Assembly (NCBI GenBank): GCA_900547225.1
Contig: URFW01000003.1
Coordinates: forward strand, 13,054-77,053
DNA length: 64,000 bases
Reading direction: 5' to 3'
Source: an uncultured Mycoplasmatota bacterium
GTDB lineage: Bacteria; Bacillota_I; Bacilli_A; RF39; UBA660
Shown here piece after piece: positions 1 to 64,000 of this stretch (positions are counted from its first letter, which is position 1; every line of letters starts with the position of its first letter). A program made the position numbers and the translations under genes. The notes below the pieces were generated by a model that was not told where the DNA came from, searched no databases, and saw nothing but the letters and a program-made list of their open reading frames with translations.

Positions 1-267
1 TTAAGCGGTAAGAAAAACGTTTATAAAGTATTTTTATACAGCTCTTTAGATAATGAAATAAAACGTGCAGTTAAATATTATGGTTTATCTAAAGATAAGG
101 CAGAAAAACAAATTAAAAAGATTAATAAGCAAAGAGAAAAACATTATAAGTATTATACTGAACATAACTGGAGGGATTTTTCTAACTATGATATTTGTTT
201 AAACGTAGATGAAATAGGAGTAGAAAATACTGCAAACATAATAATTGATATGATTAATAAAAGATAA
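1..267 (+). CDS. C-terminal fragment of cytidylate kinase-like family protein (partial, start outside window)
   Basis: Frame 1 is open from position 1 to TAA at 265-267. Translation ...AEKQIKKINKQREKHYKYYTEHNWRDFSNYDICLNVDEIGVENTANIIIDMINKR is typical of the C-terminus of the small AAA/cytidylate-kinase-like proteins of Firmicutes. Confidence 0.45.
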   Translation, partial: LSGKKNVYKVFLYSSLDNEIKRAVKYYGLSKDKAEKQIKKINKQREKHYKYYTEHNWRDFSNYDICLNVDEIGVENTANIIIDMINKR

Positions 268-399
268 TGAGATTTTATATATAAGAAGTCTTTTGAGTAA
301 TGTCTTCTTTTTTAACTATTTTGCATAATTTAAAAGTCTAATTTGACTTTTTTATTTGTTTTTGCTATTATATTCAGCATTAAAAAAGGGGTGTTTTTA

Positions 400-1062
400 A
401 TGGAATTTTCAAGAAATATGGATAAGGAAGATATAGAATATGTTAAGTTTATAATGGAATATGGTGATGGCTATAGTCCACTTCTTTTACAGAATTTATG
501 TATGAGTTTTTCTGATTCTAAGCATAAGAAAGATGACTATGTAGCTTGTGTAAGATCGTTTTTAAATCTTGATTTAGAAGAAGGAGATAGATATAAAGCA
601 TATTTTAAATTTTTAAAGGAGAACTTTGATCTTACTGGTAATATTTTAGAGATAGGAGCAGGTACGTTTCCTACTTTAGCTCACTATATAGATAAAGAAC
701 AGCAAGTAAAAGAAAGTGGAAGTATAGAAATATATGATCCACTACTTGTCACGATGAATTTAGGAAATATAATTGCTAACAAATCATTATTTGAAGATGA
801 TAAAAAGGCAAAAGATAAAGATTTATTAATAGGAATGACACCTAGGGGTGCTACTGAGGTAATAGTTAGAACTGCTAATAAATATAAAATACCATTTAGT
901 ATTTTAATGTGTCCTAATATTAAAAAAAGTAGTAAGTATGATGAAGAATTGGATGCTCTTTTAGAATTGATTAATAGTACTAAAAATGATTCTTATAACG
1001 TAGGTGTTTCATATTTAGATAAAAACTGTTATTATCCTTATCCTATAGTATATAAAAAATAA
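400..1062 (+). CDS. hypothetical protein (start refined to ATG 400 after RBS AAAAAGGGGTG)
   Basis: Six-frame ORF 343-1062. The internal ATG at 400 has a good SD with 6-nt spacing. It contains ILEIGAGTFP, reminiscent of a nucleotide/SAM-binding Gly-loop, but there is no confident family assignment. Confidence 0.55.
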   Translation: MEFSRNMDKEDIEYVKFIMEYGDGYSPLLLQNLCMSFSDSKHKKDDYVACVRSFLNLDLEEGDRYKAYFKFLKENFDLTGNILEIGAGTFPTLAHYIDKEQQVKESGSIEIYDPLLVTMNLGNIIANKSLFEDDKKAKDKDLLIGMTPRGATEVIVRTANKYKIPFSILMCPNIKKSSKYDEELDALLELINSTKNDSYNVGVSYLDKNCYYPYPIVYKK

Positions 1063-1071
1063 TAAATTAAA

Positions 1072-1103
1072 AAAGGAAATAAATTTGCTTATTTATTTCC
1101 TTT
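1072..1103. terminator. bidirectional hairpin terminator between convergent genes (13-bp perfect stem AAAGGAAATAAAT / ATTTATTTCCTTT, 6-nt loop)
   Basis: Read directly from the sequence. Flanked by an A-run and a T-run, and overlaps the murI stop. Confidence 0.6.
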
Positions 1104-1820
1104 TACTATGTCTAAAATTATTTTACTTACATCATCTTTTGTTGATATGATATTTATTTTTCCACCTTTTTTATTTAACTTATCTTTTATAAGGTCATAT
1201 ACTCTGTTTTTAATACCACGACTTCCATCAACAAATGTAACATTACCTAAAACCTTTGTAATAGCATTTTTTGCAAGTGGGAAATGAGTACATCCTAAAA
1301 CCACAACTTCATATCCTTTGTAGTCTTTTAATAAATCATTTAAATAGCTATAAGTATCCTTATTATTTTCTATTAATGAAGCAAGTAGAGGAGCTTCAAC
1401 TAAAACACAGTTTTTTGTTTTATAATTTTTAAATAACTCTTTAAATCTTTTACTTTCTCCAGTACCTTTAGTAGTTAATATAATTGCTTTTTTATCTTTG
1501 TAATGATCATGAACTACTTTAACAGCAGGTTCTGTTCCAACAAAAGTTATGTCCTTATATTTCTTTCTAATATCATTTAATACAACTTCGGTTGTAGTAT
1601 TACAAGCACAAACTATTAGTTTAGGATTATACTTAATTAAATTATCCACAGCACAACATACTATATCAAATAATTCTTTTTTAGTTTTATTACCGTAAGG
1701 ATTATTTTTGCTATCTGCATAATATACGTAATTTTCGTTTGGTAACTTTTTAATTACTTCTTTTAATATTGTAGAGCCACCAATTCCCGAGTCAAAAAAA
1801 CATATTGGTCTATCATCCAT
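1089..1820 (-). CDS. murI: glutamate racemase
   Basis: FDSGIGG near the N-terminus, CNT(A/T) catalytic-Cys motif (VCACNTTT) and GCTHFP second catalytic-Cys motif. Length of 243 aa fits MurI. Confidence 0.9.
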   Translation of the reverse strand: MDDRPICFFDSGIGGSTILKEVIKKLPNENYVYYADSKNNPYGNKTKKELFDIVCCAVDNLIKYNPKLIVCACNTTTEVVLNDIRKKYKDITFVGTEPAVKVVHDHYKDKKAIILTTKGTGESKRFKELFKNYKTKNCVLVEAPLLASLIENNKDTYSYLNDLLKDYKGYEVVVLGCTHFPLAKNAITKVLGNVTFVDGSRGIKNRVYDLIKDKLNKKGGKINIISTKDDVSKIILDIVKGNK

Positions 1821-1916
1821 ATTTACACCTTCATTTATTTGTTAAATTCAAAATATTAATTTATGCTATAATTATAGATGAAAATGAACAATATATCAAT
1901 GTTTTAGGAGGATTAT

Positions 1917-2537
1917 ATGAAAGTATTATTAGTAAATGGAAGTCCACATGAATTTGGTTCTACAAATAGAGCATTAGAAGAAGTTAAAAGTTCTCTTAGT
2001 AAAAATGGCATAGAAACTGAAGTTTTTTGGATAGGAAATGATGCTATAAGAGGATGCTTGGGATGCGGTTCTTGCATTAAAAGTAAAAGATGTTTTATAA
2101 ATGATAAGGTAAATGAGTTTTTAGAAAAAGCTAAGTGCGCAGACGGATTTGTTTTTGCAAGTCCCGTTCATTATGCTGGACCTACTGGTTTTATAAAGTC
2201 ATTTATGGATAGGTGTTTTTATGCTAAAACAGATATCTTTAAGTATAAGCCAGCTGCAGCGGTTGTATCAGCAAGACGCGGTGGGTGTGCTAGTTCTTTT
2301 GATGATTTAAATAAATACTTTCTAATGTCTAACATGATAGTTGTTGGAAGTAATTATTGGAATCAAGTACATGGTAATAATAAAGAAGAGAGTGAAAAAG
2401 ATTTAGAGGGACTTCAGACAATGCGCATTTTAGGAAACAATATGTCTTGGGTGTTAAAGTTAATAGAAAACGGTAAGAAAAACAACATAGATATGCCTCT
2501 TTTGGAAGAAAAAATTAAAACTAACTTTATAAGATAA
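1917..2537 (+). CDS. flavodoxin-fold NAD(P)H-dependent FMN reductase / iron-sulfur flavoprotein family
   Basis: MKVLLVNGSPHEFGSTN flavodoxin-like N-terminus followed by a C-x2-C-x2-C-x5-C cluster (CLGCGSCIKSKRC). RBS AGGAGGATTAT-ATG. Confidence 0.75.
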   Translation: MKVLLVNGSPHEFGSTNRALEEVKSSLSKNGIETEVFWIGNDAIRGCLGCGSCIKSKRCFINDKVNEFLEKAKCADGFVFASPVHYAGPTGFIKSFMDRCFYAKTDIFKYKPAAAVVSARRGGCASSFDDLNKYFLMSNMIVVGSNYWNQVHGNNKEESEKDLEGLQTMRILGNNMSWVLKLIENGKKNNIDMPLLEEKIKTNFIR

Positions 2538-2553
2538 AAGAATTCTAACTATT

Positions 2554-3645
2554 TTAGAATTCTTTTTTGCTTCTTAAAATAAGCTTCTTATTGTTTAGTA
2601 ATCTTTTGTTATTAGGTTCCATCTTTATTGCTATATCAACCCATTTTAAGGATTCATCTATTTCTCCTAAGTAAAACGTACTTATAGAAAGTAAGTCATA
2701 TATTGTGTAATCAAAACTAAAGGGTTCATTTATGTATGTTTTTTCATGAGTCTTAATATCTAGTGCCAAAAGGCAATATTTTTTAACAGCACTAAAGTTA
2801 TTAAGCTCATACTCTAAAAATGCCATTTCAACATATGCATCTCTTAAATAAGGAGCTTCATTAATTGCCTTATTAAGCCACATTTTAGCTTCTTCATATC
2901 TTTTTAAATATTTGTAGCATCTTGCTATAAAACGCATAGAAGCTGCTCTTTCATCTTTCCATGTTGCAGACTTTAGTGAAAGATGATAAATAAGTGTATC
3001 TATTGCTTCATTTAATTTTCCATAATACATATATTCTCTTCCTAAATAATGAACGTTTCTATCATTATAAGGATCTTCTTTTACAGATAATTCTAATAAA
3101 GGAAGATAACTACTTCTTGATTTAGAACTATCTGGATAATGATCAACTATTATGTCATTTGTAGTAGCCCAAACTTCATTGCTTCCAGTATATTTTAAAA
3201 CTTCATGAACCGGATTTATCCATTTAAAATTTTTTCTCGCATGTATTTTCTCATAGTAAAAACTTACCTTAGGGTTCTTATTTTCATCATGACTCCAGTT
3301 ATAAATATATCTTACGTGATTTACTTTTTCATTTTCTAATATTTCTTCTAGTTTTTCTCTCCAATTAGGACTTATTACTTCATCAATATCTATACATACA
3401 CATATATCAGCATCGAGTGGTACTAACTTTAAAGATTCATTTCTTGCAACATCAAACCTCCAAGGTTTTATTTCTTTAGTAGTTACTTTAGCTCCTAATT
3501 CTTTTAATATTTTAACAGTATTATCAGTTGAACCAGTATCTAAAACGTATATGCCGTCAGCACTCTTAACTGACTCATACCATCTTTTAGCAAATTTTTC
3601 TTCATTTTTACTTATGGCATAAACATATATTTTTTTCTTTTTCAT
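2554..3645 (-). CDS. family 2 glycosyltransferase with C-terminal TPR repeats
   Basis: N-terminal GT-A signature (VLDTGSTDNT ... DADICVCIDIDEV, a DxD-like motif) and C-terminal TPR-like Y/A/L-rich helices (KSATWKDERAASMRFIARCYKYLKRYEEAKMWLNKAINEAP...). This is the architecture of SunS-type and spore-surface glycosyltransferases. Confidence 0.8.
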   Translation of the reverse strand: MKKKKIYVYAISKNEEKFAKRWYESVKSADGIYVLDTGSTDNTVKILKELGAKVTTKEIKPWRFDVARNESLKLVPLDADICVCIDIDEVISPNWREKLEEILENEKVNHVRYIYNWSHDENKNPKVSFYYEKIHARKNFKWINPVHEVLKYTGSNEVWATTNDIIVDHYPDSSKSRSSYLPLLELSVKEDPYNDRNVHYLGREYMYYGKLNEAIDTLIYHLSLKSATWKDERAASMRFIARCYKYLKRYEEAKMWLNKAINEAPYLRDAYVEMAFLEYELNNFSAVKKYCLLALDIKTHEKTYINEPFSFDYTIYDLLSISTFYLGEIDESLKWVDIAIKMEPNNKRLLNNKKLILRSKKEF

Positions 3646-3661
3646 AAAAATATCCTTTCTT

Positions 3662-4414
3662 TTATTTTCCTAAATATTCTATGATTAATGTTAAACTAGA
3701 GTTTGTAAAGTAAGAATCAGAATCAATGTTTTGTAAATCTGGTGTATTAAGGTAAATATTTCTTTTTGACAAATTAGATAGTTCATATAAGTCATTAGTA
3801 CTATCTATAGATAAAATTCCTTCGGCGTGAATATGTGAGGTCTCTTCATTTCTATAGAAGCTACTAGCGCCCACATAAATATTATCAGTTCCAACCTTTC
3901 TAAATGCAAGAGTTGCAAAATCTATCTTTGGATCAAATTTTTCGTTAAAATATGGAACTCTTACGTATGCATTAAAAGATATTTTATAATATCCTTCTTT
4001 ATTAAACTTAATGGTATTATTATTAGAATCTAACTCTACTATGTTATTTGTATCAATTTCTTTTCTTTGAAGAGGAAGTCTTTCTCCTTTTAATATTTCA
4101 TATCCATCATCTGGATAATCTTTGTTAAAAGCAACTATGTATGCAGCATTTATTTTATTTGGAATGTTTTCACCATCTAATCCATCTTTTCCTTTTGGAA
4201 TCATAAAGGTTAAAATATGGTTATCATTAACTTTATTATCAATTACTTTTGCACTAGTATTAGAATCTACTGTTATTGTATCTTTAATTGTAATTGTTTC
4301 TGATTTAGCTAGAACGTATCTTGGCCTATTTAATTTATTTTTATTAATTTCGTTAATAGCATTATTTAATATGTTGCTACCACAATTACTTTTTTTTATA
4401 AAATTTTCATTCAT
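3662..4414 (-). CDS. collagen-like motif protein with C1q/BclA-C-like C-terminal domain (putative spore-surface protein)
   Basis: Single short GXY stretch IPKGKDGLDGEN, homologous to the FKIPKGDKGD modules of the divergent neighbour. The C-terminal roughly 130 aa have a jelly-roll pattern (GYYKISFNAYV...). It is divergently arranged with 4593-5729. Confidence 0.6.
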   Translation of the reverse strand: MNENFIKKSNCGSNILNNAINEINKNKLNRPRYVLAKSETITIKDTITVDSNTSAKVIDNKVNDNHILTFMIPKGKDGLDGENIPNKINAAYIVAFNKDYPDDGYEILKGERLPLQRKEIDTNNIVELDSNNNTIKFNKEGYYKISFNAYVRVPYFNEKFDPKIDFATLAFRKVGTDNIYVGASSFYRNEETSHIHAEGILSIDSTNDLYELSNLSKRNIYLNTPDLQNIDSDSYFTNSSLTLIIEYLGK

Positions 4415-4592
4415 ATTAATTATCTCCTTTCTTTAATATATTATTAGTTAACAAAAAAAGTAATAATTTTATATTCCTATATATTGCTTTAATTTAAATA
4501 TAATAGTTTTTTTGTTATAAATTAATTACACTTATACTTAAATAATTAATAAGCTATAATGATTAATTTAAAAAGATAAGGAGGATAATAAT

Positions 4593-5729
4593 ATGTATAA
4601 ATGTAATGATGATTATGAAAACATAAAAAGAAAAATAGAAGAGGAAAGAAAAAAATACAAATTTTGTTATATTAAAGGTCCGACAGGGCCAAAAGGGGAT
4701 AAGGGTGATATTGGACCTAAAGGAGAAAGGGGTCTTCCAGGTCCTACTAGTATTGATGTTGGAATAACAAAAACAGTAGAACCTTACGAACTTGCCAAAG
4801 TAGAAAATGTTGGAACAAAAAAAGATGCTATTTTAAACTTTAAAATACCAAAAGGGGATAAAGGAGATACAGGTCCTAAAGGAGAAAAAGGACTTACCGG
4901 TCCAAAAGGAGATAAAGGTGATACAGGTCCAAAAGGAGATATGGGAGAAAAAGGAGAAAGAGGAGAGCAAGGACCTTCTACTATACAAATTGGAAATATA
5001 AAAACAATAGAACCAGATGATAAAGCAGAAGTTATTAATGTTGGAACACCAGTAGATGTAGTTTTAGATTTTAAGATACCAAAAGGAGATAAGGGTGATA
5101 TGGGTCCTAGGGGACTTCCTGGTGAAATTGGAAGAACAGAACATATTGCAATAGATGAAACAGAAACGTTAGAACCTGGAGAAGATGCAACTGTTATGGA
5201 TACATTTGAAAATTGGGTACATCATCTTTCTTTTTCAATTCCAAAAGGCCAAAAAGGTGATACGGGTCCTAAAGGAGATATAGGTCCAGCAGGCCCGCCA
5301 GGAAAAGATTTTACATCTTCATATGGAATAAGATATTCTAATACAGAAACACAAATAAATTTACCTCAAGCTGTTGATACAGCACTTCCACTACCTGAAA
5401 AAGGAGCAGCATTGTTTACCGAATACATAAATGATAATTCAATTAAAATAAAAGAAAATGGTGTTTATTTAATATCATTTTCACTGTGTGGTGCAACAAA
5501 TGAAGATTGCTCTTTAACTACTTCTGTAAGGGCGAACGGGTTATTACAACCTGCTACTAATATTACTAGTGAATTTCAAGCTCAAATAATTAATTGCATG
5601 AGTGGTTCTACCATTGTATCTCTTAATCAAGATGACCTTATTACGTTAAATATAAAACCATCTATGACTGTTAATATGATATTTAATGGAAGTACAAGTG
5701 CAATGTTAAGTGTTGCAAAAATACATTAA
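4593..5729 (+). CDS. collagen-like triple-helix repeat protein with three internal beta-modules and a C1q/BclA-C-like C-terminal domain
   Basis: GXY runs (GPTGPKGDKGDIGPKGERGLPGP; GDKGDTGPKGEKGLTGPKGDKGDTGPKGDMGEKGERGEQGP; GDKGDMGPRGLPGE; GQKGDTGPKGDIGPAGPPGK). These are interrupted three times by an approximately 38-aa module that ends in ...FKIPKG(D/Q)KGD. The C-terminal domain is GVYLISFSL...ITLNIKP. Strong RBS AAGGAGGATAATAAT-ATG. Confidence 0.75.
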   Translation: MYKCNDDYENIKRKIEEERKKYKFCYIKGPTGPKGDKGDIGPKGERGLPGPTSIDVGITKTVEPYELAKVENVGTKKDAILNFKIPKGDKGDTGPKGEKGLTGPKGDKGDTGPKGDMGEKGERGEQGPSTIQIGNIKTIEPDDKAEVINVGTPVDVVLDFKIPKGDKGDMGPRGLPGEIGRTEHIAIDETETLEPGEDATVMDTFENWVHHLSFSIPKGQKGDTGPKGDIGPAGPPGKDFTSSYGIRYSNTETQINLPQAVDTALPLPEKGAALFTEYINDNSIKIKENGVYLISFSLCGATNEDCSLTTSVRANGLLQPATNITSEFQAQIINCMSGSTIVSLNQDDLITLNIKPSMTVNMIFNGSTSAMLSVAKIH

Positions 5730-5817
5730 GAGTAGATTAATTCTATTCTTTTTTTATGCAAATTAATTATTTTAAAATTCATTTAAAACATAACTTATAA
5801 AGAAGGAGGAAGATAAA

Positions 5818-7674
5818 ATGCAAATTATAGATGATAATACGGTTGTAGTTTATAGTAGCAACGAACTAAAACAGGCTTTAAGTGAAGCAAATAATTATAA
5901 TTATGTTTATTTAGGAAATGATATTAGTCTTGAAAGCGGTTTTACAATAAATGCTAATAAAATAAACATAACAATAGATGGAACTTATAATAATGTTAAG
6001 TATACTTATACTAATTATTTAACTAATGATTCGGATGTTATAAACGTTAGTACCTCAAACAAAAAAATCACTTTAAAAAATATGAATATAATAAGTTCAC
6101 ATACTTATGGAGTAGTTTATGTTCCATCTCATCCAAACTATTCTAACTTAACTGTTTTTTATAAAAACGTTAATTTTAATGGTGTAGAGCTTTCATGCAA
6201 TTATTATGGAATAACTAAGATTGTTGACTCAAATATAACAGGTGAAGATACAAATTCAGTTACCGTAAGAAAAATATGTGATTCTAATAGAATTATAATG
6301 GGGGGAAATACAACAATTACAAGTAGTTCAAATACTAATACTATTTTCTTTTTTAATGATGTTATTCCATCTTATATTAAAATAGTACCTAATAGTAATG
6401 TTAATATTACAACAAATAGGGAACTTATGAATGGTACTAATAGACTTGATTTAATAGTAGGGCATGGCTCAACTTTTCTATTAACTACTGGAAATGGGTT
6501 TGCAATAACAACAACACATGGTGCTAGAAACGTTTTAATAGAAGAGATGGCTAATTTTACCTTTATAGAAAAAAGCCATCAAAGAGTTCCAATGTGGAAT
6601 GTATTTGGGGATTTTAAGGTTTTAGAAGGTGCTAGTGTATCAGTTATAAATACGTATATGAATACACCAACAGATAATTATAATATTTATTTTAAAGGAA
6701 CAAATCAAAAGTTTATATTAGATAATCCAAAATACGTAAATATTTATACTAAAAATGCAAATGTAGTTTATACGAATAATCCGGTTGAGTTTTCATTTAA
6801 ATTTAGCAGGATAAACATGTGGATATATGCTCTTGATTATAATTTGGCATGTACACTTGATGATGCGCCAGCTTTTTCTTGGTTTAAAGAAAATACGCCT
6901 TCAAAAATAACAGGTACATTAAATAAAGATAATACGGTTATTTCATCTCATAATTTTACGGATAGTGAGTTAGCTCTATTACCAGATATAAGTAATTTCT
7001 CATTTCAAAGTAAAAAAATATTAACGATAGGAATGCTAAAGATGAACGTTCATCCACTTACTGCTACTACAAATGCTATATCAGGTCATACAATACCTTA
7101 TTCTAATGTAAAAATAGAGTATGATAATAAGAGTTTAACGCTAGAAGCAGATGAAAATGGTTTATTTGAAACTAATATTAATGATAATATTTTAGATAAT
7201 ACAAGAGTTAAAATAACTGCTTGTTTAAATGCTTGTTTTTCAGAAAAAAAGGTAATAACTCCTTTTAATGGTGAATTAACACTTCTAAACGTAACAGATA
7301 ATATTCCTTTTAGTATGATGCCATCATCTATAAATCCCGTTGTTTTACCTAAAAAAAATAAAACAGTAATAACTGTAGTTGATAGTAGAGTAAATAGTAC
7401 TAGTTGGAAACTTTATATAAATTATATAAATCCTATGATTGAAAAGGAAGGAAAAGTATTAATAGATTCACTGTTATTTAAAAAGTTTGATAATGAAAAA
7501 ATTAATATAAATGCAAATAAAAAAATGATATATCAATCAAATGATAACGGTGGAAATATTTCAGTAAGTAATGTTACTTTTTCTACTGATAAAGGATTGC
7601 TTTTAAAACCTAGTAAAAGTTTGTTAGAAGATGAAGATTATTCTACTTTAATAATTTGGAGTATAGAGGAGTAA
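5818..7674 (+). CDS. large Asn/Thr/Ser-rich secreted or surface protein, predicted parallel beta-helix N-terminal region plus Ig-like C-terminal domains
   Basis: 618-aa ORF with RBS GAAGGAGGAAGATAAA-ATG. Repetitive N-x-(I/V)-x-(N/G) strands (NINITIDGTYNN, NMNIISSHTYGVVYV, NVNFNGVEL, NVNITTNREL, GHGSTFLLTTGNGFAITTT). No recognisable catalytic motif. Confidence 0.55.
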   Translation: MQIIDDNTVVVYSSNELKQALSEANNYNYVYLGNDISLESGFTINANKINITIDGTYNNVKYTYTNYLTNDSDVINVSTSNKKITLKNMNIISSHTYGVVYVPSHPNYSNLTVFYKNVNFNGVELSCNYYGITKIVDSNITGEDTNSVTVRKICDSNRIIMGGNTTITSSSNTNTIFFFNDVIPSYIKIVPNSNVNITTNRELMNGTNRLDLIVGHGSTFLLTTGNGFAITTTHGARNVLIEEMANFTFIEKSHQRVPMWNVFGDFKVLEGASVSVINTYMNTPTDNYNIYFKGTNQKFILDNPKYVNIYTKNANVVYTNNPVEFSFKFSRINMWIYALDYNLACTLDDAPAFSWFKENTPSKITGTLNKDNTVISSHNFTDSELALLPDISNFSFQSKKILTIGMLKMNVHPLTATTNAISGHTIPYSNVKIEYDNKSLTLEADENGLFETNINDNILDNTRVKITACLNACFSEKKVITPFNGELTLLNVTDNIPFSMMPSSINPVVLPKKNKTVITVVDSRVNSTSWKLYINYINPMIEKEGKVLIDSLLFKKFDNEKININANKKMIYQSNDNGGNISVSNVTFSTDKGLLLKPSKSLLEDEDYSTLIIWSIEE

Positions 7675-7728
7675 TGCCTTTACAGAAAGGTATAATTATT
7701 CATAAAATATACCGTGATGAGGTGAATT

Positions 7729-8088
7729 ATGGCAAAAGAATATATTTATGTTAAACTTTATAATAATAATGGTCTAAGTTCAAATAATGTAAGAGTTAAA
7801 TTAAAGAATAAATGTAATAAGATTGTTTTTGATGGAAAAACAAATTATTTTGGAAAGATAAAAATACCAGTATGTAATAATAAAGTATATAAATTAATTG
7901 TCTATTATAATTTAACAAAAAAAGTAATACCTTTAATTGCAAGAGCAAATGAGGTTTATTGTATAAATATTGGTAGTAATAAAAATAAAAAACATCTTAT
8001 TGCAATTTTATTAAAGGATAAGAATTATCCAAATATAAGAATAGAAGGAGGCATGATGACATTATGTCAAGACACACAATCCCTATAA
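7729..8088 (+). CDS. hypothetical small protein
   Basis: 119-aa ORF with RBS GATGAGGTGAATT-ATG. Lys/Asn-rich with no motif. Its 3' end overlaps the next gene by 25 nt. Confidence 0.4.
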   Translation: MAKEYIYVKLYNNNGLSSNNVRVKLKNKCNKIVFDGKTNYFGKIKIPVCNNKVYKLIVYYNLTKKVIPLIARANEVYCINIGSNKNKKHLIAILLKDKNYPNIRIEGGMMTLCQDTQSL

Positions 8089-8609
8089 CGAATGGCAAAG
8101 GAAGTATTGAACTTGTTACTGGAACTTATAATGCACAAGCAGTAGCAGGAGGGTATGACGCTTCAACGTTAGATCCTAAAAGCGTTACCATAATAGATGG
8201 AACTGATACATATGCTTTTACAATAAGTGCAAAAGGTACGTTAACACTTCACGTAACGGATACGGGAGAAGCTAGTACGGGAGTACAAATTGTTGGTGCA
8301 AAGTTCATAAGAACAGATAGTACTGGAACAATAGTAGGAAAAGAAATAACAACTAATGATGATGGTAATGCGGTATTTGAAAATGTTCCGTATGCACAAA
8401 CTGGAAGTAATACAATTTATTATAAACAAATATCTGGAGATGGTGGACATACATTTGATGATACAGTAAAATCAATTACAATGACACAAGAAAATGAAAC
8501 AGTTGAAATTAAAAACCCAGATGCACCAATTAGAAACTTTACTTTAATGGATGCAAGTTTTCCAAACATCCCAGTTATAGATGGGCAAATAATACTTGAT
8601 GATAATTAA
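8064..8609 (+). CDS. Cna-B / prealbumin-fold-like domain protein
   Basis: RBS AGGAGG upstream of ATG 8064. Motif G-AKF-x-R-x-D-x-G...T-x-DDG-x-A-x-F-x-N-V-P-x-(A/G) (VGAKFIRTDSTGTIVGKEITTNDDGNAVFENVPYA) is characteristic of Cna-B/SpaA-type transthyretin-like domains. Confidence 0.5.
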   Translation: MSRHTIPITNGKGSIELVTGTYNAQAVAGGYDASTLDPKSVTIIDGTDTYAFTISAKGTLTLHVTDTGEASTGVQIVGAKFIRTDSTGTIVGKEITTNDDGNAVFENVPYAQTGSNTIYYKQISGDGGHTFDDTVKSITMTQENETVEIKNPDAPIRNFTLMDASFPNIPVIDGQIILDDN

Positions 8610-8652
8610 AAGAAGCATGTTCAAAATGCTTCTTTTAAATGTAAATGTTTAA

Positions 8653-8898
8653 TTAATATGAAATGTTATCCTTAGATACTTCTATTACCGGACGAACACC
8701 AACTAAAACATTAGTTCTTTGTACTTCTATACTATGAACACGCCTTGCTGTTGCATAAATTATCCAACTATGGCTTGACATAGTATTTCTAGGCGTTTCT
8801 AACCAATATCCATCAAATTTAGAATTATCCTTTTTTGAAAAATTAGTATTTTCAACAAGATAAAGATGATCATCTAATTCTCCATTTTTATATCCCAC
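8653..8898 (-). CDS. hypothetical small protein downstream of a TasA-like gene
   Basis: 81-aa ORF with RBS AAGGTGGGATATAAAA-ATG. It lies 35 nt after the stop of 8934-9587, so it is probably co-transcribed. Confidence 0.45.
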   Translation of the reverse strand: MGYKNGELDDHLYLVENTNFSKKDNSKFDGYWLETPRNTMSSHSWIIYATARRVHSIEVQRTNVLVGVRPVIEVSKDNISY

Positions 8899-8933
8899 CT
8901 TATAAATAATGATTATATTACCATTATCATTTC

Positions 8934-9587
8934 TTAATCAGCAGAACTGTAATTTAAAGTAATATTACCAAATGCAACGTTAAAGTCACCATCTGCTCTA
9001 TTTGTACCAGCTTCATATTCTAGAGTAATAACTACTGCTTCGCCATTTTCTTTAGCTAAGGTATGACCAGTTATAGAAGCTTTGCCAGTTGATGTTTCAA
9101 GTTCATTTCCAACTTTTACTTTAACAGAAATCTTTTCACAAGCTTTTTGAACTAATTCATCACTTGTTCCAGCAGATGCAGTACAAACTTTAGTAGCGTT
9201 TTGTCCAGTTATGTTTTCAAATACTATACTTTTTAAGAATGCATTTAACTCACCAGCATTATAAGCATAAAATTTATACACAGCTGTTTGTCCAGGTTCG
9301 GTAAAAGTTGCACTTAAATTTGAAATGGTTGGATCGTTACTATTATCAATTATACCGTTTGTTGCAACAAGGCTGTTTGGTGTAACAACTGGAGTAATTT
9401 CAGTAACTTCAGCTTTTGATTCAGCACTAGAGAAAATAACGTTCATAGTACTATTATCTGGTTTTACATTTGCACTAGATTGAATGTTTAAAACATTAGA
9501 AAATGATGCAAAATCAATAGATAAACCAATAACTCCAACGATTAAAGCAACTATTGCTATTACCTTTGCCTTTTTATTTCTTTCCAT
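8934..9587 (-). CDS. divergent TasA/camelysin-like secreted protein (paralog of the 35.8-39.4 kb family)
   Basis: N-terminal K-rich segment plus hydrophobic helix ending in ...DFASFSN, comparable to the AxFSD SipW-cognate motif. The body and C-terminus align with the other paralogs (EPGQTAVYKFYAYNAGELNAFLKS versus YPGAYVTIPVTITNKGSVSAKLKN, and ITLEYEAG versus ITLEYEQAK). Confidence 0.55.
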   Translation of the reverse strand: MERNKKAKVIAIVALIVGVIGLSIDFASFSNVLNIQSSANVKPDNSTMNVIFSSAESKAEVTEITPVVTPNSLVATNGIIDNSNDPTISNLSATFTEPGQTAVYKFYAYNAGELNAFLKSIVFENITGQNATKVCTASAGTSDELVQKACEKISVKVKVGNELETSTGKASITGHTLAKENGEAVVITLEYEAGTNRADGDFNVAFGNITLNYSSAD

Positions 9588-9729
9588 TTGCCTATCATCC
9601 TATGTTAATAATTGTAGCATAGCTAAAATAATTTACGCTTTAATGACTTTTCGTTATAAATTTGTTACAATATATGTAATGATAGTTTACTAGGTGGTGC
9701 GGTAGTTGCGGAAGGTGGTGAAATTGATA

Positions 9730-10160
9730 ATGTTAGTCAGAGAAAAATTGAGTTATGATTATTATATTAATTGGAAACCAAAAAGCAATATGTATAATAA
9801 AATTGATAAAGATATAACAAATGATTTATTAATAAAAATGTATAATGAATATATAGTAAAATTAAGTGAATTTATTAAAGAACTAAACAAGATTAAAAAA
9901 ATATAAAAAAACTAGAATTCAAACCCAATTATAGGCAAATTGGTGGATATAAAAGATGCGTTGTTAATTATCCAGATAAGGTATGGAACGAAAAATATGA
10001 GCAATATATTCAAGCGTACAAAGAATTAATGGTGGATTTTTTATATTATTCTCCCGATTTGGATTATGATGATTTATCAATCAATGAAATAGATATTTTA
10101 AAAGAAAGGGCTTCATTTTTAGTGACACGGGCAGAAATTAATATTAATGATTTAATGTGA
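9730..10160 (+). pseudogene. possible frameshifted gene: ORF 9730-9906 continues in another frame (9909-10160) after an A-rich run
   Basis: Two consecutive ORFs lie in different frames and are separated only by AAAAAAATATAAAAAAAC. The second, about 84 codons, has no start codon of its own but good coding character (…FKPNYRQIGGYKRCVVNYPDKVWNEKYEQYIQAYKELMVDFLYYSPDLDYDDLSINEIDILKERASF…). RBS AAGGTGGTG precedes ATG 9730. Confidence 0.25.
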
Positions 10161-10203
10161 TTAATTGAACATAGGAAAAAAATTGAAAAGGTGATTATGT
10201 ATT

Positions 10204-10719
10204 ATGAAAGATGAAAGATATTCAATAATTTATAGTAGTAAAACAGGAAACACAAAAAAACTTGCAGAAACAATTTATAAAATTTTACCTCGAAATGAGT
10301 GTGATTATTATTGTGCAGCAGATAAAATTGATTATGAATTAAGTGATGTGATTTATATTGGATTTTGGACAGAAAAAGGAGATGCTGATTCTTTAACAAT
10401 AGAATTTTTAAAGCAATTAAAAAACAAAAAAATATTTTTATTTGGAACAGCAGGATATGGTGAAAGTGAAAAATACTTTAAAAATATTATAAATAATGTA
10501 AAAAGAAACATTGATAGTAGCAATATAATAATAGGAACTTTTATGTGCCAAGGTAAAATGCCTTTGTCAGTTAGAGCAAGGTATGAAAAGATGAAGCAAC
10601 AAAACAACTTATCAATAAACGTAGATAACTTAATTACAAACTTTGATAAAGCTTTATCACACCCAAATGAAAAAGATTTAAAAAAATTAGAAAAAATTAT
10701 AAAAAGTATTTATAGTTAA
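10204..10719 (+). CDS. flavodoxin-domain protein
   Basis: IIYSSKTGNTKKLAE matches the flavodoxin FMN-phosphate loop (T/S-x-T-G-x-T). Length is 171 aa. Confidence 0.75.
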   Translation: MKDERYSIIYSSKTGNTKKLAETIYKILPRNECDYYCAADKIDYELSDVIYIGFWTEKGDADSLTIEFLKQLKNKKIFLFGTAGYGESEKYFKNIINNVKRNIDSSNIIIGTFMCQGKMPLSVRARYEKMKQQNNLSINVDNLITNFDKALSHPNEKDLKKLEKIIKSIYS

Positions 10720-10748
10720 AATTATAATTTTTAAAAAGGAGAATTGAT

Positions 10749-11207
10749 ATGAAAAAGATAGTATTTGTTATTTTACTATGTGGGGTTATGGTTTTAGCAA
10801 TGACAGGTTGCAAGAATGTAAAAAATAAACTTGATATAGGAAATAAGTCTGATATTAAGGTGTCACAAAATGATGTTATAATGACTATTAAAGATGGAAC
10901 ATTAACAAATAAAAGTGTAACTTTAATTTTAACTAATAATAGTGATAGAAAGATTCAATATGGAAGTCCTTACGAAATAGAGATTAAAAAAAATGGAGAA
11001 TGGTATAAAATAAATGCTAAATTAAACTTTACTTTACCATTATTTATTCTTGAGTCTAAAAAGAAGAATGAATTTAAACTTAACTTTGAAGAAGGATACG
11101 GAAAATTACCATCTGGGACTTATAGAGTTATAAAAAAAATTGATAAAGAAAAAGAAGATGGATTATTTGATAGTTTTTATGTATCTACTGAATTTACTAT
11201 TAAATAA
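10749..11207 (+). CDS. putative lipoprotein
   Basis: Signal peptide with lipobox LAMTGC. Confidence 0.6.
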   Translation: MKKIVFVILLCGVMVLAMTGCKNVKNKLDIGNKSDIKVSQNDVIMTIKDGTLTNKSVTLILTNNSDRKIQYGSPYEIEIKKNGEWYKINAKLNFTLPLFILESKKKNEFKLNFEEGYGKLPSGTYRVIKKIDKEKEDGLFDSFYVSTEFTIK

Positions 11208-11260
11208 AGTTACAAACTAGTTAAAAAGTAAATTTAATATTAATTTTGGAGTAATAAATT

Positions 11261-11809
11261 ATGAAAAGATGCACATGGTGTAATTTAAATAATGAAATTT
11301 ATGTTAACTATCATGATAATGAGTGGGGAGTTTTAAATCTTGACGATACTTATTTATTTGAAATGCTTATATTAGAATTATTTCAAGCAGGATTATCTTT
11401 TGAATGCGTTTTAAATAAAAGAGAGTATTTTAAAGTGGCATATGATAATTTTGATGTTAATAAAGTTTCTTTATATAATGAAAATAAGATAAATGAACTT
11501 ATGAATAATAAAAATATAATAAGAAACAAGCTAAAAATAAAAGCTAGTATAAATAATGCTAAAATATTTAATAATATAAAAAATGAATATGGATCATTTC
11601 ATAATTATTTAAAGATGTTTACTAACGATAAAATTATATATGAAAATGATAAAACAACATCAAAATTATCGGATGCTATTTCAACTGATTTAAAAAGAAG
11701 GGGTATGAAATTTATTGGAAGTACAATTATTTATGCTTATTTGCAAGCAGTAGGGATTATAAACTCACATGATGATGGTTGTTATAAACATGCAAAAAAG
11801 GCTTCTTAA
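11261..11809 (+). CDS. tag: DNA-3-methyladenine glycosylase I
   Basis: MKRCTWC...YHDNEWGV N-terminal Zn/substrate motif and C-terminal HDDGCYKH. Length of 182 aa is typical of Tag. Confidence 0.85.
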   Translation: MKRCTWCNLNNEIYVNYHDNEWGVLNLDDTYLFEMLILELFQAGLSFECVLNKREYFKVAYDNFDVNKVSLYNENKINELMNNKNIIRNKLKIKASINNAKIFNNIKNEYGSFHNYLKMFTNDKIIYENDKTTSKLSDAISTDLKRRGMKFIGSTIIYAYLQAVGIINSHDDGCYKHAKKAS

Positions 11810-11821
11810 AAGCCTTTTTAA

Positions 11822-12532
11822 TTATGCTAATTTTACTATGTTTAAATAAGCACTTGTTCCACTTGTTGGAGTTACTGTTGCGTTAGTGCTAGATTCAAGT
11901 GCTAGAGCTATTTCATCACCATTTTGAAGTGTTACAATAATACTTCCTTGAAGTGATTCATCACTATTAGCAGTTACTTCTTTTGTTATTGTAGAACCTG
12001 CTATTTGTGTTGTATTTTTTGTTACGTCAAGTGTTAATGTTGCAGCTGCATTAGATGAGCCTTGGAATAGATAATCTATTTTATAAGTACCATCAGATGT
12101 TATTGTTAATGTATTAGCATTATTACCTGTTATGTTTTTTAATACTCCTGTTGTTGTAAGAGGTACTACAGTTTGTGTACTTGCTGTTAAGTTTATGGTG
12201 TTTTCAGTTGCATCATATTTACTTGCAAATGCATCAAGTGCATTTGATGCAGCAGGCCCAGTAGGACCAGTAGGCCCAGTAGGTCCGGTTTCACCTTGTG
12301 CACCAGTATTACCTGTTAAACCTTGAATGCCCTGAGGTCCAACAGGCCCAGTAGGTCCAGTAGGCCCAGTAGGTCCGGTAGGTCCAGTTGCTCCAGTAGG
12401 TCCAGCGGGACCTCCTGCAGGCCCAGTAGGCCCCGTTGGCCCTGGAATGTATCTTGGACAGCAACATTTGTTTTTTTTCATTTCTAATAAGGCAGCATTT
12501 AAAATATTACCTTCATAACATTCATTATTCAT
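11822..12532 (-). CDS. BclA-like collagen-like exosporium glycoprotein (GPT-repeat) with C1q/TNF-like C-terminal domain
   Basis: N-terminal CCCPRY followed by (GPT)n/GXY for about 70 aa ([63 protein letters not shown]). A Thr/Ser-rich 140-aa C-terminal domain follows. Possible sigma-K-type -10 CATATTATA about 25 nt upstream of the RBS, on the minus strand at 12555-12563. Confidence 0.8.
12250..12455 (-). repeat. in-frame 9-bp periodic GGN-CCN-ACN tandem repeat encoding the GPT collagen-like region
   Basis: Runs of ccagtaggcccagtaggtccggt... are visible directly. This kind of tract typically varies in length between strains. Confidence 0.7.
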
Positions 12533-12661
12533 ATCAATTTTCTCCTTCCAAAGTATAATATGAACTCAAATAAATATTGCTTATTATGTTTGCTTTAGAA
12601 TGTGTTTTACTTTTCTCATATAAGATGTTATATTAATAATAGATTATAGAAGAGGTAGTGT

Positions 12662-13417
12662 ATGAAAAAAGGTAAAAAGATATTCCTAATAATTTTGGCT
12701 ATAATATTTATAATTATGTTTTTAATAGGTGTTATGGTAGTAAAGGACTTAAAAGAAGAAGATAAGTTAAGAGATGATATTTCTAGCATAAATGAACTTA
12801 TAAATAGTGATAATCCTGATGATAAATTAATTAACAAAAAACTAAAAACTTATGTTACAACAGGAGACAACTTATCACTAGAAAAAGCTGTTAAAAGATA
12901 TTATTTAGATTCTTATGACTTGGTTAAAAAATATAATAATATAGTCAATGTAGAAAAAATAAGTAATCTTGTATCAATAAATAATTTTATGTTTGATGGA
13001 AAAGATTTTAATATTTCAAAAAATTATATTAATGATATAAATAATAACTTAGATGAAGTAGTAAATGAGGTTAGTGAACAATTATCAGATAAAAATAGAA
13101 ATAAATATTTTGAAAAATATAAATTAGATTCATATTATAAAGATTTATATAATGAGCTTACTTTATCATTTGACTACTTTGGTTCAGAAAAGAGTTTTAG
13201 AAAAAATGTTAATGAACTAAAAGAACTTGTTGGTTTAATTAGTGATACGTTAAATTATTTATCCGATAATAAAAGTCATTGGTTGATATCAAATGATACA
13301 ATTATTTTTGATTCAAAGGAAAAACTAAGTGAATTTGGAATACTATTATCAAAAATAGAGGATAATAATGAGTATATAAATCAAAAAGAAATCACTAAGC
13401 AAGATGAAACATTATAG
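12662..13417 (+). CDS. hypothetical membrane-anchored protein
   Basis: N-terminal signal-anchor followed by a 220-aa Asn/Lys-rich body with no motif. Confidence 0.5.
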   Translation: MKKGKKIFLIILAIIFIIMFLIGVMVVKDLKEEDKLRDDISSINELINSDNPDDKLINKKLKTYVTTGDNLSLEKAVKRYYLDSYDLVKKYNNIVNVEKISNLVSINNFMFDGKDFNISKNYINDINNNLDEVVNEVSEQLSDKNRNKYFEKYKLDSYYKDLYNELTLSFDYFGSEKSFRKNVNELKELVGLISDTLNYLSDNKSHWLISNDTIIFDSKEKLSEFGILLSKIEDNNEYINQKEITKQDETL

Positions 13418-13503
13418 GCATAAATTAATTGGTTTATGTCTTTTCTTGATATAAAAATAAAATTGTGATATTATCTAGTTGCAATAAAAAGGAATGATTA
13501 TTA

Positions 13504-14352
13504 ATGAAAGATATTATATTAGATACTTTGTTAGATTCTGTTAAATTATTACCATTTTTGTTTATTACATTTTTAATAATGGAGTATATAGAACATAAAT
13601 TTAGTAAGAAAAGTAAAGAAAAAATTTCTAAAGCAGGAAAATATGGGCCTGTTGTAGGAAGCTTTTTAGGAGCTATCCCGCAGTGTGGTTTTTCTGTTAT
13701 GGCAACTAATCTTTATGCTACTAGAATAATAAGTGTTGGAACACTTATTTCTATTTACTTATCAACTTCTGATGAGATGCTTCCTATTTTAATATCGGAA
13801 AAGGCTGACGTGCTTATAATAATTAAGTTTTTAATTATTAAAATAATAATTGGTATGTTATGTGGTGTATTAATAGACTTTATTTTAAGGAAGAAAAAGA
13901 ATTATAAAAAAGATAAAATTAAAGATTTTTGTGAAGAACATCATTGTAATTGTTCACATAGTATAATAAAGTCAGCCTTAAAACATACTGTTAGCATAAC
14001 GTTATTTTTACTTGCTATAACATTTATTTTAAACTTAGGATTTCACTACCTAGGTTATGATAAAATAAGTAAATTATTTTTAAAAGATAATTTGTTTGGA
14101 TCATTTATATCTAGTCTTATTGGCCTTATACCAAATTGCGCATCTAGTGTTATGTTAACTAAACTTTATTTAGAGGGTGTTATTTCTTTTTATTCTTGCT
14201 TAGCTGGACTTCTTACGTCAAGCGGAGTTGCATTACTTTTACTATTTAAGGTAAATGAAAATAAAAAAGAGAACCTTAAAATATTATTAACCGTTTATTT
14301 AATTGGTGCTTTATCAGGTTTTATAATGGAATTGGTATGCTCTTTATTTTAA
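13504..14352 (+). CDS. polytopic permease of the ArsP_2/DUF2899-like putative metal exporter type, with internal duplication
   Basis: Two homologous halves, each carrying an (I/A)IP(Q/N)C(G/A)(F/S)SVM motif (AIPQCGFSVMATNLY and LIPNCASSVMLTKLY). A Cys/His-rich loop EEHHCNCSHS lies between them. Assignment is by motif memory only. Confidence 0.5.
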   Translation: MKDIILDTLLDSVKLLPFLFITFLIMEYIEHKFSKKSKEKISKAGKYGPVVGSFLGAIPQCGFSVMATNLYATRIISVGTLISIYLSTSDEMLPILISEKADVLIIIKFLIIKIIIGMLCGVLIDFILRKKKNYKKDKIKDFCEEHHCNCSHSIIKSALKHTVSITLFLLAITFILNLGFHYLGYDKISKLFLKDNLFGSFISSLIGLIPNCASSVMLTKLYLEGVISFYSCLAGLLTSSGVALLLLFKVNENKKENLKILLTVYLIGALSGFIMELVCSLF

Positions 14353-14406
14353 CTTCTTTATATAAGAAGTTTTTTTATGTTATAATAACTATAGGAGATG
14401 ATACAA

Positions 14407-15090
14407 ATGAAATTAGTATTAGTAAGACATGGTCAAAGTGTTTGGAATTTAGAAAACAGATTTACTGGATGGACTGATGTTGAATTATCGAATAATGGTA
14501 TTAAAGAAGCTAAAGAAGCAGGAAAGTTATTAAAAGAAAATGAATTTACGTTTGATGTAGCCTACACATCCGTTTTAAAAAGAGCAAATGAAACTCTTAA
14601 TATAATACTAAAAGAATTAGGAGAAGAAAACATTCCTATACACTATAGCTGGAAGTTAAACGAAAGGCATTATGGAGCTTTACAAGGGTTAAACAAGGAT
14701 GATACAAGAAAAAAATATGGAGATGAACAGGTTAAAATATGGAGAAGAAGTGCATTTGTGAGGCCACCATTGTTAAACGAAGAAGATGATAGGTATCCAG
14801 GTATGGATGATAAATATAAAGATTTGAAAAAAAGCGAGTTGCCACTTGGAGAATGCTTAATGGATACCTTAAAAAGGGTAATTGACTATTATGAAACAGA
14901 AATAAAAAAATCATTATTAAGTGGTCAAAATGTTATTATAGCAGCACATGGTAATAGTCTTAGAGCTTTAATTAAGTATTTAGAAGACATATCAGACGAT
15001 GATATTATGAACGTTGAAATACCAACTGGGAAACCTTATGTTTATGAATTAGATGATAATCTTAACATTATAAATAAGTACTATTTATAG
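14407..15090 (+). CDS. gpmA: 2,3-bisphosphoglycerate-dependent phosphoglycerate mutase
   Basis: [20 protein letters not shown] catalytic-His motif, and a C-terminal ...[10 protein letters not shown]. Start moved to ATG 14407, which is 11 nt after AGGAG. Confidence 0.9.
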
Positions 15091-15140
15091 TATTTGACAA
15101 ATTACATTTAACTGTTATACTTTAAAAAAGAGGTGGAAAA

Positions 15141-15689
15141 ATGGCTAATCGTAAAAAAAGTAGAAATAAAAAAAATAATAATAATAAAAAAAATATTATA
15201 ATAGTTTTATACATTATATTAATAGTTGTAATTATAATGGTATTATCTGCGGTACTTACTAAAAGCAAAATTACATGTACTAAAAGCGTAAATGGCGATG
15301 TTTCTATAGATAGTAATGCTATATTTTATTTAAAAAAAAATAAAATAAAATATATTGAAGTTAGTAAAAAAATTTCGGTGAAAGATAATAATTCTATTAA
15401 TTATTTAGATGCAATTAAAACATCTTTAGAAAATAATTATAAGAAAGAAGGTATTTCTTATAAAGCTTCAAAGTCTGAAGGCAAGTTAAATGTTAAATTA
15501 AAATATATAAAAGAAAAAGAATATATATTAGATAATTTATTTATAGAAAAATCTAATGATGGAATAAATATTAATTTGCTAAGTGAAGATAAAGAAAATA
15601 ATTATGGCACTATTGATTTATCTAAAGAATATAGTGAGGAAAAAATAATAAAAATATTAAAAAAAGCTGATTATACATGTAAAAAGTGA
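15141..15689 (+). CDS. hypothetical membrane-anchored Lys-rich protein
   Basis: Basic N-terminus, one TM, and a Lys/Asn-rich ectodomain. Confidence 0.45.
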   Translation: MANRKKSRNKKNNNNKKNIIIVLYIILIVVIIMVLSAVLTKSKITCTKSVNGDVSIDSNAIFYLKKNKIKYIEVSKKISVKDNNSINYLDAIKTSLENNYKKEGISYKASKSEGKLNVKLKYIKEKEYILDNLFIEKSNDGININLLSEDKENNYGTIDLSKEYSEEKIIKILKKADYTCKK

Positions 15690-15840
15690 AAAAAAGTTAA
15701 AAACTCGAAAAAAGTCGAAAAAATGCTTGATTTATTGATTAAAATATAGTATCTTATTAGTGGAAGTACTCAATAAGAACTTCCCTTATTGTTTAAAGGA
15801 CACGGATCTTACCCACTGTGTTCTTTTCTATTTGAAAAAA

Positions 15841-15875
15841 ATCATACATTAACTTGTATGATTTCTTTTTCTTTT
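15841..15875. terminator. rho-independent terminator hairpin (ATCATACA-ttaact-TGTATGAT plus T-run), 150 nt after the upstream stop
   Basis: Read directly from the sequence. An A-run precedes it, so it can act on either strand. Confidence 0.6.
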
Positions 15876-16046
15876 ATAAACTTTACCTCCTTTTAAATCA
15901 ATGTTAGACTTCTTTTCTAAAAAGTCAGTTGACGCTTGTTTTAAAATTTCCATACTACTACTTTACCTTTTATACTATTTATAAAATAGAATTGCTATAT
16001 ATTATACGTAATATGTTATAATATTTTTATAGAAAGGAAAATACTT

Positions 16047-16892
16047 ATGAAAAAGATATTTATAGCATTATTAACACTTATAATTACGGTTTTAATATGT
16101 TTATTATCAGTTAGTTTTTGTATTAAAGATATAATAGTTGATACTTTATCTAAAGAAGTTGTTTCTTTAGAAATAAAAGAAAAGGTTACAAGTGAAATAA
16201 AAAAAGAATATACTGATATAGATTATGATACCTTAAGCAAGGTAGGAGACTCCATCCAAACTAGTAGTGAGGTATATAATATAACAGATAAGTATTTTGA
16301 TAACATAATAGAATCTGTTATTAAAGGTGATGATGTAGACGTTCCTAAAACAAAAGAGGAAATATTAAACTTAATAAATGAAAATGAGGGTATACTAACA
16401 AAAAATGGAATAGAAGTTTCTGATTCTAAAAAAGAGGAAATTGCAAGTGAGCTATCTGATGGTGGAAAATTAGATAAGATATATAAAAACGTTAGAAATA
16501 GTGTTAAGAAAAACTTAAGTACTAAGGAAATAGAACTAGTTAAAATGTATGATAGGATGACTAAACCTTTATTTAGATGGATTATCATAAGTATTATCTT
16601 AATTGCAACCATATTAATTGCGTTTTTAAAGAAAACTTATTACAGATGGACTCTTAACCTTGGCGTAAGCTTCCTATTATCAGGGATAGTTTTAGCTCTT
16701 TTAACTCCTTTAATAACGGATGATTTATCTTATCGTATAACTGAAAAAGTAATAGGAAAAGCATCTAGTATAAATGTAAATGCTTTAACTAATATTGGAT
16801 ACGGATTTTTAGCTATATGTGCTTTATTAATAATAATTTATGTTATTGGAAATAAAATAACGGGGTATAAGGAAAGAAAAGAAAATTATTAA
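16047..16892 (+). CDS. hypothetical membrane protein
   Basis: N-terminal TM, an acidic and Lys-rich ectodomain, and three C-terminal TMs. Confidence 0.5.
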   Translation: MKKIFIALLTLIITVLICLLSVSFCIKDIIVDTLSKEVVSLEIKEKVTSEIKKEYTDIDYDTLSKVGDSIQTSSEVYNITDKYFDNIIESVIKGDDVDVPKTKEEILNLINENEGILTKNGIEVSDSKKEEIASELSDGGKLDKIYKNVRNSVKKNLSTKEIELVKMYDRMTKPLFRWIIISIILIATILIAFLKKTYYRWTLNLGVSFLLSGIVLALLTPLITDDLSYRITEKVIGKASSINVNALTNIGYGFLAICALLIIIYVIGNKITGYKERKENY

Positions 16893-16904
16893 ACGAAAAA
16901 GATG

Positions 16905-17648
16905 CTACAGACTAGTTATAGCATCTTTTATTTTTTTAAATACGTTGCCTAATTTATCATAGATTACTATATCTGCTTTATAATCGCTTTTTGTTTCTTC
17001 TTTATTAATTAAGATGATATGTTTTCCATTAAAATAATTAATTAAAGAAGCTGCCGGGTATACCAAAAGACTAGTTCCTCCAATTATCAACGTGTCAGCT
17101 GATTTTATCTCATTTATAGCCTTATCTAATGTTTCATAATCGAGTGGTTCTTCATACAAAACAACATCAGGTTTGATTATGCCACCACAACTGCATAATG
17201 GAATTTCTTTGCTTTCTAAAACGTATTTTAAATCATATTTTTTATGACACTTTGTGCATGTATTTGAGTAAACTGTCCCGTGAAGATTTAAAACGTTTTT
17301 GGAGTGTGCCATCTCATGTAAACCATCTATATTTTGAGTTATTATAGAAGATAGTAATCCCTTTTCTTCCATAAGTGCAAGTGTTTTATGAACTACGTTT
17401 GGCTTATATCCTGTTGGGTTTAGTTTTTCTTTATAAAACTTGTAGAAATATTTTGGATTAGTATAAAAGAAATGATGGGATAAGATTTCTTCTGGAGGAA
17501 ATGCATATTGTTCACTATATAATCCATCCTTACTTCGAAAGTCCTTAATTCCACTTTCTGTTGATACTCCGGCACCACCAAAAAATACCGTTTTTTTAGA
17601 TCCTTTAATTATCTTTATTGTTTTTTCTATATCATTCATAATTATCAC
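16905..17648 (-). CDS. cobB: NAD-dependent protein deacylase (Sir2 family)
   Basis: GAGVSTESGIKDFR, QNIDGLH, and Zn ribbon CTKC...CSCG. The listed start is GTG; ATG 17639 is an alternative. Confidence 0.85.
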   Translation of the reverse strand: MIIMNDIEKTIKIIKGSKKTVFFGGAGVSTESGIKDFRSKDGLYSEQYAFPPEEILSHHFFYTNPKYFYKFYKEKLNPTGYKPNVVHKTLALMEEKGLLSSIITQNIDGLHEMAHSKNVLNLHGTVYSNTCTKCHKKYDLKYVLESKEIPLCSCGGIIKPDVVLYEEPLDYETLDKAINEIKSADTLIIGGTSLLVYPAASLINYFNGKHIILINKEETKSDYKADIVIYDKLGNVFKKIKDAITSL

Positions 17649-17821
17649 TACCTAATTTTATTATATAATTTAATAAATTATAAGTAAAGCGTTTAGATAT
17701 AAGACAAACACCAGGAAATGTTGGTATAAATGAAATGCATAATTTGAATTAATAAATACAAAATTAATTGACTTAAATATTTAAATATGTTAACTTAAAT
17801 TCAGTAAATAAAGAAAGGTGT

Positions 17822-17893
17822 ATGATTAATATGAAAATAAGATTTACTAACAAATTTATATTATGCAAGGTTAATCACGCACTATTTATGTAA
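17822..17893 (+). CDS. candidate 23-aa leader peptide upstream of the ABC exporter (speculative)
   Basis: MINMKIRFTNKFILCKVNHALFM with RBS GAAAGGTG. A 10-bp stem terminator follows at 17921-17949. Confidence 0.2.
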   Translation: MINMKIRFTNKFILCKVNHALFM

Positions 17894-17920
17894 CTTTTTT
17901 ATAAATATGAGTGTTTGTTT

Positions 17921-17955
17921 AATCTTGCTTAGAAAAATAAAGCAAGATTTTTTCT
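17921..17955 (+). terminator. rho-independent terminator or attenuator (AATCTTGCTT-agaaaaata-AAGCAAGATT plus TTTTTT) 25 nt upstream of the ABC exporter start
   Basis: Read directly from the sequence. Confidence 0.6.
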
Positions 17956-17980
17956 TGCCTAAAAAGGGAAGGTGATTTTA

Positions 17981-19729
17981 ATGATGGAAAATAAAGATAA
18001 GAAAAAAAGTATAAAAGAATTTAAAAATATATATAAACTTATAAAAGAAGATAAAGGAAAGCTGATATTTGCATTTATTTGTGTGTTCTTAAGCTCTATG
18101 CTTTCAATAACAAACGGATGGTTGCAAGGTAAAGTAACTGAAGAAATAGTAGCTAAAAACCTAAAAACATCACTTATTTTCTTGCTTATATATTTTATTA
18201 TAGACATATTATTTAATAACTTTTTAAGTAATATAGGTGTTATGATTTCAAGCAAGATAGAAGCTAAACTCTCTAAAAAATTAAGTATCATGGTTTATAA
18301 AAAATCTCTTAACTTGCCAGCTTATGCTTTTGAGGAAAAAACAAGTGGTGAGTTAATAAATCGTATAACATCTGATACAGAAACTTTATCAAATACGTTT
18401 AATAGTATTATTCAAACTCTTATAAATGCATTTGGATGTTTACTTATATTGATTTATATATTCTTTAATTCAATTGTTGTTGGAATGGAAATAGTTATAT
18501 TTTTAATAGTTATTTTTGCAATAACAAAAATATTTAATCCTAAGATTAAAAAAATAAATCAAGAATTAAAGGCTAAAAAAGATGATTATACTGCACTTTC
18601 TGCAGAATCTATAAGAGGTATTAGAGAGATTAAAACTTTAGGTATAAAGAAAAATTTAATAGGTGAAATATCATCTTTAAGAGAGTTGATTTATAAGAAA
18701 GATACTGAAGATATAAATTTACACAGAACTTATTCAATTATTATGTGGGCAATCAAAATATTATTAGAGTCACTTGTATTTGCAACTTGTGTTATTGGTA
18801 TTTACCTAGGTAAAACATCACTTGGATTTTTTATGGCTATGACTTGGTATGTTTACAAATTTACTTGGCTAATTGATAATTTAACTAATATGAATAGAAT
18901 GTATCAAAGATTATTTGTATCAATAAGAAGAATAAATGAGATAATAGATAATACGTTATACGAAGATGATAAATTTGGCACTTTATCTTTAAAAAACATA
19001 AAGGGTGAGATAAGGTTTGATAACGTATCTTTTGGTTATCCTAATGAAGATGCTACTTTAAAGGATTTTTCTGTTTCGTTTGCGCCTAATAAGAAGATAG
19101 CGGTAGTAGGTAAATCTGGACAAGGTAAGTCAACACTATTTAACTTAATAACCAGAATATTTGATGCAACAAGTGGGAATATATACTTAGATGATGTTAA
19201 TTTAAAAGATTTAAGTGAAGAGTCCTTAAGAAGAAACATATCTATAATAAGACAAGAACCATTTTTATTTAATAGAACTATTAAAGAAAATTTTACAATT
19301 GTTAAGCCTGATATTACGCTAAAGGAAATAAAAAAATATTGTAAGATGGCATACTTAGATGATTATATTGAAAGTCTTCCTGATAAATATGATACTAAGT
19401 TAGGTGAAGGTGGTGTTAACCTATCAGGTGGTCAAAAACAAAGGCTTTCAATTGCAAGAGCACTTGCTAAAGAAAGTAAAGTAATCTTATTTGATGAAGC
19501 GACAAGTGCACTAGATAATGAATCACAAGGCTACATAAAGAAAGTTATAGATTCTTTAGTAAAAGATCATACGATAATAATAATTGCACACAGACTATCA
19601 ACAATAATAGATTCAGATATTATATACGTTGTTGATGATGGAAGGGTAAGTTGCTTTGGAACGCATGAAAGTCTTTTAAAAACAAGTAAAATATATAAGA
19701 GTTTATATGAAAGCGAAGATAAAAATTAA
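17981..19729 (+). CDS. ABC transporter, fused permease/ATP-binding protein (type I exporter)
   Basis: Six-TM N-terminal half, Walker A GKSGQGKST, signature LSGGQKQR, Walker B ILFDEATSALD. Start set to ATG 17981, which is 6 nt after GGAAGGTG. Confidence 0.85.
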   Translation: MMENKDKKKSIKEFKNIYKLIKEDKGKLIFAFICVFLSSMLSITNGWLQGKVTEEIVAKNLKTSLIFLLIYFIIDILFNNFLSNIGVMISSKIEAKLSKKLSIMVYKKSLNLPAYAFEEKTSGELINRITSDTETLSNTFNSIIQTLINAFGCLLILIYIFFNSIVVGMEIVIFLIVIFAITKIFNPKIKKINQELKAKKDDYTALSAESIRGIREIKTLGIKKNLIGEISSLRELIYKKDTEDINLHRTYSIIMWAIKILLESLVFATCVIGIYLGKTSLGFFMAMTWYVYKFTWLIDNLTNMNRMYQRLFVSIRRINEIIDNTLYEDDKFGTLSLKNIKGEIRFDNVSFGYPNEDATLKDFSVSFAPNKKIAVVGKSGQGKSTLFNLITRIFDATSGNIYLDDVNLKDLSEESLRRNISIIRQEPFLFNRTIKENFTIVKPDITLKEIKKYCKMAYLDDYIESLPDKYDTKLGEGGVNLSGGQKQRLSIARALAKESKVILFDEATSALDNESQGYIKKVIDSLVKDHTIIIIAHRLSTIIDSDIIYVVDDGRVSCFGTHESLLKTSKIYKSLYESEDKN

Positions 19730-19788
19730 TCTTCGTTTTTTTGTATATTTACGCTTTATTTTACATAAAATAAAATGTATAAATATTT

Positions 19789-19815
19789 TTAGCACTCTTA
19801 CTTGACAAGTGCTAA
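19789..19815. promoter_or_regulatory. CIRCE-like inverted repeat (TTAGCACTC-N9-AAGTGCTAA) overlapping a sigma-A promoter (TTGACA-17-TATAAC) upstream of hsp20
   Basis: Matches the HrcA operator consensus TTAGCACTC-N9-GAGTGCTAA at 17 of 18 positions. The -35 TTGACA is at 19802-19807 and the -10 at 19825-19830. Confidence 0.65.
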
Positions 19816-19855
19816 AAATAGTGGTATAACATAATTAGAAAGGAAGATGAGATAT

Positions 19856-20248
19856 ATGAGTTTAATCCCAAGAAATTATTTCGGTGATATTTTTGAAGAC
19901 TTTATGCCAAGTACAAAGGAAGATAATATGAAGTGCGATATTTATGAAAAGGACGGTGCTTACAATATTGAAATGGACGTTCCAGGATTTAATAAGGATG
20001 AAATAAAAATCGAAGCTAAGAAGGATTATTTAACTATAACTGCTGAGAAATCTGATGAAGTAAATGATGAAGATAAGGACAGAAACTACATTCATCGTGA
20101 AAGAAGTTATGGTAAGTATCAAAGATCTTTCTACTTACACGACTTAGATTCTGATAAAGTTGATGCAGAATTTACTAACGGAGTACTAAAAATTACTGTT
20201 CCTAAAAAAGACGAAGCAACTGAAAAAAAATACATCGAAATTAAATAA
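19856..20248 (+). CDS. Hsp20/alpha-crystallin family small heat-shock protein
   Basis: Alpha-crystallin domain (YNIEMDVPGFNKDEIKIE...GVLKITVPK). Start taken at ATG 19856 (MSLIPR...), which is 12 nt after GAAAGGAAG. Confidence 0.85.
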   Translation: MSLIPRNYFGDIFEDFMPSTKEDNMKCDIYEKDGAYNIEMDVPGFNKDEIKIEAKKDYLTITAEKSDEVNDEDKDRNYIHRERSYGKYQRSFYLHDLDSDKVDAEFTNGVLKITVPKKDEATEKKYIEIK

Positions 20249-20389
20249 TAACATGAAGGTGCTAGAGGTAGCATCTTTTTTTGTTGTAATTTGATAAAAA
20301 CTATGCTAGAATATGTAGCTGGTGTAGTATTAAGTAGTAAAAATAAAAAATATTTTAGATGAAGTTATATATGGAGATATGGGGGAATT

Positions 20390-21550
20390 ATGGCAAAAAA
20401 AGAAAAAATAAATAAGGAACAAGAAGAGCTAAAGCAAAGAAGGCAGTATAATATAGATCACAATTTACCTTCTGAAGAATTAAAAGACATAAGAAAGAAT
20501 TTGTGGTTACACAATACTTTGTATAAAATAATGAGTCTTTTTAACACAATTAGTGGATTTGAAAAAGATTTTGAAAGATATAAATTTAATTTTAATGGTA
20601 GACCAATTATTTTTGCTTTTAATCATGTTAGAATGCAAGATATAGCAATTGAAATGGAGGCCATAAAAAATCATATGGTATTATTATCTGGTGATTTTAA
20701 AAACGTCCATCCGGATATTTCAGGTAAATTATTAGAAAAAAATGGTGTAATTTATTTTGATATGAAAAATCCATATGATAGCTCTGAATTAAAAGAACAA
20801 AGAAAATATTTAGAAGAGATAGAAAGCTATTTAAATGATGATTTAAGTGGAGTACTAAAAGAAGAATATAATAGGGCAAAAGGTGAATATGAAACCAATT
20901 TGAAATCACTTATAAACGATAGACATAATGTTAAAAAGGTTATAAATGATGTATTACAATCTGGGTATAATATGCTATGGTTTTATGAGGGATCTTGGAA
21001 TTTATCTGAAAATAAACCATATTATGAAGGTTATAATTACATGGTAGAAGCTGCATTAAAAAACAATGCAATAGTAATTCCTGGAGCATTTGAAATAATA
21101 GATATACCAGGTAAGAGAAAAAGACGAGCAATAGTAAGATTAGGAAAACCAATTGACTATACCAAAATGTATGATATTAATACTCTTACTAAAGAAGAGA
21201 AAAATGAAGGATTAGATTTAATAAAAGGCCAAATAGGAGGATTGTTATTTGATATATGGGATAAGTACTCAAATGTTTCAAGAGAAAATTTAGAAGAAAA
21301 ATATGTCAAAACTCTAACAACTAAAGATTATTTTGTGCCTGATTATAAAAGAAAAAGCCCACTTATAAAATGTTTTGAAGAATATATGAACAAGGTATTA
21401 AGTGAGTGGAAATTTAGTCTGGAAGATATAGAAGAAAAACATTTTGTTGATAAAAACATAGTAGAACAAAGCAAGGCTTTTGAACACCTTGATAACTTAA
21501 ATTTAAATAAAAATAATGCATTTTTATTATCAAAGAGAAATCATCATTAA
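20390..21550 (+). CDS. putative acyltransferase (PlsC-like HxxxxD motif) family protein
   Basis: FAFNHVRMQD matches acyltransferase motif I (H-x4-D). The rest is unassigned. RBS GGGGGAATT-ATG. Confidence 0.45.
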   Translation: MAKKEKINKEQEELKQRRQYNIDHNLPSEELKDIRKNLWLHNTLYKIMSLFNTISGFEKDFERYKFNFNGRPIIFAFNHVRMQDIAIEMEAIKNHMVLLSGDFKNVHPDISGKLLEKNGVIYFDMKNPYDSSELKEQRKYLEEIESYLNDDLSGVLKEEYNRAKGEYETNLKSLINDRHNVKKVINDVLQSGYNMLWFYEGSWNLSENKPYYEGYNYMVEAALKNNAIVIPGAFEIIDIPGKRKRRAIVRLGKPIDYTKMYDINTLTKEEKNEGLDLIKGQIGGLLFDIWDKYSNVSRENLEEKYVKTLTTKDYFVPDYKRKSPLIKCFEEYMNKVLSEWKFSLEDIEEKHFVDKNIVEQSKAFEHLDNLNLNKNNAFLLSKRNHH

Positions 21551-21620
21551 TTTGATGATTTTTTATTTGCAAAGAAGCTTATTTTCATGTTATACTCTAG
21601 TTATAAAATAGGAGGCTTTT

Positions 21621-23411
21621 ATGAATAACTTATATTTTCCAATATGTGCAGTACTTATAAACATTTTAATTGTAGTAGTATTTTTTAGTAAAAAAAGAAT
21701 TCATAGTGATGAAACAAGAGCATATTCTAACCTTATAATAATTGCGTTGTTAGAATCCTCTTTAGCGTGCCTTTTAGTGGTATTAATGAACCTATATGGA
21801 ATTCCTAAGTATATCTATAACATCCACAGAATAGATTATATTTTAATATTGTTTTGGGTATGGGCGTTATTTAACTATGTACTTATAGTTTCTGTTTATA
21901 ATAATAAAAAGTTAAGAGGGGTAATTCAAAAGTCTACTTTTATAGTAAATATTTTAGTTTCAATTTGCTTTTTCTTTTTAAACGTTAATGTTATAAACAA
22001 AGATGGAATAATTGATACTAATGGTAGTGCGATGAACTTACTTGTAAGCATGTTAGGAATTTACGTGATATTAATCTTGCTTCTAGTATTTAAATCATTA
22101 ATTAAAAATATTAAAAGTTCTAATAACAAAAAATTTATACCATTATTTTTTCTGGCATTATTAGGAATATTATCTCTTGTAATTAGAAGGTTTGCACCGG
22201 AAATATTATTAATTTCATTAGTTGCAGCATACGCTGATTTAATAATGTTTTTTACAATAGAAAATCCCGATGTAAAAATGATATATGAGCTTAACAGAAA
22301 TAAAAAATTATTAGAAAGCATGAGTGAAGAAAAATCTAACTTTTTATTTAGTATGACTCAAGATACTAAAAAGCCTATTGATAATATTTTGGAAGTAAGC
22401 AAAATACTTTTAGACGATAAAAATAAGGAAGATATGAAAACAGGTATTAAAGTTATAGAAAATAATGCTAGAGGACTTAAAAACATCATTAATAACGTAT
22501 TAGATATTTCAAATATATCATCTAGTAAGTTAGTTGTTTCAAACGAAACTTATAATGCTATTTCACTTTTAAATGAATGTATAAAGAAAATAGAAAAAGA
22601 TGTTAATAAGAACGTTACAATAGAAACAGAAATAAGTAAGAACATACCAGATGAGTTATATGGTGATAGCGTTAAGCTAAAACAAGTAATAATGAGTATT
22701 TTAATTAATGCTTCTAAGTATACTAAAGAGGGCTATATAAAGGTAAGTGCTAATGAAATAGTTAAGTATGATGTATGCCGTTTAATTATTGAGATAGAAG
22801 ATACCGGATGCGGAATGAGCGTTGATAAATTAAATGAACTTTTAAAAACTAATACTGATTTAGAAGATACTGACCTTTTAAAACTTAATAGTTTGGATGT
22901 AGATTTAAAACTTGCTTTTAAAATAATTAGAAAATTAGGTGGTTTTATAAATATTAGAAGTGAAAAAGAAAAGGGAAGTACGTTTACTATAATTTTAGAC
23001 CAAAAAATAAAAGTTAGTAAAGATTATTATAGTGAGTACATCTTTAATAAGAAAAAGGTAATGGTTGTAAGTGATAAATTGCAAACTTTAAAAGATATAA
23101 ATACTTTAGCTAGCAAGTATGACATAGAACTTTTAACTACAATGCATAGTAGTGATATTATAGAAAGAGTAAAAGATGGTGAGAGTTTTGACTTAATTCT
23201 TTTAGAAGATGATATGAAGCCTATAAGCGGTTTTGGTACGCTTGGAAAACTTCAAGAAGCAAAAGAAGGATTTAATGTTCCAACCGTTATAATGCTAAAC
23301 AAGAACAAAGAATCAATAAAGGATCATTATGTTGAGGATGGATTTAGTAATTACATAAGAAAACAAAATCTAGAAGAAGACTTCGATAAAGTAATAAAAA
23401 AATATATATAA
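21621..23411 (+). CDS. membrane histidine-kinase-like protein with degenerate H-box (His replaced by Gln) and C-terminal receiver-like domain
   Basis: Six to seven N-terminal TM helices. A DHp-like region SNFLFSMTQDTKKPI sits where kinases have S-x-F-L-A-x-M-S-H-E-L-R-T-P-L. An intact HATPase_c follows (N-box ILINASKYT, G1 EDTGCGM, G2 GGFINIRSEKEKGSTFTI), then a roughly 120-aa CheY-like domain (DLILLEDDMKP). Confidence 0.65.
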   Translation: MNNLYFPICAVLINILIVVVFFSKKRIHSDETRAYSNLIIIALLESSLACLLVVLMNLYGIPKYIYNIHRIDYILILFWVWALFNYVLIVSVYNNKKLRGVIQKSTFIVNILVSICFFFLNVNVINKDGIIDTNGSAMNLLVSMLGIYVILILLLVFKSLIKNIKSSNNKKFIPLFFLALLGILSLVIRRFAPEILLISLVAAYADLIMFFTIENPDVKMIYELNRNKKLLESMSEEKSNFLFSMTQDTKKPIDNILEVSKILLDDKNKEDMKTGIKVIENNARGLKNIINNVLDISNISSSKLVVSNETYNAISLLNECIKKIEKDVNKNVTIETEISKNIPDELYGDSVKLKQVIMSILINASKYTKEGYIKVSANEIVKYDVCRLIIEIEDTGCGMSVDKLNELLKTNTDLEDTDLLKLNSLDVDLKLAFKIIRKLGGFINIRSEKEKGSTFTIILDQKIKVSKDYYSEYIFNKKKVMVVSDKLQTLKDINTLASKYDIELLTTMHSSDIIERVKDGESFDLILLEDDMKPISGFGTLGKLQEAKEGFNVPTVIMLNKNKESIKDHYVEDGFSNYIRKQNLEEDFDKVIKKYI

Positions 23412-23486
23412 ATAAGGTGCTTTTAGTATCTTATTTTTTCTTTTGTTATGATATAATCATTATAGAATAGGAAAAGAGGTTAGGTT

Positions 23487-25796
23487 ATGACAGAACTAGA
23501 AAGATTAGATGGCTATTTTAGAGCGGCTAATTATATATCGGCTTGTCAACTTTATTTGCTTGATAATCCACTTTTAAAAAGACCACTTAAAGCATCAGAC
23601 ATTAAAAAGAAAATAGTAGGTCACTGGGGAACTGTTCCAGGACAAAACTTTATTTATACTCATCTAGACAGGGTAATTAATAAATATGATTTAGATATGA
23701 TTTATATATCAGGCCCAGGTCATGGTGGTAACTTTATGATTGCTAATACCTACTTAGAAGGTAGTTATACCGAAAAGTATCCTAATATTACTCAGGATGA
23801 AGCAGGTTTGCAAAAGTTATTTAAACAATTTTCATTTCCAGGTGGTGTTCCAAGTCATGTTGCACCAGAAACTCCGGGTTCAATTCATGAAGGAGGAGAA
23901 TTAGGTTATTCACTTAGTCATGCTTTTGGAGCAGTTTTTGATAATCCAAATTTAATTGCAGCGTGCATAGTAGGAGATGGAGAAGCAGAAACAGGGCCAC
24001 TTGCAACAAGTTGGCATGGAATAAAATTTTTAAATAAGAAGACTGATGGTGCAGTACTTCCTATACTTCATTTAAATGGTTATAAAATAAGTAATCCAAC
24101 TATTTTCTCTAGAATGAGCAACGAAGAACTTGCTAGTTTCTTTTATGGATGTGGATATAAAGCTTATTTAGTAGAAGGCTCTGACGAACTTTTAATGCAT
24201 AAAAAAATGGCATCAACAATGGATGCGGTAATTAATGATATTAAAGAAATCAAGAAATCAAATGATGATGAAAAGCCAAGGTGGCCAATGATTATTTTAA
24301 GAACTCCTAAAGGTTGGACGGGTCCAAAAAAAGTTGATGGTAAAAATATAGAAGGCTCTTTTAGAGCACATCAAGTTCCTGTTTCTATGGACAAAAAAGA
24401 ACATATTAAAATACTTGAAGATTGGCTTAGAAGTTATAAACCAGAAGAATTGTTTGATTCTAATGGAAAATTAAAAAAAGAGTATGAAAGTGTTTGTCCA
24501 AAAGGTGATAAACGCATGGGTTCAAGTTTATATACTAATGGAGGTTACTTAAGAAAAGATTTAATTATGCCTGACTTTAGAAATTATAAAGTTGATGTTC
24601 CTTATCCAGGTAGTGTTAAAAATCAAGATATGCTTGTATTAAGTTCATTTATAAAAGATATATTTTCTCTTAATAATGAAAACAAAAACTTTAGAATTTT
24701 TGGACCAGATGAAACCATGTCAAACAGGTTATATGATGTTTTTGATGTAACTAATAGAGATTGGCAACTAGACATAAAAGAAAATGATGAATATTTATCT
24801 AAAGATGGTAGGGTAATGGATTCAATGCTTTCAGAACATATGTGTGAGGGAATGCTAGAAGGTTACCTTTTAACTGGTAGACACGGATTTTTTGCTAGCT
24901 ACGAAGCGTTTATAAGAATTGTTGATTCAATGGCAGCACAACATGCTAAATGGCTTAAAGTATGTAATGAAATTTCTTGGAGAAAACCTATTTCATCACT
25001 TAACTTTTTGTTAGCATCAAACGTATGGCAACAAGATCATAATGGTTTTACTCACCAAGATCCAGGCTTTATGGATCATATTGCAAATAAAAAGGTAGAT
25101 GTTATTAGAATATATTTACCACCAGATGCTAACTGTTTGTTATCTTGTATGGACCACTGTTTAAAAAGTAAGAATTACGTAAACGTTGTAATAGCATCAA
25201 AACATCCATCTTATCAGTGGCTTAATATGGATGATGCCGTAAGACATTGTACTAATGGTATTGGTATATGGAATTTTGTTAGCAACGACGCTAATCCAGA
25301 TTTAATAATGGCTTGTGCAGGTGATACGCCAACTATTGAAGCAATCGCAGCAACAAAGATACTAAAGTCTTATTTACCAGATTTAAAAATAAGATTTATA
25401 AATGTTGTTGACTTAATGAAGTTAGATTCTACAACTAATCATCCACATGCTTTAAATGATATAGCATACGATTATTTATTTACTAAAGATAAACCAATTA
25501 TTTTTGCATTTCATGGTTACCCAACATTAATTCATGAATTAACTTACTTTAGACATAATCATAATATACATGTTCATGGATATGTTGAAGAAGGAACTAT
25601 TACAACTGCATTTGATATGAGAGTTAAAAATAAGATAGATAGGTTTAACTTAGTAATAGATGCTGTAAATAACCTAGATTTAGGTAATATAGGTGAAAAA
25701 ATAATTAGTGATATGAATAAAAAACTAGAAGAACATAATAATTATATTAAAGAATATGGAGAAGATTTAGAGGAAATAAGAAATTGGAGGTTTTAA
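23487..25796 (+). CDS. xfp: xylulose-5-phosphate/fructose-6-phosphate phosphoketolase
   Basis: GHWGTxPG and ISGPGHGG thiamine-diphosphate motifs, 769 aa. Confidence 0.9.
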
Positions 25797-25912
25797 CACA
25801 AATGTTAAAATAAATTGACAAAATTCCACCTTAAATTGCTAGACTTAAATAAGACTAAATGGTAATCTATTGTCATCAAATTTAAATTTGAAAAAAGGAG
25901 AAAGTATTTTAT

Positions 25913-26656
25913 ATGAAATTTTATGAAAAGTTAATTATATTAAGAAAGAAAGCTTTGTTATCTCAAGAAGAACTTGCTGAAAAACTTGATGTTACAAGGC
26001 AAACCATTTCAAAATGGGAACTTGGTCAATCAAAACCTGATATTGATAAATTACAAATGATGAGTAAGTTATTTGAAGTTGATGTTAATACACTTACTAA
26101 TGAAGAAATATCTTTAGAAGATAAGGTTGAAACAAAAGAACATAAAAATAATAAAAAAGAAGATGGTGATAGAAAGTTTATTCTATATATATTAATAATT
26201 ATTTTTATAGCATCACTAGCATTTTTAACATATAGAGTAGGAACTGATATAAAAGCTAAAAAAGATGAAATAAAAGAAGAATTAAGAAAAGAAAAAGAAA
26301 AGGCCGAAAAAGATGAAAAAGAATTTAAAGATAAATTTAATAAAGATATGGAAGAATCAGATTTAAAATTTGATAAAAATAGTTTTAATAGTAATTATAC
26401 TTTTTATTCGGGAACTCAGCCAGGACAAAGTGTATCAATGTTAATCGATAATATAATAAATAAAAATAAAACTGAGAAAGATCATTTAGTCGAACTTACA
26501 TTTGATAATACATCATATGGAACTGATTCAGATAATATTAAACAGACAAAAAATATGATTCAAACCTTTAAAGGTTATGATATTCAGTATTATGAGGTAT
26601 CTATGGATTATGATGATAATGGTTATGTAAATAAAGTAACCATAGAAACTAGATAG
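25913..26656 (+). CDS. XRE-family HTH transcriptional regulator, membrane-anchored
   Basis: N-terminal LSQEELAEKLDVTRQTISKWELGQSKP HTH_3, a single TM, and a Lys/Glu-rich C-terminal extracytoplasmic domain. Confidence 0.7.
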   Translation: MKFYEKLIILRKKALLSQEELAEKLDVTRQTISKWELGQSKPDIDKLQMMSKLFEVDVNTLTNEEISLEDKVETKEHKNNKKEDGDRKFILYILIIIFIASLAFLTYRVGTDIKAKKDEIKEELRKEKEKAEKDEKEFKDKFNKDMEESDLKFDKNSFNSNYTFYSGTQPGQSVSMLIDNIINKNKTEKDHLVELTFDNTSYGTDSDNIKQTKNMIQTFKGYDIQYYEVSMDYDDNGYVNKVTIETR

Positions 26657-26671
26657 CGAGGTGGAATAGCA

Positions 26672-27211
26672 ATGATAATAAATATATGTTTAATAATAGT
26701 TATAATAATAACAGGAATTCTACTAATAGATTATAACCGTTTTGTAAGAAAAAATAATAAGGTTAAAGAAAGACAGTCACATATTGATGTTTTACTTAAT
26801 CAAAGATTTGATTTAATACCAAACATAGTAGAAACAGTAAAGGGCTATGCAAAACACGAATCAAGTACTTTAGAAGAATTAGTTAACTTAAGATCATCGT
26901 ATAACAATAAAGGATTTAGTATTGAAGAGACAGAAAAAGTAGATAAAAAATTTAATAACATAATGATGCTGGCAGAAAGTTATCCTGATTTAAAGGCTAA
27001 TACTCAGTTTCTAAGTCTTCAAAATAGTTTAAATGATATAGAAAATAAGCTTAATTATGCTAGAACTAGTTACAATGATGCGGTAACTTCATACAATAAC
27101 TTGGTTGAATCTGTGCCATCTAATATAATAGCTAAAATGTTTTCTTTTAAAAGAAAAGAATTATTTAAAATTGATGAAGAAAAAAAGGCTAATGTAAAGG
27201 TTAATTTTTAA
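26672..27211 (+). CDS. lemA: LemA family protein
   Basis: N-terminal TM plus the conserved LemA core (NQRFDLIPNIVETVKGYAKHE...AESYPDLKAN). Confidence 0.8.
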   Translation: MIINICLIIVIIITGILLIDYNRFVRKNNKVKERQSHIDVLLNQRFDLIPNIVETVKGYAKHESSTLEELVNLRSSYNNKGFSIEETEKVDKKFNNIMMLAESYPDLKANTQFLSLQNSLNDIENKLNYARTSYNDAVTSYNNLVESVPSNIIAKMFSFKRKELFKIDEEKKANVKVNF

Positions 27212-27298
27212 AAATGAAAGTTAAGTTTGGGCTTAACTTTTTTTATGTAGTTTAATTTTAGTGTTAATTATATAATATGTAGTGTAGGAGATGATGTT

Positions 27299-27958
27299 AT
27301 GAATAGTATTTTTAAATCTAATTTTGTGAAATTATTGATAAGTATTTTAGCCATTGTTACAACTGGTACTTTAATTTTTATATCTATTAATAATAAAGAT
27401 AAGAAAACAGATTGGAAAGATAAGTATGTTATGTATTTAAAACAAAAGATATTTAACAATAATAATGAAACGTACGTGTGGCTTAATAACTTAAGTAGGG
27501 AAAATATTCCAAGTTTAATTGTTAAAACTAAAAATGATATACACGTTGTTCAAATAAGTAATGGTTATGCCATAGAACCATTTACATATAATGATGCAAG
27601 TTTATGCTATATTTATTCTAAAGAAAGAAAAGGTTATAATTGGTATGTAAGACATATGGAAGATGGTTATGTTACGTATACTGATATTTCTTATATGTAT
27701 AATCCAAACAAGCCAAATTATAGTTTCGTAGATTATAATAACTTTGATAATAACTATGTGTTAGATAAAAAAGAAGTTTCATACTACAAATTAGAAAAAT
27801 CAAATTTTGAAGAAGAATTTATTCGTTATGCAGATAATTATAAACCTGAAAAAAATGTAACTAATTCTATAGATACTAGCAAAACGACAAGTACTACTAC
27901 GAAAAATAGTACTTCAAAAGTTAAAGAAAGTACCCAAAAAATAATAAATTACAGGTAG
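27299..27958 (+). CDS. hypothetical secreted or membrane-anchored protein
   Basis: Signal-anchor, Tyr/Asn-rich body, and a C-terminal Thr/Ser-rich tail. Confidence 0.45.
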   Translation: MNSIFKSNFVKLLISILAIVTTGTLIFISINNKDKKTDWKDKYVMYLKQKIFNNNNETYVWLNNLSRENIPSLIVKTKNDIHVVQISNGYAIEPFTYNDASLCYIYSKERKGYNWYVRHMEDGYVTYTDISYMYNPNKPNYSFVDYNNFDNNYVLDKKEVSYYKLEKSNFEEEFIRYADNYKPEKNVTNSIDTSKTTSTTTKNSTSKVKESTQKIINYR

Positions 27959-27969
27959 GAAGTTATAGT

Positions 27970-28269
27970 TTGCAATACGGAACGTATAAGGGTATTGATT
28001 ATTATTACACGGATGATGTTAATTCAAAGTATGAAATAACTATTAAAATTAAAAGTGATAACACTTATGAGATTTTATCAAGTAACTCTAATGCTATAAC
28101 AAACTCTAACGGCAAAATAGAAATAATTAATAATACTTTTGGAGGAAGTAATAATAAGGCTATTAGATTAGGTGATAAATCATTTATCGTAGATAGTAAT
28201 AATACAATTACTTTTTCAGCAGGTAGTGGCTCATCATTGTTTTTCCTTCTTTTTTTTATAATTAGATAG
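27970..28269 (+). CDS. hypothetical small protein with C-terminal hydrophobic tail
   Basis: 99-aa ORF 11 nt after the previous stop. Confidence 0.35.
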   Translation: MQYGTYKGIDYYYTDDVNSKYEITIKIKSDNTYEILSSNSNAITNSNGKIEIINNTFGGSNNKAIRLGDKSFIVDSNNTITFSAGSGSSLFFLLFFIIR

Positions 28270-28559
28270 GCATTATATCATTATTATTAACATTATAAAT
28301 TAACGTTTACAAGAGTCTGAAAATAGTCATTTTTTTAAACTTTCCTTTTTTGCTTGTAATTCTACAATTCAAAAAACTTTTCTCATTATGATGTTCAGAT
28401 TACAAGCATTTATCAAAAAATAATTAACATAATAAAAAAGCTCGGAATATCCGAACGTCTTTATTTTTATAAAAGTTTTTCTGTCATATTGTATTTGAAA
28501 AGTCAACTGTTATTTGTTGAAAATTATGATTTTTTCTTATTATGTTGTCTTTACTTTAT

Positions 28560-29099
28560 CTATTTTATTTCTTTAATATTATTTAAAATTCCATTATAAT
28601 AATAGTCTTCTTGTTTGAAAATAAAAAGTGGCGTAGTATCATTATTTATAAAAATCAGATAAACAAAATCTCCTTTTTCAACCTTTCTAAAAAAATCTGA
28701 ATAAACAGGAAAATCTTTATTATATACTTTAGAATATTCTTTTAATGTTAGATAATGTTCTTTATCTGGATATTCATTGTCTTTGCTTAATGTTACCTCA
28801 ATGTTAGTTATTTGATCTAAAACTACTTTATAATTCCTATTTCTTATTTTTTTTATAATTTGCTTTTTTTTATTCAATTTAATCAAAGGTAATAAATTAA
28901 ACATTAAAGAAAATAAAATACAGAATATAAAATCACAGATTAAATTAAAAGTACTTAATTTATTAATATATATAAACGGTGATAATACTATTATTATTGA
29001 TGCTATAACAAAGATTACTGTAAAAATAACATCTGTTTTATATCCTGTTTCACTTTCCAATAATTTTTCGTTAATTTCTATTTTTTCTTTTTCTCTCAT
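28560..29099 (-). CDS. hypothetical membrane protein (2 TM N-terminal), second gene of a two-gene operon
   Basis: Follows 29107-29730 after an 8-nt gap. No motif. Confidence 0.45.
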   Translation of the reverse strand: MREKEKIEINEKLLESETGYKTDVIFTVIFVIASIIIVLSPFIYINKLSTFNLICDFIFCILFSLMFNLLPLIKLNKKKQIIKKIRNRNYKVVLDQITNIEVTLSKDNEYPDKEHYLTLKEYSKVYNKDFPVYSDFFRKVEKGDFVYLIFINNDTTPLFIFKQEDYYYNGILNNIKEIK

Positions 29100-29106
29100 A
29101 TTTACC

Positions 29107-29730
29107 TCACTTTATTTCATTAATCCAATTAGGATTATATTTCAAATTTAATTCTTTATTAGTAGTTTTATTATAATACTTAGTAACAGATTCTTTAACT
29201 TCAACACCTGGTTTAAAACCAGCATTAATATACATATAACAAGCAATTATAATTGATATTAAAGAATAATTATCATTTTTTACATATATCTTATAATTAT
29301 GTAAATCGTTATATATAATTTGCTCTGTATCTATTTGAGCTACTTGAATATCATTCATATAAATTGGACATTTAGATTCAGTTCCTAATCCAATACCATA
29401 TTCTTTATAAATCTCATTATTGTAAATTAATTCGGTATATTCATAATTACCAAATAAACCGGTTTTTTTATTTGTTTGGTATATTTCTCCAACGTTCTTT
29501 TCAGATACAATTATTTGATATGGTCTGAACTTTTTATTTTTTGTTTTTGTAAATAAACCACCCGTATATTTTAATTCAAATGGTATATTATTAAAATTAC
29601 CAATTAAAGAAGATTCCATTGAAGCTAACTTTCCTTTAACGTTAATTGAACCTAATATATTACCATTAGAAATTATTTCAAAATCTGCTTCATACATTTC
29701 TTTATTTTTTTGTCTTATATCTATCATCAT
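29107..29730 (-). CDS. hypothetical protein with C-terminal TM
   Basis: 207-aa ORF with RBS GGAGGTTATAATTT-ATG. No motif. Confidence 0.45.
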   Translation of the reverse strand: MMIDIRQKNKEMYEADFEIISNGNILGSINVKGKLASMESSLIGNFNNIPFELKYTGGLFTKTKNKKFRPYQIIVSEKNVGEIYQTNKKTGLFGNYEYTELIYNNEIYKEYGIGLGTESKCPIYMNDIQVAQIDTEQIIYNDLHNYKIYVKNDNYSLISIIIACYMYINAGFKPGVEVKESVTKYYNKTTNKELNLKYNPNWINEIK

Positions 29731-29936
29731 AAATTATAACCTCCAATTTTTAAATTTTAATCCATCATCCGATAACATAAAATCTGTAAATACTGAAAAA
29801 CTATCTTTTTTTATTTTACACTCATTTTTATTCTCCTAATATAATTTTATTATACATTATAAATAGGATGTAAATCAATTTAAAAATATATGTTAAAGTT
29901 AATTCCTTTGTTATATAATATTAATAGGAGAATGTT

Positions 29937-31043
29937 ATGGAAAAGATATTTGATTATGTTAATAAATATGGAAATTATGATTTTGATGAAAAAGTACTTG
30001 GTGAACTTGATATGCTTATATTTTCTCATCTTTCTTACCTTGACTTATCAAACTTTAAGGATGGATTAATCTATGATATAGGATCAAGTTTAAAAAATTA
30101 TGATGCAAATAATTTAGGCGATTCAGTAAAGACAGCCTATAAGTTGTTATCCTTAATATATGATAAAAAAAGATATAAAAACATAACCATGTTTAACTAT
30201 AAATACATATTAACAGATGATGTTCAAGTTGGCATATTATCTTTAAGACTTTTAAATAATGATATTATAATAAGTTTTGAAGGAACTGATAACACATTTA
30301 TAGGTTGGAAGGAAGACTTTGCACTATCTTATGAATATCCAACTAAGTCACATCTAATCGCAAGCAAATACGTAAGTGATACATTAAATAAAAATAATTG
30401 TAACATTTATTTATGTGGACATTCTAAAGGCGGGAATTTAGCATTGGTATCAGCACTTAGACTTCTTCCGTCTAAAAAGGGTAAGGTAAAGAAAATATAT
30501 TCATTTGATGGACCAGGGATCCCAGATGACATATTTAAATCCATGGATTACAATATGATTAAAGATAGACTTATTAACATAATACCTAATTATAGCATAG
30601 TTGGAGTTTTATTAAATCAGGAAAACTTAAATGTAATAAAAAGTGATGCAATAGGAATTATGCAACATGAAATATCAAGTTGGAAAGTAGAAGATGACCA
30701 CTTACTAAGATGTGAAGAATCTAGCTTGAGCAAGGAACTTGATGTTTCAATAAAAGTTTGGCTTATAAAAACAACTCGTGAAGAGCGAAGACAAATAATT
30801 GATGAAGTATTTGATATCTTTGTTAAGTCTGGTATAAAAACAACTGATGATATAAAAGAAAATAAGATAAAATCTGTAAACATGCTTTTAAAAAATTTAA
30901 ATGGTTTTTCAAAGGAAACAAGAACTTTATTTAATAATTATATGAAGATGTTAATTGGTGAAATGGGTACGAATATAATAAATGATAAAAAGAAAGTTAT
31001 TAAAGAAAAAATAAGTGAGTTAAAAGATAAATACGATACTTAA
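29937..31043 (+). CDS. alpha/beta-hydrolase, lipase class 3-like (Mbeg1/DUF2974-type)
   Basis: Nucleophile elbow LCGHSKGGNLA (G-H-S-x-G). Promoter has an extended -10 TGTTATATAAT. Confidence 0.6.
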   Translation: MEKIFDYVNKYGNYDFDEKVLGELDMLIFSHLSYLDLSNFKDGLIYDIGSSLKNYDANNLGDSVKTAYKLLSLIYDKKRYKNITMFNYKYILTDDVQVGILSLRLLNNDIIISFEGTDNTFIGWKEDFALSYEYPTKSHLIASKYVSDTLNKNNCNIYLCGHSKGGNLALVSALRLLPSKKGKVKKIYSFDGPGIPDDIFKSMDYNMIKDRLINIIPNYSIVGVLLNQENLNVIKSDAIGIMQHEISSWKVEDDHLLRCEESSLSKELDVSIKVWLIKTTREERRQIIDEVFDIFVKSGIKTTDDIKENKIKSVNMLLKNLNGFSKETRTLFNNYMKMLIGEMGTNIINDKKKVIKEKISELKDKYDT

Positions 31044-31113
31044 TATAAATGATTTAAATGGTAAATACACTTGTAAATAGTGTATTTTTTTTCTATAATA
31101 TCATTGAGATGAG

Positions 31114-31863
31114 GTGTTAACTTTGAAAAAAACGGTACTTATAACAGGAGGTTCTAGAGGAATAGGTAAGGAAACTAGCATAGAATTTGCAAAAAACGGA
31201 TATAACGTTGTAATAAATTATGTGAGTGACGAAAAGTCTGCGCTTTCCTTAAAAGAAGAATTAGAAGAAAAATATGATTCTGATGTTATGCTATGTAAGT
31301 GTGATGTATCAAATGAGATAGACATAAAAAAAATGGTAAATGATGTAATTAATTATTATGGAAGGATAGATGTACTTATTAACAATGCTGCTATTGCTTT
31401 AGATTGTGTGTTTGAAGATAAAAAGGTAAGTGATTTTAAAAAAGTATTAGATATTAATTTAATTGGCCCATTTACTTTATCAAGAGAAGTTGGGAAAAAC
31501 ATGCTTGAACATAAAAGTGGTGTAATTATAAACGTATCTTCTACCAACGCGATTGATACATATTATGAATATGGCTTAGATTATGATGCATCAAAGGCAG
31601 CACTTATTTCTCTTACTCATAATCTATCTAAGCATTTTGCTCCTTACGTAAGAGTAAATGCAGTGGCACCTGGCTGGGTTAACACTGATATGAATAGAAA
31701 CCTAGATGAAGACTACATAAAAGAAGAGGAAAAAAACATTTACTTAAAGAGATTTGCAGAAACTAAAGAAATAGCTAAAGTTATATACTTTTTAGCAAGT
31801 GATGATGCAAGTTATATAACAAACGAAGTAATAAGGGTAGATGGCGGATATAATCACGGGTAA
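31114..31863 (+). CDS. SDR-family oxidoreductase (FabG-like); start may be TTG 31123
   Basis: TGGSRGIGK Rossmann motif, NNAA, and catalytic Y-x3-K (YDASKAA). Confidence 0.85.
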   Translation: MLTLKKTVLITGGSRGIGKETSIEFAKNGYNVVINYVSDEKSALSLKEELEEKYDSDVMLCKCDVSNEIDIKKMVNDVINYYGRIDVLINNAAIALDCVFEDKKVSDFKKVLDINLIGPFTLSREVGKNMLEHKSGVIINVSSTNAIDTYYEYGLDYDASKAALISLTHNLSKHFAPYVRVNAVAPGWVNTDMNRNLDEDYIKEEEKNIYLKRFAETKEIAKVIYFLASDDASYITNEVIRVDGGYNHG

Positions 31864-31891
31864 ATTATATAAAAATAGGAGTTGATATAAT

Positions 31892-33145
31892 ATGTATAAT
31901 GAATTTGGTATAAGTGATAAAGCAAAAAACTTGGTATTAAAAGCAGAAAAAAGCCTAACTGAAGAATTTAAAAAAATAGATGATATGTGTGATATAAATA
32001 GTTTGAAAGTTTTAAAAGCATTTAGTGATAATAAGATATCAGAAGCACATTTTGGAAGTACAACAGGGTATGGTTATGATGATATAGGCCGTGATGCAAT
32101 AGAGCGTGTTTTTTCGTCCGTATTAGAATCAGAAGATGCCATTGTTAGAAGTCAGTTTATCTCTGGGTCACATGCACTATGCGTTTGTTTATTCGCGTTT
32201 TTAAGGCCTGGTGACTTAATGCTAAGTATAACAGGTACTCCATATGACACTCTTCATGAGGTAATAGGAATAAAAGAAAATAAAAGTTCTTTAAAATCAT
32301 TTGGCATTAAATATGATGAAATAGATTTATTAGATAATGACTTTGATTATGAAAAAATAGAAAATTATATCAAGAATAATAAAGTAAAATTAATAGAAAT
32401 TCAAAGAAGTAAGGGATATTCTACTAGAAAAAGTATCGTTATAGAAAAACTTGAAAAAGTAATTAAATTAATAAAAAAAATAGATGATGACATAATAATA
32501 ATGGTTGATAATTGTTATTGTGAGTTTGTTGGTGATAAAACGCCAACAAAAGTTGGAGCGGACATAATAGTTGGTTCGTTAATTAAAAACTTAGGTGGCG
32601 GAATAGCTCCTAATGGAGCTTACGTAGCAGGAAAAAGGAAACTTATTGATTTGGTAGGCGAAAGACTAACACTTCCTGGTGAGGGAAGAGAAGTTGGCCC
32701 AACTCTTGGAATAAATAAACAAATATTACAAGGTATTTTTATGTCTCCTTCTGTTGTTGCATCAGCTCTTAAAACGGCTGTTTTAACAAGTAAAGTACTA
32801 GAAGATTTAGGTTACAACGTGGAACCTAAATACAATGAAGAAAGAGCAGACATTGTTCAAAATATAGTATTTAATAACGAAGAAGACTTAGTTAAATATT
32901 GTGCGGGTATTCAAAGCGCTTCTCCAATTGATTCATTTTCAAAACCTCTACCTTGGGATATGCCAGGATACGATGATAAAGTAGTTATGGCAGCGGGCAC
33001 TTTTACGCAAGGCTCTTCAATAGAACTTTCTTGTGACGGACCTATAAGACCTCCTTTTATAGCATATCAACAAGGAAGTCTTACTTATCCATATGGTAAA
33101 TTAGCAGTAATGCGTGCGGTTACAGAATTATTAAATAAAAAATAA
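31892..33145 (+). CDS. PLP-dependent methionine-gamma-lyase-like 'aluminium resistance' family protein (YnbB-like)
   Basis: Diagnostic N-terminus of this family (EAHFGSTTGYGYDDIGRDAIERVF...SGSHAL), 417 aa. Confidence 0.75.
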   Translation: MYNEFGISDKAKNLVLKAEKSLTEEFKKIDDMCDINSLKVLKAFSDNKISEAHFGSTTGYGYDDIGRDAIERVFSSVLESEDAIVRSQFISGSHALCVCLFAFLRPGDLMLSITGTPYDTLHEVIGIKENKSSLKSFGIKYDEIDLLDNDFDYEKIENYIKNNKVKLIEIQRSKGYSTRKSIVIEKLEKVIKLIKKIDDDIIIMVDNCYCEFVGDKTPTKVGADIIVGSLIKNLGGGIAPNGAYVAGKRKLIDLVGERLTLPGEGREVGPTLGINKQILQGIFMSPSVVASALKTAVLTSKVLEDLGYNVEPKYNEERADIVQNIVFNNEEDLVKYCAGIQSASPIDSFSKPLPWDMPGYDDKVVMAAGTFTQGSSIELSCDGPIRPPFIAYQQGSLTYPYGKLAVMRAVTELLNKK

Positions 33146-33210
33146 TTTATTTTACGCTTTTATTTATAGTTTCAAAAACACGTGTTATAATAAATTGTAA
33201 GGAGTAAGAA

Positions 33211-34647
33211 ATGAAAAATAAAAATGATATTATAAAAAACAAGGGATTAATCTTAATAATTATTTTTTCTTTTTCTTTGATATTTTCACTTGTATACGTA
33301 AACTTTTACGCAAGTAATATTTATGTTAAAGACTTTAAAAGTACCGAGAAAATAGAAGTGTTTAAAAAATATAAAAACAGTAAGATAACCGCTTGTTATG
33401 GAACTAGAATAAGATGCAAGAAAATTACTTACAAAATAAAGGGGAGCGTTAATACTAAAAGAATTGGTACTTATAACGTAACTTATAAGATTGATTATAA
33501 AGATAAGCACGTATCTAAAATTAAAAAAGTTACCGTAGTTGATACTAAAAAGCCAGAATTAGTAATTGAAGGTTCCTTTTTAAACGTTTGTCCAAACGGA
33601 AAAACAAGTGATGTTAAGATAAGTGCAACTGATAATTATGATGGTGACATAACAAAAAATGTAAAATATAAAATAGAAAAAAATAAAATTAAATATAGAG
33701 TATCAGATTCATCTGGTAATATGGCAAGAAAAGAGTTTGATGTTAATATTATGGATAATGAAAAACCTAGTTTAATTTTAAATGACGAATCTATTATATA
33801 TTTAAGTGTGGGTGCAAAATACGTAGAACCAGGCTATGTTGCAATTGATAATTGTGATGGAAACATAACGGATCAAGTTTTAGTAAGTGGTGCAGTAGAT
33901 ACTAAAAAGCCTGGAACTTACGTTTTGACATACAGCGTAAAAGATGAAGAAGGAAATTTAAGTGAAGCAAAAAGAACCATAAAAATTTTCCCTAAAAATA
34001 ACTATAAACCAGGAGTTAATACCGCTAAAACAATTTATTTAACGTTTGATGATGGACCTGGAGCACATACGGCAAGACTACTTGACATACTTAAAAATTA
34101 TAATGTTAAGGCAACCTTTTTCGTAACGGGATATAATAACAATTACAATGATTTATTAAAAAGGGAAAAAGAAGAAGGTCACACGATTGGTCTTCATAGT
34201 TATTCACATAATTATAGTCTTATTTATACATCAATTGATGCTTATATGGAAGATTTATTAAGTATACAAAATAAAGTTAAGGAGTATACTGGCGAGGAAT
34301 CCAAAATAATAAGATTTCCAGGAGGTAGTTCTAATACGATAAGTAGAAAATATAGGGCCCATATAATGAGTGATTTAACAAGTAAGGTAGAATCCCTTGG
34401 ATTTAGATACTTTGATTGGACAATTGTATCAGGTGATGCTGGAGATACTAAGGATTCAAATAAGATAGTGTCAAACGTAACTGGTGGGATTACGGAAGAT
34501 GGGTTAAACGTTGTTTTAATGCACGACATAAAACCTTATACGGTAGATGCTATTGAAAGAATAATTACGTTTGGTCTTTCTAATGGATATACGTTTGCAC
34601 CTCTTACGATGGATAGTCCGGTTGTGCATCAAAAGGTTAATAACTAA
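33211..34647 (+). CDS. polysaccharide deacetylase (NodB domain) with N-terminal Ig-like (DUF5011/HYR-type) repeats
   Basis: TFDDGP, H-S-x-S-H (GLHSYSHNY) and the other NodB motifs in the C-terminal half. Two repeats of roughly 60 aa (…DNYDGDITKNV… / …DNCDGNITDQV…) lie upstream. Signal-anchor at the N-terminus. Confidence 0.85.
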   Translation: MKNKNDIIKNKGLILIIIFSFSLIFSLVYVNFYASNIYVKDFKSTEKIEVFKKYKNSKITACYGTRIRCKKITYKIKGSVNTKRIGTYNVTYKIDYKDKHVSKIKKVTVVDTKKPELVIEGSFLNVCPNGKTSDVKISATDNYDGDITKNVKYKIEKNKIKYRVSDSSGNMARKEFDVNIMDNEKPSLILNDESIIYLSVGAKYVEPGYVAIDNCDGNITDQVLVSGAVDTKKPGTYVLTYSVKDEEGNLSEAKRTIKIFPKNNYKPGVNTAKTIYLTFDDGPGAHTARLLDILKNYNVKATFFVTGYNNNYNDLLKREKEEGHTIGLHSYSHNYSLIYTSIDAYMEDLLSIQNKVKEYTGEESKIIRFPGGSSNTISRKYRAHIMSDLTSKVESLGFRYFDWTIVSGDAGDTKDSNKIVSNVTGGITEDGLNVVLMHDIKPYTVDAIERIITFGLSNGYTFAPLTMDSPVVHQKVNN

Positions 34648-34740
34648 GAGAATTTATTTTATTCTCTTTTTTTGTAGTTTAAAGTTTATTCATAAAATGA
34701 TTAATTGCATTAAATATTAGTGAAATAAGGGGGAAAATTT

Positions 34741-35688
34741 ATGCAAAAAAAAGGAATTGACATAAGTCACCATCAAGGAGACATCGACTTTGACAAATTA
34801 AAAGGAAACATAGATTTTGCAATGGTAAGAACAAGTTATGGTTCGTTTTATGAAGATAAAAAATATAAAAGAAACATAAAAGAGTTAGAAAGAGTAAAAA
34901 TTCCGTACGGATTATATCACTTTTCTTATGCAACAAATGTAGAGTCTGCAAAAAAGGAGGCTACAGGTTTTATAAACATAATAAAAAAATATAATCCTTT
35001 ATATCCAGTTGTAATTGATATAGAAAGCTCAAGCAGAACGTCTAACGTTAGGAATGATACATTAGTTGATATAACATCTACCATATGCTCTATGATAGAA
35101 AGTGCCGGATATTACGTAATGATATATGCTAATAAGGATTATTTAACTGGTAAATTAAATAGTTCAAAACTAGATAGATATGATAAGTGGCTTGCCGAAT
35201 GGAGTAGTAAACCTACGTATAATAAAAACTTTGGTATCTGGCAGTATTCATCTAAGGGAAGCTTGCCTGGAATAGTAGGGAACGTTGATTTAAACATCGC
35301 TTATAAAGATTATCCTAGTATAATTAACAATAAAAAACCAGATGCATCATCTAGTGATAGAAAAAAAGAAAGTAATTCCGTTATAAATTACGTGGTTAAA
35401 AAAGGAGATACGCTAAGCGCTATTGCAAGTAAATATAACACCAATTATAAATCTTTAGCAGAGTATAACAACATTAAAAATCCTAATAAAATTTATCCTG
35501 GACAAATAATAAAAATACCAAATAAAGAGGCTTCTGCTCCAACAACTTACATTGTAAAAAAGAAAGATACATTAAGTGCTATTGCAAGTAAATATAATAC
35601 TACTTGGAAAAAACTATATGAAAAAAATAAAAACGTAATTGGTAAAAATCCTAATAAAATATATCCAGGAATGGTATTAAAAATATGA
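34741..35688 (+). CDS. GH25 muramidase (lysozyme) with two C-terminal LysM domains
   Basis: GIDISHHQG...DFAMVRTSYG GH25 N-terminus. Two LysM repeats (YVVKKGDTLSAIASKYNT..., YIVKKKDTLSAIASKYNT...). Confidence 0.85.
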   Translation: MQKKGIDISHHQGDIDFDKLKGNIDFAMVRTSYGSFYEDKKYKRNIKELERVKIPYGLYHFSYATNVESAKKEATGFINIIKKYNPLYPVVIDIESSSRTSNVRNDTLVDITSTICSMIESAGYYVMIYANKDYLTGKLNSSKLDRYDKWLAEWSSKPTYNKNFGIWQYSSKGSLPGIVGNVDLNIAYKDYPSIINNKKPDASSSDRKKESNSVINYVVKKGDTLSAIASKYNTNYKSLAEYNNIKNPNKIYPGQIIKIPNKEASAPTTYIVKKKDTLSAIASKYNTTWKKLYEKNKNVIGKNPNKIYPGMVLKI

Positions 35689-35789
35689 TTTTGGTTAACA
35701 CTACATAGTGTTAACCTTTTTAGTTACTATTGACTTTGAAATAAAATAAATGTATTCTATATTTAGATAATAAAGGAGAGAAGATTATA

Positions 35790-36302
35790 ATGAAGAAACA
35801 AAGTATAGCAATTATTGGCGTTATAGCATTCGTTTTAGCAGTTGTAGTTGGATATGCATTATTTAGTGATAATTTAACTGTTAGTGGTAGTGCAACCGCA
35901 ACCGGAGATTTTGATGTTGAGTTTACTAGTGTAGGAGAAATTACTAAGGTAGGTTATACAGCAGTTGATGCAACTGAAATAGCAAAAATTTCTGAAGATA
36001 AAAACACGTTAACGGTAACTGTTAATAAGCTTGATTATCCAGGTGCTTATGTAACAATTCCTGTTACTATAACTAATAAAGGTTCAGTTTCAGCCAAATT
36101 AAAAAACATTAATGAAACCGGGTTAACACAAGATAATAGAGCAATAAAAGTTACATATACAGGTGTTGCAGCAAGTGATACGGTAATAAAAACTAATGAT
36201 ACTCAAGCAATGAATATTAAGGTAGAATGGGATCCATCTATAAATACCGGATCATCAGACGTAACTTTCCAAATCACTTTGGAATACGAACAAGCAAAGT
36301 AA
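35790..36302 (+). CDS. TasA/camelysin-like secreted protein with SipW-cognate signal peptide (paralog 1)
   Basis: MKKQSIAIIGVIAFVLAVVVGYALFSDNL fits the SipW-cognate class signal (hydrophobic helix followed by G-Y-A-x-F-S-D). Roughly 140-aa beta-rich body. RBS AAAGGAGAGAAGATTATA-ATG. Confidence 0.65.
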   Translation: MKKQSIAIIGVIAFVLAVVVGYALFSDNLTVSGSATATGDFDVEFTSVGEITKVGYTAVDATEIAKISEDKNTLTVTVNKLDYPGAYVTIPVTITNKGSVSAKLKNINETGLTQDNRAIKVTYTGVAASDTVIKTNDTQAMNIKVEWDPSINTGSSDVTFQITLEYEQAK

Positions 36303-36345
36303 AAATAGGTCATCCTATTTTTTTTAATATGTGAGGTGGATAAAA

Positions 36346-36864
36346 ATGAAAAAACAAAACATGATAATAATAGTCGTGGTTGCTTTTTTGCTTACGATAA
36401 CAATTGGTTACGCATTATTTAGTGAAAGTTTGAGCATCAATGGAACAGCTTTAGCAGAAGGAACTTTTGATGTTGAATTTACTTCTGTTGGAACACCTAC
36501 GTGTATAGGTTTTACCGGAACATGTGATTCTAATACATTAACTGGTATTTCATCTGATAAAAATACGTTAAACGTGACCGTTAATAAATTGGAATTTCCA
36601 GGTGCTTATGTTGAATTTCCTGTTACCGTAACTAGTAAAGGTACTATTCCTGCGGTTTTGGAAAGTATTTCAGAAACAGGACTTGAAACTGATGATACCA
36701 TAAAGGTAACATACACCGGTATATCCGAATTAAAGGGCCAAAAATTAGAACAAAACGGGACTCAAACTTTTAGTATTAAAGTTAAATGGGATGAAAATTC
36801 TAATAAATCTTCTGAAAACGTGCAATTTTCAATAAAAATGAATTATAAACAAATTGCAGAATAG
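36346..36864 (+). CDS. TasA/camelysin-like secreted protein (paralog 2)
   Basis: …IGYALFSESL signal and a body collinear with paralog 1 (KLEFPGAYVEFPVTVTSKGTIPAVLESI). Start set to ATG 36346 after RBS GTGAGGTGG. Confidence 0.65.
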   Translation: MKKQNMIIIVVVAFLLTITIGYALFSESLSINGTALAEGTFDVEFTSVGTPTCIGFTGTCDSNTLTGISSDKNTLNVTVNKLEFPGAYVEFPVTVTSKGTIPAVLESISETGLETDDTIKVTYTGISELKGQKLEQNGTQTFSIKVKWDENSNKSSENVQFSIKMNYKQIAE

Positions 36865-36981
36865 TTATTGCTTAGAGGTGGAAGTAAATTCCGCCTTTTA
36901 AATTGAAAAAAACTGCTATTTATGATAGTATTTATATGTAAAAATAGAGATAAATATGATATGACATAGAAGGGGTAATTT

Positions 36982-37587
36982 ATGGAAACACATTCAAAAA
37001 ATAAAAAAAGTTTAAAAATTATTAGTGTTATAGTTGCAATATTGGTGTGTTTAATGAGTGTTGGTTACGCCTTTTTTAGTGATTCTTTATCTATTAATGG
37101 AGTTGCATCAACCGTTGATTACTATAGTGGTACAATGCTTCCAACAAACCCTATTATGTTAAAACCTGAAGATAATTTATATAGTACCTATGATACGTCT
37201 AGAAGTAAACTTTCTTTAAGGGAAGAACACTGGGTTGGAGACACTTTTATAGTAATTTGGAACAAGGGAGTAGGTATTTCAATATCAAGAAAGACAATTA
37301 CTTATACAATTTCATTTTCTAATCCAACTGAACTTCCATATACGAATGGACAAGTTACTACTAAAATAGAAAATAATGGTTTAGGTTATATAAAAAGTGC
37401 AACAGGATCACTTTCTAAAACTACATTACAGCCCGGTGAGGCAGTAGAAGTTAAACTAACTATTACATCTAATTTTTTATCAAGACTAGATGATCAAGAT
37501 ATAACTGCTACAATTTCATATGAACTTCAAGGGGAGACAAAGTATTTTTACTTTGTAGTTAAGTATCGCGGTTGGGATAATGATTAG
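36982..37587 (+). CDS. TasA/camelysin-like secreted protein (paralog 3, divergent body)
   Basis: …VGYAFFSDSL signal. The body is more divergent and Thr/Ser-rich. Confidence 0.6.
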   Translation: METHSKNKKSLKIISVIVAILVCLMSVGYAFFSDSLSINGVASTVDYYSGTMLPTNPIMLKPEDNLYSTYDTSRSKLSLREEHWVGDTFIVIWNKGVGISISRKTITYTISFSNPTELPYTNGQVTTKIENNGLGYIKSATGSLSKTTLQPGEAVEVKLTITSNFLSRLDDQDITATISYELQGETKYFYFVVKYRGWDND

Positions 37588-37615
37588 TATATTTAGGAAT
37601 AAGGGTGGTGAAAGA

Positions 37616-38812
37616 GTGAAAAGAAGATTAAAAATAATTTTATTGTCGATATTAATTTTAATATCGGCAGCACTTGAGTTTGCGGGCTTATCAGCTCATT
37701 TTGGATCTTCTTATTCTTATGTTATAAAACCAATTATTTGGGTGTTTATTGGCATAATAACGTATTTTTTCTTTAATGACGATGTTATTCCAAATCTAAA
37801 GCATAAAAAAGAAGTAGAGTTTTATACAATAGTAACAACACTTATATACTTTGTAATATATTTTGGTTTAGGTTATATAAAAGGTTTTGCACATAATCCA
37901 TATGACTACACGCTAAAGGGAGTATTAAATAATTTATGGGTGTTTGTTCCTGTTGTAATTGTAAAAGAATACGTAAGATATTACATGATTAATAATACTG
38001 GTACAAAAAATATATTATTACATGCATTATTAATTTCTATTTTACTTACTATGATAGATTTAAATATATACAAGCTTAACTCTTATTTTTCAACGTCACT
38101 AAGTGTTTTTGAATTTATAATTCAAAACTTTATCCCGAAATTGATAACAAATTTATATTTAACATACATATCATACTATGCTGGATATAAAACTACAATT
38201 ATTTATGCTTTCATACCACAATTTTTGTTGTATGTTTTACCAATACTTCCAGATTTGGATATGGCAACAATGTCTATTCTAAATTCATCTATTCCATTTT
38301 TCTCTTATGTTTATATAAATTATATTATAAATAAGCTAGAGAAAACGTTGGATAGGAAAAGAAATAAAGTGGTGGGTATAAAAGGATATGTATTAATGAT
38401 TTTATTTGTTATCATCATGATTTTATTTGGGCTTGGTATATTTAGTGTTCAACCGCTTGTTATTGCAAGTAATAGCATGTTACCTAGCATAAGAAAGGGA
38501 GATATTGTAATAATAACAAATAAGAACACCAAAAAAATAAAAAAAGGAGAAATAATAAGATATAGGATTGATAATTATTATGTTGTCCATAGAGTTGTTT
38601 TAATAAAAAAAGATGAAAGAGGAAACAGAACGTTTATAACTAAGGGAGATAACAATAGCAACATTGATCTTTTTGCGGTAAAAGAATCTCAAGTAGATGG
38701 GGTTGTTAAAGTGGATATTCCTTATTTAGGTTACCCGACTTTATTGTTTAATAAACTACTAAATACTGGAGTAGATAAAAGGGTTATAATTGATAAAGGA
38801 AGAATAAATTAA
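37616..38812 (+). CDS. sipW: SipW-type (archaeal/ER-type) signal peptidase I fused to a ~260-aa polytopic N-terminal membrane domain
   Basis: The C-terminal roughly 130 aa carry the SPase boxes (IASNSMLPSIRKGD with the catalytic Ser in SM-x-P, YYVVHRVV with His, and TKGDNN). The N-terminal about 260 aa are highly hydrophobic with at least 7 predicted TM helices and no recognisable motif. Start set to GTG 37616, which is 5 nt after AAGGGTGGTG; the six-frame ORF begins at 37580. Confidence 0.75.
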   Translation: MKRRLKIILLSILILISAALEFAGLSAHFGSSYSYVIKPIIWVFIGIITYFFFNDDVIPNLKHKKEVEFYTIVTTLIYFVIYFGLGYIKGFAHNPYDYTLKGVLNNLWVFVPVVIVKEYVRYYMINNTGTKNILLHALLISILLTMIDLNIYKLNSYFSTSLSVFEFIIQNFIPKLITNLYLTYISYYAGYKTTIIYAFIPQFLLYVLPILPDLDMATMSILNSSIPFFSYVYINYIINKLEKTLDRKRNKVVGIKGYVLMILFVIIMILFGLGIFSVQPLVIASNSMLPSIRKGDIVIITNKNTKKIKKGEIIRYRIDNYYVVHRVVLIKKDERGNRTFITKGDNNSNIDLFAVKESQVDGVVKVDIPYLGYPTLLFNKLLNTGVDKRVIIDKGRIN

Positions 38813-38920
38813 TTGTAAAATAATGACAAATAATATCATAAATAAACATAGTTTGTCTGATATCATTGAAGTTTATATTAATTGTTGTTATAATTTTTTA
38901 ATAGGAGCATATGAAAATAT

Positions 38921-39415
38921 ATGAAAAAACAAAATCTGTTAATTATATTGATTATTTTTTCTTTGCTTGTTATACTTATTGGATATTCGGTTTTTAAAAT
39001 GAGTGCTAATATAAGGAATGTAATGACATCTAATAGTGATATAAACGTAGAGTTTAAAAGCATCGGAAAAATATATGAAAGTGGAAGTGTTGGTGCTGAT
39101 GCAGTTATATCAAAAGATAGAAAAATAATTTTTATAAACATTCCTAAATTAACTTATCAAGGAGCTTACGTAATTATACCAATAATGGTAGAAAACGTTG
39201 GTACAACACCTGTAAGATTAAGTTCTATTTATGAATATGATACAAAAGATAGTGACACAATAAAGGTGTACTATGATGGTATTGCAATAACTGATAAGGT
39301 TTTAAATCCAGGTGATGTTGAGGAATTTAGAGTCAAAGTGATATGGGAAAATAAACAGGATAATAAACCAATTAAAATGAATTTTTACTTAAAATTAAAT
39401 TACGTTCAAGAATAG
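38921..39415 (+). CDS. TasA/camelysin-like secreted protein (paralog 4)
   Basis: …IGYSVFKMSAN degenerate signal. The body aligns with the other paralogs (KLTYQGAYVIIPIMVENVGTTPVRLSSI). Confidence 0.6.
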   Translation: MKKQNLLIILIIFSLLVILIGYSVFKMSANIRNVMTSNSDINVEFKSIGKIYESGSVGADAVISKDRKIIFINIPKLTYQGAYVIIPIMVENVGTTPVRLSSIYEYDTKDSDTIKVYYDGIAITDKVLNPGDVEEFRVKVIWENKQDNKPIKMNFYLKLNYVQE

Positions 39416-39427
39416 GAGGTATATGAC

Positions 39428-40522
39428 ATGAAAAAGCAGAGACTTCATGGTAAAACTATAAAAAAAATCGTTGTATCTATTTTATTAGTTTTTGCTTTGG
39501 TTGTACAGTTTGCTTTTTTAAGCTATTTATTTAAGGCAATATCTCCAAATAATGATAAAAGTAATGTAATTATGGATTATACATCAAGTGGAAATTTAGA
39601 TTATAAGGTATATTTGAAGCAAAATGATTTTATTGATAGTACTTATCTGAACGCTGGTGAAGCTTATGTTTTGGATTTGATTGATCACATAAAAATAATT
39701 TCACTTTATGATTTTAAATCAACAAATAAGACAAGCGTGACAGGAACTAATAAACTAATTTCAAAATTAAAAGTATATTATAAAGAATCAACCGACAAAA
39801 GTAGTAATCCTGAAGTTATGACTAAGGAAAAAACATTAGATGAAAAAGTAATGAGTTTTAATGACAATAAGTTTATTTCTTCGGGTGAATATGATTTATA
39901 CTTGGATGAATATATAAATATAATTAAGGAATTTCAAAATAAAGTTAAGATAGCAGTAGATGGATATTTAGAAGTATCTGAAGTAAATAGCTTTTCTGGC
40001 AAAGTAGGTGGTGCATCTTATGGGGATACATATTCTAATACAATAAAGATACCTTTATCATCTTCGGTTGTTAAAATAGAAAGTGATGCATCAAATCCAA
40101 AAACAAAATCCGTATACGAAAGTGACCTAGTTAAAACTAATAAAATAGTTTTGAACTATATCGTAATAGCAAACATAGTTACTTTCATAATAATTTGTTT
40201 CTTACTTAGAAAGTTATTTACGTTTACTAATAAAACTGAGTATGAAAGAGAACTTAATAAGATACTTAAGAATTATGATGATATAATTGTAAATACTAGA
40301 ACAATGGTTGATGTATCTGATTATAAGTTAATCAAAATAGAGGATTTTAAAGAAATTCTTAATTTATCTAGGGAACTTTTATTACCAATTATGAATTATG
40401 AAATAGAAAAAGGAAAGGCAACGTGTTTTTATGTTATTAAAGATGATATACTATACACTCACTTAATTTATGATAAAAATGCGGAAGAATATAAAAATAA
40501 AATATATAAAGAGGGCTATTAG
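39428..40522 (+). CDS. two-TM accessory membrane protein of the TasA/SipW cluster (TapA-like role is speculative)
   Basis: N-terminal signal-anchor, roughly 200-aa extracytoplasmic domain, a second TM (IVLNYIVIANIVTFIIICFLL), and a 100-aa cytoplasmic tail. It starts 10 nt after paralog 4. Confidence 0.5.
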   Translation: MKKQRLHGKTIKKIVVSILLVFALVVQFAFLSYLFKAISPNNDKSNVIMDYTSSGNLDYKVYLKQNDFIDSTYLNAGEAYVLDLIDHIKIISLYDFKSTNKTSVTGTNKLISKLKVYYKESTDKSSNPEVMTKEKTLDEKVMSFNDNKFISSGEYDLYLDEYINIIKEFQNKVKIAVDGYLEVSEVNSFSGKVGGASYGDTYSNTIKIPLSSSVVKIESDASNPKTKSVYESDLVKTNKIVLNYIVIANIVTFIIICFLLRKLFTFTNKTEYERELNKILKNYDDIIVNTRTMVDVSDYKLIKIEDFKEILNLSRELLLPIMNYEIEKGKATCFYVIKDDILYTHLIYDKNAEEYKNKIYKEGY

Positions 40523-40585
40523 CCTTCTTTTTTATAAATTATATTGTTAAATATAAAAAAATGTATTATAATTATTTTTGTAAAT

Positions 40586-40660
40586 TGCCCTGTAGCCAAG
40601 TGGTAAGGCATCTGACTCTGAATCAGACATGCACTGGTTCGAATCCAGTCAGGGCAACCA
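40586..40660 (+). tRNA. tRNA-Gln (anticodon CUG)
   Basis: Cloverleaf folded by hand: acceptor TGCCCTG/CAGGGCA, anticodon stem TCTGA/TCAGA, loop CTCTGAA, T-arm ACTGG-TTCGAAT-CCAGT, and 3' ACCA. Confidence 0.85.
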
Positions 40661-40669
40661 ATTATGTAT

Positions 40670-40746
40670 GGCCCGTTGGTGAAGGGGTTTAACACATCGC
40701 CCTCTCAAGGCGACATTCACGAGTTCAAATCTCGTACGGGTCACCA
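40670..40746 (+). tRNA. tRNA-Glu (anticodon CUC)
   Basis: GGCCCGTTGGT...acceptor, anticodon stem TCGCC/GGCGA, loop CTCTCAA, T-arm ACGAG-TTCAAAT-CTCGT, and 3' ACCA. Near-identical to the B. subtilis tRNA-Glu backbone. Confidence 0.85.
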
Positions 40747-40838
40747 AATTTGAATTTTAAAGGTTAGTTTTATTGACTAGCCTTTTATTTATCTTAAATT
40801 TTTGATATAATTTAAATGTTTAAGAAAGGAATGATTTT

Positions 40839-42500
40839 ATGACTAATAAAGATTTAGCAAACTTGATATTTCCTAATATTACAAAAACAATAGAAGATTA
40901 TGAAAAAATGTATCCGGAAAGAAACTTACCAGATGATGCGATAGTAACTCGTGCTGCTCCATCTCCAACAGGATATACCCATATGGGAACGTTATTTCAG
41001 GCCTTTGTTGCAAGGAAAGCTGCAAAAGATACAAATGGTGTATTTTATATAAGAATAGAAGATACTGATAGAGAAAGATTGGTTAGTGATGCGGTTGATG
41101 TTATCACAACTGACTTAAAATACTTTGAGGTAACTCCAGATGAAGGAGTAATATCAGGTAGTGAAGAAAAAGGTGCATATGGTCCTTACACGCAAAGTAA
41201 GAGGAAAGAAATTTACCAAACATTTATGAAATATTTAGTTGAACAAGGTCTTGCATATCCATGCTTTTGTACTAAAGAAGAAAAAGAAGAGATGACATCA
41301 TCTCAGGAAAAAAGAAAAGATAGAATAGGATATTATGGAAGATATGCTAAATGTCGTAAGATTCCTGTAAGTGATGCATATGAAAGAATAAAAAATAAAG
41401 AAGCTTTTACTTTAAGATTAAAATCTCCTGGTGATTTTAATAAGAAAATAATCGTTAATGATTTAATAAAAGGAAAAATATCTTTCCCAGAAAATGATAT
41501 GGATATTGTAATAATGAAACAAGATGGACTTCCAACTTATCATTTTGCACACTTAGTAGATGATCATTTAATGCGTACAACCCATATTATAAGGGGAGAT
41601 GAATGGTTATCATCACTTCCAACCCATATACAATTATTCCAAGTATTTGGTTTTAAGCCTCCTAAGTATGCTCACATATCTCCAATTTTAAAGGAAGATA
41701 ACGGAGTTAAAAGAAAGCTTTCTAAGAGAAAAGATCCGGAAGCACAAATGAGTTACTATAGGGAAAAGGGAATTCCAGTAAAAGCTGTTGAGTTATATTT
41801 AATGACACTTGCTAACACTAACTTTGAACAGTGGTGGGATGCTAATAAAGATAAATCATTAGATGATTTTAAATATGATTTTAAGAAGACTAGTAAGTCT
41901 GGAGGTTTGTTTGACGTCGAAAAATTGCATAACATTTCAAAGAATTATTTAGCAAGGATAAAAGCAACAGAATTTTATGATATGTTAGTTAAATATTCTA
42001 AGGAATATGATAAAGATTTTTATGAATTGATAACTAAGTATAAAGATTTTACAATAGGGCTTTTAAACATTGAAAGAGAACAAAAAAAGCCAAGAAAAGA
42101 TTATGCTTCATTTAGTGAAGTAAAACATCTTGTTTGGTATATGTATGATGAATTATTTGAAAAAAAGGAAAAGGATTATGAGTTTAATGGTATAACTGAT
42201 AAAGATGAAATACTAAAAATAATGAATACATACGTAAATGAGTATTATAATGAAGAAGATGAACAACAAGAATGGTTTGAAAAAATAAAAGATTTATCTG
42301 AGGCTTTAGGTTATGCAAGAGAAGTTAAAGAATATAAAGTAAATCCTGATAAATATAAGGGACACGTAGGAGATATTTCAATGGTAATTAGAGTCTCTCT
42401 TACAACAAAGAGCATGACACCTAATCTTTATGATATTATGAAGCTACTTGGAAAGAAAAGAATATTAAATAGAGTAAAAGAATTAGAAAAAAACATCTAA
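40839..42500 (+). CDS. gltX: glutamyl-tRNA synthetase-like class I aaRS (long form, atypical HIGH region)
   Basis: RAAPSPTGYTHMG, where GluRS normally has PSPTG(Y/F)LH(I/V)G. KMSKS-like KLSKRK. 553 aa. Confidence 0.75.
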   Translation: MTNKDLANLIFPNITKTIEDYEKMYPERNLPDDAIVTRAAPSPTGYTHMGTLFQAFVARKAAKDTNGVFYIRIEDTDRERLVSDAVDVITTDLKYFEVTPDEGVISGSEEKGAYGPYTQSKRKEIYQTFMKYLVEQGLAYPCFCTKEEKEEMTSSQEKRKDRIGYYGRYAKCRKIPVSDAYERIKNKEAFTLRLKSPGDFNKKIIVNDLIKGKISFPENDMDIVIMKQDGLPTYHFAHLVDDHLMRTTHIIRGDEWLSSLPTHIQLFQVFGFKPPKYAHISPILKEDNGVKRKLSKRKDPEAQMSYYREKGIPVKAVELYLMTLANTNFEQWWDANKDKSLDDFKYDFKKTSKSGGLFDVEKLHNISKNYLARIKATEFYDMLVKYSKEYDKDFYELITKYKDFTIGLLNIEREQKKPRKDYASFSEVKHLVWYMYDELFEKKEKDYEFNGITDKDEILKIMNTYVNEYYNEEDEQQEWFEKIKDLSEALGYAREVKEYKVNPDKYKGHVGDISMVIRVSLTTKSMTPNLYDIMKLLGKKRILNRVKELEKNI

Positions 42501-42662
42501 TTCTTTTTAATTTTTAAAATTTTATAATTTTTTTAGGGATTTTTATTTTTTTTAGGGGGTATTTTAAAAAAGTGTCTAACTATAGATATGAGAGGACCTA
42601 ATAGTTTGGGTAGTTATGCTTTCCACTTTTTATTTTTCTAAATAGAAAGTGGGGTGATAATT

Positions 42663-42743
42663 ATGAAGAAAGAAAATAAATTTCTTAAGATAATTATTGT
42701 TCTTTTAATTTTTCTATTAGTGCTACTAATATTTAAAATATAA
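42663..42743 (+). CDS. candidate 26-aa hydrophobic peptide [26 protein letters not shown]
   Basis: RBS AGTGGGGTGATAATT-ATG. A single TM-like helix, followed by a long hairpin AAACAGCATAT-(19-nt loop)-ATATGCTGTTT. Confidence 0.3.
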   Translation: MKKENKFLKIIIVLLIFLLVLLIFKI

Positions 42744-42893
42744 AAGAAACAGCATATACCCAAATAGTTAAGGGGGATATGCTGTTTCCATGACAAACTT
42801 ATGGAAAGCAAACTAACCTTTATTGTTAGGTTCTTTCACTAATTAAATTATACATAATTAGTTTATTTATGTAAATAAGAAAGTGTGCAATAT

Positions 42894-44249
42894 ATGAAAA
42901 AAATAAATTTAAAAAAATTTGAAAAATTGGATAAATATCAATTCAAAGCGGTAACTTCTAAGAGAAATGTTACTCTTGTTTTAGCGGGTGCAGGTTGTGG
43001 TAAAACATATACAATAACATCCAGGGTAAGATATTTAATAGATTATTTAAATGTTAATCCAAAAGACATTTTATGTATTTCATTTACTAATGATGCGGTT
43101 AATAAACTAAAAGATGACTTAAATCATGAAATAGATGTATTAACATTTCATAAACTAGCACTTAAAATAATAGGAAGAAAAAAAGAAGTTTTGTCAGAAG
43201 ATATGTTAACTGACATAATAATTAATACTTTTTCTAATGATAAATTATTTGGATTATATAATATGGGTAAACAAGATATGTATACTTTAATTAAAACCTT
43301 TATTAATCTTTTTAAATCAAATAATTATAAACTAGATAAATTTTATACATTTATAAATAAATCTAATGCGAAAGATAAGATTTTGTTAAAAGAAATAATG
43401 AAGTGTTATATATGTTATGAGTCATATTTAAATAAAGAAAACTTAGTGGACTTTAATGATATGATAAATCTTGCAATAGAAGGGTTAGAAAACTCAAACT
43501 TAAGATATAAACACATTATAGTAGATGAATATCAAGACACATCCTACACCAAATTCTTATTGTTAAGAAAACTAATAAAACTATCTCATGCTTCTTTTTT
43601 TGCGGTTGGAGATGATTTTCAATCAATCTATATGTTTGCAGGTTCTAACATAAAGATGATTACGAATTTTAGAAGATATTTTCCGTTTTCTAAAATAATA
43701 AAACTAAAAAATACTTATCGTAATTCTAGTGAATTAATTAAAATAGCAGGAAGATTTATTATGAAAAATCCATTTCAAATAAAAAAGAAGTTAAAATCTT
43801 CTATAAGTGTTAAAAATCCGGTACAAATAGTTTATTATGATAACTTGAATAATTCTTTAGAAAATGTAATTTCAGAAGATAAAATAGATGATTTATATAT
43901 TTTGTCTAGAAATAATAAAGATTTAGATAATATTAAATTAGATAATGTTAATTGTAAAAAAATTAGTGTACATAAATCTAAAGGCTTAGAATCTGAAAAT
44001 GTTTTTTTAGTTAACGTAAGCTCATCTAACAATGGTTTTCCTAATAAATATGTAGATCATAATATACTAAAATACGTTAATAACTATAGGGAATACTATC
44101 CTTATGAAGAAGAGAGAAGACTTTTTTATGTTGCACTTACAAGATGTAAAAATAAGGTGTATTTATTTGTTCCAATACATAAAGAATCTATTTTTATTAA
44201 AGAAATAAAAAAATATAAAGGCGTTACCATAAGACAATCATGTGTTTAA
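42894..44249 (+). CDS. short UvrD/Rep-family helicase-like protein
   Basis: Walker A AGAGCGKTYT, motif II VDEYQD, and motif VI-like YVALTRCK. Only about 450 aa, so the accessory 1B/2B domains appear reduced. Start taken at ATG 42894. Confidence 0.7.
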   Translation: MKKINLKKFEKLDKYQFKAVTSKRNVTLVLAGAGCGKTYTITSRVRYLIDYLNVNPKDILCISFTNDAVNKLKDDLNHEIDVLTFHKLALKIIGRKKEVLSEDMLTDIIINTFSNDKLFGLYNMGKQDMYTLIKTFINLFKSNNYKLDKFYTFINKSNAKDKILLKEIMKCYICYESYLNKENLVDFNDMINLAIEGLENSNLRYKHIIVDEYQDTSYTKFLLLRKLIKLSHASFFAVGDDFQSIYMFAGSNIKMITNFRRYFPFSKIIKLKNTYRNSSELIKIAGRFIMKNPFQIKKKLKSSISVKNPVQIVYYDNLNNSLENVISEDKIDDLYILSRNNKDLDNIKLDNVNCKKISVHKSKGLESENVFLVNVSSSNNGFPNKYVDHNILKYVNNYREYYPYEEERRLFYVALTRCKNKVYLFVPIHKESIFIKEIKKYKGVTIRQSCV

Positions 44250-44322
44250 AAAGTAAAATATTGTCACACGAAAAAAATTATATTTATTAAACATACTTAC
44301 TACTATTTATTAGGAGGTTATT

Positions 44323-46935
44323 ATGAATAAATATAATAAAAACGGACTAAGTGATAAAGAAGTTATTAAAAGTAAGGAAAAATATGGTACTAATGAAATT
44401 AAAAAAGGCAAAACTAATAGCTTTCTATCTTTATTAATAGAGTCTTTAGGAGACCCTATAATTAAAATATTGTTAATTGCACTTGCGATAAAAGTGGTTT
44501 TCTTATTTAGAGACTTTGATTGGTTTGAAACACTTGGAATTTTAATAGCAATCTTTTTAGCCTCTTTTATATCAACTATTTCAGAGTATGGAAGTGAAAA
44601 AGCCTTTGAAAAACTAAAAGAAGAATCATTAAAGTTAAAATGTAAAGTTAAAAGAAATGGGAAAACAACAGAAATTTCATTTGATGAAGTTGTTGTAGGG
44701 GACGTTGTTTTATTAGAATCAGGTGATAAAATACCTGCAGATGGTGTTGTTATAGATGGTTTTTTATATGTTAATGAATCATCCATAAACGGTGAATCAA
44801 AAGAGGTACATAAAGAAAAATATTCATATGGAAACATAAAAGATGAAAACAAGTTATATAGAGGTTGTGTCGTATGTGAAGGTGCCGCATTATCAGTTAT
44901 AACGGATGTTGGTGATAATACTTTCTATGGCAAGATTGCTAGGGAGCTTCAAGAAAAAAAGAACGAAAGTCCTCTTAAAATAAGGCTTAGATCACTTGCT
45001 AAAGTAATTAGTACGTTTGGTTATATAGGAGCTTTTTTAGCATCTGTTTCATATCTTTTTTCCAATATAATCGTTAGAAATAATTTTAATTTAGGATTAA
45101 TAATGGATACCATAACAAACATTCCGCTTATGATGAATTATGTTATATATGCTCTTACGCTTGCGGTTACCATCATAATTGTTTCTGTACCAGAAGGGCT
45201 TCCAATGATGATAACCCTTGTTTTATCATCAAATATGAAAAGAATGCTTAAGAATAATGTTTTGGTAAGAAAAATGGTAGGTATAGAAACAGCGGGATGT
45301 ATAAATATATTATTTAGTGATAAGACAGGTACAATAACAACTGGTAATTTATCTTGTGAAAGTATATTAGATGGTAACTTAAGTGTATATAAAAAAGAAA
45401 ATGAACTTAAAGATAACACATACTCAAAAATATTAAAAACATCTATGGTAGTAAACAATATGTCATCATACGATAATGATAAGGTAATAGGAGGAAACAT
45501 AACTGATAGATGCTTATTATCGTTTTATAAGCCATTTAAAATAGATGGTATAAAAATAATTAAACAGATACCATTTAATAGTAAAAATAAATATATGATT
45601 ACCGTTATAGATGATAAAATGATTAGAAACTTAATAAAAGGTGCACCAGAAGTATTATTAGATAAATGTAAATATTATTATGATAAAAATGGTAGAAAAG
45701 AATTATTCTTAAATAAAAGTAAGATAGAAGAAAAAATAAAAAACGCTACATCAAATGGAGTTAGGGTAATTGTTTTAGCAAGTAGTGATAACATAAATGC
45801 TACTATTTTTAATGACTTAGTTTTTGTAGGGGCAATATTTATTAAAGATCCGGTAAGAAAGGAAGCAAAAGAAGGAATTAGGTTAGTTAGTAATGCTTCT
45901 ATTAAAACGGTTATGATAACTGGTGATAATAAAAATACGGCAGAGGCTATCGCAAGGGAAGTAGGGCTTGTAACTGATAGTAGTGATGTTATTATTACGT
46001 CAGAAGAGTTAAACGCTTTAAGTGATAGTGAAGTAAAAAGAATGCTTCCTAAATTAAAAGTTGTATCACGAAGTCTTCCACAAGATAAATCAAGACTAGT
46101 TAGACTATCAAATGAAATGGGACTTGTAACTGGCATGACAGGGGATGGGGTAAATGATGCACCAGCACTTAAAAGAGCGGATGTAGGTTTTGCCTTTGGC
46201 TCTGGTAGTGAAGTTGCAAAAGAAGCAAGTGACATAGTAATACTTGATAATAACTTTTTATCAATTGCTAAGGCGGTTTTGTTTGGCAGAACCATATTTA
46301 AAAGCATTAGAAAGTTTATTATATTTCAGTTAACCGTTAACTTATGTGCACTTAGTATATCAATAATAGGCCCTTTTATCGGTGTTGAAACTCCTGTTAC
46401 GGTAATACAAATGCTGTGGATAAATATGGTTATGGATACGCTTGCAGCCCTTGCATTTGCATTTGAACCTCCTTTGCTAGAATACATGAATGAAAAATCT
46501 AAGAAAAAGGATGAAAGTATAATTAATTCTTATATGGTAAGTGAAATAGTTATAACCGGAATTTATACTACATTACTTTGTATTTTGTTTTTAAAACTCC
46601 CATTTATTAAAGAATTATTTTTAAGTGATAAATCATTTATGACAGCATTTTTTGGCCTTTTCATATTCGCGGGCATATTTAATTGTTTTAATGCTCATAC
46701 AAGTAGAATTAACATACTTGCTCATTTATATAAGAATAAGATGTTTATAATTGTTATTTCCTTTATTGTAATAGTTCAAATAATTCTTATGTATTATGGT
46801 GGTGATATGTTTAGAACAAGTCCTCTTACGTTAAAAGAATTTATAATTATGATATTAATATCACTTTCGGTAATACCAGTTGATGTGCTAAGAAAGATTG
46901 TTTCTAAGAAATATGGTAAAACTGGAAGCGTGTGA
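44323..46935 (+). CDS. calcium-translocating P-type ATPase (P2A/PMCA-SERCA type)
   Basis: DKTGTIT phosphorylation site, TGD, MITGDN, MTGDGVNDAPAL hinge, 870 aa with about 10 TM. Confidence 0.9.
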   Translation: MNKYNKNGLSDKEVIKSKEKYGTNEIKKGKTNSFLSLLIESLGDPIIKILLIALAIKVVFLFRDFDWFETLGILIAIFLASFISTISEYGSEKAFEKLKEESLKLKCKVKRNGKTTEISFDEVVVGDVVLLESGDKIPADGVVIDGFLYVNESSINGESKEVHKEKYSYGNIKDENKLYRGCVVCEGAALSVITDVGDNTFYGKIARELQEKKNESPLKIRLRSLAKVISTFGYIGAFLASVSYLFSNIIVRNNFNLGLIMDTITNIPLMMNYVIYALTLAVTIIIVSVPEGLPMMITLVLSSNMKRMLKNNVLVRKMVGIETAGCINILFSDKTGTITTGNLSCESILDGNLSVYKKENELKDNTYSKILKTSMVVNNMSSYDNDKVIGGNITDRCLLSFYKPFKIDGIKIIKQIPFNSKNKYMITVIDDKMIRNLIKGAPEVLLDKCKYYYDKNGRKELFLNKSKIEEKIKNATSNGVRVIVLASSDNINATIFNDLVFVGAIFIKDPVRKEAKEGIRLVSNASIKTVMITGDNKNTAEAIAREVGLVTDSSDVIITSEELNALSDSEVKRMLPKLKVVSRSLPQDKSRLVRLSNEMGLVTGMTGDGVNDAPALKRADVGFAFGSGSEVAKEASDIVILDNNFLSIAKAVLFGRTIFKSIRKFIIFQLTVNLCALSISIIGPFIGVETPVTVIQMLWINMVMDTLAALAFAFEPPLLEYMNEKSKKKDESIINSYMVSEIVITGIYTTLLCILFLKLPFIKELFLSDKSFMTAFFGLFIFAGIFNCFNAHTSRINILAHLYKNKMFIIVISFIVIVQIILMYYGGDMFRTSPLTLKEFIIMILISLSVIPVDVLRKIVSKKYGKTGSV

Positions 46936-46979
46936 TTTTGACTAAAACAAGAAAAAATGATAATATATGCACGTAAGAG

Positions 46980-47861
46980 GTGATATATGTGAATCCTGAT
47001 GTTGATTTAAATGATGTAGAAGCAAGAGAATATATAGCTTTATTATTTGATGGATATGAAAAAAGAAAAAAAGAAAAAAAGCTATATAAACATGATAATG
47101 TTCCTGAAATTATAATAAAGACATATTATACTTATGTAAAAAAACCCTCATTTGACAGACTTCTTTATAATTTTAAGAGACGATATTTATATAATGAGAA
47201 CAAAATGGAACAGGTTCATAGCATAGAGGAACAAAAAGGGTTATCTTGCGTGTATGATTATGTTAATAAAAGAAAGGATGTAGAAAATATTTCGATATAT
47301 GATTTATCATATATTCATGAAGCACTTTATTCAAAAGCAAAACACCCAGAGTTTGGAGGAAGGTATAGAAACCAAGATATTTATTTATTAAGTGAGGATG
47401 ATGGCATTATTAATGGTGGTAACGTTGAACTTTGTCCTTACTGGAATATAACACATGAAATGAATCTTTTAAGACCAGAAGTTGATGAATTAGTTAAAAG
47501 TGGTATTAGATTGGGACAAAATTCTGATCCAAATGAAATATTAAAGTATATAAATGATTGTGTTATATTAAAGTGCAAATTAATAAAAATACATCCGTTT
47601 AGAGATGGCAATGGAAGAAGTATTAGAGCATTTATTAATCTTTTATTTAAACTAGCTAATATACCACCCGTATATATAGAAAATAAAGAAAAATATAAAT
47701 ACCAAGAAGCAATGAATAACGCACTTGTATTAAATGATTATACCGATATTTTTGATTTTTATAATTTTAAGATTTGTGATTCTATAATGGCTTTAGATCT
47801 TGCAGTGAAAAATGATATATCATTCAATGATTATGAAGAATCAAAGAATAAGGTGAAATAA
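46980..47861 (+). CDS. Fic/Doc (Fido) family protein
   Basis: HPFRDGNGRSIRAF matches the Fic motif HPFx(D/E)GNGR. The start is more likely GTG 46989, which is 6 nt after AGAGGTG. Confidence 0.85.
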   Translation: MIYVNPDVDLNDVEAREYIALLFDGYEKRKKEKKLYKHDNVPEIIIKTYYTYVKKPSFDRLLYNFKRRYLYNENKMEQVHSIEEQKGLSCVYDYVNKRKDVENISIYDLSYIHEALYSKAKHPEFGGRYRNQDIYLLSEDDGIINGGNVELCPYWNITHEMNLLRPEVDELVKSGIRLGQNSDPNEILKYINDCVILKCKLIKIHPFRDGNGRSIRAFINLLFKLANIPPVYIENKEKYKYQEAMNNALVLNDYTDIFDFYNFKICDSIMALDLAVKNDISFNDYEESKNKVK

Positions 47862-47863
47862 TA

Positions 47864-48430
47864 ATGAAATTATTATTACATACGTGTTGTGCACCTTGTA
47901 GTGTGTACTGCATAGAAGAATTAAAAAAAGAAAATATTGATATAACAAGCTTTTGGTATAATCCAAACATTCATCCATATAAGGAATATGAAGCAAGGCT
48001 TGAAACGTTAAAAAACTATGACGAAAAAATAGGTATACCATTAATAATTGATGATTATTATGGCCTTAGAGAGTTTTGCAAAAACGTAGTAGATAAGTTG
48101 GATAATAGATGTGGTTATTGCTATTTATGTAGATTAGAAAAGACTGCTAAATATGCTAAGGAAAATGGCTTTGATGCTTTTTCAACAACCCTTTTAATTA
48201 GTCCATACCAAGACCACGAATTATTAAAAAAGACAGGAGATATGTTATCTAAAAAGTATGGTATAGAATTCTTATACAAAGACTTTAGACCGGGATTTAG
48301 ATATGGTCAAAATAAGGCTAGAGAATTAGGACTTTATATGCAAAAATACTGTGGATGTGTATTTAGTGAAGAAGAAAGGTACGAAAAATTAATAAATAAA
48401 AATAAAAAAATAAACGATAGTTATAAATAA
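47864..48430 (+). CDS. queH: epoxyqueuosine reductase QueH (DUF208)
   Basis: LLLHTCCAPCS N-terminal Cys cluster and C-terminal CGCVFSE. It starts 2 nt after the Fic stop. Confidence 0.85.
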   Translation: MKLLLHTCCAPCSVYCIEELKKENIDITSFWYNPNIHPYKEYEARLETLKNYDEKIGIPLIIDDYYGLREFCKNVVDKLDNRCGYCYLCRLEKTAKYAKENGFDAFSTTLLISPYQDHELLKKTGDMLSKKYGIEFLYKDFRPGFRYGQNKARELGLYMQKYCGCVFSEEERYEKLINKNKKINDSYK

Positions 48431-48433
48431 CCC

Positions 48434-48462
48434 TTAACTAAAAATAAAATATTTGTTATAAT
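48434..48462 (+). promoter_or_regulatory. sigma-A-type promoter TTAACT-17-TGtTATAAT driving the prs-like leader region
   Basis: Read directly from the sequence. Confidence 0.45.
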
Positions 48463-48483
48463 TAAATTGTAAGAGGTATTAAT

Positions 48484-48570
48484 ATGATAGTAAATGAAAC
48501 ATTTAAAAATTATTTTGTTATGAATTTATTATCTAATACTATTACTATATATTTTGATTTAAAGAACTAA
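48484..48570 (+). CDS. candidate 28-aa leader peptide MIVNETFKNYFVMNLLSNTITIYFDLKN whose stop codon lies inside a terminator stem
   Basis: RBS GTAAGAGGTATTAAT-ATG. Stop TAA at 48568-48570 overlaps the 9-bp stem AACTAACAC-ttttttt-GTGTTAGTT (48565-48589), which is followed by a T-run, about 25 nt upstream of the prs-like start. Confidence 0.3.
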   Translation: MIVNETFKNYFVMNLLSNTITIYFDLKN

Positions 48571-48600
48571 CACTTTTTTTGTGTTAGTTTTTTATATTTT
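48565..48600 (+). terminator. attenuator/terminator hairpin in the prs-like leader
   Basis: AACTAACAC-TTTTTTT-GTGTTAGTT plus TTTTATATTTT. Confidence 0.6.
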
Positions 48601-48614
48601 GGAGGGAGTAAAAT

Positions 48615-49721
48615 ATGAGCAGTAAGTACGAAGATGAACTAGGTCTTATCGTAATGGATAATTGTAAGGAACTTGGCAATAAAATAGACCAAAATATTAT
48701 GCAAAGAAGGAGTAAAAAGGATAGTTTTATAATACCTACAAACTTAGTTAGGTTTAATAATGGTGAAGGTAAAGCAGTTATAGAAGATTCTGTAAGAGAT
48801 AAGGATTTATACATTATATCTGATATAGGGAATCATAGCATGACATACAAAATGTATGGGTACATAAATCATATGGGCCCTGATGAACATTTTATGGACA
48901 TTAAAAGGGTTATATCTGCAGTTAGAGGACAAGCAGATAGGGTAACTGTTGTTATGCCACTTTTATATGAATCAAGGCAACATAGAAGAAAGGGAAGAGA
49001 ATCACTTGATTGTGCACTTGCACTTCAAGAATTACAAAATTTAGGAGTAAGTACAATAGTTACTTTTGATGTTCATGATCCAAATATTCAAAATGCCGTA
49101 CCAACTAGTATGTCATTCGAAAATTTTTATCCAACAAATACCATTTTAAAGGAGTTTATAAAAAATGAAGAGTTTGATCCAGAAACAGTAAAATTTATAA
49201 GTCCGGATACAGGAGCGATGGATAGAGCTAAATATTATGCTAATATGTTCCAGGCGGATGTTGGTATGTTTCACAAAAGAAGGGATTATAGCAAAATAGT
49301 AGATGGTAAAAACCCAATAGTTGCGCATAACTATTTAGGAGGTAATTTAGAAGGTGAAACAGCGATAGTGGTAGATGATATGATTGCATCTGGTACATCT
49401 ATGTTGGAAGTTGCAGTGGATTTAAAGAAAAGAGGGGCTAGAAAGGTGTTTTTAATATCAACTTTTTCTATGTTTACTAATGGGCTTGAATGCTTTAACA
49501 AAGCTTTTGAAGAAGGCTTATTTGAAAAACTTTATTCTACTAATTTGACATACGTAGATAAAGATGCTCTAACAAAACCTTGGTATGAACAGATAGATTG
49601 TTCTAATTACGCATCAGATATAATTAATACTTTAAATACAAGTGGTTCTATTTCAGAACTTAAAAATGGTAAACAAAAAATACTTACTATGTTAGAGAAT
49701 AAGAAAAATGGAGAATTATAA
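48615..49721 (+). CDS. ribose-phosphate pyrophosphokinase family protein (atypical long paralog)
   Basis: PRPP-binding loop VVDDMIASGTS and divalent-cation site FDVHDPNIQN (compare DLHADQIQGFF in Prs), but 368 aa with a non-canonical N-terminus. Confidence 0.7.
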   Translation: MSSKYEDELGLIVMDNCKELGNKIDQNIMQRRSKKDSFIIPTNLVRFNNGEGKAVIEDSVRDKDLYIISDIGNHSMTYKMYGYINHMGPDEHFMDIKRVISAVRGQADRVTVVMPLLYESRQHRRKGRESLDCALALQELQNLGVSTIVTFDVHDPNIQNAVPTSMSFENFYPTNTILKEFIKNEEFDPETVKFISPDTGAMDRAKYYANMFQADVGMFHKRRDYSKIVDGKNPIVAHNYLGGNLEGETAIVVDDMIASGTSMLEVAVDLKKRGARKVFLISTFSMFTNGLECFNKAFEEGLFEKLYSTNLTYVDKDALTKPWYEQIDCSNYASDIINTLNTSGSISELKNGKQKILTMLENKKNGEL

Positions 49722-49770
49722 TTTAAATTCTTCATTTTTTGTAGTATAATTAAGTGGTAGGAGGGATATT

Positions 49771-50385
49771 ATGACATTATTTTTATTAATTTTAATTGCA
49801 GTAATGACATTAGTTACTATGGTATGCTCAATAATTGTTACCATCATAGAAGTAAAAGATAAAAAGGCTCAAGATCTTGTAAAAAAAGCACTTGGAATAA
49901 CTAGTATTGTACTTTTAGTAGCTTTGGTTATAGGTGCTTCTGTTGGAGTTTCACATATGGATAAGACGAAAAGTAACAATAAAACAACTACTACCGAATC
50001 ATCATCAGATTCTAGTCAAACCGCTTTAGAACAAGCAGGATTTAACAAGGTTAGTATTGATGAATATTTAAATCTAATTAAGAGTAGTGATAAGCAAATT
50101 ATCTTAATTGCAAGACCTACTTGTGGATATTGTGAAAAATTTACCCCAATATTAAAACAAGCTATGGAAGATATGAATTTAACTATTAACTATGTTAATA
50201 CTGATAATTTCTCTAGTGATGATTGGTCTAAATTTCAAAATTCATTTGATTATTTAGCGTCTAATGAATGGGGTACACCACTTACTTTAATAGTACAAAA
50301 TGGTGAAATTGTGGATAAAAACAATGGTTATGTTGAATTAGATGCAATTAAAGAATTTTTTACTAAAAATGGTTTAGGTAAATAA
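49771..50385 (+). CDS. membrane-anchored thioredoxin-fold protein
   Basis: N-terminal TM. Thioredoxin domain with active site CGYC (ARPTCGYCEKF). Confidence 0.7.
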   Translation: MTLFLLILIAVMTLVTMVCSIIVTIIEVKDKKAQDLVKKALGITSIVLLVALVIGASVGVSHMDKTKSNNKTTTTESSSDSSQTALEQAGFNKVSIDEYLNLIKSSDKQIILIARPTCGYCEKFTPILKQAMEDMNLTINYVNTDNFSSDDWSKFQNSFDYLASNEWGTPLTLIVQNGEIVDKNNGYVELDAIKEFFTKNGLGK

Positions 50386-50387
50386 TT

Positions 50388-50828
50388 ATGAAACAAGAAG
50401 TTTATGAAAGTTGCAGAAATTTTATAAAAAAATATCCTAGAACAGTTGCTTTTAGAATAAAAAAACATTCATCTGTTGTAGAACAACATATAAATGATGA
50501 TGAAGTTGTTTTGTATAGTTTTGTAGGTCAAAAAAACTCTAATTTATTGCAACCATTTTTTACAACAGTAGTGGTTTTTACTAATAAAAGAATGCTGCTT
50601 GGTCAAAAAAAATATTTGGGAAGATATTATTATACTTCTATAACACCTGATATGTTAAATGATTTTGAACTTAAAACCAGTTTGTTTTTTGGTTCTGTAG
50701 AAATAGACACGGTGAAGGAACATTTTTTTATAAATTGCTTAGATAAAAGATCACTTCCATCAATTGAAGATGCTTTATCTAAATATATGGTTAATGAAAA
50801 GTTGAAATATTTAAAAAAGAACTTATAA
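50388..50828 (+). CDS. hypothetical protein (bacterial PH-domain-like)
   Basis: 146-aa ORF 2 nt after the previous stop. Weak resemblance to YdbT/bPH_2-type small proteins. Confidence 0.4.
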   Translation: MKQEVYESCRNFIKKYPRTVAFRIKKHSSVVEQHINDDEVVLYSFVGQKNSNLLQPFFTTVVVFTNKRMLLGQKKYLGRYYYTSITPDMLNDFELKTSLFFGSVEIDTVKEHFFINCLDKRSLPSIEDALSKYMVNEKLKYLKKNL

Positions 50829-50889
50829 GAAGTTCTTTTAATTTACAAAAATTTAGTTATAATATATAATTAATGTGAGGTGGTTAAAC

Positions 50890-51324
50890 GTGATACGAAA
50901 AAGAAAACAAGAAGAGGAATTTTTAGAAAAAAGTAATAGAGCCTTAAAAATATTAAGTGTCATAACAGGGCTAATCTTGACATTATTTTATTGCATTAAT
51001 GGTGGTTTTTATTCTTTATTATTTGATCTTAAAGAATCTAAAACCGTAATTGTCTATGCTGTGGTTATAATATTGCTTTTGGTGTTATTAATATTATGCA
51101 ATATGACTGACGAATCTGAGAATTTAACTGAAAAACAAAAGGATAAAAATAGTTATATTACTGTTGGTATCATTATTTTGATATTATTCTTTGCAATATT
51201 ATTGATATTTACTTTGATTGATTTTTTCTTGCCATTAATAGTTTTATCTATAATTTTAATAGTAGCTTATTTTCTAGTTACTAAATTAATTAAATTTTTA
51301 GTAAAAAAGTATGGTGTTAAATAA
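50890..51324 (+). CDS. hypothetical membrane protein (3-4 TM)
   Basis: Start placed at GTG 50890, which is 6 nt after GAGGTGG. The six-frame ORF begins at 50875. Confidence 0.45.
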   Translation: MIRKRKQEEEFLEKSNRALKILSVITGLILTLFYCINGGFYSLLFDLKESKTVIVYAVVIILLLVLLILCNMTDESENLTEKQKDKNSYITVGIIILILFFAILLIFTLIDFFLPLIVLSIILIVAYFLVTKLIKFLVKKYGVK

Positions 51325-51936
51325 ACTTATAAAGATTATAGAAAAATAGAGAAAATCGCAGAACTGTTTAGAGTTGAGGAACAATTAGTAAGGTGCAGAA
51401 TAAATGAAGAGATAAGAAGTGAAAATAATAAAAAAGAAATATATATAGATGAATCAACTGTAAAACCAAAACCTGATGTGAAAATTAAAAAATAAATTAA
51501 TTTAAGAAAAGAATAATATAATTAGATTATAAATTTTTTCTATCTAGAGGGGATTAAATTGCTAAAAATATAAAAAATACAAAAAGAAAATTAAATTATT
51601 TTAGTAATTTTTTCTTTTTTTGTATAAAAATAAAAACTTACGAACTTTTAAGTCCGTAAGTTGATTTCAAATGGAGCCCTTATGGTTCTGGTAAAACAAC
51701 CATTAAAAGCAACAATTTATAGGTAGTAATAACTACTAACTAAAATTAGTATAACATGGTTTTAGTAAAATTAACCAACATTTTAATATTTTAAGTAAAT
51801 AAAATGATATAATAGGAACTGAAAGACAAATAGTAATTTGTATAAGAAATTATATTAGTAAATGAAATAAATTTAATAAAAAATTAATTGTTTTTGTATA
51901 TATATATGTTATAATATGCTAAAGGAGAATTTATAA

Positions 51937-52890
51937 ATGAGAGGTTGTAATAAAAAGAAAAAAGCAAAGTATATAGTAATAGTTTTTTTTGCAATAATAA
52001 TACTTGGAAGATTTTTTATACCTTGGGCGATTGAACCAGAAAATTTTAGAGATACAAAAAATAAAATAAATAGTTTTATAAACAGATATACTATACCAGA
52101 TTCATATAATGCAAAATCATTGATAGCGGTTGATCTTTCAAATAATAACGATTTTGTTTCTAAAAGAGCAAATGAACAACAAACTCCTGCAAGTTTAGCT
52201 AAATTATTTGTTATTGACTATGCAACAACACTCGTTGATTTAGATGATGTAGTTTTGGCAAAAAATGAAGCAATTTCATTAACAAAACAAGGTTCATCTG
52301 TTGCAAACATTAAAGAAAAGAAATATTATGTTAAAAATTTATTTGCTGCAATGTTAGTACCATCAGGGAATGATGCAGCCTATGTATTAGCTGATTATTG
52401 TGGAGGCATTATATCTCCTAAAGCTACTACTAGCAAAGAGCGAATAGAAGTCTTTATGAAAAACTTGAATGAATATTTAAAACAAAATGATTATAAGGAT
52501 ACTATTTTATATGATCCAAGTGGATTTGATACAGAAGCCCATACAACTGTATTAGACTTAAAAGAAGTTGTAATGGATTTATTAAAGAATGAATGGTTTA
52601 AGGATATAGTTTCTCAAACTTCATATACAGCAACTTTACCAGATGGTAGCATGCAGACTTGGAAAAATACAAATACATTCCTTGATCCTACATCAGAATA
52701 TTATAACAAAAATGTAATTGGTGTAAAAACAGGTTCTTTATCTGATGATTTTAATTTAGTAGTATTATATAAAAAGCATGGAAAAGAATTTTTGATATGT
52801 AGTTTAGGTTCACAATCTAATTATTCACGATATGATGATGTTAATTATGTTTTAAAAACAATAGATGAATCAGATTATTTGAAAAAGTAA
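51937..52890 (+). CDS. D-alanyl-D-alanine carboxypeptidase (peptidase S11 / PBP5-like, low molecular weight)
   Basis: SxxK (PASLAKLF), SGN (PSGNDAA) and KTG (VKTGSL) active-site triad. Signal-anchor present. Confidence 0.8.
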   Translation: MRGCNKKKKAKYIVIVFFAIIILGRFFIPWAIEPENFRDTKNKINSFINRYTIPDSYNAKSLIAVDLSNNNDFVSKRANEQQTPASLAKLFVIDYATTLVDLDDVVLAKNEAISLTKQGSSVANIKEKKYYVKNLFAAMLVPSGNDAAYVLADYCGGIISPKATTSKERIEVFMKNLNEYLKQNDYKDTILYDPSGFDTEAHTTVLDLKEVVMDLLKNEWFKDIVSQTSYTATLPDGSMQTWKNTNTFLDPTSEYYNKNVIGVKTGSLSDDFNLVVLYKKHGKEFLICSLGSQSNYSRYDDVNYVLKTIDESDYLKK

Positions 52891-52905
52891 GTTAAAATAA
52901 AGGAG

Positions 52906-53526
52906 ATGATTATTATAGAAGTGATATATAGCATTTTATGTGCTGTTTTACCGTGTACTATTTACTTTACAGCAAGAAAAAGGAAAGGGTATCATTTATC
53001 AATTTTAGCAATGCTAATTTTCGTTTTATATCTTTGGAAAGTATATGATTTAACTGGTGCAGGAGGTTTAACAAATATATTTTATGCACCAAAAGGTGGA
53101 GATAATACATCAATTATTCAAGCTAATATTAATCTCATCCCTTTTAACATCATAGAGAAAACTTTTTACTTAAATATTTTAATGCTTGTTCCTTTTGGAT
53201 TTTTAGTTCCTTTTATTTGGAAGAACTATCGTAAATTTTATAAAACATTATTTTTAGGGGCAGGTTTTTCATTAATGATAGAAATATCTCAATTAATCAC
53301 GAACCGTACAACTGATGTCAATGATTTAATTGCTAATACAATGGGTGCATTAATCGGATATATTATTTGGCAAATAGTTTCATTATGTTTTGGAGAGCAT
53401 TTAAAAAAGCCTGTAAAAGGTAAGAGTGATGTAATATGGTATATACTTTTAAGCTTTTTGGGTATGTTTTTCTTATATTATCCTTTTTGGTTTGCTTGGA
53501 ATATTGAACCGCTTATTTTTCAATAA
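52906..53526 (+). CDS. VanZ-family membrane protein
   Basis: The VanZ-like core (NLIPFN...MLVPFGFL...LMIEISQL...DVNDLIANTMGALIGY), about 5 TM. Confidence 0.75.
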   Translation: MIIIEVIYSILCAVLPCTIYFTARKRKGYHLSILAMLIFVLYLWKVYDLTGAGGLTNIFYAPKGGDNTSIIQANINLIPFNIIEKTFYLNILMLVPFGFLVPFIWKNYRKFYKTLFLGAGFSLMIEISQLITNRTTDVNDLIANTMGALIGYIIWQIVSLCFGEHLKKPVKGKSDVIWYILLSFLGMFFLYYPFWFAWNIEPLIFQ

Positions 53527-53565
53527 AATAAATTTTCAAAACATATAAATTACAATTTATCGTTG

Positions 53566-53595
53566 AGATCAACTTTAATAGTTGATCTTTTTTAC
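53566..53595 (+). terminator. rho-independent terminator after vanZ-like gene (AGATCAACT-ttaat-AGTTGATCT plus T-run)
   Basis: Read directly from the sequence. Confidence 0.6.
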
Positions 53596-53856
53596 TTTTT
53601 ATAAATAGGATGATTTCATATATAAATATTAGTATATGTGAAAAAGCAGGATAAGAAACTTGTGCAACTATACTAAACTTTTCCTTATTTCATAAGGGTT
53701 TAGTGTTACACAATACTGATTTCGTACTTACGAAATTCAACCTACGAGGTAGGTTGATATTAGGTTGATATGAAAGTTAAACCTTATAAAATAAAGCATT
53801 TAATATTTATTAAATCATCCTACTTGATTATTTTTTGTAAAATTTATAGGATGATT

Positions 53857-55763
<1,907 letters not shown>

Positions 55764-55904
55764 ATATCTTTAACTTCCTATAAAATTCAATATAATATTT
55801 TGTTTGCTTTTTCATGTAGTACCTCACTTTCTAATAAAAGACTAGATACTGCTTCCTTTATTGGTTTTATATTGTATCATTTATTTTTAGTTTGTCAAAC
55901 CATA

Positions 55905-56174
55905 TTAGTTCATTTTTAAGTATTGTTCTAAATCTTTAAACTTAATTTTGTTATTATAACCGTTTATAAAGACATTTTCACTATCTTCAAATATTAAGTA
56001 GTCATTGCCTTTAACTTTCAAAATATGGGGTTTTACATAGGCTATATTAGTATTTTTAAGATTTATAATATATCCATTAGTAAAGGAATATTCCACATAA
56101 GCAAACTTACATATCATTTCAATCTTTCTTTTTAATTCTTCACTTATTACAAGTTTTTTAGTTTCTATTGTCAT
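55905..56174 (-). CDS. hypothetical small protein between recombinase and tRNAs
   Basis: 89-aa ORF with no motif. Confidence 0.4.
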   Translation of the reverse strand: MTIETKKLVISEELKRKIEMICKFAYVEYSFTNGYIINLKNTNIAYVKPHILKVKGNDYLIFEDSENVFINGYNNKIKFKDLEQYLKMN

Positions 56175-56270
56175 AACTCATCACTTTCCTTTCTTAAATA
56201 ACAAAAAAACTAACTATTTCTAGTTAGCATTTATTACTTAAACTCGAAAAGTTCGAGTTTCCTATCAATC

Positions 56271-56345
56271 TGGAGCAAGTGAGGAGAATCGAACTCCCGT
56301 CTCAGCCTTGGCAAGGCCGCGTACTAGCCGTTGTACTACACCTGC
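56271..56345 (-). tRNA. tRNA-Gly (anticodon GCC)
   Basis: Reverse-complement folds as acceptor GCAGGTG/CACTTGC, D-arm GTAC-AACGGCTA-GTAC, anticodon stem CGGCC/GGCTG with loop TTGCCAA, T-arm GGGAG-TTCGATT-CTCCT, and 3' TCCA. Confidence 0.85.
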
Positions 56346-56353
56346 AAATAAAT

Positions 56354-56428
56354 TGGAGGGGCCAGCCGGATTTGAACCGGCGATCGTGGAGTTGCAGTCC
56401 AATGCCTTACCAGCTTGGCTATAGCCCC
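56354..56428 (-). tRNA. tRNA-Cys (anticodon GCA)
   Basis: Reverse-complement: acceptor GGGGCTA/TGGCCCC, anticodon loop CTGCAAC, T-arm GCCGG-TTCAAAT-CCGGC, and 3' TCCA. Confidence 0.8.
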
Positions 56429-56588
56429 ATTTCTTTTCGTGCAACCAAATTATAACATATAATACCAGTAAATAGCAATAGTAATTTTTTATATTTTATG
56501 CAAAAAAATATAACAAGTTGCTATTTTTTCTAATAAAAAATTCATATTTTGTAAATAATATTACTAATAATGAGCCTATATAATCAAT

Positions 56589-56606
56589 TTAACCTTGCAA
56601 GGTTAA
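56589..56606. promoter_or_regulatory. perfect 18-bp palindrome TTAACCTTGCAAGGTTAA upstream of the first small HTH gene (candidate operator that includes a -35-like TTGCAA)
   Basis: Read directly from the sequence. A near-identical copy lies at 56951-56968. Confidence 0.6.
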
Positions 56607-56652
56607 TAGTTTTTGGCCTATTAAAGATAAAATTGTAATAGGTGGTACAATT

Positions 56653-56907
56653 ATGAAAAAAAGAAAGGTAATAGAAGCTATTGCAGAGAAAATTAATAAT
56701 ATAGTAAATGAAAGTAACGGAAAACTTACGGTAAATAAGATAGCATCTAAAAGTTGTCTTACCCAAAGTACTGTTCAACATATAATGGATAAAAGTTACA
56801 AGGATGTTAAACTATTAACCATTGTAAGATTATGTGATGGATTGGGACTTACTTTAAAAGAATTTTTCTCTGATGAACTTTTTGATAATATAGATAGAGA
56901 TGACTAA
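56653..56907 (+). CDS. small HTH DNA-binding protein
   Basis: 84-aa ORF with RBS AGGTGGTACAATT-ATG. Central LTVNKIASKSCLTQSTVQHI HTH-like segment. Confidence 0.55.
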   Translation: MKKRKVIEAIAEKINNIVNESNGKLTVNKIASKSCLTQSTVQHIMDKSYKDVKLLTIVRLCDGLGLTLKEFFSDELFDNIDRDD

Positions 56908-56950
56908 GTTAAAAGACTTAGTTTTTTTTTATTAGAAGAATATGATATAA

Positions 56951-56968
56951 TTAACCTTGTAAGGTTAA
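56951..56968. promoter_or_regulatory. second copy of the palindromic operator (TTAACCTTGTAAGGTTAA, 17/18 symmetric) upstream of the second HTH gene
   Basis: Read directly from the sequence. Confidence 0.6.
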
Positions 56969-56985
56969 CTTTTTGGAGGTAAGTT

Positions 56986-57207
56986 ATGTCAACAGAGTTT
57001 AAACTATATAACGTAAATGACGAAGATTTATATAGAAATAAGTCACCAAAGGAAAAATTTGAGATACGAAAACAAATGATTGTTATGGCAAAAGAAAGGG
57101 GAATTAAACCAACAGCTAGATATTTTAATACTTATCCTGCAACTGTTAGGAGAATAATTAGGTTATATAATGAAAAGGGAGAAGAAGGACTTATTACTAA
57201 AAGATAG
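56986..57207 (+). CDS. small HTH protein resembling the N-terminal HTH of IS630/Tc1-type transposases
   Basis: AKERGIKPTARYFNTYPATVRRIIRLYNEKGEEGL has the same pattern as transposase orfA HTH domains (…G-x-S…A…F-x-V-S…V-x-RW-x-x-RY-x-E-x-G…GL). RBS GGAGGTAAGTT-ATG. No transposase catalytic ORF follows. Confidence 0.55.
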   Translation: MSTEFKLYNVNDEDLYRNKSPKEKFEIRKQMIVMAKERGIKPTARYFNTYPATVRRIIRLYNEKGEEGLITKR

Positions 57208-57304
57208 TAAGTTTTTTTATTTGACATTCATTTTAAAAATGTGTAACTAAATATTTGAAAAATTCATAATAAATAATATAATAATATTATAGGAGATGAA
57301 ACTT

Positions 57305-58207
57305 ATGAAATATATTATAGATACAGATCCAGGGGTTGATGATGCAATTGCAATTATGTTAGGTATAAAAAATAAATTAGACGTAATAGCATTTACTTTA
57401 GCAAGTGGTAATATTCCAGCTTCTAAGTCGGAAAAAAACATAAAAATAATTCAAGAATTTTTAGGAACTAATATAAAAATGTATAGAGGCAAAAAAGAAA
57501 ATAAATGTAATCATGAAACAGCTGAGTATGCACATGGTAAGGATGGATTAGGATATGCTGTTTTTACTGATTCTATGATAAGGGGCAAGTTTTCTAAAAT
57601 GAAAGCTGAAGATTTGATAATCAAAGCATCTAAAAAGTATAAAGATGATTTAACGATTATTTGTCTTGGACCTTTAACAAACATAGCAAATGCCTTAAAA
57701 AAAGATCCTAAATTAGCTTATAGAGTAAAACACTTAGTTATAATGGGAACGACTTATGATCCAGAAGTTAAAAAGCCATACTTAGAATTTAATGTTAACG
57801 TGGATCCAGAGGCTGCAAAAAGTGTTTTAAAGGCACCTTTTGATGATATAAAACTAGTTACTCATGAGATAGGAGTTAAGTCATTTATAGAAAAAGACTA
57901 TGTTTTAAATTTACGTAATTCCGATAATCTTTTATCAAGATTTGTTGGTTTGATATCGGAAAAATACATAGAATTTAGTTATGAACATTATGAAACTATA
58001 GGTCTTGGTACACCTGACCCTACAACGATAGCTAGCGTAATAGATCCAAGTATTGTTACGTTTAAGCCTTGTAATGTAAAAATTATATCTAATGGAAATG
58101 GAAAAGGAGAGTGCTTTATAACGCTTGCTGATAATAGTAACGTTAAGGTATCAACCGATTTTGATTTAGAAAAATTTAGAAAACTATTTAAAGAAACATT
58201 TAACTAA
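57305..58207 (+). CDS. inosine-uridine-preferring nucleoside hydrolase family protein
   Basis: N-terminal DTDPGVDDAIAI aspartate cluster, about 300 aa. Start taken at ATG 57305, which is 9 nt after AGGAG. Confidence 0.85.
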   Translation: MKYIIDTDPGVDDAIAIMLGIKNKLDVIAFTLASGNIPASKSEKNIKIIQEFLGTNIKMYRGKKENKCNHETAEYAHGKDGLGYAVFTDSMIRGKFSKMKAEDLIIKASKKYKDDLTIICLGPLTNIANALKKDPKLAYRVKHLVIMGTTYDPEVKKPYLEFNVNVDPEAAKSVLKAPFDDIKLVTHEIGVKSFIEKDYVLNLRNSDNLLSRFVGLISEKYIEFSYEHYETIGLGTPDPTTIASVIDPSIVTFKPCNVKIISNGNGKGECFITLADNSNVKVSTDFDLEKFRKLFKETFN

Positions 58208-58244
58208 GACATTTTTTAATGTCTTTTTAAATATACTTAATTAG

Positions 58245-58700
58245 GTGATTTTTTTGACTGATGAAAATATTTATTTAACCGCATATATAAAAGGTGATAT
58301 ATCTTCACCTAATTTAAATGGAATAGCATATTTTAAACCTTTTAAAGATGGGGTAATGGTAGAAGTAGAAGTGTCTAATCTTCCTGGATATAAATCATAT
58401 GAACTTTTTCCAATTCATATTCATGATGGTAAAAACTGTGACTTATCAAGTGATGGTACGTTTTTAAACGTAGGAAAGCATTATAATCCAACCAATACTA
58501 GTCATCCTTATCATGCTGGAGATATGCCTTTATTATTTTCTAATAGTGGTTATGCATATATGAAGTTTTATACAACCAGATTTAAAATTTATGATATAGA
58601 AGGCAAACTAGTTATAATTCATGAAGCTACAAGTGATAATAATGCTAAAACTTTTGGAAGAAAAATAGGGTGTGGAAAAATAGTTAGGCATCATATATAA
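58245..58700 (+). CDS. Cu/Zn superoxide dismutase-like protein without signal peptide
   Basis: Cu ligands HIH and IIHE, bridging-His and Zn-ligand region GKHYNP...SHPYHAGDMP. No N-terminal signal. The real start may be TTG 58254. Confidence 0.7.
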   Translation: MIFLTDENIYLTAYIKGDISSPNLNGIAYFKPFKDGVMVEVEVSNLPGYKSYELFPIHIHDGKNCDLSSDGTFLNVGKHYNPTNTSHPYHAGDMPLLFSNSGYAYMKFYTTRFKIYDIEGKLVIIHEATSDNNAKTFGRKIGCGKIVRHHI

Positions 58701-58707
58701 AAAAATA

Positions 58708-59814
58708 TCAATTTGTATTTGATATTTTCTTTTCTTTTAAACACTTTATAAAAATAATTGTTAAAATTATAAATATAGGAATAGCAATAAAAGGAACATA
58801 ATAATTTTTTATAATCATAATAGAGTGTGGGATGTTTCCGAATAATGTATTAGCACTTATAATTGATATTATACTTATTAAAATAATTAAAATATAGTTA
58901 GTTTTTTTAGAAATTTTAAAAGTTTTTAAATATGTATTAATTCCAAAAAAGGATGTGTAACAAAGAGCAAGTATATAAAATAACCATCTAAATGCTAGTA
59001 AGTTTTCTATGTGCAGTCCAGATGATGTTATTCCAATTTTTTTAAGTAAAATATATTCTGGATATCTAAATAAAGTAGCCATATTAAATCCAAAACACGA
59101 AACTACATAAAACATTACAACAAGTAAAGCTATTTGAGATATTAAATAGAAAATTAAAAATGTTTTATTAAATCTTTTTTTATCTATTATTTTATCTTTG
59201 TTAATTGTTAAAAGTAAAATAGATAATAAAGCTGAGGAACAAGCTTCATATATAGCGGCATCTATTATTTTAAATACATATTTTTTATTTATTATAATAG
59301 GTAGTATATTATCTATTTCTATATAATGAAAAAGTAGAACTTCTATTATAATTACTAAGATTAAACTTATTATAAATGAGATTTGTGATATTCTAGATAT
59401 TACTTCTATGCCCTTTAAGCTGATTATAAAAACGGTTATTAAAATAAGTATTCCAACAAAATAAAAAGGTGTGTTTTGTAGGTATTTACTTGTTACAAAT
59501 ATAACTGATGCTCTAATTGATACGATAAATAAAAACAAGTAAAATAAAAATATTAATGCATTAAATATATTTGCTATTGGTTTTTTAAAAAGTTTTTTAT
59601 TTTTTTCAAATATATTAAGATTTGTATGTGTATTATTTATTTTTAAATACATTAGTATGGGAATAAGTCCTATTATAGCACCAATTATAACTCCTATTAA
59701 AACGCCATTATTAGCTTTTCTAAGCAATATTACATCACTTAGACCTATATACATACTTAAACATATTAAAGTTAAAAGCATGCTTATTTGAGTACTTGAT
59801 ACTTTATTATTCAT
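58708..59814 (-). CDS. spore germination protein, GerAB/GerKB family (amino-acid-permease-like B subunit)
   Basis: 368 aa with about 10 TM. Third gene of the ger operon, overlapping the upstream gene by 8 nt. Confidence 0.8.
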   Translation of the reverse strand: MNNKVSSTQISMLLTLICLSMYIGLSDVILLRKANNGVLIGVIIGAIIGLIPILMYLKINNTHTNLNIFEKNKKLFKKPIANIFNALIFLFYLFLFIVSIRASVIFVTSKYLQNTPFYFVGILILITVFIISLKGIEVISRISQISFIISLILVIIIEVLLFHYIEIDNILPIIINKKYVFKIIDAAIYEACSSALLSILLLTINKDKIIDKKRFNKTFLIFYLISQIALLVVMFYVVSCFGFNMATLFRYPEYILLKKIGITSSGLHIENLLAFRWLFYILALCYTSFFGINTYLKTFKISKKTNYILIILISIISIISANTLFGNIPHSIMIIKNYYVPFIAIPIFIILTIIFIKCLKEKKISNTN

Positions 59815-61015
59815 AACTATTTTCCTTTCTAACTGATTTTATAGAAAGCTCAGTTGATTTTATTTGTACATTAGTATTAAATTTAAAACTTATTTTATTT
59901 AATATATCTTTATTTTTATACCCTAATTTTTTAGTTTCTTTGTATTTTTTACTATAGAATTTTTCTGCATATTTAAGTACATCAGCTTTTTCTTTAACAT
60001 ATAGTTTATCTATTGTTTTATTCATTAAGGTATTAATTCTATTTTTTGCTTTAATCTCTAATTTTTTTATTACTTTATCATTATTTAAAAAGTCTGATTT
60101 ACAATTATATTCTAAAAGATCAGCATCAATTTTTGTTTTAATATTTACTATTGGATTATTATTTTCATAATAAAGATTTTCTTTAAAATTGCTGTTATTA
60201 AGTCTTAATGTTGCGTAATTTTTACTGTCGCATTTAACATTTACGTAAGTCTCTTTAGCAACATTAGCTAAAAAATTATATCCAACACTTTCATTAGTAG
60301 TTAAATATCCTTTAAGTTTATTATTTTTAAAGTATCCAAGGGTATCAAATGTTAATTTGGTATTAGGATTACTTTCTTTTATATTGTCCATCTTTTCACC
60401 ATTATTTATCTTTCCTTTTATTTTTACAGATGGAATAATTGCTTCTGTTTTTGAATTTGATAAATCAGATATAAATTCATCTATTGTAACAACTGTTAAA
60501 ATACCACTAAAGTTATCTGCAACCGACAAAGTTGATCTTAGGTTTTTAGAAGGTAATGTTTCAAGTGGCGTTATTACCTTTAAAATGCTAGATGCATCTT
60601 TTTCTTTTGAAACCATAACTGCAGAATCTTTTTCGGACCCTGGGTCTCTCATAAAGTAATCTAGATAATTAAGGGGATTTTCTTTTTTTAATAATTCTTC
60701 ACTTATTACAACAACTTCATTATGACCTAAGTATAATTCTTTTGGAGAATCAAGCATTATTTTTTCAAGGGCATCATATATTGTTTTTCCACTAGCTTCA
60801 TAAAATGTTATTAAACTACTATCTGATTCTTCATCTTTTTTAGCATTCATTATTTGTATTCCTACTTTATATTTATTTACACTTTTTCCTTTATTTTCAT
60901 CAATTGATATACCTGATACTATTGCATAATCATTTATTTCTTTGTAATTAAAACAACCACTTAAGGTAAATAGGATAATTATAAAAACTATTGAATTAAA
61001 TATCTTTTTCATCAT
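59807..61015 (-). CDS. spore germination lipoprotein, Ger(x)C family
   Basis: Signal peptide with lipobox LSGC, then ...YAIVSGISIDEN typical of GerAC-family proteins. Confidence 0.8.
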   Translation of the reverse strand: MMKKIFNSIVFIIILFTLSGCFNYKEINDYAIVSGISIDENKGKSVNKYKVGIQIMNAKKDEESDSSLITFYEASGKTIYDALEKIMLDSPKELYLGHNEVVVISEELLKKENPLNYLDYFMRDPGSEKDSAVMVSKEKDASSILKVITPLETLPSKNLRSTLSVADNFSGILTVVTIDEFISDLSNSKTEAIIPSVKIKGKINNGEKMDNIKESNPNTKLTFDTLGYFKNNKLKGYLTTNESVGYNFLANVAKETYVNVKCDSKNYATLRLNNSNFKENLYYENNNPIVNIKTKIDADLLEYNCKSDFLNNDKVIKKLEIKAKNRINTLMNKTIDKLYVKEKADVLKYAEKFYSKKYKETKKLGYKNKDILNKISFKFNTNVQIKSTELSIKSVRKENSYE

Positions 61016-62444
61016 AATCCTCCTTAGTGTATATGTTTTTAGGATTTAGTTTAACATCTTTAAACTCTAGTATTGCATCTTTTTGTGCTTCTTTATTAAA
61101 TGGTTCAAAAGGAGAGAGGTAAGGCTTTCCACAAGATTTTTGTGATGCTAGTATTGCAATCATTATAATAAGACCAAACATCACGCCAATAAAACCAAAT
61201 AGGGATGCTAAAATAATTAATATAAGTTGCCACCATCTAATTGAATTTATTAATTCTATTGATGAAAAGGCAAGGGATGCAACTGATGAAATACCAACTA
61301 TTATAATCGTAATAGGTGAAACTATTCCAGCTTCAACAGCAGCTTGACCTAAAACTAAAGCACCAACTATTGAAATAGAACTTCCACCTTTACCAGGAAA
61401 TCTTAAATCACTTTCTCTTAATACTTGAAACATAAAACTCATAACTAATATTTCAAATACCGTGGTAAATGGAACGCCATCTCTTTGAATTGAAAAATTA
61501 ATTAAAAGACCACTTGGTATAGCTTCTAGATTGTAAGCCATAAGAGAAATGTAAATAGCGGGCGTTAGAAGACTTAATAACATAGATACAATTCTTATTA
61601 CTCTGCTTGCAAATGCGTTAAGACTTTTTTCGTAATAATCATCTGGTGTTTTAAAAAAATCAATAAAGGTGCAAGGTAATATTATAACTTCATTTGAGTT
61701 TTCACACATAAGAACGCATCTTCCCTGAAGAAGCATTTGACACGCTAAATCAGGTCTTTCAGTTGGAAGTGTAATAGGAAATATCGCTCTATTAGAATTA
61801 CTTATGGCATCAATTATATAATTAGAATTTCCTACGTAATCGATTTTTATATTTTTAATTTTTTTATATATTTTATCAACTAATTTTTTATCACATACAC
61901 CATTTAAATAAAAAAGAGCAACTTTTGTTTTACTTTTTTCACCAACAGTTACTTCCTTAATCCATAAATCTTCCGTTTTTAGTCTTCTTCTTATCATTCC
62001 GATGTTTGATTGATAATTTTCGGTAAAGGCATCAAGCGGTCCTTTAAGACTTTTTTCATTTTCACTTCTTTGAACACTACTTGTTAGATTAGCTTTATTT
62101 TCAAATGCAATAATTTTCTTCTCATCATCGAATAAAACTAGTGTAAAACCATTAAAAAGATAATATAAAGCATCTTTTATTGTGCTTATTAAGATAGCAG
62201 TATTATTTGGAATATAATTTTTAATGTATGAAAAGATATCTTTATCTAAAAGTTTATTTCCTTCTTCATCTAATCTTCTTAAGATAAAATCATTTATATC
62301 ATTTTGACTACTTACACTATTTGAATATATAAGTGTAATTATTTTATCCCCAATTGGGTAATTTTTGTATGTTACATCAGGTGCGTTTCCAGTTCTTTTT
62401 TTTATTTCTTCAATTATTTTTTCTTTTGTTTTTGGTATTGTCAT
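60996..62444 (-). CDS. spore germination protein, GerAA/GerKA family (A subunit)
   Basis: 482 aa with an N-terminal soluble domain plus a C-terminal 5-TM region. Overlaps the C-subunit gene by 20 nt. RBS AGAGGGATAAT-ATG. Confidence 0.85.
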   Translation of the reverse strand: MTIPKTKEKIIEEIKKRTGNAPDVTYKNYPIGDKIITLIYSNSVSSQNDINDFILRRLDEEGNKLLDKDIFSYIKNYIPNNTAILISTIKDALYYLFNGFTLVLFDDEKKIIAFENKANLTSSVQRSENEKSLKGPLDAFTENYQSNIGMIRRRLKTEDLWIKEVTVGEKSKTKVALFYLNGVCDKKLVDKIYKKIKNIKIDYVGNSNYIIDAISNSNRAIFPITLPTERPDLACQMLLQGRCVLMCENSNEVIILPCTFIDFFKTPDDYYEKSLNAFASRVIRIVSMLLSLLTPAIYISLMAYNLEAIPSGLLINFSIQRDGVPFTTVFEILVMSFMFQVLRESDLRFPGKGGSSISIVGALVLGQAAVEAGIVSPITIIIVGISSVASLAFSSIELINSIRWWQLILIILASLFGFIGVMFGLIIMIAILASQKSCGKPYLSPFEPFNKEAQKDAILEFKDVKLNPKNIYTKEDYDEKDI

Positions 62445-62670
62445 ATTATCCCTCTTTTTTAAATAGTATTAACTAAATTTTAAAAAAAATTCAAAAAAAA
62501 GGAGATCACACGGTTTCCCATGCAATCTCAAAAAGAATAAAAAGGGGTTGGCTAGTTGTGATACTAGCGCCAGCTATGGTTTTTCCAGAGCTGGTGCCAT
62601 TTATACTAATCGAAAAGGGTGTAAAAGTCAACCTTTTTTTATTATTTTTTTAAAAAAGTTTAACGCATGA

Positions 62671-62700
62671 TTGATTTTTCAAACATTCGTTTGTTATAAT
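62671..62700 (+). promoter_or_regulatory. sigma-A promoter with extended -10 (TTGATT-18-TGtTATAAT) for recG
   Basis: Read directly from the sequence. Confidence 0.5.
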
Positions 62701-62728
62701 TGTATTAGAAAGAAAAAATGGTGATATC

Positions 62729-64000
62729 ATGGAACTTGAAAAACTAGATAAGATAGGGCCTAAAACTGCTAAAACATTGAATAATTTAGGAATATATAGC
62801 CCAGAAGATTTAATAAGAAATTACCCTTATCGTTTTTTAATTTTTGCAAAAAGAGACATTAATAATCCTAAGTATTATGATGAATTTGTAAGTGATGGGA
62901 TAGTAGAGTCTATGCCAACTTTAAATTTTTTTAGAGGTAAAATGAATAGGTTAACTTTTAGGTGTAATGTTCAAAATAAAATAGTTAAAGTTGTAATATT
63001 TAATAGAGCCTTTTTAAAACCGAATATTTACCCGGGACGTGAAATTACCGTAATAGGTAAGTATGATCCTAAAAAGGAACTAATAACCGCTTCAAATGTA
63101 AAAATAGGTGCTTTAAAAGATGGATTTGAGATAGAGCCAGTTTATCACTTATGTAAAGGTATTACATCTAAACAGATGAATGTGTTTATTAAGAAAGCTT
63201 TAAATGTAATTAAAGAAAATAATAATATCCCAGAAAAATTAATTAGTAAATATAATTTAATTAGCGAAGATGAGGCAGTTAGAATAATTCATAATCCAAA
63301 GGATGAAAATAGTTTAAAGACCGCACTTAAAACGCTTAAGTATGAAGAGATATTTACCTATATGAAAAATATTAAATTGTTAAAGAAAAAAAATGAGATT
63401 CATAAAGACGTTTATAAAAAAGAAGTATCTTTAAATATGGTTCATGACTTTATTAATTCTTTGCCATTTAAATTAACTATTGACCAAGAAAAGATAGCTT
63501 TTAAAATGCTTGATGAAATTTGTGGTGACACATTAATGAACAGACTATTACAAGGAGATGTTGGTTCTGGTAAAACAATTGTAGCATTTATCATTTCTTA
63601 TGCTTTATATACCGGTGGATACCAAACTGCTTTTATGGCACCTACTGAGGTTTTAGCACGTCAGCATTATAAGAATGCTTGTGATTTATTTAAAGATACA
63701 AACTTTAAGGTAGGCCTTTTAACAGGTAAAATGACTTTAAAAGAAAAAAGGAAAGTATATGAAAAGATAGAAAAAAATGAAATAGATATGTTAATTGGAA
63801 CGCACGCACTAATAAGTGATAAGGTGGTGTGGAATAATTTGGGTCTTGTCATAACAGATGAGCAGCATAGATTTGGAGTTAATCAGCGCCAGACTTTAAA
63901 AAACAAAGGTTTAAACGTAGAGGTTTTAATGATGAGTGCAACACCAATTCCAAGAACTTATGCTTTAACTATTTATGGAGACACTGATACGTCAAGTATT
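62729..64000 (+). CDS. recG: ATP-dependent DNA helicase RecG (5' portion, runs off the window)
   Basis: Open frame to the end of the window. N-terminus MELEKLDKIGPKTAKTLNNLGIYSPEDLIRNYPYRF, then the wedge domain, Walker A GDVGSGKT, and DEQHRFGV. Confidence 0.85.
   Translation, partial: MELEKLDKIGPKTAKTLNNLGIYSPEDLIRNYPYRFLIFAKRDINNPKYYDEFVSDGIVESMPTLNFFRGKMNRLTFRCNVQNKIVKVVIFNRAFLKPNIYPGREITVIGKYDPKKELITASNVKIGALKDGFEIEPVYHLCKGITSKQMNVFIKKALNVIKENNNIPEKLISKYNLISEDEAVRIIHNPKDENSLKTALKTLKYEEIFTYMKNIKLLKKKNEIHKDVYKKEVSLNMVHDFINSLPFKLTIDQEKIAFKMLDEICGDTLMNRLLQGDVGSGKTIVAFIISYALYTGGYQTAFMAPTEVLARQHYKNACDLFKDTNFKVGLLTGKMTLKEKRKVYEKIEKNEIDMLIGTHALISDKVVWNNLGLVITDEQHRFGVNQRQTLKNKGLNVEVLMMSATPIPRTYALTIYGDTDTSSI

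Follow-up and report, generated by a model that had tools for sequence, protein, structure and literature searches.

The window, by which is meant the whole 64-kb stretch of DNA that was analysed, contains two small HTH genes, ORF1 and ORF2, each preceded by a copy of the same 18-bp palindrome. ORF1 very probably codes for an XRE/Cro-type regulator with two operators, O1 and O2, through which it would control both its own gene and ORF2. The arrangement is most likely an ordinary regulatory cassette and not a recycled transposon end, as had been proposed in a sequence-only reading that took ORF2 for a domesticated IS630/Tc1-type transposase DNA-binding domain and the palindrome for a re-used terminal inverted repeat (TIR).

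The first predicted operator, O1 (TTAACCTTGCAAGGTTAA, positions 56589–56606, unstranded), is a perfect 18-bp palindrome that ends 46 nt before the ORF1 ATG. The second, O2 (TTAACCTTGTAAGGTTAA, 56951–56968, likewise unstranded), is the same palindrome with one central mismatch and ends 17 nt before the ORF2 ATG. The coordinates and the single mismatch given for the two copies in the sequence-only reading are borne out; its spacing of 45–50 nt before each start holds for the first copy and not for the second. O1 and O2 are the only matches to the 18-mer at up to three mismatches in 64 kb (0.08 expected), two copies arose in none of 100 shuffles, and the same two sites are the sole matches in the window to the degenerate family motif TTARYC-N6-GRYTAA. 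The repetition of the 18-mer is non-random. Among strains, the O2 centre is polymorphic (TTGTAA or TTATAA) and its arms are invariant. The central TTGCAA/TTGTAA had also been read as an embedded -35-like element, a reading that we reject because homologous sites differ at the centre (the six nucleotides read, for example, GCGTAC, ACACAA or TTGTGT) and because a ribosome-binding site (RBS) follows directly after O2, 6 nt on, which leaves no space for a promoter 3' of that copy. At the first copy, the feature that keeps its position is instead a -10-like hexamer 21 nt past the site end.

ORF1 (56653–56907, + strand) encodes an 84-aa XRE/Cro-C1-type HTH protein, the predicted binder of both sites. 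Its direct matches to Pfam HTH_3 and HTH_26 are weak (E 0.01–0.04) and fall below the gathering cut-offs (16.3 bits vs 23); on the sequence side, the family assignment comes from its homologues, which carry precomputed PF01381 and PF13443 matches, and from a profile match to 3b7h, the Cro/CI-type protein 11 of prophage Lp1. This is the sole solved structure found by ORF1 sequence, at E 9e-6 with the single sequence and 2e-14 with the family profile. The AF2 model (pLDDT 90) predicts a 5-helix XRE domain with helices at residues 6–20, 27–34, 38–45, 54–64 and 68–72 and the HTH at helices 2–3, as the XRE/Cro-C1 fold requires, and the HTH residues N28, K29, A31 and T37-Q38-S39-T40 are invariant in the ORF1-family alignment. 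A Foldseek search with this model ranked 3b7h best, then C.Esp1396I, C.AhdI and C.BclI, then ClgR, SinR and DdrO, each with a probability of 1.00. Comparison of sequences points to ORF1 as, most likely, an XRE/Cro-type regulator that binds the 18-bp palindrome.

The association of the palindrome with ORF1 extends well beyond this genome. A one-genome-per-species scan for TTAACCTTGNAAGGTTAA returned 49 loci, mostly single matches in unrelated phyla. L065 (Clostridium sp. CAG:594, the same species as the window) is alone among the 49 in carrying both 18-mer copies. An ORF1 homologue of 35–100% identity adjoins the exact 18-mer in six of the 49 loci, namely L065, L053 and four loci with distant homologues at 35–56% identity (L049, L028, L057 and L026). 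No ORF2 homologue was found in these last four at E <= 1e-3, the sequence of L057 stopping soon after the site. Further ORF1-family loci were gathered by protein similarity, and TTAAC(C/G)-N6-(G/C)GTTAA recurs upstream of ORF1-family genes in ~15 other loci, with identities reaching down to 35–56% and Brevibacillus phage Davies among them. The arm motif, at two mismatches or fewer, lies 30–130 nt upstream in 11 of the 14 family members with at least 46% identity to ORF1, against a background of 6 matches in 148 kb (P ~1e-24), and the three exceptions have symmetric arm variants (TAATC...GATTA in L086/87 and TTAACG...CGTTAT in L098). Members below ~45% identity have no recognisable motif, except L026 (35%), so that the co-occurrence is a property of one ORF1 subfamily. 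In phage Davies, gp56, which is 44% identical to ORF1 and annotated as an HTH regulator, is preceded by two TAACG-N6-CGTTAA sites in a divergent intergenic region, in an area dense with HTH genes. Scans of viral contigs yielded two isolated matches with the 18-mer and, with the ORF1 profile, a single locus, L080, whose ORF1-like gene seemingly lacks an intact N-terminus. Members of the ORF1 subfamily come from gut Firmicutes, from Brevibacillus phages and from contigs that carry mobile-element genes.

The layout around the sites is conserved along with the motif. The distance from the site end to the ORF1-family start is 42–48 nt in L053, L049, L028, L057, L026, L089, L092, L095, L096 and L086/87. 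A -10-like hexamer follows the site by 21–22 nt in 10 other loci and in L098, and by 20 nt in phage Davies (TATGCT); TAAAAT, TACAAT, TATACT, TAGAAT, TACGAT and TAAACT are found at the conserved position. In three loci (L089, L090 and L092) the site is doubled in tandem, with a period of 19 bp. A further site stands after the gene and a T-rich terminator, fused to or near a -10 box and 5' of a variable next gene. The fusion, (T)ATAAT/TAACC, is found upstream of the downstream gene in the window, L053, L049, L028, L094 and L095, and the -10 box lies 0–11 nt 5' of the second site in L080, L090, L092 and L086. The gene after this site is ORF2 in the window, L053 and L065, and elsewhere codes for a 292–319-aa membrane or secreted protein (L080, L089, L094), an 89–108-aa protein (L049, L086, L090), a 245-aa protein (L092) or a 460-aa protein (L028).

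Comparison of 27 compiled sites shows that the outer six positions are conserved and that half-site changes are symmetric (C-G to G-C at pair 6-13, C-G to T-A at pair 5-14); at the three central pairs, complementarity is kept in no more than about half of the sites. This combination of conserved arms, symmetric changes and a free centre typifies a homodimer operator built from 6-bp half-sites and not a structured RNA. Dimeric binding of the inverted repeat by ORF1 is indirectly backed by the co-occurrence, the fixed spacing and the symmetric half-site changes.

Promoters were assigned from consensus hexamers and conserved spacing. The putative -10 of ORF1 is TAAAAT (56628–56633, + strand), 21 nt after O1; with this hexamer as the -10, O1 would lie at about -51 to -34, overlapping a -35 region in which no recognisable hexamer is present. 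The RBS of ORF1 reads AGGTGGT (56640–56646, + strand), and (t)aggtggt also precedes the start in homologous ORF1 loci. An intrinsic terminator 3' of ORF1 (56897–56930, + strand) consists of a 9-bp low-GC stem, an AAAA loop and a nine-U run, and folds at -10.1 kcal/mol (z = -2.9). Because it stands between the genes, ORF1 and ORF2 are separate transcription units; T-runs also occur before the downstream -10 in L049, L028 and L095. The putative ORF2 promoter has an extended -10, TGATATAAT (56943–56951, + strand), the final T of which is the first base of O2, so that O2 would span about -7 to +11. The RBS of ORF2, GGAGG (56975–56979, + strand), begins 6 nt after O2. A promoter and terminator consensus scan reported no + strand promoter at O1 or O2 and no terminator. 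It is blind to both promoters since neither has a -35 match, and it missed the terminator, recovered by folding, because that stem has fewer than three G-C pairs and is too AT-rich. An upstream TATAAT (56579–56584) was set aside as the ORF1 promoter and is a minor alternative: unlike the hexamer 21 nt after O1, it is not conserved in homologous loci. An Rfam scan of 55500–58000 identified two tRNAs and nothing else.

Thousands of gut-metagenome assemblies encode exact copies of the ORF1 and ORF2 proteins. The genes to the right never vary (a nucleoside hydrolase, a Cu/Zn SOD, a GerA/GerC/spore-permease operon and RecG), and the left side may be free of islands or carry one with DUF6414 or one with a serine recombinase. 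The window and L065 are 98.3% identical through both sites, and the identity breaks off precisely at position 56271, where tRNA-Gly has its 3' end. From this it follows that the islands insert at the 3' end of the tRNA and that the HTH pair belongs to the opposite, conserved flank. L053, from a second species (ORF1 82% and ORF2 79% identical), shares the layout of HTH pair, tRNA-Cys/Gly and serine recombinase, and strains without an island (L001, L011–L014) retain both genes. The ORF1–ORF2 pair is core and lies outside the island. The pair had been noted as sitting next to the tRNA and serine-recombinase junction; it does so in the window, but the side of the tRNAs on which it lies is the conserved one, and it is there whether or not an island is present.

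ORF2 (56986–57207, + strand) encodes a stand-alone HTH_28/HTH_23 protein of 73 aa, whose gene is the predicted target of regulation by ORF1. It matches Pfam HTH_28 (E 4e-8) and HTH_23, and its AF2 model has a pLDDT of 91. All 102 homologues at 51–99% identity are stand-alone proteins of 43–103 aa, and the family shares an invariant N-terminal motif, M-x-x-E-x-x-L-Y-x-V, together with G-x-K-P-x-A-R...T-Y-P-x-T-V-R. When its profile was run against 1.84 billion representatives, it recovered a tight family of small proteins only; at ~50 bits, over the HTH portion only, it matched small proteins and also 337–383-aa proteins with HTH_28+HTH_32 N-termini. Foldseek returned nothing for the ORF2 model at E <0.001, the top matches being TnsB N-terminal domains. 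PDB sequence matches to designer PPR proteins (E to 5e-16) were rejected, as they contain zero individually significant stretches; they are a repeat-summation artefact of the ORF2 'GIKP..Y.NT' string. No ORF2 relatives were found in annotated phage genomes. Elsewhere, ORF2-family genes at 51–71% identity lack an ORF1 neighbour, and TTAAC-N8-GTTAA is absent from the whole of their loci; one heads an operon with 165-aa and 75-aa genes, and others adjoin spoIVA or proS. The ORF2 family, whose invariant N-terminus is of the MSTEFKLYNV type, occupies core-genome sites in several lineages of gut Firmicutes, in one case beside spoIVA.

These observations bear on the proposal that ORF2 is a domesticated IS630/Tc1 transposase HTH acting as a repressor at a site derived from the element's own TIR. 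HTH_28 and HTH_23, both matched by ORF2, are common at transposase N-termini, and the distant profile matches to 337–383-aa proteins and the TnsB domains at the head of the non-significant Foldseek matches fall on the same side; an insertion sequence (IS) with TTAACCTTG in its TIRs and an ORF2-like transposase N-terminus would fit such an origin. The palindrome, however, accompanies the ORF1 family and not the ORF2 family. The motif occurs with ORF1-family genes that lack ORF2, and ORF2 relatives occur without the motif; by this double dissociation the site belongs to ORF1. The comparative evidence speaks strongly for the palindrome as the operator of a small HTH regulator, as was first suggested, but the binder is most likely ORF1 and not ORF2. 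The close homologues of ORF2 are all small and in core contexts. It has a single HTH with no second HTH_32, scores 15.0 bits against NF033545 (IS630, cut-off 100) and 15.3 bits against NF033577 (IS481, cut-off 224), and neither it nor the following ORF carries a catalytic DDE/DDD domain. The absence of a catalytic ORF noted earlier is confirmed, with ORF2 stopping at 57207 and the nucleoside hydrolase gene next. A TIR places one arm at either end of an element, a layout unlike a perfect palindrome at one locus; both 18-mers instead lie at promoters upstream of genes, with no flanking-TIR pattern. Nor is there a multicopy pattern for the exact 18-mer in the species' representative genome, in which no other contig matched; its lack of dispersal there is unlike IS ends. 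ORF2 is a transposase-type HTH by domain class only; nothing suggests that it was recently truncated, that it is specifically related to IS630 or that it is tied to the palindrome, and the proposal of a domesticated transposase with a re-used TIR is very unlikely.

A shared role for both proteins at the site, with ORF2 as co-repressor, anti-repressor or competitor in a CI/Cro-like toggle, is improbable, if less so than that proposal. It would account for the presence of the site in the promoters of two genes that both encode HTH proteins and for the conservation of the pair in at least two species (window/L065 and L053). However, the second operator precedes non-HTH genes in other lineages and ORF2 relatives elsewhere lack the site, which makes ORF2 as cargo the simpler reading; moreover, CI/Cro-type toggles are normally divergently transcribed, and ORF1 and ORF2 are in tandem. 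Least probable of all are two explanations in which neither protein acts at the palindrome. Each 18-mer can fold into a 7-bp hairpin (-5.6 and -5.4 kcal/mol), and arm changes are compensatory across loci, as might be expected of RNA hairpins in 5' leaders that affect mRNA stability or translation. Yet the hairpins are weak (z = -2.4 and -1.6) and match no Rfam family, and the tandem sites with a 19-bp period fit cooperative protein binding. Since the ORF2 -10 box overlaps O2, the transcript would start inside O2, and the conserved position of the ORF1 -10 downstream of O1 means that O1 would stay untranscribed. The remaining explanation makes the palindrome an att or accessory site of the serine recombinase, or the site of a global regulator unrelated to either gene, and it draws on the position of the palindrome less than 1 kb from the tRNA-Gly integration hotspot and a large serine recombinase gene. 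Against recombination, the island boundary at 56271 is on the opposite side of the tRNAs, the identity to L065 spans both sites, island-free strains keep both genes, and sites occur beside ORF1 homologues with no recombinase near. A global regulator would be expected to have many sites, and there are two in 64 kb and no further exact 18-mer in the reference genome.

In the favoured model, with ORF1 as regulator of both genes, an ORF1 homodimer would recognise TTAACC-N6-GGTTAA through 6-bp half-sites with centres 12 bp apart. O2, fused to the ORF2 extended -10, would cover the transcription start; ORF1 bound there should therefore block RNA polymerase and repress ORF2. O1 would be centred near -42 of the ORF1 promoter, overlapping its poor -35, and its place at ORF1's own promoter leads us to propose autoregulation. 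This could be of either sign, by -35 occlusion or by class-II-type activation, for which lambda CI at PRM and the restriction-modification (R-M) controller proteins at OL are precedents. ORF2 would be cargo put under the ORF1 switch in this lineage, the same ORF1 and two-operator cassette probably governing unrelated downstream genes in others. It is conceivable, though unlikely, that the ORF2 family is an uncharacterised, widely conserved family of ~70-aa stand-alone HTH proteins with a dedicated cellular role, captured in the CAG:594 lineage under a phage-derived, controller-like bistable switch (ORF1, O1 and O2) to form a two-tier cascade. The significance of these findings beyond annotation is small. 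They give a previously unnamed XRE subfamily a probable operator consensus, TTAAC(C/G)-N6-(G/C)GTTAA, and a two-promoter architecture, and they leave the account of a domesticated transposase with a recycled TIR unsupported by sequence. If binding is confirmed, the cassette may be of use in low-GC hosts as a repressor/operator pair that is compact and portable.

Several known systems share features with the cassette. The IS630/IS481 transposase N-termini belong to the same Pfam domain families as ORF2, but ORF2 lacks the catalytic domain, the second HTH, the flanking TIRs and the multicopy distribution, and the NCBIfam models, with both scores far below the cut-offs, fail to separate IS630 from IS481 for this protein. 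ORF2 is thus without the catalytic domain, the model score and the TIR or multicopy pattern that would mark a member of the IS630/Tc1-mariner group. A resemblance, and no more than that, is seen to the MqsA antitoxin, whose operator motif is 5'-AACCT-N3-AGGTT (PMC4894380). MqsA combines an XRE-type HTH with a nearly identical half-site at a spacing of N2-3, compared with N4 in the window sites, which read AACCT-N4-AGGTT. Conservation in the ORF1 family is limited to TTAAC(C/G), with positions 7 and 12 variable. ORF1 is an HTH domain only, without the MqsA zinc-binding N-domain or an MqsR-like partner gene, and MqsA structures were not retrieved by ORF1 sequence or profile searches of the PDB; ORF1 does not belong to the MqsA-type antitoxins.

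The R-M controller proteins are closer in logic. These are XRE dimers of ~75–80 aa that act on inverted-repeat operators at their own promoter, first activating and then repressing, and C.Esp1396I additionally represses a second gene from a distinct operator, OM, that overlies the promoter of that gene. By analogy, this two-promoter logic is the one proposed here for ORF1 with O1 and O2. C.Esp1396I, C.AhdI and C.BclI share the XRE fold of the ORF1 model (TM 0.7–0.75) and are its best structural matches after 3b7h, and where sites are in tandem (L089, L090 and L092), they are reminiscent of the controller-protein OL+OR pair. In the window, however, only one site stands at the ORF1 promoter, compared with the pair of the controller systems; sequence identity to the controller proteins is only ~20%, and the ORF1 operator is unlike their C-box, which is of the GACT...AGTC type. 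ORF1 is flanked in the window by ORF2, the nucleoside hydrolase, the Cu/Zn SOD and the Ger operon, and no adjacent R-M genes appear here or, as judged from ORF listings, in related loci. Since no R-M genes adjoin, ORF1 is not placed among the controller proteins; with its small XRE fold and predicted operators at its own and a second promoter, it would work like one.

Phage repressors offer a further comparison. Prophage Lp1 protein 11 (3b7h) is the best fold match to ORF1, and gp56 of phage Davies, at 44% identity, has two TAACG-N6-CGTTAA sites upstream. In contrast to the phage setting, the cassette here is chromosomal and core, is present in every examined strain with fixed right-hand synteny and does not lie in a prophage immunity region, and its genes are in tandem where phage Cro/CI repressor genes are divergent. 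It is one instance of a cassette common to phages and mobile-element contigs, here fixed in the core genome by a tRNA hotspot.

The content of the island that abuts the 3' end of tRNA-Gly (56271–56345, minus strand) differs among strains. It spans about 51400–56270 and carries a serine recombinase gene (53877–55751), and its boundary at 56271, the tRNA 3' end, is also the exact position at which the identity of the window to the Clostridium sp. CAG:594 reference ends. In other strains the same spot either lacks an island or holds other cargo, which is a DUF6414 set or a serine recombinase other than the one here. In the related species represented by L053, a serine-recombinase island is likewise found at the same tRNA pair.

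Within the island, beside the tRNA-Cys/Gly pair, lies a small gene for 89 residues (55905–56174, minus strand). Counterparts coding for about 90 residues are present in L053 (2017–2298) and in the CAG:594 locus L065 (6134–6406), and the gene adjoins the tRNA-Cys/Gly pair in different species. The encoded proteins have no matches in Pfam or NCBIfam and share the motif (I/V)..(E)ELK..(I/L)..(M/I)C(K/D/E)F...(F/I)(T/I)NG. The serine recombinase of the island neighbors this gene in both the window and L053; no recombinase was seen in the 8-kb L065 locus. A possible role for the product is that of a recombination directionality factor or of an accessory protein.

Genes resembling ORF1, the XRE/Cro-type protein gene, are also found on a viral contig and on a MAG contig. 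On IMG/VR contig IMGVR_UViG_3300045988_181655 (L080), the match of the ORF1-like gene (2880–3183) begins only at residue 25 and the reading frame upstream is interrupted. The gene is a pseudogene, or else the assembly is wrong at this point. Motif-like sites nevertheless remain on both its upstream and its downstream side, and several small ORFs and one of 238 residues precede it. The second locus, L028, is a MAG contig labelled Ignavibacteriales, where the cassette and its neighbors occupy 255–3500. Because the three adjoining ORFs resemble, as read by eye, an integrase, a 246-residue XRE-type repressor and an excisionase, this arrangement suggests that integrative elements are carriers of the ORF1-like cassette. 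The Ignavibacteriales label looks odd for a Firmicutes-type cassette, and thus may reflect horizontal transfer or mis-binning.

No terminator-like structure was found in the interval 3' of ORF2 (57208–57295), the stand-alone HTH gene. This interval contains a strong sigma-70-like promoter, TTGAAA-16-TATAAT (57255–57282), that precedes the nucleoside hydrolase gene. Transcription from the ORF2 promoter may run on into the hydrolase and SOD genes; if so, both would be partly under ORF1 control.

A conserved hairpin, GAGTAGCTAC...GTAGTTACTC, with a T-run after it, is common to the leaders of ORF2 homologues from two lineages, at about 2930–2995 in L068 and about 2925–2995 in L077. It lies directly 3' of a TATAAT box and 5' of the ribosome-binding site, and may be an attenuator of transcription or else a cis-regulatory RNA of unknown kind. 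In the family alignment, which ranges from 48% to 99% identity, residues 1–10 of ORF2 (MSTEFKLYNV; gene at 56986–57207) and the segment GxKPxAR...TYPxTVR are nearly invariant. Such conservation is unusual for the N-terminal tail of a 70-residue HTH protein, and suggests that this region has a specific partner or function.
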